Position numbers and translations under genes: made by a program. Shown in pieces: positions 1 through 38,950 of a DNA stretch of 38,950 nt; the first letter of the stretch is position 1; every line of letters starts with the position of its first letter. Source of the DNA: Protoeuglena noctilucae (lineage: Eukaryota); NCBI GenBank assembly GCA_958009085.1, contig OY253692.1, forward strand, positions 62,001 to 100,950. Reading direction: 5' to 3'. The notes below the pieces were generated by a model that was not told where the DNA came from, did no database searches, and was given only the letters and a program-made list of their open reading frames with translations.

Positions 1-3000
1 TTATTAAAAAAATAAAAAAAATCTCTAAAACCTGTTCCTACTGGAATTAAGTGACCAAGAATGACATTTTCTTTTAATCCTTTTAAGAAATCGGTTTTTT
101 TCTCGATTGCAGCTTTCGCTAAAATCCGTGTCGTTTCTTGAAAACTGGCTGCCGAAATAAAACTTTTTGTTTCTAACGAAGCTTTTGTTATTCCTAGTAA
201 AACCGGTTCATACCTTGCAGGAGAACTTTCGGTTCCTGCATTAATTAGTTCAATTGTTTCAAGATTTATCAATTCACCCGGTAATAAACCAGTTTGGGCT
301 CCATCAATAATTCGAACTTTAGAAGTCATCTGCCGAATAATAATCTCTAAATGCTTATCTGCAATGCTAACTCCCTGAGTTTGATAGACTTGTTGAACAC
401 TATCAACTAAAAATTGTTGAGTTGTTTGAATACTTAAACGAACCGCTTTTTCAAAAGACATTTTTCTAATAAAGTTTTGATACAATTTTTCTAATTTTAT
501 AGGAACACTATTTACAATAGGTTCACCAAATTTAGAAGAACGCGCTTCAAAAAATTCTTCAATTTTAGGAATACCTTGAACGATATCCCCACTTTGTAAT
601 CGTTTATAAAAAAGTGTTACTAATAAATTTTCTTTTTTTACTAGATTATTATGAAATACATGAAAAATAGATCTTGAAGAAAATAAACACGGTTGTCCTT
701 TTCTTAAAACCAGTAAAAGTTTCCCGTTGTTTTCTCTAATAGAAAGGATTTGACCAGATACAGAAAAAGTATAGTTTTTCAAAATTTTTTGTTCTGTTCT
801 AAAAAAATTAGTTAGTAAAGTAAAAATAGCTTTTTGGTCCAAACCTTCCCCTATTAAATTAATAGAATTAACATTAAAACAGGCAAAATCTGATCGAGCC
901 AGTACTAATTTAGAAGAAGTATTTTTTCGTTCTATATTTTTTTCAAAAAAAGGAAAAGAATTCTGTGAAACATCAAAAACTTCACCTTCTGTAATTCCCA
1001 AATGTTGTCGTTTCGCAAAAATTTGATTTTTTGTTAACTGTTTCAAATGGTCTAGTTTAAAAATAACTTGTTGTTTTTTTTTGCAGATTATTTTTTGTAA
1101 AGTCTTATGTAATGGGTAGATATAAACTAATCGAAAATGTAATGAAAGAAAACCAGATGTCTTCCAATAAGATCCTAGCAAGGTTTCTTGATCCCTTTTT
1201 TGCAGTAAAGCCTCGGGAATTTGTTTTATAAAAAAGGTGCAAGAACTCCCTATTGAATTGGCTTTCTTATTTAGTATTAAACTTGAAAAAATAGAATTAT
1301 AAATAAAAATTTGTTCTTTTTGTACAGTGGTTTGAATTCGAGCACACTGTGGATTTGTTATTAATTCATGAAAAATAGTTTTATAATTTTTAGTAAAATA
1401 CAAATGTTCTTTAGTTCTTAAGAGATTATTTAAATTTTTTTGTGGACAAAAAAAAGTTTTTTGATGGTTTAGGTTTTCAATTACTCGACCCTCAATTTTT
1501 TTAAAATTTCGATTTGAAGAAGTAAAAAAATGTCTTTTAATAATATAAATTGTATTTTTTTCTAAAAAGTTAAATTTTGGAACTTCGTTTCCAATAGAAG
1601 AATTTTGTTTTTGTAAAGTTTTTAACCAAAGAGTATTTTTTTGAGAAATAGAATAATTATCTAAATGTAAAGATATTTTTGAAAAAATATTTTTTATTTT
1701 AGACTCATTTATTTTTAAATCCTTATCTGATCTTTGTTCAACTTCAGCCGAAATTTGATTCTCATTAAGCTGATAATTTTTCCAAAATTCAATGAAACTT
1801 AAGTTTCGTTTTACCTGATGTAAACTAGTAAAATTTGATTCCCAAAAAATATCATCAAGAATTAATTGACCTTTTTTATATATAGTATTTTTTTTATCTT
1901 TTTTCGAATAAAATTTTATCTGTTCATTTTTTGACAAATAAGGCCAAGAAGGAATAAGACTAAAAAGAAAACTATTTTTTTTTGTTTTTTCTATTTCACT
2001 ATTAGACTCTTTTTCACTAAGAGTAAAAAGAGAATTTTCTAATTTCCAATTTGCGGAAGTGGAAATATCCTCTTTACTCTGATTAGATAATCTTTGTTTT
2101 TGTGGATTAAAGAAAGAATATACTTTTAAAAAACCTTCAACAAAATTTGAATTTAAATCTAAACAACCTTGACGGTTTTGAATTACAAAAATTTTATTAT
2201 TCGAATTTAACCATTGATTAATTACAAGGAAAGGTAGAGTTGATATGTTTTTTTTCCTACTAAAATTTAAAAAAATAGGCAATCTTTCTAAATCCGAATT
2301 ATTGGAAAAAAGAAAAATGTTTTTTCTACAAAAATTTGAATCTAATAAATTTATATTTGAAATAAAAATCTCTTTGTATGAAGAAACAAATGAAATATTT
2401 TTACGATATATAGCGTTTTGATGGTTATTCGAAAAGATACTAAAAAAAGGAAAAATTTTTGAATTTTTCTTAAAAAAACTTGTTTGAAATTTGATATGGT
2501 AAATATACAAAAAACTCGCAGAATTGAACAATTCTTTTTCTAAATAAAAAGTTAAGAAAGATTTTTTTAAATCACCGAAAAACTTATACGAATTTTTTGT
2601 CCAATATATATCTACAAGATCAAAACTTAAATTTGTTGTGATTAAACCCGATTTTAAATCTTTTTCATTTTGAAAAGACGAGAAATCTTTAGGTATTTTT
2701 TTTAAAAAAGATTTCTTCTTAGAAAGATAAAAATTTATCGGTAAATAGATATAACCGGTTTTGCTACTAACTAAAAAATGTTCTGTCAATGGAGCAGATT
2801 TAAAAAGAAAATCATTAGATTTTGGATAAAATCTTTCTTGAGTTATCGAATCTTGAATATTACCTGCCAAAATCCATAAAGAACCATATTCTCTTGCGAT
2901 TTTTAAAATATCCGAATTTTTAGATTCACGAATACTAAAAGCCACGTCTTCAAAAAAAACTTGACCTTCGATGGGTGCATTGATCGATTCTTTTACTTGT

Positions 3001-4415
3001 ATTTTTTGATCGGTTTGAGTTGATATATAAGCATATTCACTTATTATTTGATTTTTTTTTACAAAATCAAAATTTTTGAAATAAAGAATAGAAAATTCTG
3101 GAAGATCAAACTCTTTAAAAATTTTACATTTTGATAAAAACTCCAAATTTTTTTCTTTATAGATTTTTCGAAAAATTTCTTTATTCTCATTTTCTTGATT
3201 CAGACTTTTTTCGTCAAAAGGTAAAATGTTTTGACTTGATTCGGAAATAGAAATAATTTTACATTTTCCTGAAGTTTTTATTAAAAAAGCAATGTTACCG
3301 TGGGTTGTTCGTATTAGTTCTCCTAAAAATTTTTCTTGATAAAAAAGAATTCCATCAAACGGAGCAATTACCTGTTCAAAAGCATCCCCAGAAAAAACAC
3401 CACCAGTATGGAATGTTCGCATGGTTAATTGTGTTCCTGGCTCACCAATAGATTGAGCAGCAATAATCCCTACCGCTTCACCTAAAGAAACCATTTGATT
3501 GTGAGCTAAACTCCAACCATAACATAATTGACAAATAGCATCTCGTGCATTACAAGTTAAGGGCGATCGAACATAGACAAAATCTCTAATGGATTCTATT
3601 TTTGTTGCTAATACACTATCAATTAATTGATTTTTTTTACCGATTTGTGGAATATCTTCGCCTAACACCCTTCCAAGAACACGATCTTTTAACGATAATA
3701 AAGTTTTTCGACCTTCTTTCATAGAACTAATTTTTAAATTTCGATCAGTTCCACAATCCAGAGAAGATATCATAATATGTTGAGCTACATCAACTAAACG
3801 TCTCGTTAAATAGCCAGAATTAGCTGTTCGCAGAGCTGTATCCACAATGCCTTTTCTTGCTCCATAACAAGAAATAACATATTCCGTCAAGGTTAAACCT
3901 TCTCTAAAATTACTCGAGATTGGATAATTTATGATTTGACCTTGAGGGTCAGACATTAAACCTCGCATTCCAACCAGTTGACGCACTTGTGATAAATTTC
4001 CCCGTGCACCAGAAAAAGCCATCATATAAACAGGATTTAACGTGTTTGTTTTTCGAAATTTATTAACTACTTCGTTTTTTAATTTTTCACTGGTAAAATT
4101 CCAAGTATCAATAATATGTTGAAAACGCTCGATATTTGTTAAATCGCCTTGATTAAATTTTTTTAATTTTTTTTGAATCTTTAGCTCGGAGTCTTTTAGA
4201 ATATCAATTTTTGTATCAGGTATTAGTAAATCATCTATACTTAAAGAAATTCCAGCTTTTGTGGCGTTATGAAAACCAATTTGTTTTAGACTTTCTAATA
4301 AATTTATGGTTTCCGTTTCTCCAAATTCTTTTAAAAACCAATTTATTAAATTTTTTAATCGATTTTTATCAAAAGACCGATTAAAAAAATGAGTTACATT
4401 TTTTTGTTTTATCAT
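1..4415 (-). CDS. rpoC2: RNA polymerase beta'' subunit (3'-partial, runs off left edge)
   Basis: Hand translation: ATG at 4415 gives MIKQKNVTHFFNRSFDKNRLKNLINWF, then NPVYMMAFSGARG, GARKGIVDTALRTANSGYLTRRLVDV and GIIAAQSIGEPGTQLTMRTFHTGG. The C-terminal KENVILGHLIPVGTG is in the same frame at about 30-75, with no stop before position 1, which explains its absence from the ORF track. Confidence 0.95.
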   Translation of the reverse strand, partial: MIKQKNVTHFFNRSFDKNRLKNLINWFLKEFGETETINLLESLKQIGFHNATKAGISLSIDDLLIPDTKIDILKDSELKIQKKLKKFNQGDLTNIERFQHIIDTWNFTSEKLKNEVVNKFRKTNTLNPVYMMAFSGARGNLSQVRQLVGMRGLMSDPQGQIINYPISSNFREGLTLTEYVISCYGARKGIVDTALRTANSGYLTRRLVDVAQHIMISSLDCGTDRNLKISSMKEGRKTLLSLKDRVLGRVLGEDIPQIGKKNQLIDSVLATKIESIRDFVYVRSPLTCNARDAICQLCYGWSLAHNQMVSLGEAVGIIAAQSIGEPGTQLTMRTFHTGGVFSGDAFEQVIAPFDGILFYQEKFLGELIRTTHGNIAFLIKTSGKCKIISISESSQNILPFDEKSLNQENENKEIFRKIYKEKNLEFLSKCKIFKEFDLPEFSILYFKNFDFVKKNQIISEYAYISTQTDQKIQVKESINAPIEGQVFFEDVAFSIRESKNSDILKIAREYGSLWILAGNIQDSITQERFYPKSNDFLFKSAPLTEHFLVSSKTGYIYLPINFYLSKKKSFLKKIPKDFSSFQNEKDLKSGLITTNLSFDLVDIYWTKNSYKFFGDLKKSFLTFYLEKELFNSASFLYIYHIKFQTSFFKKNSKIFPFFSIFSNNHQNAIYRKNISFVSSYKEIFISNINLLDSNFCRKNIFLFSNNSDLERLPIFLNFSRKKNISTLPFLVINQWLNSNNKIFVIQNRQGCLDLNSNFVEGFLKVYSFFNPQKQRLSNQSKEDISTSANWKLENSLFTLSEKESNSEIEKTKKNSFLFSLIPSWPYLSKNEQIKFYSKKDKKNTIYKKGQLILDDIFWESNFTSLHQVKRNLSFIEFWKNYQLNENQISAEVEQRSDKDLKINESKIKNIFSKISLHLDNYSISQKNTLWLKTLQKQNSSIGNEVPKFNFLEKNTIYIIKRHFFTSSNRNFKKIEGRVIENLNHQKTFFCPQKNLNNLLRTKEHLYFTKNYKTIFHELITNPQCARIQTTVQKEQIFIYNSIFSSLILNKKANSIGSSCTFFIKQIPEALLQKRDQETLLGSYWKTSGFLSLHFRLVYIYPLHKTLQKIICKKKQQVIFKLDHLKQLTKNQIFAKRQHLGITEGEVFDVSQNSFPFFEKNIERKNTSSKLVLARSDFACFNVNSINLIGEGLDQKAIFTLLTNFFRTEQKILKNYTFSVSGQILSIRENNGKLLLVLRKGQPCLFSSRSIFHVFHNNLVKKENLLVTLFYKRLQSGDIVQGIPKIEEFFEARSSKFGEPIVNSVPIKLEKLYQNFIRKMSFEKAVRLSIQTTQQFLVDSVQQVYQTQGVSIADKHLEIIIRQMTSKVRIIDGAQTGLLPGELINLETIELINAGTESSPARYEPVLLGITKASLETKSFISAASFQETTRILAKAAIEKKTDFLKGLKENVILGHLIPVGTGFRDFFYFFN

Positions 4416-4661
4416 TGTTATGAAATAGATTTTTTTGTTATCGGAACTGAGTTTTCGTTAACCCCGAAAAAGGTTAAAAATTGAAATTTTTGTATAGAAA
4501 AAGTATGTTCAACTTTTATAAATTAAAATTAAGTTATTCACGAAAAATGATAAAAAATTAAAATCTTTTTTGATAAATTAAAAGGAAAAAAGATATCAAC
4601 TTAGCCAAGACTGAACTCATAAAAAGAGTTAGTAAAATCACCACTAAAAAAGTTTTTACAT

Positions 4662-6773
4662 TTATGATTTATTAAGTTTTTGTAGTTGATGATTAAAAAA
4701 AACTCGACCGGGTGTAGTCCGAATATAACAACCAACAAATGCACCAGTATCAGCAAAAATTTCAAAACGGTCTAAATAAATATTTATGATTTGACCTGTT
4801 TCAGTTATTTGAATTTCAATAATATGTTCATTATTATCCATTTCAATATTTTGATTTACCCGAACCCAAATATTTTCATGTGAATGTAATTCTTTTTTTA
4901 AATACAAATGAATAACTTCCGCAAAATTAGCAAAAAAACAATTAAAACCACTTTTTTTTATAAATTTTGTTTCGGGAGGAACAGTAGTTAAATAATAACA
5001 GCCTAAAACCATATCTTGACTAGGCAATAAAATAGGTTGTCCCGTTGCCGGAGAAAGTAAATTATTTCTAGACCACATTAAATTCCATGCTTCTGCTCTA
5101 GATTCATAAGATAAAGGAACATGAACAGCCATTTGATCTCCATCAAAATCAGCATTAAAAGCTGGACAAACCAATGGATGTAAATGAATAGCTTTACCTT
5201 TTACTAGTTTTGGTTGAAAGGCTTGAATCCCTAATCGATGTAAAGTTGGTGCTCGATTTAATAATACTGGGTGATCGCGAAAAACATGAATTAAACATCT
5301 AAGGACTTTTTTATCTTGTTTATAAATTAAATGTTTTGCTCCTAAAATTGTTCTAACTACATTATTAGAAATCAATGCATGTATTAAAAACGGTTGAAAT
5401 AATTCAATAGCCATTTCTAAGGGTAAACCGCATTCATGCAATTGTAAATGTGGACCTACTACAATCACAGATCTTCCAGAATAATCAACCCTTTTACCTA
5501 ATAAGTTCTGTCGAAAACGACCTTTTTTGCCTTTTAATAAATCGGAAAGCGATTTTAATGGACGTTCATTAGAAGCTGTAATCGGCTCAGAACCACCTTT
5601 CCCGTTTTCGATTAAGGAATCCACTGATTCTTGTAATAATCGTTGAGCATATTTTAATTTATCGGACTGAGTAATCAAGTTCTGTGCCTTTTGATGTTTT
5701 TTCATTCGATTATTTCTAAAAATAACTTTTTGATAAAGTTTGTTTAAATCTGAAACAGCAAGTTGATCATTTTCCAATTGCACAATAGGGCGTAAGTCGG
5801 GAGGTAAAACTGGTAAAATAGTCAATATCATCCATTCAGGATTTGTTTTCGTACGTCGAAATAATCGAATTAATTTTAACCGTTTTAACATTCGAGTCCG
5901 TTTTAAAATTAAATAATGCAATCTTTTTTCTTCAAAAGCTAAAAAATCTATTCGGCTTTCTATATCCTCAATTTCTTCTTGAATTTCAAAAATTTCATAG
6001 CAAAGTTGTCTTTCTACTCCTAATAAATCCAAAATTTTTAATAAATTTAAAATGGCTTCTGCCCCAGTTAACGATTGATTTGAAGCAAAATTTTTTAGTT
6101 GGAGATTTGGTAAAAAAGAATAAGATAAAATTGGTTTATCATTTGTTTTATAATTAGCAGTAGAAAAATAACGATATAAACCTTCCTCTTCCTGTGATTC
6201 CCAAACAAATTTTTTTGAAATCCCCGATAAGGATAAGACATTTTTTTTTTTTAAATCATCCGAAATAATTTCTGAAAATTTTTTTAATTCTTGTTTTTTA
6301 CTGAATAAACTAGATTGTTTCAAGGACGAATGATCGGTATAACTACTATTTTCGGTACAATAAATAATAGCTTCTAATTTTTTACGGGATAAATCAAGTA
6401 AAACCGATAAATAACTAGTCGTACCTTTTAAATACCAAATATGCGCAACAGGTGAGGCCAACTGAATATAGCCTAAACGATAACGTCTTACTCGAGATGA
6501 AACGAAATCAACTTCACAATCATTACAAAATTTTTGATTAATCAAACTGCGTTTTTTTCCACAAGCACATTCAAAATCTTTTATCGGGCCAAAAATTTTT
6601 TCACAAAATAAACCTCCCGCTTCGGGACGTAATGTTTTATAATTTACAGTTTGTGGATTTGTTACTTGACCAATGAGTCTGCCGGTTGGGAGTTTCCTTT
6701 CCGCCCATCTACGAATTTGATAAGGAGATGCCAACCCTATTTGAATAGATTCTATTCTTTTATATTTATCCAT
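4662..6773 (-). CDS. rpoC1: RNA polymerase beta' subunit
   Basis: 703-aa ORF with Zn-finger GLFCEKIFGP..C.C, GRFRQNLLGKRVDYSGRSVI and catalytic FNADFDGDQMAVH. Confidence 0.99.
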   Translation of the reverse strand: MDKYKRIESIQIGLASPYQIRRWAERKLPTGRLIGQVTNPQTVNYKTLRPEAGGLFCEKIFGPIKDFECACGKKRSLINQKFCNDCEVDFVSSRVRRYRLGYIQLASPVAHIWYLKGTTSYLSVLLDLSRKKLEAIIYCTENSSYTDHSSLKQSSLFSKKQELKKFSEIISDDLKKKNVLSLSGISKKFVWESQEEEGLYRYFSTANYKTNDKPILSYSFLPNLQLKNFASNQSLTGAEAILNLLKILDLLGVERQLCYEIFEIQEEIEDIESRIDFLAFEEKRLHYLILKRTRMLKRLKLIRLFRRTKTNPEWMILTILPVLPPDLRPIVQLENDQLAVSDLNKLYQKVIFRNNRMKKHQKAQNLITQSDKLKYAQRLLQESVDSLIENGKGGSEPITASNERPLKSLSDLLKGKKGRFRQNLLGKRVDYSGRSVIVVGPHLQLHECGLPLEMAIELFQPFLIHALISNNVVRTILGAKHLIYKQDKKVLRCLIHVFRDHPVLLNRAPTLHRLGIQAFQPKLVKGKAIHLHPLVCPAFNADFDGDQMAVHVPLSYESRAEAWNLMWSRNNLLSPATGQPILLPSQDMVLGCYYLTTVPPETKFIKKSGFNCFFANFAEVIHLYLKKELHSHENIWVRVNQNIEMDNNEHIIEIQITETGQIINIYLDRFEIFADTGAFVGCYIRTTPGRVFFNHQLQKLNKS

Positions 6774-6930
6774 AATTATCTGATTTTCTGATTTGATATA
6801 GTTTTAGTTTTTAATTATTTTTTTTGCAAAAAAAAATAATTTTGCTCCCCCCGAAAAGGGGGAAACAATTAGGTAAATTTAGAAAACATATTCTTTTCAC
6901 ATTGTTTTGAAAAATCTAAAAGAAAAAAAT

Positions 6931-9900
6931 TTATGGTAATCTTAAAATATCTATTTGTTTTCTAATACCTTTTTCAGTTAAAGCAAAAACTCCAATATCT
7001 AAGCATAAAGATTGTAATTCACGTACTAAGACTTTAAAGGATTCAGGTGTCCCTAAAATTAGACGAGTATTGCCAAGAATAGAATCCATAACTTGATGAC
7101 GTCCTTTCATATCATCAGATTTTACAGTTAGAAGTTCTTGTAGAGTATATGCAGCGCCAAATCCTTCTAGAGCCCAAACTTCCATTTCTCCTAAACGTTG
7201 ACCTCCGTGTTTTGAACGACCACGTAGTGGCTGTTGTGTTACTAAAGAATATGGACCAGTTGAACGGGCATGTATTTTCTCATCTACTTGATGTACTAAT
7301 TTTAAGATATATGAATAACCGACTGTTATTTGTTGATCAAAAGAATCACCAGTACGACCATCAAAAAGTTTCATTTTTCCTGGAGAAATCGGGTCAAATA
7401 ACCATTTTTGAAAGGTTATTTTTGATGTTTCATAAAGTTTTGAATAAACAATACTTCGAGAAGCCTGTGCTCCTATACTTTCATCAAAAGGTGTTATTTT
7501 ATAATTTTCATTTAAAAAATACCCAGCTAACCCTAGTAAACATTCGTAAACTTGTCCAACATTCATTCGTGAGGGAACTCCAAGTGGATTTAATACAATG
7601 TCTAAAGGTTTTCCATTTGGTAAATAGGGCATATCCGCACTTAGTAAAATTCTAGAAATAATACCTTTATTACCATGTCGACCAGCAATTTTATCTCCAA
7701 CTTGAATTCGTCTTTTTTCTACTAATAACAGTTGAACACGTTTTATTTTTACGGAGTCTAATAATAGATTTTTTGAATTGTTAATTATTTTTTTTTCATT
7801 TTTTTGTTTCAATACGATATTCGATTCTGTAACCTTGCTATCTGAAACTAATAATTCTTTGAAATTAATAGATTTTCTTTTTTCTGGTGTATTAATGATT
7901 TTCTTATTTTTTTCACCATGGCCTTGGCTCTCGCGAGCTAATACAGATACTCGATTTTCACCCTGTGTAAAAGAGTTAAAATCCAAATTGTTTTGTTTTT
8001 TTAGAGCATGAAAATTCTTTTTTATTCTTATAAATTCATTATTCAGTTTTTCTTTTTCAGGTAGAAAAGAAATGGGCTCTTTTCCAGTCAAAACTTTTTC
8101 CTCATTTGTTTGAACTAATAAAGGTTTTTTTCTTTTCGAAATAAGTAAATTACCATCATTAGTTTGCCTTGCAAAACTGCTAGATTTTTCTTCAAAAACT
8201 TTTTCAAAACATTTTCCTTCGTGGTCAAAAATTCGAACCGTTACAATACGACCCGACACTCCTTTTGGAATTCGTAAAGAACTATCTTTGATATTTCTAA
8301 CATCTTTACCAACAATATCATAAAGTAAACGTTCATGAGGTGATAATGGTTTACGATTAATTGGTGTAATTTTCCCTACAAGAATATCCCCTTCAGTGAC
8401 CCAGGAACCTAATTTGACAATTCCTTGGTTATCTAATAAAGTCTTGCTTTTAATAGAAATTTCCGGAATATCTTTTGTTATTTTCTCAGAACCAAAACGA
8501 GTATCTTTCACTTCAATTTCATATTTTTCCACATGTAAAGAAGTAAATACATCTTCCTGAACTAATCTTTCACTAATAACAATAGCATCTTCAAAATTAT
8601 AGCCTTCCCAAGGTAAATAACCTAACAATAAATTTTTACCTAACGCTAACTCACCACCAAAACTTGCAGCTCCATCGGCTAAAACATCGCCGGTTTCCAC
8701 CCATTGACCTTCTAATACAAGTGGTTTTTCTTTTACGCAGGTATCCTGGTTAGTTCTTGCCAAGTTTTGTAACTTATACGTTATAATCTTCAGCTTATAA
8801 TTATCTCCCAAATTAAAGCCATGAAGATAATTAGGAGTATTCATCGTAGTTACAGATTGATTTTGATTAAAATTTTGAGCAAATTCTTTTAGATTGTCGT
8901 TTTCTTTTGCACAAAAAGAATTGTTAAAGACCTTTTTCGTCGTAGAATTCAAATTAAATCCAAAAAGCAAGTTTTGATTTTTAAGTACTGAATACCGTAT
9001 TTGACTAGAAAATAAATATTTTATAAATTTACGTTTATTTTTTTTTTCACACTTAGTAATATTAACGTAAATTTCTTTTTTTTTTAAAGATTTTCTTTTT
9101 TTTTCAGGTGAACGGTTAGTTCCTGTGCTAACTAATAGAGAAAAAATTAAAGTATTCTTAGTCCAAAAATAATTGAATTTTTTTATATTTTGATTATTCT
9201 TTTTTGCAATTAATTTTTTCGAACTGTTGAAGTAATCCAATTTTTTACCTCTAGAAATTATAGGTTTCAGCGAAATTTGGTTTTGATTATTTAAATCTTC
9301 TTTGGTTTCGGTACTTATTCGTAATGGCTTCTGAAATTTTGATCCAACCAAACTTAAAACTTTAATTTTTTCAGAACTAACAAATAAAACATAACCACTA
9401 TGCTTCGCATTTATGGTATGACCTGAATCTGAAACTACTCTTCCTTCGTAACCAGTTCCTACAAAAGGTCTTTCAGTTTTCATTAAAGGTACTGCTTGTC
9501 GCTGCATATTGGAGCCCATAAGTGCTCTATTCGCATCATCATGTTCTAAAAACGGAATTAGAGATGTTGCGACTGAAATCATTTGTAACGATGACAAAGA
9601 AAAAAAGTTTATTTTATTCGAGTTAAAATTTACAAAATTTTTATTAAATCTTACAGGGATAGAATTACGAGGTAAAAAGTTTAAAAAGTCTTTATCAATA
9701 TCTGCGGGAGCAGTAAAAAAAATTTCTTCTTGATCTGCGGTCATATAATAAATTTTTTCTTGAATTTGACCTTTATAAACTTTAACAAAAGGTGTTTCTA
9801 TAAAACCATTTGAATTAATATTGGCATAAGATGTCGGGGAATTAACTAAACCAGCATTTTGACCTTCAGGTGTTTCGATTGGACAAATTCTTCCATAATG

Positions 9901-11193
9901 AGTAGGATGAATACTACGAATAACCATTCCAGCAGTTTCTCGACTAACACCGGAAGGTCCTAAAGATGTAAAACGTCGTTTGTGGGTAATTTCTGCTAAT
10001 GGATTTGTTTGGTCCAAAAATTGAGATAATTGGCTAGATCCAAAAAATTCACGTAATGCGGAATTCATTGGCTTTGTTGTAATCAAATAAGATAAAGAAG
10101 AATAAATATTTGGTCTTTTTAACCGATCAATTATGATTTTTTCAAAACGTGTTAAACCTATAGAAAATTGATTTTGAATTAATTCTGATGAGGAACGAAC
10201 TCTGCGATTTTTTAAATCATCTATATCATCTAGTAGTTTATTTCCTTCAAAAACTTTTGCAAGAAAATCAATTATTTTAAAAATGTCTTCTGCAGTTACA
10301 ACTCTTGTATCTAAAGAAATAGACAAATTAAATTTTTGATTTAAGTTTCTTCTTCCTAAAATTCCAAGATCATAAGTTTTTGGATTTTGGAATTTACGAA
10401 AAATAAATTTACGACCCATTTCAGGAGTTATATCCAAAAGATCCCGTTTTGAATGTGTAATCCCATATAAAGAAATTAATGCTAAATTTTCTAAAGAATC
10501 AAATTTGTTTTTGAAAAAAACTTTTTTATTTGAATTTCCTTCCAACTCATGAAATTTTGTTAGCTCATATCCTTTCATAATGGCATCATGAAAAAAATCC
10601 TTTTTTTCCAATCGCTGAGTAATATTAGAAATATTCATACCCATGGCTTGAAGTAATAAAAAAATAGGTATTTTTGGCGTTCTTTTCATTCTTAAATAAG
10701 GAATTTTTTCGTTGTCAATCTCAAACCTCAACCAAGTACCTTTTTGGGAAATTAAATCTGCATAGACAGTTTTATCACCTTTTCGATCGAGAGATTGGAC
10801 AAAATAAATTCCAGGACTTCGAATCATTTGATTAATGATTACTCTAGGAGATCCGTTTAGAACGAAATGCCCACGTTTGTTCATTAGTGGTAGAGTTCCT
10901 AGTAATATCCATTGAAAATGAGAGATTCCTGTTTTTTTATTTATTAATTGAGCAGGAAGATATAATTTTCCCGAATAACTGATGCCAGTTGTAATAGCTA
11001 ATTTTTCATCAACTTCAGCAGGTGTTATTTTATAATATTCAGGATACAATACTAAGGTTAAATTTGTTTCTTTCGTAAAAATTTGAGATTTAGACTTTAT
11101 TTCATTAATTAATCCATATTTTAAAAAGTTTTGAAAATTCGAACGTTGAATTTCAATAAAATCCGGAACAAAAAAATTTTTTATTTTTTTCAT
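6931..11193 (-). CDS. rpoB: RNA polymerase beta subunit with two K/N-rich insertions
   Basis: 1420-aa ORF with HYGRICPIETPEGQNAG, DDANRALMGSNMQRQAVP, GDKIAGRHGNKG and GGQRLGEMEVWALE. Confidence 0.99.
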   Translation of the reverse strand: MKKIKNFFVPDFIEIQRSNFQNFLKYGLINEIKSKSQIFTKETNLTLVLYPEYYKITPAEVDEKLAITTGISYSGKLYLPAQLINKKTGISHFQWILLGTLPLMNKRGHFVLNGSPRVIINQMIRSPGIYFVQSLDRKGDKTVYADLISQKGTWLRFEIDNEKIPYLRMKRTPKIPIFLLLQAMGMNISNITQRLEKKDFFHDAIMKGYELTKFHELEGNSNKKVFFKNKFDSLENLALISLYGITHSKRDLLDITPEMGRKFIFRKFQNPKTYDLGILGRRNLNQKFNLSISLDTRVVTAEDIFKIIDFLAKVFEGNKLLDDIDDLKNRRVRSSSELIQNQFSIGLTRFEKIIIDRLKRPNIYSSLSYLITTKPMNSALREFFGSSQLSQFLDQTNPLAEITHKRRFTSLGPSGVSRETAGMVIRSIHPTHYGRICPIETPEGQNAGLVNSPTSYANINSNGFIETPFVKVYKGQIQEKIYYMTADQEEIFFTAPADIDKDFLNFLPRNSIPVRFNKNFVNFNSNKINFFSLSSLQMISVATSLIPFLEHDDANRALMGSNMQRQAVPLMKTERPFVGTGYEGRVVSDSGHTINAKHSGYVLFVSSEKIKVLSLVGSKFQKPLRISTETKEDLNNQNQISLKPIISRGKKLDYFNSSKKLIAKKNNQNIKKFNYFWTKNTLIFSLLVSTGTNRSPEKKRKSLKKKEIYVNITKCEKKNKRKFIKYLFSSQIRYSVLKNQNLLFGFNLNSTTKKVFNNSFCAKENDNLKEFAQNFNQNQSVTTMNTPNYLHGFNLGDNYKLKIITYKLQNLARTNQDTCVKEKPLVLEGQWVETGDVLADGAASFGGELALGKNLLLGYLPWEGYNFEDAIVISERLVQEDVFTSLHVEKYEIEVKDTRFGSEKITKDIPEISIKSKTLLDNQGIVKLGSWVTEGDILVGKITPINRKPLSPHERLLYDIVGKDVRNIKDSSLRIPKGVSGRIVTVRIFDHEGKCFEKVFEEKSSSFARQTNDGNLLISKRKKPLLVQTNEEKVLTGKEPISFLPEKEKLNNEFIRIKKNFHALKKQNNLDFNSFTQGENRVSVLARESQGHGEKNKKIINTPEKRKSINFKELLVSDSKVTESNIVLKQKNEKKIINNSKNLLLDSVKIKRVQLLLVEKRRIQVGDKIAGRHGNKGIISRILLSADMPYLPNGKPLDIVLNPLGVPSRMNVGQVYECLLGLAGYFLNENYKITPFDESIGAQASRSIVYSKLYETSKITFQKWLFDPISPGKMKLFDGRTGDSFDQQITVGYSYILKLVHQVDEKIHARSTGPYSLVTQQPLRGRSKHGGQRLGEMEVWALEGFGAAYTLQELLTVKSDDMKGRHQVMDSILGNTRLILGTPESFKVLVRELQSLCLDIGVFALTEKGIRKQIDILRLP

Positions 11194-11433
11194 TTTATCA
11201 ATAGAATGTGAATATATTTGTATATTTTTATCATGAAAACCAGACTAAACTGTATAATTTTTTGACTCTCAAAACGAGATTACGAGAACAAAATTAGATT
11301 TCAAATAAAATATAGTAAGGAATTAGAGTCGGGCTTAGACCGAAAGCTACGCTCGACATTTAGTTTTATTTAAGCTTTTCTTTTTTTTTCTACCCCTATT
11401 AATTTTTTTTCCCAAAAAGCTAGATTGCATGTC

Positions 11434-11462
11434 TTGGAAAAAAAAATATTTTTTGTTATAAT
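11434..11462 (+). promoter_or_regulatory. sigma70-type promoter of trnC
   Basis: TTGGAA-17 nt-TATAAT with TG extension (TGTTATAAT), 11 nt before the tRNA. Confidence 0.55.
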
Positions 11463-11473
11463 AACAATTTACT

Positions 11474-11544
11474 GGTGGTATAGCCAAATGGTAAGGCCGT
11501 GGATTGCAAATCCTCTATTCCCAGTTCAAATCTGGGTACCACCT
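11474..11544 (+). tRNA. trnC-GCA: tRNA-Cys(GCA)
   Basis: Cloverleaf with GGTGGTA/TACCACC acceptor, anticodon loop TT-GCA-AA and T-loop TTCAAAT. Confidence 0.97.
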
Positions 11545-11596
11545 AAAAAACTTTTTAATACTGAAACAGAGCATATTATCATTAAAGTAGTGTAAT

Positions 11597-11691
11597 GATT
11601 CACTTAAAAATGTCTCAAAAAAATAATTTGTATGCTGCATCTTTCCAGACCTGACATTTTCAAAGAATTTCTTGAACATTCTAAGTGAATC
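11597..11691 (-). ncRNA. ffs: Signal recognition particle RNA (4.5S-like)
   Basis: The minus strand forms a 95-nt rod closed by GATTCACTTA/TAAGTGAATC. Its apex TGTCAGGTCTGGAAAGATGCAGCA closely matches bacterial SRP domain IV (GUCAGGUCCGGAAGGAAGCAGC), with an A-rich asymmetric loop. Confidence 0.9.
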
Positions 11692-11698
11692 TAAACAG

Positions 11699-11727
11699 AG
11701 GTTATCATGTATATATGAAAAAATCAA
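11699..11727 (-). promoter_or_regulatory. sigma70-type promoter of ffs
   Basis: Minus strand TTGATT (11727-11722)-17 nt-TAACCT (11704-11699) with TG extension, 7 nt before the predicted ffs 5' end. Confidence 0.6.
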
Positions 11728-11798
11728 TTCCGTAAAAACTTTTTTTAGTCAATGAACTAGGAAAAGATAATATATAGATTTTTTAATAATGTTTCTTG

Positions 11799-11830
11799 AC
11801 TTGTACTCGAAAAAGTTTTCGAGTACAAGT
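11799..11830. terminator. 3' stem-loop downstream of psbC
   Basis: ACTTGTACTCGAAAA-AG-TTTTCGAGTACAAGT, 15-bp inverted repeat. Confidence 0.7.
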
Positions 11831-11885
11831 TTTTGCTTCCTAAATGGAAAGTTTTACCAAAACTTCCTTTGCTAGAATTGTAGAA

Positions 11886-14352
<2,467 letters not shown>

Positions 14353-14718
14353 TTAAAAGACTCCAGGAATAAAATTAGTAGAATCTTTTTTTAGTTAATA
14401 TAAAAAGTTTTATATAAAAAAACCGAAAAATTTAGCTAAGTAAAATTTACTTCTTTTGTTTCAATATTTTTTTATACAAATTGTTTCTTTTATTATAAAT
14501 AATCTTTATGTCAAAAAAAGTTTTTTATTTTATCAAAAATAAATCTAAGGTTTATGATTTTTTTTAATTTTATTCCAAAAGAATGTTATTCTTATTTCTT
14601 TATTGAAGAGTATTTGGTTAATCGACTTTAATGGTCAGTTAATTTGTTTAATTTATAAAATATAAGCTATAAGGTAAGATCTACTCAATATATGAACTTT
14701 GATGGAGAAAAAAAATCT

Positions 14719-14748
14719 ATTTGTATCTTCCCTAGGGAAGATACAAAT
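14719..14748. terminator. Perfect 30-bp palindrome downstream of petG
   Basis: ATTTGTATCTTCCCT|AGGGAAGATACAAAT. Confidence 0.65.
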
Positions 14749-14764
14749 TTAAAATAAAAAAAAG

Positions 14765-14878
14765 CTAAATATTTAATTGATCTCCACGACGATATTGCAA
14801 ATATGCAGTTACAAAAAGTCCTCCGATAGTTACCGGAACTAACCCTAAAACAATACCGGATAATAAAGGTTCTACCAT
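14765..14878 (-). CDS. petG: Cytochrome b6/f subunit V
   Basis: Hand translation [37 protein letters not shown]. Confidence 0.97.
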
Positions 14879-14896
14879 AATTGATTTTTATATTTT

Positions 14897-14992
14897 TTAA
14901 ATAAGTTTTGCTTTTAGAAGGCCGAAATAAAGTACAACAGTAAAGCCAAGAGCTCCAATAAGAAGTCCGATATAACTTACGATAGTTAACAT
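14897..14992 (-). CDS. petL: Cytochrome b6/f subunit VI
   Basis: Hand translation MLTIVSYIGLLIGALGFTVVLYFGLLKAKLI*, located between petA and petG. Confidence 0.93.
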   Translation of the reverse strand: MLTIVSYIGLLIGALGFTVVLYFGLLKAKLI

Positions 14993-15247
14993 GTATAAGA
15001 TTCCTTTTAAAAAATTCTTTTAGTTTTTCAAGATTTTGTTACTTTAATCCAGGTAAAGTTTTACCAAAAAGTGTTTTTCAGTTCTCATAGACCCAAAATT
15101 CTAGCAGAAAATATATAACAAATCTAGATTATCTTTTTGCGATAAACTATCTTTTTTTATATTTCTAAGCGATTTATACATCTTTCGTTAGAATTTTGTG
15201 TTCTGGCTAGAGTCTCATTGATAAAACAATACGAAATTTCATTTCGA

Positions 15248-16174
15248 TTAAAAGTTCATTTCTGCTAGTTGCACTTTTTCATATTGTTTTTTCTTTAATA
15301 CAAGCATTACTTGTGTTAATAAACTAAATACAAAGAATGCTAGCATACCTTGGATTCTTGCTGGATTTTGTAAAACGATTTCCGTTTCAATTTGACCAAA
15401 ACCACCAACATTTGGGTTTGTTGTTAAAGGATCATCGGCTTTAATTTCTTGTCCAGTTTTTACAACAAGACTTGGTCCAGCAGGAATTTTTTCAGTAACT
15501 GTATCCCCCAAACTTGTTTTAATAAGAATTTCATATCCACCTTTTTCTAAAGATGTAATTTCACTAATTTGTCCAGTTACAGAAGATGTGTATATTGTAT
15601 TATTACTCTTTGTACCGTCAGGATAGATTTGTCCACGACCTCTGTTACCTCCTAAATAAATAGGATATTTAATATAATGTACATCTTTATTTTTTGCTGG
15701 ATCTGGTGAAAGAATAGGGAATGTTAATTCAGTATATTTTTTAGCTGGAAGTGGACCGATAACTAAAATGTTTTTTCGATTTTCATTATAAGGTTGAAAA
15801 TAAAGTTTACCAACTTTTTTTTTCATTTCTTCTGGAATTCGATCGGGTGGAGCTAATTCAAACCCTTCAGGTAAAATTAATACTGCCCCAACATTTAGTC
15901 CACCTTTTTTACCATTTGCTAAAACTTGTGTAATTTGTTGATCAACTGGAATTTTGACAACAGCTTCAAAAACAGTATCAGGTAATACAGCTTGTGGTAC
16001 TTCAATTTCAACAGGCTTTTGTGCTAAATGACAGTTTGCACATACAATTCGTCCATTAGGTTCACGAGGATTTTCATAATTTTGTTGTGCAAAAATCGGA
16101 TACGCTGATACAGAAGTTGTTTTAATAGACAAAAAAACAATTAATAAAAAAATTTTTTTTAATAATTTTTTCAT
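15248..16174 (-). CDS. petA: Apocytochrome f
   Basis: Signal peptide, then [23 protein letters not shown] heme motif; C-terminus [15 protein letters not shown]. Confidence 0.99.
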
Positions 16175-16246
16175 AAATTTTATTTAGAATTTAATATAAT
16201 TTTCTTCCTAAAAATTTTAAAAAAATTTTTTTATTCTTTTTTTGTA

Positions 16247-16277
16247 TCTTTGGTCGAAAACAATTTTCGACCAAAGA
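16247..16277. repeat. Stem-loop in petA upstream region
   Basis: TCTTTGGTCGAAAA-CAA-TTTTCGACCAAAGA, 14-bp inverted repeat. Confidence 0.7.
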
Positions 16278-16716
16278 CTTTTTATAAATAGTTTTTTTAA
16301 AAAACTTTTGTTGCGTACAATTTTTTGGAAAGATTAGGATTATAATTTTTTATCAAAAGGCAAACTAAGTTAATTAATGTAGAAAAACTTTGTTCTCTAT
16401 CTAAATAAAATTCTAATTCTACTAATATTTTTGAATAGTCACAAAAAGAATGTTTGGGTTAAAATAAAAATTATAGTTTTTTGAAAATATTATATAAACG
16501 TATTACTCGTCAACAAAGTTTAGAATCCTCTAGACTTGATGTGAGTTAGCCTAACTTATTTTCATTATTAACCAAATTTTTTCTTTATTTCAAAGACATT
16601 TTGGTTTTACGAATCTTTCATATTAGTTCTTTGAACCTGACCCCTAAAAAAACGACTAATTTCGCACTCATTTTTTGGGATGTTCTGTAAAAATTGTTTA
16701 GAAAACTTTAAAAAAG

Positions 16717-16827
16717 TTAAGCTATAGTATCTTTTTCAATATAGATGAACAAAGATGCCATTGCAATTGCAGGAAAAACTAGGCCTACAAGTGGAACTAA
16801 AATAGATGGTAAATAGGATGCTGCCAT
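16717..16827 (-). CDS. psaI: Photosystem I subunit VIII
   Basis: Hand translation [36 protein letters not shown]. Confidence 0.96.
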
Positions 16828-17123
16828 AAAAAACAAATTTAATTAATTTTTTTTTTGGTTATATCTTTAATAATACCAGAAAAATTTAGTTTCAAAATTA
16901 ATTTCTGATAAAAAGATTATTTTTCTTCTACTGAAAAACAAGTTTGACAATACCTCTTCTTCTTGAATTAAACCTCTCAAACTCCATCATCGATATTTAT
17001 GAAAACCGATATTTTATGGAAAGCGTTTTTAAGAATTCAACTTTTTGAAAGCTTTCGGTAAAAGAAAACCAATTTTTCGAATAAATTCGAACACTTATTT
17101 AAAGAAAAAGGTATTGTTTGGTG

Positions 17124-18185
17124 TTAATTTTCAATTTCAAATACTTTGTTAAAAATGTCACGAACTTTATCACCAGAATCAATAGTTTCTAAAGGATCTT
17201 TACGTAAACGATGACGTAAACATAAAGAAATAACTCTAAAAATATCGTTTATGGAAACTTCGGTACGACCTTCAAATGCGGCTAATGCTTTTGCAGCACG
17301 ATTAGTTACTAAATCACCGCGTAAACCATCCACATTTAATTCAGAACAAATTTGAGAAATTTTTACTCGAAAATTGTAGTCAATTTTAACTTCTTTTAAA
17401 AGATTACGTGCATCTGATAATTTTTTTGTTAATTGATTTTGAGATTCTTTATAAGATTCACGAAAAACCGTTGGATTTTCATCAAAACTGGCACGCTGCT
17501 CTACTATTTGAACTCTTAACTCAGGGTCTTTCACTGTTCCGATTTGCGCATGCATTCCAAAACGATCTAACAATTGTGGTCTTAATTCTCCTTCTTCAGG
17601 ATTACCGGAACCTACTAGAATAAATCTAGCCGGATGACTTATTGAAATACCTTCTCTTTCTACTGTATTCCAACCCGAAGCCGCAGAATCTAATAGAACA
17701 TCTACTAAATGATCATCTAATAAATTTACTTCATCAACATATAAAATGCCACGATTTGCTTTTGCAAGTAAACCTGGTTCAAAAGCTTTTACACCCTCGC
17801 TTAAAGCTTTTTCAATATCGATTGTACCACAAACACGATCTTCTGTAGCCCCTAAAGGTAAATCTACCATGTTAATTTTTTTTTTTATAATTGAAAAAGT
17901 TTCTTTTTTCAAAATTTTTTGACGAACCTCATCACTCATCATTTCTGGGTCATTAGGATCCGAATTAAAAGGATCATTTTCTACTATATCTATTTCTGGT
18001 AAAAGATCAACTAAAGCACGAACTGTCGTTGATTTACCAGTTCCTCGATCCCCCATTACCATTACGCCTCCAATTTTTGGGTCAATAACATTTAGCAATA
18101 GTGCTAATTTCATTTCTTCTTGACCAACAATTGCTGTAAAAGGAAAAACAGGTCTAGCTTCTTTAGATATTTCTTTTGTTGTCAT
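17124..18185 (-). CDS. chlI: Magnesium chelatase subunit I
   Basis: [13 protein letters not shown], Walker [24 protein letters not shown] and [17 protein letters not shown]. Confidence 0.99.
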
Positions 18186-18445
18186 AATATGTCTCTTTTG
18201 TAAAAATAAAATTTTTTTAGTTTGTTAGTTTTTCTTATAGGTCGAAACTTTCTCTAAAATGAATAGAATTCAAAGTTCAGTGTTTAAACCGAGAGCTACA
18301 GCTGAGGTTCAACTTTCAACAATACACTCAAAGAAATATTTGCACATTACAAAAATTATAACACAAATTAATAATTTTTGGTGAAAAATAAGCAAAAATA
18401 TGATTATTTAAATATTAAATTCTTCCATTAGTTCAGAGTTATTAT

Positions 18446-18518
18446 TAGACCTGACCGGACTCGAACCGATGACTCGCTGCTTGTAAGGCAGCTACTCTAC
18501 CAACTGAGTTACAGATCT
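18446..18518 (-). tRNA. trnV-UAC: tRNA-Val(UAC)
   Basis: Minus strand cloverleaf: AGATCTG/CAGGTCT acceptor and GCTGC-CT-TAC-AA-GCAGC anticodon arm; no intron. Confidence 0.95.
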
Positions 18519-18548
18519 TTTTTTGACTATTAGTAATAAATTACTAAA

Positions 18549-18621
18549 AGCCTAATATCGGAGTCGAACCGATAACCTTCGGTTTACAAGACCGATGCTC
18601 TGCCAATTGAGCTAATCAGGC
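18549..18621 (-). tRNA. trnT-UGU: tRNA-Thr(UGU)
   Basis: Minus strand GCCTGAT/ATTAGGC acceptor and TCGGT-CT-TGT-AA-ACCGA anticodon arm. Confidence 0.96.
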
Positions 18622-18756
18622 TTGTATTCAATTCTATCTTTTTTTTTTTTTTAAACAATATTTAAAAAATAATTTTTTTACGAAAAAAAAGGACGAAAAA
18701 AATTTCTTTGTTATAATAATAAGTATTAGTAGCTTATAAAAAAAAATTGTATTTAT

Positions 18757-18873
18757 ATGTTAACACTAAAAATTTTTGTTTACACAGTTGTAACGTTCTT
18801 TATTTCTTTATTTATTTTTGGCTTTTTATCTAATGATCCTGGTCGTAATCCAGGCAGCGGAACTATGGATTAA
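18757..18873 (+). CDS. psbI: Photosystem II protein I
   Basis: Hand translation [38 protein letters not shown]. Confidence 0.97.
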
Positions 18874-19076
18874 AAGGAATTTGCGGGAAGGAATTATTTT
18901 ATTACTTAAATCCCCAAGAAATCAATTTTCTTAAAAGACGCATTGTAATAATTTTATTCCAAAAAAAAATTTTTATTGCAATAAGTAATCCATAAACTTT
19001 TAAATAGTTTTTTTTACACCGAAAGCTGTAAAACAGCTCGACTATTAAAGGAAAAAGTTAAATCAAACACATTTTT

Positions 19077-19107
19077 ATTTCCATTGTTGTTCAACAACAA
19101 TGGAAAT
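19077..19107. terminator. Stem-loop between convergent psbI and trnR(CCG)
   Basis: ATTTCCATTGTTGTT-C-AACAACAATGGAAAT, near-perfect palindrome. Confidence 0.65.
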
Positions 19108-19117
19108 CATTCAAAAA

Positions 19118-19191
19118 TGAGCTAAAAGGGAATTGAACCCTTGGCTCCACGTTTCGGAAACGTATACTCTTTTCCACTGAGTTATTAGCTC
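19118..19191 (-). tRNA. trnR-CCG: tRNA-Arg(CCG)
   Basis: Minus strand GAGCTAA/TTAGCTC acceptor, D arm ACTC/GAGT, TACGT-TT-CCG-AA-ACGTG anticodon arm and AAGGG-TTCAATT-CCCTT T arm. Confidence 0.9.
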
Positions 19192-19472
19192 TTCTCAGTT
19201 TTTTCACAAACTAGTTTTATATAATTATTTAGACTAAGCTTTTTACATTATGTAACTTAAATACTTAAATATTTTTTTTTAGTAGAAAAACTTAAAAGTA
19301 ATCACGTTTTATTAAATCTTAATAATTGAGTTAATAGAGCTTTTAAAAAATTGTTTAATATTTTTACAATTATGTAAAAAAGTTACTTACTAACAGTAAA
19401 TACAAGCAAAACTCCGTTATGAAAAACGGAAGTGTTGCGTCGATTTTGTTGTAAAAAAACAAATATACATTT

Positions 19473-19988
19473 TTAATTACTTTGCGAATTTCTACCTGTC
19501 ATTTTTAACCAATTTTGAGCTTCAATATAATTTGTAGGAGCAAGTCTAATAGCTTCATTCCAGTAATCCGCTGCTTTATCAAAAAGAATCTTTGCAATTT
19601 CCATTTGATTATTTTCGATAGCTTGTTCACCTCTATAATGATAAATAACAGCTATATTATTTAAAGCTTGTGGTAATGACGGATTTCTTTCCAAAGCTTG
19701 ATAATAATATTCTAATGCACGACCATGTTCACCATTACTTGTATGTATCAAACCTATATTATATAAGATATAACTACGATCATAAGCATCAAGCTCTAAT
19801 CGAAGTGCTTCGTAATAATTTTGCAAAGCTTCGGCATATTCACCTTCGGATTGTGCCGACATTCCATCTCGATAATAACTAAAAGCTTGTTTTTCTCGTT
19901 TTGTAGTCGGTAATACATTTAATAAAATATCAGCTACAACGGTAAAAGTTTTATCAATAAAATTATCATTTCTTTGCGATCTAGGCAT
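19473..19988 (-). CDS. ycf3: Photosystem I assembly TPR protein Ycf3 (171 aa)
   Basis: [46 protein letters not shown]. Start moved to the conserved ATG at 19988 because the ORF-track start overlaps trnI. Confidence 0.97.
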
Positions 19989-20061
19989 TTTTTGTATCCT
20001 TTCTTTTCTTTTAAAAAATATTCTGCAAAAAAGAGTAAAAAAATATTGGCTTTTATTATTT

Positions 20062-20134
20062 TGCATTCAGCAGGAATTGAACCCGCGTAATACCAATTAT
20101 GAGTTGGGTGCCTAAACCACTCGGCCATGAATGC
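20062..20134 (-). tRNA. trnI-CAU: tRNA-Ile(CAU), lysidine-type Ile2
   Basis: Minus strand GCATTCATGGCCGAGTGG..CCCAACTCATAATTGG..TGAATGCA, which is the pattern of plastid trnI-CAU rather than trnM or trnfM. Confidence 0.88.
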
Positions 20135-20372
20135 AATTTTTGTAAAAGTCTAAGCCTTTTGCTTTTTTAAAATTATATTTTTGCTTCTATTTTGTAAAGA
20201 TAAAAACTTTAATATTTTAATACAATTGTAACAAAAAAATTAAAAACTAGCTATCATTTTTCTTTTAAACTTTTTTATTAAAAGCTTTAACCAGAAAATG
20301 TAACGATTATAATTACACATTAAATGGATGCTTTTTTATACCTAACATTTATAGGTCTTTAAAAAAGCGAAT

Positions 20373-20634
20373 TGGAACTGGTGGGAATTGAACCCACGTC
20401 CAGAATTCAATAATTTCTTTTTTTTTTTTCACAATTATTTAGCTGTTATAAACCTAACAGCAGGAATTGAAAAAAGCCAACTAACTTGTACTTAATTAAA
20501 TGGAAAAGACTACAACATTAAACAGCAACAGCTGTTTGTCGAGAAAACTTTAAAATATTATTACCATTTTTTTGTTTTTTCTGATTGATTAAAAGAAATT
20601 ATGACACAGATTCTGTCGATACCAAATCAGTCCC
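20373..20634 (-). ncRNA. ssrA: Transfer-messenger RNA (tmRNA)
   Basis: 5' end GGGACTGATTTGGTATCGAC and 3' end GGACGTGGGTTCAATTCCCACCAGTTCCA; acceptor GGGACTG/CAGTTCC with G3.U70 and discriminator A; helix 2 CAGAAT/ATTCTG plus 12-bp ATAATTTCTTTT/AAAAGAAATTAT; internal tag frame. Confidence 0.93.
20518..20565 (-). other. tmRNA tag reading frame (A)GNNILKFSRQTAVAV*
   Basis: GGT AAT AAT ATT TTA AAG TTT TCT CGA CAA ACA GCT GTT GCT GTT TAA, with the xNNI..F N-terminus and apolar C-terminus typical of cyanobacterial/plastid tags. Confidence 0.85.
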
Positions 20635-20659
20635 ATTTTTCTAAATTGTTTATGAATTC

Positions 20660-20668
20660 ATATTAGCA
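20660..20668 (-). promoter_or_regulatory. Possible extended -10 promoter of ssrA
   Basis: Minus strand TG-C-TAATAT, 25 nt upstream of the mature 5' G; only a weak -35 (TCGCTA). Confidence 0.35.
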
Positions 20669-20732
20669 AAAATCGTTCTATGTAGCGATAAATGCAAAAA
20701 CCTTTTTGTTCATAAAAGAACAGAAAATCATA

Positions 20733-20793
20733 TTTTAGATTGCAAAAAATTCTTGTAATGTTAGCCACTACAAGAATTTTTTGAAATCTAAAA
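20733..20793. terminator. Long 3' stem-loop of rbcL
   Basis: TTTTAGATTGCAAAAAATTCTTGTA...TACAAGAATTTTTTGAAATCTAAAA, about 25-bp inverted repeat. Confidence 0.75.
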
Positions 20794-20851
20794 CTTTTTT
20801 TAGAGTAATGTAAAATTCTTATACAAAAAATTTTACTAAAACTTTTAAAAA

Positions 20852-22279
20852 TTATAATTTGTCAACAGTATCAAATTCAAATTTAATTTCTTTCCAAACT
20901 TCACAAGCTGCTGCAAGTTCAGGACTCCATTGACAAGCTGCACGGATTACATCCCCACCTTCACGTGCTAAATCGCGACCTTCGTTACGAGCTTGTGTAC
21001 AAGCTTCTAACGCTACACGGTTAGCTGCTGCACCAGGAGCATTACCCCAAGGGTGACCTAAAGTACCACCACCAAATTGTAAACAAGAATCGTCACCGAA
21101 AATTTCTACTAATGCTGGCATATGCCATACGTGAATACCACCAGAAGCTACTGGCATTACACCTGGAAGAGATGCCCAATCTTGTGTAAAGTAAATACCA
21201 CGGTTACGGTCTTTTTCTACATAAGCATCACGCATTAAGTCTACGAAACCTAAAGTAATTTCACGTTCACCCTCTAGTTTACCTACAACTGTACCAGAGT
21301 GTAAATGGTCACCACCAGATAAACGTAAAGCTTTTGCTAATACACGGAAGTGCATACCATGATTACGTTGACGGTCAATTACTGCGTGCATCGCACGGTG
21401 GATGTGTAAAAGTAAACCATGATCACGACAGTATTTAGCTAGTGAAGTATTTGCTGTAAAACCACCTGTTAAGTAGTCATGCATAATAATAGGTACACCT
21501 AAATCACGAGCACATTCTGCACGTTTTAACATTTCTTCACAAGTACTTGCTGTTGCATTTAAATAGTGACCTTTTACTTCACCAGTTTCTGCTTGAGATT
21601 TGTAAATTGCTTCAGCTACGAATAAGAAACGATCGCGCCAGCGCATAAATGGTTGTGAGTTTACGTTTTCATCATCTTTTGTGAAGTCTAAACCACCACG
21701 TAAACATTCATATACTGCACGACCATAGTTTTTAGCAGATAAACCTAATTTTGGTTTGATCGTACAACCTAAAAGGGCACGACCGTATTTATTAAGTTTA
21801 TCACGTTCTACTTGGATACCGTGTGGAGCACCTTGGAATGTCTTACAGTAAGCAGCAGAAATACGAAGATCTTCTAAACGAAGAGCACGAAGAGCTTTGA
21901 AACCAAATACGTTACCTACGATCGAAGTAAATAAGTTAGTAACGGAACCTTCTTCAAATAAATCTAACGGGTAAGCTACGTATGCAATATATTGATCATC
22001 TTCACCAGGTACTGGTTCGATATCGTAACAACGACCTTTATAACGATCTAAAGATGTTAAACCGTCTGTCCACACTGTAGTCCACGTACCTGTAGAAGAT
22101 TCTGCAGCTACTGCAGCGCCTGCTTCTTCAGGTGGTACACCAGGTTGAGGTGTCATACGGAATGCAGCTAAAATGTCTGTATCAGATGGTTGGTAATCTG
22201 GTGTGTAATATGTAAGACGGTAGTCTTTTACACCAGCTTTAAATCCTGCACTTGATCTCGTTTCTGTTTGAGGAGCCAT
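20852..22279 (-). CDS. rbcL: RuBisCO large subunit (form IB)
   Basis: 475-aa [21 protein letters not shown] and [20 protein letters not shown]. Confidence 0.99.
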
Positions 22280-22940
22280 ATATTTTTTCCTGTTAATGAT
22301 CTCAAATCATCTAATCTACTCGAATAAATTGTTTTTTTTTAATCTTTCTTTTTTAAGAATATCATTCTAAAAAATTAATTAAAAATAAAAACTATATACA
22401 TTTTATTATACAAAAAAACAAATCTAAAAAAAACTATTTCTAGTTTTTTTCTAATTATTATTTGTTCTTGCATTTTTCTTTTTTTTTGGTTAACTTATGC
22501 TATAAGCACAATTTAAATTTATTGAAAAAAAACATTTAGTTATCAAAAAAACACATTATCGTTTTTAGTAAACTGAAAGCTGTTTTTCAGCTGAACTTTT
22601 TTAAAAATGAAGTTTATATTAGAGCAAAAACGTTTTGGTCTAAAAATCTATTTCATTAAAAAAAGTGATGGTCTCGAAGGGCGAAATGCGATCTTGTCCT
22701 GTAGAAAATAAAAACTGTAGTGACAGAAAAAACGAGTCCAAAAAACTAAAAAAAATTAAAAACAAACTAGTGCTCTTAGCCTTTAGACGTGTGAATTTTT
22801 TTTTTAATATCATGTAAAAGAAAGAAAGTTTCATTAAAGTTTTAGCTAAGTAAAAGTAAAATAAACACAATTTTCTTTTTTTTTAGTTGAAAAAAAATCA
22901 TGAGATTTTTTAAACTTCTTCTTTCTAAAAAATGAAATAA

Positions 22941-24413
<1,473 letters not shown>

Positions 24414-24436
24414 AATTAGGTTTGTTATTGTTTTGG

Positions 24437-24483
24437 TTTTCTATACATTTCTTACATTGAAAATGTAAGAAATGTATAGAAAA
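24437..24483. terminator. 3' stem-loop of atpB
   Basis: TTTTCTATACATTTCTTACATT-GAA-AATGTAAGAAATGTATAGAAAA, 22-bp inverted repeat. Confidence 0.75.
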
Positions 24484-24577
24484 AAACATTTAAATGTAAA
24501 TAAAACAATATCATAGGTACTTTTTACTTAGTCTCAAACAAAGTAAATTGAAAAAAAATTTAATTTTTAAAAAATTT

Positions 24578-24988
24578 ATGACTTTAAAAGTTTGTATCAT
24601 GACTCCAGATCAAATTTTCTGGAATAAAGAAGCAGAAGAAATTATTTTACCAACAAATACAGGTCAAATGGGAGTTTTAACCAATCATGCTCCCTTAATT
24701 ACGGCTCTAGATATTGGTGTTATGTCGATTCGTACAAAAACCGAATGGCTACCTGTAGCACTTATGGGTGGTTTTGCTTTAGTTAAACAAAATCAAGTAA
24801 CCGTTCTAGTAAATGAAGCTGAATCTATAAACGATATTGATATGGAAACCATAGAAGAAGCTTATAACAATGCCAAACTAGTACTAGAGGCAGCAAATAC
24901 TGAAAAAGAAAAAGTAGAAGCTAACTCTGTTTTTAAAAGAGCAAAAGCTCGATATCAAATGGTAAAGCAAGAAGGTTTACCTAAATAA
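24578..24988 (+). CDS. atpE: ATP synthase CF1 epsilon subunit (136 aa)
   Basis: MTLKVCIMTPDQIFW..ILPTNTGQMGVLTNHAPLITALDIG; conserved ATG at 24578 preferred over TTG at 24548. Confidence 0.97.
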   Translation: MTLKVCIMTPDQIFWNKEAEEIILPTNTGQMGVLTNHAPLITALDIGVMSIRTKTEWLPVALMGGFALVKQNQVTVLVNEAESINDIDMETIEEAYNNAKLVLEAANTEKEKVEANSVFKRAKARYQMVKQEGLPK

Positions 24989-24995
24989 AACTCGA

Positions 24996-25023
24996 GCCTA
25001 TATTGTGGTTTCACAATATAGGC
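24996..25023. terminator. 3' stem-loop of atpE
   Basis: GCCTATATTGTG-GTTT-CACAATATAGGC. Confidence 0.7.
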
Positions 25024-25332
25024 AAAAAGAAATGGTAATAGATTGACAATTGAAAATATTGACAATTTGCTTTTTACAACTTGAAATTTTACAAAATTCA
25101 GTTATTATCAAATAAAACATAATTTTTTTAGATGTATTCATTGTTTTTTAATGATTACATTATATATATATATAATTTTAGTTTTAAACAAAAATATTTA
25201 TTCATAAAAAAAAGATTATTTTTTTAGCTAAATCCTTTTTTTATTAATTAAAGTCTAGCTTTGTTAAAATCTTCTTTTAAAGAATAAATTAAAAAATAAT
25301 TTCAAACTTAATAAATTATTAAAAGGATTGTT

Positions 25333-25941
25333 ATGACAAAATATCGTGGACCTCGTTTGCGAATTGTTCGACGTTTAGGTGAACTACCGGGTTTAACATC
25401 AAAATTAACTAACCGAAAAACACCTCCAGGCCAACATGGTTCGAGCCTAAAAAAACCATCACAATATGGAATTCGTCTTCAGGAAAAACAAAAATTACGT
25501 TATCATTACGGTGTTAAAGAATCCCAGTTAATGAAATATGTGAAACAGGCGAAAAAGATTCGTGGATCAACTGGTGAAGTTCTTTTACAGCTTTTAGAAA
25601 TGCGTCTGGATAATATTATCTTCCGTTTAGGTTTAACACCTACAATTAACGCAGCTAGACAATTAGTTAGTCATGGTCATGTGTTAGTAAATAATGAAAA
25701 AGTAAATATTCCAAGTTTTCAGTGTAAACCAAAAGATACTATATCAATTCGAAATAAAAAAGAATCACAGGATTTAATTCAAAAAAATCTAGAAAACAAA
25801 AGTGAAAGAACAATACCACCTCATTTAAGCTTAAATCAACAAAATAAAGTAGCTATTATTAATAGCTATGTTCAAAGAGACTGGGTAGGTTTACAACTTA
25901 ATGAATTATTAGTTGTAGAATTTTATTCACGAAAATTATAA
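25333..25941 (+). CDS. rps4: 30S ribosomal protein S4
   Basis: [41 protein letters not shown] and [11 protein letters not shown]. Confidence 0.99.
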
Positions 25942-25947
25942 ATTTTG

Positions 25948-25978
25948 TTTCGTGATCGCTTCAAATTCGATCACGAAA
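25948..25978. terminator. 3' stem-loop of rps4
   Basis: TTTCGTGATCG...CGATCACGAAA inverted repeat. Confidence 0.65.
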
Positions 25979-26064
25979 AACTTCAAATTTGCATTAATAT
26001 TACCTCATAACTAATCCAATTAAGACTTGTTTTTTAATTGATTTTTTAAAATAATTTCTAAAAA

Positions 26065-26149
26065 CGGAAAGGAAGGGATTCGAACCCTTGGTAGCATTCA
26101 CTACATAAACTTTCCAGGTTTATACCTTAAACCACTCGGACACCTTTCC
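26065..26149 (-). tRNA. trnS-GGA: tRNA-Ser(GGA)
   Basis: GGAAAGG/CCTTTCC acceptor, TAAAC-CT-GGA-AA-GTTTA anticodon arm, long variable arm and discriminator G. Confidence 0.96.
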
Positions 26150-26234
26150 TTTTTTTCTTTCTTCTAAAAAAGAAAACTCTACGATTTTACGGTGGATAAT
26201 AACAGATTTGTTTTTTTGTTTCAATTACTTTTTT

Positions 26235-26319
26235 TGGGGATAGAGGGACTTGAACCCTCACAGTACAAAGTACCGACGGATTTTAAGTCCGTCGCGTCTA
26301 CCAATTCCGCCATATCCTC
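26235..26319 (-). tRNA. trnL-UAA: tRNA-Leu(UAA), intron-less
   Basis: GAGGATATGGCGGAATTGGTAGACGC, ACGGA-CT-TAA-AA-TCCGT anticodon arm and long variable arm. Confidence 0.96.
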
Positions 26320-26407
26320 GATATTGTAATAATTTCATTATAACAGAAAAAAAAAATAATCCAATATTGTTAAAAAAAAAAAACTATGTTAAAATCATAT
26401 TCGTGAA

Positions 26408-26489
26408 GGGTCGATGCTCGAGTGGTTAATGAGGTTGGTTTGTAAAACCAATGGTTACGCCTACACTGGTTCGAATCCAGTTCGACCCA
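26408..26489 (+). tRNA. trnY-GUA: tRNA-Tyr(GUA)
   Basis: GGGTCGA/TCGACCC acceptor, TTGGT-TT-GTA-AA-ACCAA anticodon arm and long variable arm. Confidence 0.96.
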
Positions 26490-26568
26490 AAAAAATGAAT
26501 TTTTTTTTCGAATTGTAGGTTTCTACAAGTCGAAAACCATTTTTCATTAAATTTTAATCTTTTAAAAA

Positions 26569-26640
26569 GAGTCTATCGTCTAATGGATAGGACAGAAACC
26601 TTCTAAGTTTTAAATGTAGGTTCGACTCCTACTAGACTCA
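26569..26640 (+). tRNA. trnR-UCU: tRNA-Arg(UCU)
   Basis: GAGTCTA/TAGACTC acceptor, GTCTAATGGATAGGAC D arm and CT-TCT-AA loop. Confidence 0.96.
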
Positions 26641-26738
26641 AAAAAACCAATTTTTTAAAAAAAGAACTATGCCTACAAATCCTTTTTAATGCTATTATAT
26701 TAACTTAATAAGTAAAAAATACTAATATTATTTTTATT

Positions 26739-27974
26739 ATGTCAATATTAGCTTGGATTGAAGATCAAAGAAAAATAAAATTATTAAAAGCTCCAAAATA
26801 TACTGAATCCTCAAATGATAGTGGACAAGGTCTTTGGACCCGTTGCGATAATTGTGGAGTTATTTTGTATATAAAGCATTTAAAAGAAAATCAAAGAGTT
26901 TGTTTCGGTTGTGGATATCATTTACAAATGAGTAGTTATGAACGAATTGATTCATTAATCGATAATGGTTCTTGGCGACCTTTAGATGAAATGCTATCGC
27001 CGGGCGACCCCTTAGAATTTAAAGATCAAAAACTTTATACCGAGCGATTAAAAGATGCACAACAACGAACAGGATTACAAGATGGTGTTCAAACCGGAAC
27101 AGGATTAATCGATGGAATTCCTGTAGCTCTCGGAGTGATGGATTTTAATTTTATGGGTGGTAGCATGGGATCTGTAGTTGGTGAGAAAATAACTCGTCTT
27201 ATCGAATATGCTACACAAGAAGGTTTAGTTCTGATTTTAATATGTGCTTCGGGTGGAGCGAGAATGCAAGAGGGCATTTTTAGTTTAATGCAAATGGCAA
27301 AAATTTCTGCTGCCTTACATACACATCAAACTGTAGCTAAACTTTTATATATTTCAGTACTTACATCACCTACAACTGGAGGAGTTACGGCTAGTTTTGC
27401 TATGTTGGGGGATTTAATTTTTGCCGAACCAAAAGCTTTAATAGGATTTGCCGGACGACGTGTTATTGAACAAACATTACGTGAACAATTACCAGAGGAC
27501 TTTCAAACATCAGAGTACTTGTTACATCATGGTTTAGTAGATTTAATAGTACCTCGTTCATATATAAAACAAGCTTTAGCTGAAACTATAACGTTTCATA
27601 AAAATACAACTTATCCAAAATTTGGTAAAATTCCACATGGGGTTCAGTTTAGTAACAATTTAGTCTATCAAGAACATATTAATCGAAACTATAATCGTTT
27701 TGTTAAAAATGAGTCGGGAGAACGAATAAATAAGAATCTTTCTTATGATAAATTTGTAGAATCTTTTAAAGAAATTTTAAAGCTAACAAAAACTCAAAAA
27801 GATATTTCATCGATTATTACAGAAAATTCATCTTTTATATCAAATGGAATTGATGGCAAAATTTTGCTTTGGAAAGCTAGTTATAGTAATAATTCTGACA
27901 AGTCCTTAAATAAAAGTAATCAAAGTTTGAACTTTGATATTATTTCTGATTTTCATATCATAAGTGATGAATAA
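26739..27974 (+). CDS. accD: Acetyl-CoA carboxylase carboxyltransferase beta
   Basis: [10 protein letters not shown] Zn finger, [31 protein letters not shown] and [10 protein letters not shown]. Confidence 0.98.
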
Positions 27975-27975
27975 A

Positions 27976-28007
27976 GTTTTTCTTCTCTTTTTTGAGAAGA
28001 AAAACTA
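27976..28007. terminator. 3' stem-loop of accD
   Basis: AGTTTTTCTTCTC-TTTTTT-GAGAAGAAAAACT. Confidence 0.65.
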
Positions 28008-28154
28008 ACACTATTGTCTATCATAACTTTCTTCTCGGAACGAGACCAAAATCTAAATATTTGCCATAAAAATTTAAAAACTCTATATAGTGTCAAATTT
28101 TTAACTTTAAAAAGATAATAAAAAGATATTCATGTTTAGTAAAACAATTTCATT

Positions 28155-29216
28155 ATGAGTATATTAATTGAAAATATATCTAAAAAATACAACAATTCCT
28201 TAGTTTTAAACTATGTTAATATTGAAATTGCTTCTGGAAGTCTTGTAGCTTTAGTAGGACCTTCGGGCTCTGGCAAATCCACTTTATTACGAATTATCGC
28301 CGGATTTGAAAAAGCGGATTCAGGCAATATTTGGTTATTTGGTAGACAAGCAAATACAATTCCTATTCAAGATAGAGAAGTAGGTTTCGTTTTTCAAAAC
28401 TATGCTTTGTTTAATCATATGAATGTATGGCAAAATATTGAATACGGCTTATTCTTGCGTGATATACCATATCAAAATCGGCAGAAACGAGTTCGTGAAT
28501 TAATAAAATTAGTACAACTTGAACGTTTACAAGACAGATATCCAAAACAATTATCAGGAGGTCAAAAGCAAAGAGTGGCATTAGCTCGAGCATTAGCTAT
28601 TGAACCTAAACTTCTTCTATTAGACGAGCCTTTTGGTGCATTAGATGAAAAAGTAAAAAAAGAACTTTGTTTTTGGTTAAAAAAATTACATGAAAAAGTG
28701 CCAGTAACCACGATTTTTGTGACACATGATCAACAAGAAGCCTTAGAAATTGCAACCAACATTGTTCTTTTTAATAAAGGGAAAGTTGAACAAATGGGGT
28801 CCCCTCAAGAAATCTATGATAATCCGGTAAATCAATTTACGCTAGATTTTTTTGGGGCCAGTAATAATATTCCTCAAAAATCGTCGACAAATTTAGTAAA
28901 AAATAATTTTTTACGTCCCCATCAATTCAAAATTGCATTATATGAACAAGGTTCGGATTCATTTCGAAAGAGCTTCGAAGCACTAACAATTGCAATCAAA
29001 ATAGAAAAAATAATTTACGGGGAACCAACTATTCGTATTATTGGTAAAATGTTAACAAAACAATTTTTTACCGCAAAAATAAAAGATTTTTCTTTGATTG
29101 AAAAAAATCAAATTTTTTTACAAATGAGTCGAAAGGATTTCTATAATAACAATTTTTCAAAAAATAAGGATATTATTTTTATAGAACCAAAATTTTTAAC
29201 TGAACCCTTTTTTTAG
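28155..29216 (+). CDS. cysA: Sulfate ABC transporter ATP-binding subunit
   Basis: GPSGSGKS, GFVFQNYALF, LSGGQKQRVALARAL, LLLDEPFGALD and FVTHDQQEA; CysA is the plastid-encoded member of this family. Confidence 0.93.
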   Translation: MSILIENISKKYNNSLVLNYVNIEIASGSLVALVGPSGSGKSTLLRIIAGFEKADSGNIWLFGRQANTIPIQDREVGFVFQNYALFNHMNVWQNIEYGLFLRDIPYQNRQKRVRELIKLVQLERLQDRYPKQLSGGQKQRVALARALAIEPKLLLLDEPFGALDEKVKKELCFWLKKLHEKVPVTTIFVTHDQQEALEIATNIVLFNKGKVEQMGSPQEIYDNPVNQFTLDFFGASNNIPQKSSTNLVKNNFLRPHQFKIALYEQGSDSFRKSFEALTIAIKIEKIIYGEPTIRIIGKMLTKQFFTAKIKDFSLIEKNQIFLQMSRKDFYNNNFSKNKDIIFIEPKFLTEPFF

Positions 29217-29568
29217 TCGGTTAAACCGATTTTTGCCCAACTTGTTTACGTGAGAATCTTTTCTTGATTAAGAAATATAAAAAAGTTGCGTTTGCTTAAC
29301 ATCGAAGAAATTTTTATGAAAGAAGTGCTTCATTCAGTTTATTTATTCTTGCTAATACATGAATTTTAACGGTTTTTCTAAAAGAAATAGTAAGTAAAAA
29401 GAATACAAAATTAAAAGATATAGTTTTATAACTTCATAAATACTTTTTTTACTTTTTTTTAGAAAAAAAAGCTGCGTCATTTACCATTATTTCTATTGGT
29501 ATAAACTTTTGTTTTTTAGATATTATCTTTCGGTTCAGGTTATGCTATTTATACATTATAAATAGCTC

Positions 29569-29639
29569 GCGGGTATTGCATAAAGGTAGTGTCTTTGCCT
29601 TCCAAGCAAAAGGTACGGGTTCGATTCCCGTTACCCGCT
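29569..29639 (+). tRNA. trnG-UCC: tRNA-Gly(UCC)
   Basis: GCGGGTA/TACCCGC acceptor with discriminator T; TTTGC-CT-TCC-AA-GCAAA anticodon arm. Confidence 0.96.
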
Positions 29640-29836
29640 TTTTAAGATTTTATTTCAGCCAAAAAACTAAAAACCAAGTTAGTTTACAATCTTAAATTCT
29701 CCGAATTTATTATTATACTAAAGCGTATATATCAACTCTTCCTTCTATTTACTAAAATCTTACGAAACTAAACAACATTTACAATGATGTGGAGAAACTT
29801 TTTTAAACATAGTTTTTCTAAAAAAATTAAAATATG

Positions 29837-29909
29837 GGTGATCGACGGGGTTCGAACCCGCGAATAACGGAGCCACAATCCATTGCCTTACCACTTGGCG
29901 ACGACCACC
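29837..29909 (-). tRNA. trnH-GUG: tRNA-His(GUG) with encoded G-1
   Basis: G-GTGGTCG/CGATCAC-C acceptor and ATGGA-TT-GTG-GC-TCCGT anticodon arm. Confidence 0.96.
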
Positions 29910-29972
29910 AGATTTACATAAGTCTAGCAAAAGATTTCTTTTTGTATAGACAAAAAGAAATTAAAAATGAAG

Positions 29973-30008
29973 AATTCGATTCTTTTTGTTAACAAAAAGA
30001 ATCGAATT
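29973..30008. repeat. Perfect 36-bp palindrome
   Basis: AATTCGATTCTTTTTGTT|AACAAAAAGAATCGAATT. Confidence 0.8.
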
Positions 30009-30255
30009 TTCTGAAATAAATTGAGTTTTTGATTAGGATCAAGAATCTAGTTTCTTTAAAGATATAAGAAAGAAATTTAATCTTAAGAAAACCTCGGTTC
30101 AACTTTAAGTTTGTTAGTGAGGTAAAGTACCCACCCTCCCAAGATTTGTTTGGATTAAATAAAACAATATTATTGCACTTTAAAGAAAATTTCATTGAAT
30201 TTGAAGGTAGTTTTCAGTCTAACCTTTTCTTTCAACATTTTGTTTTTATATTCTT

Positions 30256-30384
30256 TTATAACGAAGACCCTAATCCAACGTATGAACCATAGAAAAATAC
30301 ACCTAAAAGTGTGATAGCTAGCATACCTACTACAGTTCCTACAAGCCAAAGAGGAATACGACCAGTTGTTCCAGTGTTAGACAT
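30256..30384 (-). CDS. psbJ: Photosystem II protein J
   Basis: Hand translation [42 protein letters not shown]. Confidence 0.97.
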
Positions 30385-30549
30385 AGAAGGGATTTTTTTA
30401 TTCTTTATTTTTTAGAAATGCTATTTTATTGGAAAATAAGTTTTCCACAGCCGCGGTCTTTCCTAAATAACATTTAGTAACTCCATGCATGGAGAAGCGG
30501 ACCTTTAAGCTATAGTAGTTATTCTACTATAGCTTTTATTATTTTTTTT

Positions 30550-30666
30550 TTAATTAAAAATATAACTTGAAAAAAGAACTGCTAAAACAAAGATTAAAAG
30601 TAAACCCCAGTACAAACTTGTACGGTTAAGTTCTACTGTTTGTTTATTAGGATTTGGTTTTACCAT
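30550..30666 (-). CDS. psbL: Photosystem II protein L
   Basis: Hand translation [38 protein letters not shown]. Confidence 0.98.
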
Positions 30667-30691
30667 ACTTAATTTTGAAATTTAGTTAAGT

Positions 30692-30817
30692 TTAACGTTG
30701 AATAAACTGCATAGCAGTGATAGACCCTAAGAAGAAAATCGTCGGAATAGCTAAAGCATGAACAGCTAACCAGCGAAACGTAAAAATAGGGTATGTATAT
30801 GTTTTTTTTGTAGCCAT
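30692..30817 (-). CDS. psbF: Cytochrome b559 beta subunit
   Basis: Hand translation [41 protein letters not shown]. Confidence 0.98.
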
Positions 30818-30824
30818 AAATTTA

Positions 30825-31073
30825 TTATTGTGCAGATAATTGTTTCACTTGTTCTAACGCATTGAAACGATCCGTGATTAATGGATTTTCTTGACGTTCT
30901 TGTGTAAAGTACTCATTTGGTCGAGGACTGCCAAAAACATCATAAGCTAATCCAGTACTTACAAAAAGCCATCCTGCAATAAATAAGGATGGTACAGTAA
31001 TGCTATGTATTACCCAGTAACGGATACTTGTTAAAATATCAGAAAACGGTCTTTCACCTGTAATTCCAGACAT
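30825..31073 (-). CDS. psbE: Cytochrome b559 alpha subunit
   Basis: [31 protein letters not shown]; Shine-Dalgarno AAGGAG upstream. Confidence 0.99.
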
Positions 31074-31577
31074 GATTGGCTCCTTTTAGTACTTTTTTTT
31101 ATAAATATGTTTTATTTTTAAGTTTTTTCAAAAAAAAAACTTAATTAGATTGTAAAGATCACAAAAAATCTTGTGATCTTAATGGTCAATTTTCTGTAGT
31201 ATATCGCTAGGATTTTCAAGAATCAAGCTTTAGTATAAATAAATTTCTTTTTTTTTTTAGTTTGTATTTCTTTCAATTAAAATTTTGTTTTTTTGCTCCA
31301 ACCGAAACATAGAAATTTATTTAAAGACTATATACGAAAAAAATTTAAATAATAGAAAATTCAAATAGTTTTTAGAAATTCATTTTTCTTTTGAAGTTTT
31401 ATGATAATATAAAGATAAACGAATACTTTATTTTAAAAATATTGTAAAAATTTTCTTTTCTTTGTTTTACATACTTAGTTTTTGACAAACTAAAGGTAAA
31501 CCATAGTTCTGACTTTTTTTACAAAGTTTTTTAAAAATCGATTTTTTCTAGCAAATTTTTAATTATATAAAACTTTT

Positions 31578-31766
31578 ATGCTTTTCATTTTTCAACTAAC
31601 TTTATTCGCACTAATAGTAGTATCTTTTCTTCTAGTTGTAGGAGTACCTGTAGTTTTCGCATCACCAAATGCGTGGGCTGAAAACAAAGGAACAGTTTTT
31701 TCAGGCTTAGGTATTTGGTTCTTGTTAGTTTTTGCCGTTGGTATTTTAAATTCTTTTGTGGTATAG
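31578..31766 (+). CDS. psbZ: Photosystem II protein Z
   Basis: 62 aa, [41 protein letters not shown]. Confidence 0.97.
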
Positions 31767-32094
31767 TATTTTTTTCCATACAGTTATAGTAAATTGTATG
31801 GGAAAATTTTTAGAAAAATGTAGAAACAAAAAAAGTTAACATTTGATTTCTGTTTCTAAGCCTATCGTTGATTTCATTTTATCGTGGTAAAATATATATA
31901 GATATTTTTTTCATTTTTTATTTTTCATACAACTATAGATTCGAACGATTCCCTATTTTAAATTATTATACAATTGAGAATAAACAGAAAAATTAGTGAT
32001 TCACCTTAAAACAATAACCGTATAAGAAAATATATGAAATCCGAGAAATAAGAAATTCAAACCTATACAATATTATTTACCTTAAAAAATTTTT

Positions 32095-35000
32095 ATGAGT
32101 ACTTTAAAAAAAAAAAATCAAAATTTACAAAAAAAGACGCAGATATATCAATTGAAAGATATTCGACAGTCTTTTAAAACTAAAATATATTCAAGTTTTC
32201 AACAGTTTTTTGATTGGAAGTCTGTGGTTGCATTAATTCCAATTATTTTTAGTTTTTATCCTTATTCTTCAAAACAAAGCTTTAAAAATTATATTGGAAC
32301 CAATTTAACTAGTTTTACAGATAATAAAAATATAAAATTCCCTATAGAAATATACAAATATAAAAAATTATTTTTTTATGATTCGTTAGTTCAAAAAAAT
32401 CTAAAAAATGAGATAAATACAGAAAAAAATAAATATCAGTTTGATATGTTGTTAGATGTTTTACTATTTAACAAAACTTTTGTATTTGATAATTCCACAT
32501 TGCCTTTAAAAATAGGCTCCTTTTTAAACAATACAAAAGAAAAAGATCAAACTAATAAAACGATATTCCAACTTCGAACTTTAAAACAGTTAAATTTTTC
32601 ACAAAAAAAAACCAATAGAACAATTTTACAAAAAAAATTAAGTATTGCCAATCTACAAAATTTAGATAGTTTTTCTTTATATTATTTCTTAAAAAAACAA
32701 AATATTAAACTCAAATACACTCTTCAAAGTATTGAAGATAAAGAAAAAAGTTTGATTTTAAATTCAGGAAATTTTTATTGGAATCTCTTTTTTCAAAATA
32801 GTTTTATGAAAAGTTTCGATTCAACCATTGCTTTCCCTTCGGGAGCAAAAAAAAATAAAGACGAAACGTTTCCTTTACTGAAACAATCAATACAAGACTT
32901 TTTTTTTACCTCAAAACCAAAAATCATAGAAAAAACTATTTTAACGAAAACTCCAAAAGTTGAAATAAAATCGTCCAGTAAAAACTTGAACTATGTTTTA
33001 AAGTTAAACGAAGAAAATAATGATATCATTTTTCAAAATCCAAAACTTTTATCAAAAATCATTTATTTAATAATTTCTGAAAATGAATTACAAGATAGTA
33101 GTTTTGATTTTTTTGGTGGAACGATAAAAAAACGAAAAAAATTTATCTCATTGCCTCCTTTTTTAAATGTTAATGAGAATGTTTATATCCAAGATCTAAA
33201 ATATACTTATTCACCAAATACAAAAATTTCTAAAGATTGGGAATTTTTAAAAGCTTCCTCAAAAGAAGAAAATTCAAAAAATTCAACAATTATTCGTGAA
33301 TTGAAAAACCGATTTGGAGATCAATTATTTTATAGTACTAGACAGTATTCAAAACCGACTACAAAAACTATTGTAGAAATTTCAGTCGATAGTAATTCTA
33401 TAAAGGAATTCAATACTAAATTTTTTACTAATTATGATCCAAAATTAACGATAAGTATCGATATTCCATTTTATTGGGATTGTTTTACAAATGACAATAC
33501 GAAAAAAAATATTATTAATTTTTTAGACATAAATAAAAAATTCATTACAAATGAAAAAGAAAAGATTTTTTTTCTAACAAATCAAAATTTACTCCCATTT
33601 TCAAATCAAGAACTCATTAATGATTTTTATCAATATTATCCAAATCTTTTCAAATCCTCAGATACAAGTAACATTATTGTAAAAAATAAAGAATATTTAC
33701 GTGAACTTTTTTTTATTTCTTTTACACAAATTAGCATTTGTTTTTATTTGTTTTACTTATTACGTAAAGTGTACAAATCGTATCAATACGAACTAGGTTT
33801 TTATTTATTGGAGTTTGCATCACGTTTAAATTTATATGATGAAGATATAAAAAGTATCATTAATGAAGTTTATGAAAATGGAAATATTAGAATTTTTAGG
33901 AAATTTAATGTTTCATTTTTAGCTCTCGGAGGTATGATAGAGTTACTTCCTAAATTTAGTGAAACTGTTTGGTTTTTAAAAAATCAATGTCGTCCTTCGA
34001 AAAATGGGGCATTAATTCCAAAAGCAATTTTGCTAGTAGGTCCTCCAGGGACAGGTAAAACTTTATTAGTCAAAACTATTGGCGCGGAAGCAAAAGTACC
34101 TGTTTTAATTCAATCCGGAAATACTATTTTAGAAGACTCGGAGGGGATCAGTAAGCTACAAGAAGCGTTTCAAAAAGCTCGCGAAATGGCTCCTTGTGTT
34201 TTATTTATTGATGAAATGGATACCATTGGATCAAAACGAATCGAACTAGAGTTAACTAATATTCAAGAACAGTCGGTAGTAAAAAACCAACTAAAACTCA
34301 AATTTGAGGATTTAGAAACTACGGTCTTAAAAAATAAAAAAAATGAAAATGTTTTTTCAAACCCGATAAATTCAGGACAACAAGTAAATGCCTTAACTCA
34401 ATTATTAGTAGAATTAGACGGAATTGAAAAAAGGCAAGGATTTGTAGTTTTTGGAGCAACTAATCGACGTGAAACATTGGATCCGGCTTTAATACGTCCC
34501 GGTCGTTTTAATGAGGTCATAGAAATAGGATTACCTGATTTAAAAAAACGAATAGAAATTTTAAAAATTTATACAAAAAAATTAGGATTTGTAGAAAAAA
34601 TCGATTGGAATACTTATGGGAAATTAACTTTAAATTATAGCGCGGCAGATTTAGCTACTATTGTCAATCGTTCCGCAATACAGTCTATATTGAATAATCA
34701 AAAACATTCAAACGTCTCTCTCTATAAAGCTTTAAAGAACCAAAAATCTGATGATTTATCTTTTTCTATTAATAAATTAAATAAAACTTTAAATAAAAAA
34801 AATTCGCTATCTGACCAATTTTTCCACCTTAATCCATGGGTACTTCAAATGACTTATTATGAAATTGGTCATTCTTTATTTAAACAAAAGTTAATTGATT
34901 TTTTAAATTCACAAAATAAAACTAATTTTAACCAATTAACCCCTGAAAACGTTAATCTTTCGTTAGAGAAAAGATTAGATCAACGATCAGAAACTAGTTT

Positions 35001-36090
35001 TGCTAATGTTTTTTTTTATTTTCTAGATGATCTTACAAAAACTACAAATAAAATAGATTTATATCGATCTTTAAAATATTCAAATCAAGAAAATATAATT
35101 AATGAAATAAAAAATAACATCGAAACTTTTAAACCTAATTCAGCTGATTTATTCTTTTCCATTATAATTTTGTTGGCGGGGAAAGCTAGTGAATTTTTAT
35201 TTTTATATTCAATTTCTAAAGAGGATAGTAATCTTTCCCTAAAAAAAGATCCTACTTCTCTTCAAAAGGATTACCCAAATACGTTTGGAAATATACAGGG
35301 AAAATTTGCTTTCGAGTCCCAACCAATTTCTTCTTTAGAAGAAGCTACTGAATCGTCGTCTCAAACTATGGAATCTGAAAATCCACTAACATCTTCTATG
35401 GAAACTGTTGATGAACTATCTGTTCAAAAGACTAAAGAATTTTCTAAAGAAAATCTTGAAAATAGTACTCAAGAAATACCAAAAATTGATCAGGATAAAA
35501 ACGATTTTTGTTTTGATGTAAGAATACAACAGATCTTACAAAACTCGAAGAGAGTTACAACTATCGGTGATTTAGACCTTTATAAAGCGAATCTTCTCGG
35601 CGATATTTATGTAAAAATTTTAAAACTAAATAACATTGATATTTGGGAGGACAATTCTGCTTTTTCTTCGAAAACTCAAACAAAAAATCTTAATCTTAAT
35701 TCTTCTTTTGAAATGAAGAAAGAGCAACTTTTAAACTTTGAAAACAAACAAATATGGAATACAAAAAGTTTATGGCTAAATGTTTTAGGAAATTCTTTTC
35801 AAAACCTTGAAAACAAAAAATGGTCACGTCTACATCTCTCAAATCCAGAAAATACTATTTTTAATGAAGAAATTATATTTTCTGACCTTTTTAAAACATT
35901 ACAACAAAATTCAAAAGTTAAGATTGAAAACCAAATAGAATTAAAAAGTTTACTAAAAAATTCTACTGATGTAAGTTTACAAAATATTTTATATTTAGCT
36001 TTTTCGTATACATTTTTATTTTTGGAAGATTCTCGAAATGAACTTGATTTTGAAGTTTATAATTTTCTAAAAAAAGAAAAATTTCTTTAA
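32095..36090 (+). CDS. ftsH: Plastid-encoded FtsH/Ycf2-like AAA ATPase
   Basis: 1331 aa; LLVGPPGTGKT, FIDEMD, LTQLLVELDG and GATNRRETLDPALIRPGRF (second region of homology); long divergent N-terminus. Confidence 0.9.
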   Translation: MSTLKKKNQNLQKKTQIYQLKDIRQSFKTKIYSSFQQFFDWKSVVALIPIIFSFYPYSSKQSFKNYIGTNLTSFTDNKNIKFPIEIYKYKKLFFYDSLVQKNLKNEINTEKNKYQFDMLLDVLLFNKTFVFDNSTLPLKIGSFLNNTKEKDQTNKTIFQLRTLKQLNFSQKKTNRTILQKKLSIANLQNLDSFSLYYFLKKQNIKLKYTLQSIEDKEKSLILNSGNFYWNLFFQNSFMKSFDSTIAFPSGAKKNKDETFPLLKQSIQDFFFTSKPKIIEKTILTKTPKVEIKSSSKNLNYVLKLNEENNDIIFQNPKLLSKIIYLIISENELQDSSFDFFGGTIKKRKKFISLPPFLNVNENVYIQDLKYTYSPNTKISKDWEFLKASSKEENSKNSTIIRELKNRFGDQLFYSTRQYSKPTTKTIVEISVDSNSIKEFNTKFFTNYDPKLTISIDIPFYWDCFTNDNTKKNIINFLDINKKFITNEKEKIFFLTNQNLLPFSNQELINDFYQYYPNLFKSSDTSNIIVKNKEYLRELFFISFTQISICFYLFYLLRKVYKSYQYELGFYLLEFASRLNLYDEDIKSIINEVYENGNIRIFRKFNVSFLALGGMIELLPKFSETVWFLKNQCRPSKNGALIPKAILLVGPPGTGKTLLVKTIGAEAKVPVLIQSGNTILEDSEGISKLQEAFQKAREMAPCVLFIDEMDTIGSKRIELELTNIQEQSVVKNQLKLKFEDLETTVLKNKKNENVFSNPINSGQQVNALTQLLVELDGIEKRQGFVVFGATNRRETLDPALIRPGRFNEVIEIGLPDLKKRIEILKIYTKKLGFVEKIDWNTYGKLTLNYSAADLATIVNRSAIQSILNNQKHSNVSLYKALKNQKSDDLSFSINKLNKTLNKKNSLSDQFFHLNPWVLQMTYYEIGHSLFKQKLIDFLNSQNKTNFNQLTPENVNLSLEKRLDQRSETSFANVFFYFLDDLTKTTNKIDLYRSLKYSNQENIINEIKNNIETFKPNSADLFFSIIILLAGKASEFLFLYSISKEDSNLSLKKDPTSLQKDYPNTFGNIQGKFAFESQPISSLEEATESSSQTMESENPLTSSMETVDELSVQKTKEFSKENLENSTQEIPKIDQDKNDFCFDVRIQQILQNSKRVTTIGDLDLYKANLLGDIYVKILKLNNIDIWEDNSAFSSKTQTKNLNLNSSFEMKKEQLLNFENKQIWNTKSLWLNVLGNSFQNLENKKWSRLHLSNPENTIFNEEIIFSDLFKTLQQNSKVKIENQIELKSLLKNSTDVSLQNILYLAFSYTFLFLEDSRNELDFEVYNFLKKEKFL

Positions 36091-36429
36091 ATGCCGAAAA
36101 AGGTTTCAGATTCGTTTTTTTTTCACCACTAAAAATTATATTTAAATAAATTTGTACTAAACTTTCGAACAAACAAAAATTGTAAATCGAGAATTTAGTA
36201 TCGAAAACTTTACGAATTCTTTCTCTTTCTTTTTGCTTGAAAAACGTTTTTAGTAAGAGTCTGTTCGTATTATTAGTTTGCTTGTCCTAAATCCCCAAAG
36301 GATTTAGGAACAAAAGAGTAAAGTATTTTATTTATTCTGTTTTTTACTTATGTCATTCACCCGCTAAAGATCTACGATGATTTTCGAATCTTTGTAATTC
36401 TTTATATTAAAAAATTTTCGAAACAAAAA

Positions 36430-37560
36430 ATGAAAAAACAAAAAGAAAACGAAAAACTACTTCAAGGATTTTCTAGTGGGCAAGACTCATTCTTTTACTT
36501 GTTTTTTTTATTACATTATATAAAACAATATAATTTTTGTTATGTTGCAAGTTATAAAAGTCATGATACTCAAACCAACATTTTTTATACCGAATTTCAT
36601 TGTTTCAAAATTTTTTCTTTAATCTCTTTGCCTTTTTTGAATAGTTTGTTTTTTCTTTATTTTTCTAAAAAAAAAGAAAATAAAAAATCCTATTCAGAGT
36701 TAAAATTAAAAGAATTTCGGTATGATTTATGGCTTAGAGAATTAACCTATTATCAGTACAACAGCTTATGTATAAATCATACACAGAATGATTTTTTTGA
36801 ATCAAAATTAGTAGATTTTTTTAAAAAATCAGTTTTTTATAATTTATCAATGCCTACATATTTACATTTTAATGACTTGTATAGTATATGGCCAAAAAAA
36901 ACTTTTTATAAAACAAAAAAGATCAAATTAAATTTATCGAAATTTTTTTTTTCTAAAATAAAAAAGTCGACAACAAACAGTTTCCAATCTAGATTAATTG
37001 AAAAAGATCTCATCAGAACTTCATTTAAGAAAAATGTTTTTAGGGGAAATTTTGTACAAATTATTTTGTGGAAAAATAAAATTTCTTTTTCACAGCCAAT
37101 TTTAGATCCATCAAAAGTAATTAAAAAGTCTATAGTTTCAAAGAAAAGACTTCAAACAACAAATTCTGTTTTATTAAATTCGAGTTCTAGACCTTCAATT
37201 AGGGGAAAAAGCATTTTTACAATTTCTAGACCATTAAAAAACTTATCTCGTTTTCAGATTGTTTTTGTAAATAAAGTTCTTAGACTTCCAAATCAAAATG
37301 ATCACACTAATTTTCTTATTTCTTATTTACATAATTGTTGTCGACATGAAATAATTCCAATTCTAAAAAATCGGTTGGGCTCAAATCTTGAAAAAACTTT
37401 TTCACATTATAATAATACAGAACAAACAATTCTTTGTTTTGAAGAAAATTTGTTAGACAATCTTTATTTCTTTAGCCAAATAAGCGCAATGAGCTTTATT
37501 GTTTTTTTTAATCCAAAAATGAAATCGAATAAAGAAAAAATTCTTTTTTTTTTTAAATAA
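36430..37560 (+). CDS. tilS: tRNA(Ile)-lysidine synthase-like (Ycf62), highly divergent
   Basis: Ordered remnants of TilS motifs: GFSSGQDS (PP-loop), EFRY, NHTQNDFFES, ISRPL, P..NDHTN and HNCCRHEIIPIL. Confidence 0.8.
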   Translation: MKKQKENEKLLQGFSSGQDSFFYLFFLLHYIKQYNFCYVASYKSHDTQTNIFYTEFHCFKIFSLISLPFLNSLFFLYFSKKKENKKSYSELKLKEFRYDLWLRELTYYQYNSLCINHTQNDFFESKLVDFFKKSVFYNLSMPTYLHFNDLYSIWPKKTFYKTKKIKLNLSKFFFSKIKKSTTNSFQSRLIEKDLIRTSFKKNVFRGNFVQIILWKNKISFSQPILDPSKVIKKSIVSKKRLQTTNSVLLNSSSRPSIRGKSIFTISRPLKNLSRFQIVFVNKVLRLPNQNDHTNFLISYLHNCCRHEIIPILKNRLGSNLEKTFSHYNNTEQTILCFEENLLDNLYFFSQISAMSFIVFFNPKMKSNKEKILFFFK

Positions 37561-37847
37561 TTATTTTCATTTAAATTTTTCAAAAAAAGAATTCATTTTT
37601 TTATGTAAAAAAATAAACTTTAAAACTTTTATTGTTTTAAGATCAAAAAACCCACAAATATTACTTTCAAACAACTTTTTAATTCTTTTTTTTCAAAAAT
37701 AAAACTTTATTTTTTTATTTTTGTTCTATCAGCGTCTGCAAAAGTTCTTAATCTATTTAAAATCGAAATAACGAAAAACTTTCTAATTGAAATTAGAGTG
37801 AAAGAAGGTAATCTCTTAAAGTATTTTCTAAAAAACTTTACAAACTT

Positions 37848-37919
37848 TGGGCTACCTGGGATTTGAACCCAGAACTAATCAGTTAAAAGCCGAGTACTCT
37901 ACCATTGAGTTAGTAACCC
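37848..37919 (-). tRNA. trnK-UUU: tRNA-Lys(UUU), intron-less
   Basis: GGGTTACTAACTCAATGGTAGAGTACTCGGCTTTTAACTGA..GTAGCCCA. Confidence 0.96.
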
Positions 37920-38265
37920 TTTTTCTAAGCTTACTTAACAGAGTATACTGATTTTATTAGTAATGAGCAATGCATAACGTTTTTGTTTATGAAATACATG
38001 TAATTTAAAAAGTCAATTTAAGACTTGTATATGACTAAAAACAAAAATTTTAATATACGAAAATAGTAGAATATTTGTTCTCTCCTTTTTGTATTGTGTT
38101 ATAATTATGTTATAACCTACTTAAAGTAATAAAAACATTTCAAAGCTCTTTTTTCATAATTTTCTGATAGTAGAATCAAAAATGACTACTAGTTTTTTTT
38201 AGGAGAAAAAAGGTTTTGAAATTTTTTTTACTGAAAAATAACTATAACTCACAGGAAAATTCTTT

Positions 38266-38400
38266 ATGATTTCTATTCTTTTAGCAAAATTACCGGAAGC
38301 ATACGCTCCTTTTGACCCGCTTGTTGATGTTCTTCCAGTTATTCCAGTTCTTTTCTTATTACTTGCGTTTGTTTGGCAAGCTTCTGTTAGTTTTCGTTAA
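38266..38400 (+). CDS. psbK: Photosystem II protein K
   Basis: Hand translation [44 protein letters not shown]. Confidence 0.98.
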
Positions 38401-38527
38401 TAATTATCAAAAACTTTCGAGTTCAAGATTGCTTTAAAATTTCTTTGACTTTTTTGGTTTATTCATACACTGTATGAATAAAAAGGAATTTATCATAAAA
38501 AAAAAAACGTTTCTTTTTATTAAAACT

Positions 38528-38629
38528 ATGAATTTTGAAATATTTTTTCAGTTATTTTCTATTCTATTAATTTCAGTAGCTGGACCTTTAGTTATTGTTC
38601 TTCTTTTTAGTCGTGGTGGTAATTTGTAA
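38528..38629 (+). CDS. ycf12: Photosystem II Psb30/Ycf12
   Basis: Hand translation MNFEIFFQLFSILLISVAGPLVIVLLFSRGGNL*. Confidence 0.95.
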   Translation: MNFEIFFQLFSILLISVAGPLVIVLLFSRGGNL

Positions 38630-38701
38630 AAAAAAAAAATAAATTACAATATTTAGATTTGATTTAAAAAATTTTTACAAAAGAAAAAAGGAAAAAACAA
38701 T

Positions 38702-38797
38702 ATGTCAATCACAGATAGTCAAGTTTTTCTGGCTTTATTTATCGCCTTAATTACAGGTGTTCTAGCTGTTCGTTTAGGAACAGAATTATATCGTTAA
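38702..38797 (+). CDS. psaM: Photosystem I subunit XII
   Basis: Hand translation [31 protein letters not shown]. Confidence 0.96.
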
Positions 38798-38803
38798 TTT
38801 TTT

Positions 38804-38879
38804 TTACTTAATCTCTTAATAAAAAAGCTTTTTAACACTAAAAATATCGACTAAATTTTCTTATTAAGAGATTAAGTAA
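38804..38879. terminator. 3' stem-loop after psaM
   Basis: TTACTTAATCTCTTAATAA...TTATTAAGAGATTAAGTAA, 19-bp inverted repeat. Confidence 0.7.
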
Positions 38880-38950
38880 TTTTTTGCTACTTGTGTATAT
38901 AAATTTTTTTTGTATAATAAAATGAGTAATTATGGAATTATAATTTTTTC

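Follow-up and report, generated by a model that had tools for sequence, protein, structure and literature searches.

The window analysed here, a stretch of 38,950 nucleotides of plastid DNA, carries a one-piece tmRNA gene (ssrA) at positions 20373-20634 on the minus strand, which measures 262 nt from G1 to the discriminator base A73 and does not encode the terminal CCA. Our reading is that this is a plastid ssrA of the reduced pedinophyte type and that it is putatively functional, to which we assign a probability of roughly 93%. The identification as ssrA rests on four counts, the match to the covariance model, the predicted fold, the homology of the tag and the conserved gene order, and all four agree with the call made in the first-pass annotation of this DNA.

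A search of both strands of the window with the Rfam tmRNA model RF00023, a check that the first-pass annotation had proposed, gave a match at 20372-20634 on the minus strand with a score of 52.6 bits (gathering threshold 47) and an E value of 4.7e-18, covering the full model (positions 1-374). The score exceeds the threshold by only 5.6 bits, and most of the score comes from the tRNA-like domain; the tRNA-like ends are aligned with high posterior probability, and the middle with low posterior probability and many deletions. Minimum free energy (MFE) folding, in which no tmRNA model is involved, recovers the 7-bp acceptor stem, helix 2 and the T arm. The folding energy is -62.3 kcal/mol compared with a mean of -44.8 for shuffled sequences (z = -3.68); of 200 shuffled sequences, 1 was equally stable. 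The structural features of the gene and its nearest neighbors are listed in Table 1.

Table 1. Features of the ssrA gene and its surroundings, in window coordinates.
Feature	Position	Strand	Description	Basis
rbcL	20852-22279	-	217 nt upstream of ssrA	Pfam RuBisCO_large, E 4.5e-134
Inverted repeat	20733-20793		28-nt arms, 93% complementary, 5-nt loop; between rbcL stop and ssrA	
Acceptor stem, 5' strand	20628-20634	-	GGGACUG, carries G3 of G3.U70	Sequence and MFE fold
D-loop analogue	20616-20627	-	AUUUGGUAUCGA, unpaired	High-posterior alignment to Rfam consensus GAucuGGaUUCGAC
Helix 2, 5' strand	20591-20615	-	6 + 3 + 11 bp	MFE fold
Linker at bacterial PK1 position	20566-20590	-	A-rich, single-stranded, 25 nt, AAUCAAUCAGAAAAAACAAAAAAAU	Fold
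Tag frame	20518-20565	-	GNNILKFSRQTAVAV*; resume codon GGU 20563-20565, stop UAA 20518-20520	
Helix-5-like hairpin	20513-20541	-	Over last tag codons, stop codon in internal loop	Fold
Hairpin in 3' body	20442-20461	-	7 bp, GCUGUUA-GGUUUA-UAACAGC, conserved	Fold
Helix 2, 3' strand	20401-20421	-		MFE fold
T arm	20381-20397	-	GUGGG-UUCAAUU-CCCAC, preceded by GAC	RF00023 alignment and fold
Acceptor stem, 3' strand, and discriminator	20373-20380	-	CAGUUCC (20374-20380) and A (20373)	Fold
tRNA(cat), probably trnI(cau)	20061-20135	-	236 nt downstream of ssrA	

The acceptor stem with its G3.U70 pair, the discriminator A, the D-loop mimic, the T arm and helix 2 all lie at the minus-strand places at which they had been described before. 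The T loop is of the GUUCRANYC type, and the D-loop analogue has no D stem. Helix 2 opens with CAGAAU/AUUCUG and continues in a second segment that can be drawn either as a 12-bp register, AUAAUUUCUUUU/AAAAGAAAUUAU, or as the 3 + 11 bp with one bulge of the MFE fold, which are two registers of the same helix. The bases directly 3' of the discriminator A on the minus strand are AUU, as expected from the earlier statement that CCA is not encoded, and the CCA would therefore have to be added post-transcriptionally. PK1 is important for function in the E. coli tmRNA. At the corresponding place the linker of the window RNA cannot pair, and most of the PK1 positions of the model are deleted in the Rfam alignment; the folding tools used do not handle pseudoknots, and the remaining pseudoknots, PK2 to PK4, could not be demonstrated with them.

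The internal tag frame with its stop codon, which had also been pointed out on the minus strand, consists of 15 codons without a start codon (GGU AAU AAU AUU UUA AAG UUU UCU CGA CAA ACA GCU GUU GCU GUU UAA) and encodes a peptide with the hydrophobic C-terminal end ...AGNNILKFSRQTAVAV. For comparison, tags were translated by hand from the mRNA-like block of the alignment in Fig. S4 of Turmel et al. (2015; PMC4524492) and compared by eye. The tags so obtained are ANNILPFNRKTAVAV in Mesostigma, ANNILLLTRQAAVAA in Nephroselmis astigmatica, ANQILPFSRRVAVAA in N. olivacea, DNNILNWNRKVAVAA in Picocystis, where the resume codon is GAC (Asp), GNNILPFSRQATAVA in Marsupiomonas, GNNILSFNRVAAVAA in Pedinomonas minor and GNNILSFNRLAIAVA in P. 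tuberculata. The window tag is homologous to all seven of these green-plastid tags and identical to none of them. According to the hand translation, a Gly resume codon (GGC) is present in all three pedinophyte rows of the figure and in none of the four other rows, and the window tag likewise resumes with Gly (GGU) followed by NNIL, as in the pedinophytes. The Mesostigma tag, which the first-pass annotation had given as very similar, indeed agrees with that of the window at 11 of 15 positions. Of the rows in Fig. S4, those of the two Nephroselmis species are the only ones with a templated CCA.

To compare the folds we used a second gene, found in a pattern scan of metagenome data for the tag. 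Among the 39 loci that matched the pattern, 38 lie in unrelated DNA and match by chance, and the comparative fold is limited to two sequences because the remaining locus (L007) is the only real ssrA. It is a 356-nt gene at 2094-2449 on the minus strand of a 10,132-base metagenome contig, its tag and T arm are those of the Mesostigma viride row of Fig. S4, and the contig is from an environmental Mesostigma-like plastid. In the consensus fold of these two sequences, 9 of 38 pairs are kept by changes on both sides. Such compensatory changes are seen in the acceptor stem, where pair 4:69 is A-U in the window and G-C in L007, in one pair of the T stem (U-A and C-G, respectively) and in 3 of the 7 pairs of the 3'-body hairpin (alignment columns 273-292). 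The inner 7-bp stem of the helix-5-like hairpin is also kept (columns 127-144). The G3.U70 pair is invariant in both sequences and, as judged by eye, in six rows of Fig. S4, with the 5' row of Marsupiomonas left out.

The detection program ARAGORN, another check proposed at the outset, gave a divided answer, in that it called no tmRNA on the wild-type sequence at default or mildly relaxed thresholds but called this very gene once a single codon was altered. Permuted calls that appeared at -ps80 and -ps70 were implausible and were discarded. The variant test comprised seven in-memory runs, the wild type and six altered sequences. No call was returned for the wild type, for A4G alone, for A4G + U69C (by which G4-C69 is restored), for the sequence with CCA supplied, or for A4G + U69C + CCA. 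Changing the resume codon from GGT to GCT yielded a standard tmRNA at 20634-20373 with the tag at positions 70-117, and adding A4G + U69C to this change gave an identical call. Thus, the two runs with a call were the two GGT>GCT carriers, with the same ends as the predicted gene. We conclude that the RNA structure satisfies the tmRNA model of ARAGORN and that the program misses the wild-type gene because the resume codon is Gly, which is the sole obstacle. By the same token, ARAGORN finds the ssrA of L007 because its resume codon is Ala (GCU). The description of the gene as hidden therefore applies to ARAGORN, but not to annotation in general, since the plastomes annotated with MFannot in 2025 list ssrA.

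The genes on either side of ssrA, rbcL upstream and tRNA(cat) downstream, both on the minus strand, are the ones that had been named earlier. In the Pedinophyceae, Nephroselmis and Picocystis, ssrA adjoins rbcL on the same strand (PMC4524492), and the gene in the window obeys this rule. The inverted repeat between the two genes is likely to be a stem-loop in the 3' UTR that stabilizes the rbcL mRNA. With this repeat in place, either an ssrA promoter has to fit into the remaining 100 nt or so, or the RNA is processed from read-through transcripts. A promoter and terminator scan gave 5 promoter-like sites compared with 4.9 expected, and 0 terminators.

Some further observations concern this neighborhood. 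On the strand opposite to tRNA(cat), the Rfam family RF04354 ('Plastid-ycf2 5'UTR RNA') matches 20061-20134 (+) with 82.2 bits (gathering threshold 65.7) and outscores the tRNA model, which reaches 59.8 bits at tRNA(cat). With no ycf2 nearby, the match resembles trnI(cau) seen in antisense more than it does a ycf2 leader; read in this way, it lends indirect support to the assignment of tRNA(cat) as trnI(cau). The ycf3-like TPR open reading frame at 19473-20066 (-) measures 197 amino acids from its first ATG and overlaps tRNA(cat) by 6 nt, and translation probably begins at an ATG farther downstream. Between the divergently oriented rbcL and atpB, an open reading frame of 76 amino acids with a TTG start at 22640-22870 (-) has no Pfam match and is probably spurious.

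The order of genes in the window is rpoC2, rpoC1, rpoB, psbC, psbD, petA, chlI, ycf3, rbcL, atpB, atpE, rps4 and accD, followed by a cysA-like ABC gene, psbE, a long ftsH and tilS; 12 tRNA genes are also present and the GC content is 29%. The petA protein is 80% identical over its full length to that of Marsupiomonas sp. NIES 1824, which is the best named match once the top-scoring row, a 510-amino-acid Musa record with 66% identity, is set aside. In a quick single-gene tree of petA with 118 rows, from which the Musa record (P0001) and a truncated copy of the window protein (P0003) were dropped, the window sits on a long branch within a clade of 12 rows (SH-aLRT 99), of which the only named member is Marsupiomonas. 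Gene order in the window is collinear with the linear map published for Marsupiomonadaceae sp. Cadiz (PLoS Genet 2025, S4 Fig; PMC12574857), and the two share the slot ycf3-trnI(cau)-ssrA-rbcL, in which the map annotates ssrA and labels the tRNA gene trnI(cat). The window also carries trnR(ccg) and trnS(gga), and the combination of these two with trnI(cau) is found in one of the eight pedinophyte plastomes in S2 Table of the same paper, that of Protoeuglena noctilucae, whose tRNA set is the only one of the eight to match that of the window. The Protoeuglena plastome is reported there to contain ssrA and to have the lowest GC content of the set, 32.39%. From the petA grouping, the gene order and the tRNA set we therefore place the plastome in or near the Marsupiomonadaceae, and it is possibly that of Protoeuglena or a close relative.

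Other features of the plastome were noted in passing. The Rfam family IsrR, the antisense RNA of isiA, matches 12671-12857 (+) with 191.9 bits, inside and antisense to the psbC open reading frame at 11886-13271 (-); this match most likely reflects CP43/IsiA coding homology picked up by a near-structureless model and not a real antisense RNA. The rpoB gene at 6931-11193 (-) encodes 1420 amino acids, rpoC2 at 3-4415 (-) encodes more than 1471 and runs off the window, and ftsH at 32095-36090 (+) encodes 1331, of which residues 645-742 match one AAA domain, the only one. All three far exceed their conserved domains in length, which points to large insertions.

Sequences from RNA libraries were also considered. 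The stretch, or part of it, is present in 20 of the 24 listed runs, of which 7 are labelled RNA, and at least some of the runs are metagenomes. Four RNA runs from three studies were inspected over a stretch of 901 nt. All of the sequences are contigs from assemblies, from which neither the strand nor the level nor the true ends of an RNA can be read, and some DNA may be present in RNA libraries. Run X18 (study P8) has one contig at 20393-20634 (record 9). Run X19 (study P9) has one contig inside the gene, at 20425-20605, and another that fits only 20870-20899 in rbcL and then continues into unlike sequence. Run X12 (study P4) has several contigs inside the gene, one of which ends at 20634 (record 7). 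In run X8, also from study P4, a single contig of 15,284 nt (record 12) spans the whole stretch including the plastid neighbors; it could represent DNA or a long precursor, and the window DNA may even derive from it. Thus, the body of ssrA is present in RNA-library contigs of all three studies, and contigs of two of them (X12, X18) stop exactly at 20634, the predicted G1, with no loose end, which we take as a weak hint of the 5' end of the RNA. No contig of X12, X18 or X19 reaches the 3' end of ssrA. Contigs of X18 and X19 do not cover the spacers beside ssrA or the trnI side, although uncovered parts are not usable as evidence, and the same is true of contig depth, which in word counts for X12 is about 1e4 to 1e5 inside ssrA versus 256 and 64.8 for the flanking contigs.

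We also considered the possibility that the gene is a decaying relic, still recognizable and perhaps transcribed but inactive through the loss of SmpB or because the RNA is poor in pseudoknots. Such a fate would fit the missing PK1 and the short, A/U-rich body (263 nt against the 374 positions of the model), as well as the repeated loss of ssrA among green algae, as recorded for Chlorokybus, for the Resultomonadaceae and for the trebouxiophyceans examined, from which the gene is apparently absent (PMC4524492). However, the tag still has an intact and conserved reading frame, both G3.U70 and A73 have been retained, and the change at acceptor pair 4:69 has been compensated and not broken. Furthermore, relatives with ssrA keep SmpB where data exist (PMC12574857), and the reduction of the PK1 region appears to be old and stable, because gaps in this region are visible by eye in Fig. 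S4 for P. minor, P. tuberculata and Picocystis as well. We therefore consider decay to be improbable, with a functional gene by far the better reading.

Two other explanations deserve hardly any weight. One is that a tmRNA is only mimicked, either by a tRNA-Ala-like sequence that is degenerate or has arisen by chance, or by structure in the rbcL 3' UTR; the Rfam score is near its threshold and dominated by the tRNA-like ends, and a large rbcL 3' stem-loop is located nearby. Yet the E value was obtained for the whole window, the two tRNA halves lie 230 nt apart and enclose a 15-codon frame homologous to published tags, the gene is the positional orthologue of an annotated ssrA, and the inverted repeat falls outside the gene. 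As far as sequence evidence can decide, tag homology and synteny refute this idea. The other is that a bacterial or cyanobacterial tmRNA gene was misassembled into a plastid contig, a concern that arises from the metagenomic origin of some runs with this DNA and to which we give a similarly negligible chance. The GC content of ssrA, 0.30, equals that of the surrounding plastome, 0.29, single contigs such as record 12 of X8 join ssrA to its plastid neighbors, and its location and its Gly-resume tag are both features specific to the plastids of pedinophytes. The plastid gene thus remains our preferred reading.

Trans-translation as established in bacteria serves as the template for the mechanism that we propose for this plastid. 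Transcription would start at a promoter of the gene itself or continue through from rbcL, and RNase P, with the tRNA-like domain as its substrate, would presumably generate the 5' end at G1. The 3' end would be trimmed behind the discriminator A and the CCA put on by a plastid CCA-adding enzyme, after which the plastid alanyl-tRNA synthetase could load alanine by way of G3.U70 and A73. Accompanied by an SmpB that is encoded in the nucleus and targeted to the plastid, the RNA would then occupy the vacant A site of a ribosome that has stalled on a plastid mRNA that is broken or lacks a stop codon, and donate its alanine. The ribosome would move to the internal frame at GGU, append GNNILKFSRQTAVAV, terminate at UAA and be released, leaving a product with the tag A-GNNILKFSRQTAVAV, the hydrophobic ...AVAV tail of which may mark it for proteolysis. 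Processing, alanylation, the partnership with SmpB, tagging and degradation are all steps that we infer by analogy. Nuclear SmpB co-occurs with plastid ssrA in the Pedinomonadales and the Marsupiomonadaceae, and both are missing in the Resultomonadaceae (PMC12574857). The proposed retention of plastid trans-translation with a nucleus-encoded SmpB matches what has been published for the nearest relatives.

Much of this picture is already in print: genes of this kind, the linkage to rbcL, an alignment with Gly resume codons, the occurrence in this family at this exact position, and the SmpB partner. The gene, the linkage and the alignment were described in GBE in 2015 (PMC4524492), and ssrA in the Marsupiomonadaceae and its co-occurrence with SmpB in PLoS Genet in 2025 (PMC12574857). 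The first-pass annotation regarded ssrA in green plastids as confined to a few taxa such as Mesostigma and Nephroselmis, which is outdated. Turmel et al. (2015) list Mesostigma, two Nephroselmis species including N. astigmatica, Picocystis and three Pedinophyceae, with the gene of Mesostigma viride attributed to Gueneau de Novoa & Williams (2004), and two further Marsupiomonadaceae were added in 2025 (PMC12574857). Its suggestion to look for annotations in related plastomes proved rewarding, as the 2025 paper (Table 1 and S4 Fig) annotates ssrA in both sp. Cadiz and Protoeuglena. Because ssrA is already annotated in this lineage, the novelty of the call is gone, but the call itself is intact. 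What we add are two small points, the reason why ARAGORN overlooks the gene and a weak hint from contigs that the RNA starts at G1.

In agreement with the earlier publications, the gene suggests that plastid ribosome rescue by trans-translation persists in a marine pedinophyte lineage. ARAGORN is widely used, and its blind spot concerns annotators of green plastomes and of environmental plastid MAGs. In the main text of two recent environmental-plastome papers that cover pedinophyte-related genomes, ssrA or tmRNA occurs 0 times each. A more far-reaching hypothesis is that ssrA genes with non-Ala resume codons evade ARAGORN and are systematically unannotated, that trans-translation in the Chlorophyta is considerably wider than the approximately 10 recorded taxa, and that the PK1-less, 262-nt form with a Gly resume codon is a distinct minimal variant of tmRNA. 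We think that this combination is doubtful as a whole. If true, it would bear on green plastomes in general and on the environmental plastid genomes that were published by the hundreds in 2025-2026, including genes with Asp (GAC) resume codons of the Picocystis type, and the tag of a distinct minimal tmRNA variant would be read by a plastid protease.

Among the published genes, the ssrA of Marsupiomonas sp. NIES-1824 shares with that of the window the Gly resume codon, the tag core GNNIL-FSRQ, the T stem GUGGG/CCCAC and the lack of an encoded CCA. The two tags are identical at 9 of 15 positions and differ in the tail, which is ATAVA in Marsupiomonas and TAVAV in the window, and the acceptor 3' strand of Marsupiomonas, CAGCUCC, implies G-C at 4:69 in place of the A-U in the window. 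Marsupiomonadaceae sp. Cadiz resembles the window in that ssrA occupies the same slot on the rbcL strand. In the Pedinomonadales (P. minor and Chlorochytridion/Pedinomonas tuberculata), ssrA is likewise adjacent to rbcL on the same strand, with a Gly resume codon (GGC), a GNNIL start, a short 5' body without PK1 and no encoded CCA, but the tags differ from that of the window, and P. minor lacks trnI(cau) and tilS, both of which are present in the window. The Mesostigma-like gene of L007, from a streptophyte, has 73% column identity with the window gene in a pairwise alignment, the same tRNA-like domain and the same TAVAV tail, yet it carries extra sequence at the PK1 and post-tag regions. The one-piece tmRNA of bacteria (E. 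coli SsrA, RF00023) has in common with the window RNA the tRNA-Ala-like domain with G3.U70, the long helix 2, an internal tag frame that lacks a start codon, and a tag that ends in hydrophobic residues. The window RNA is about 100 nt shorter, has an A-rich linker in place of PK1, does not encode CCA and resumes at Gly, and, unlike in bacteria, the SmpB partner of a plastid tmRNA must be imported from the cytosol.
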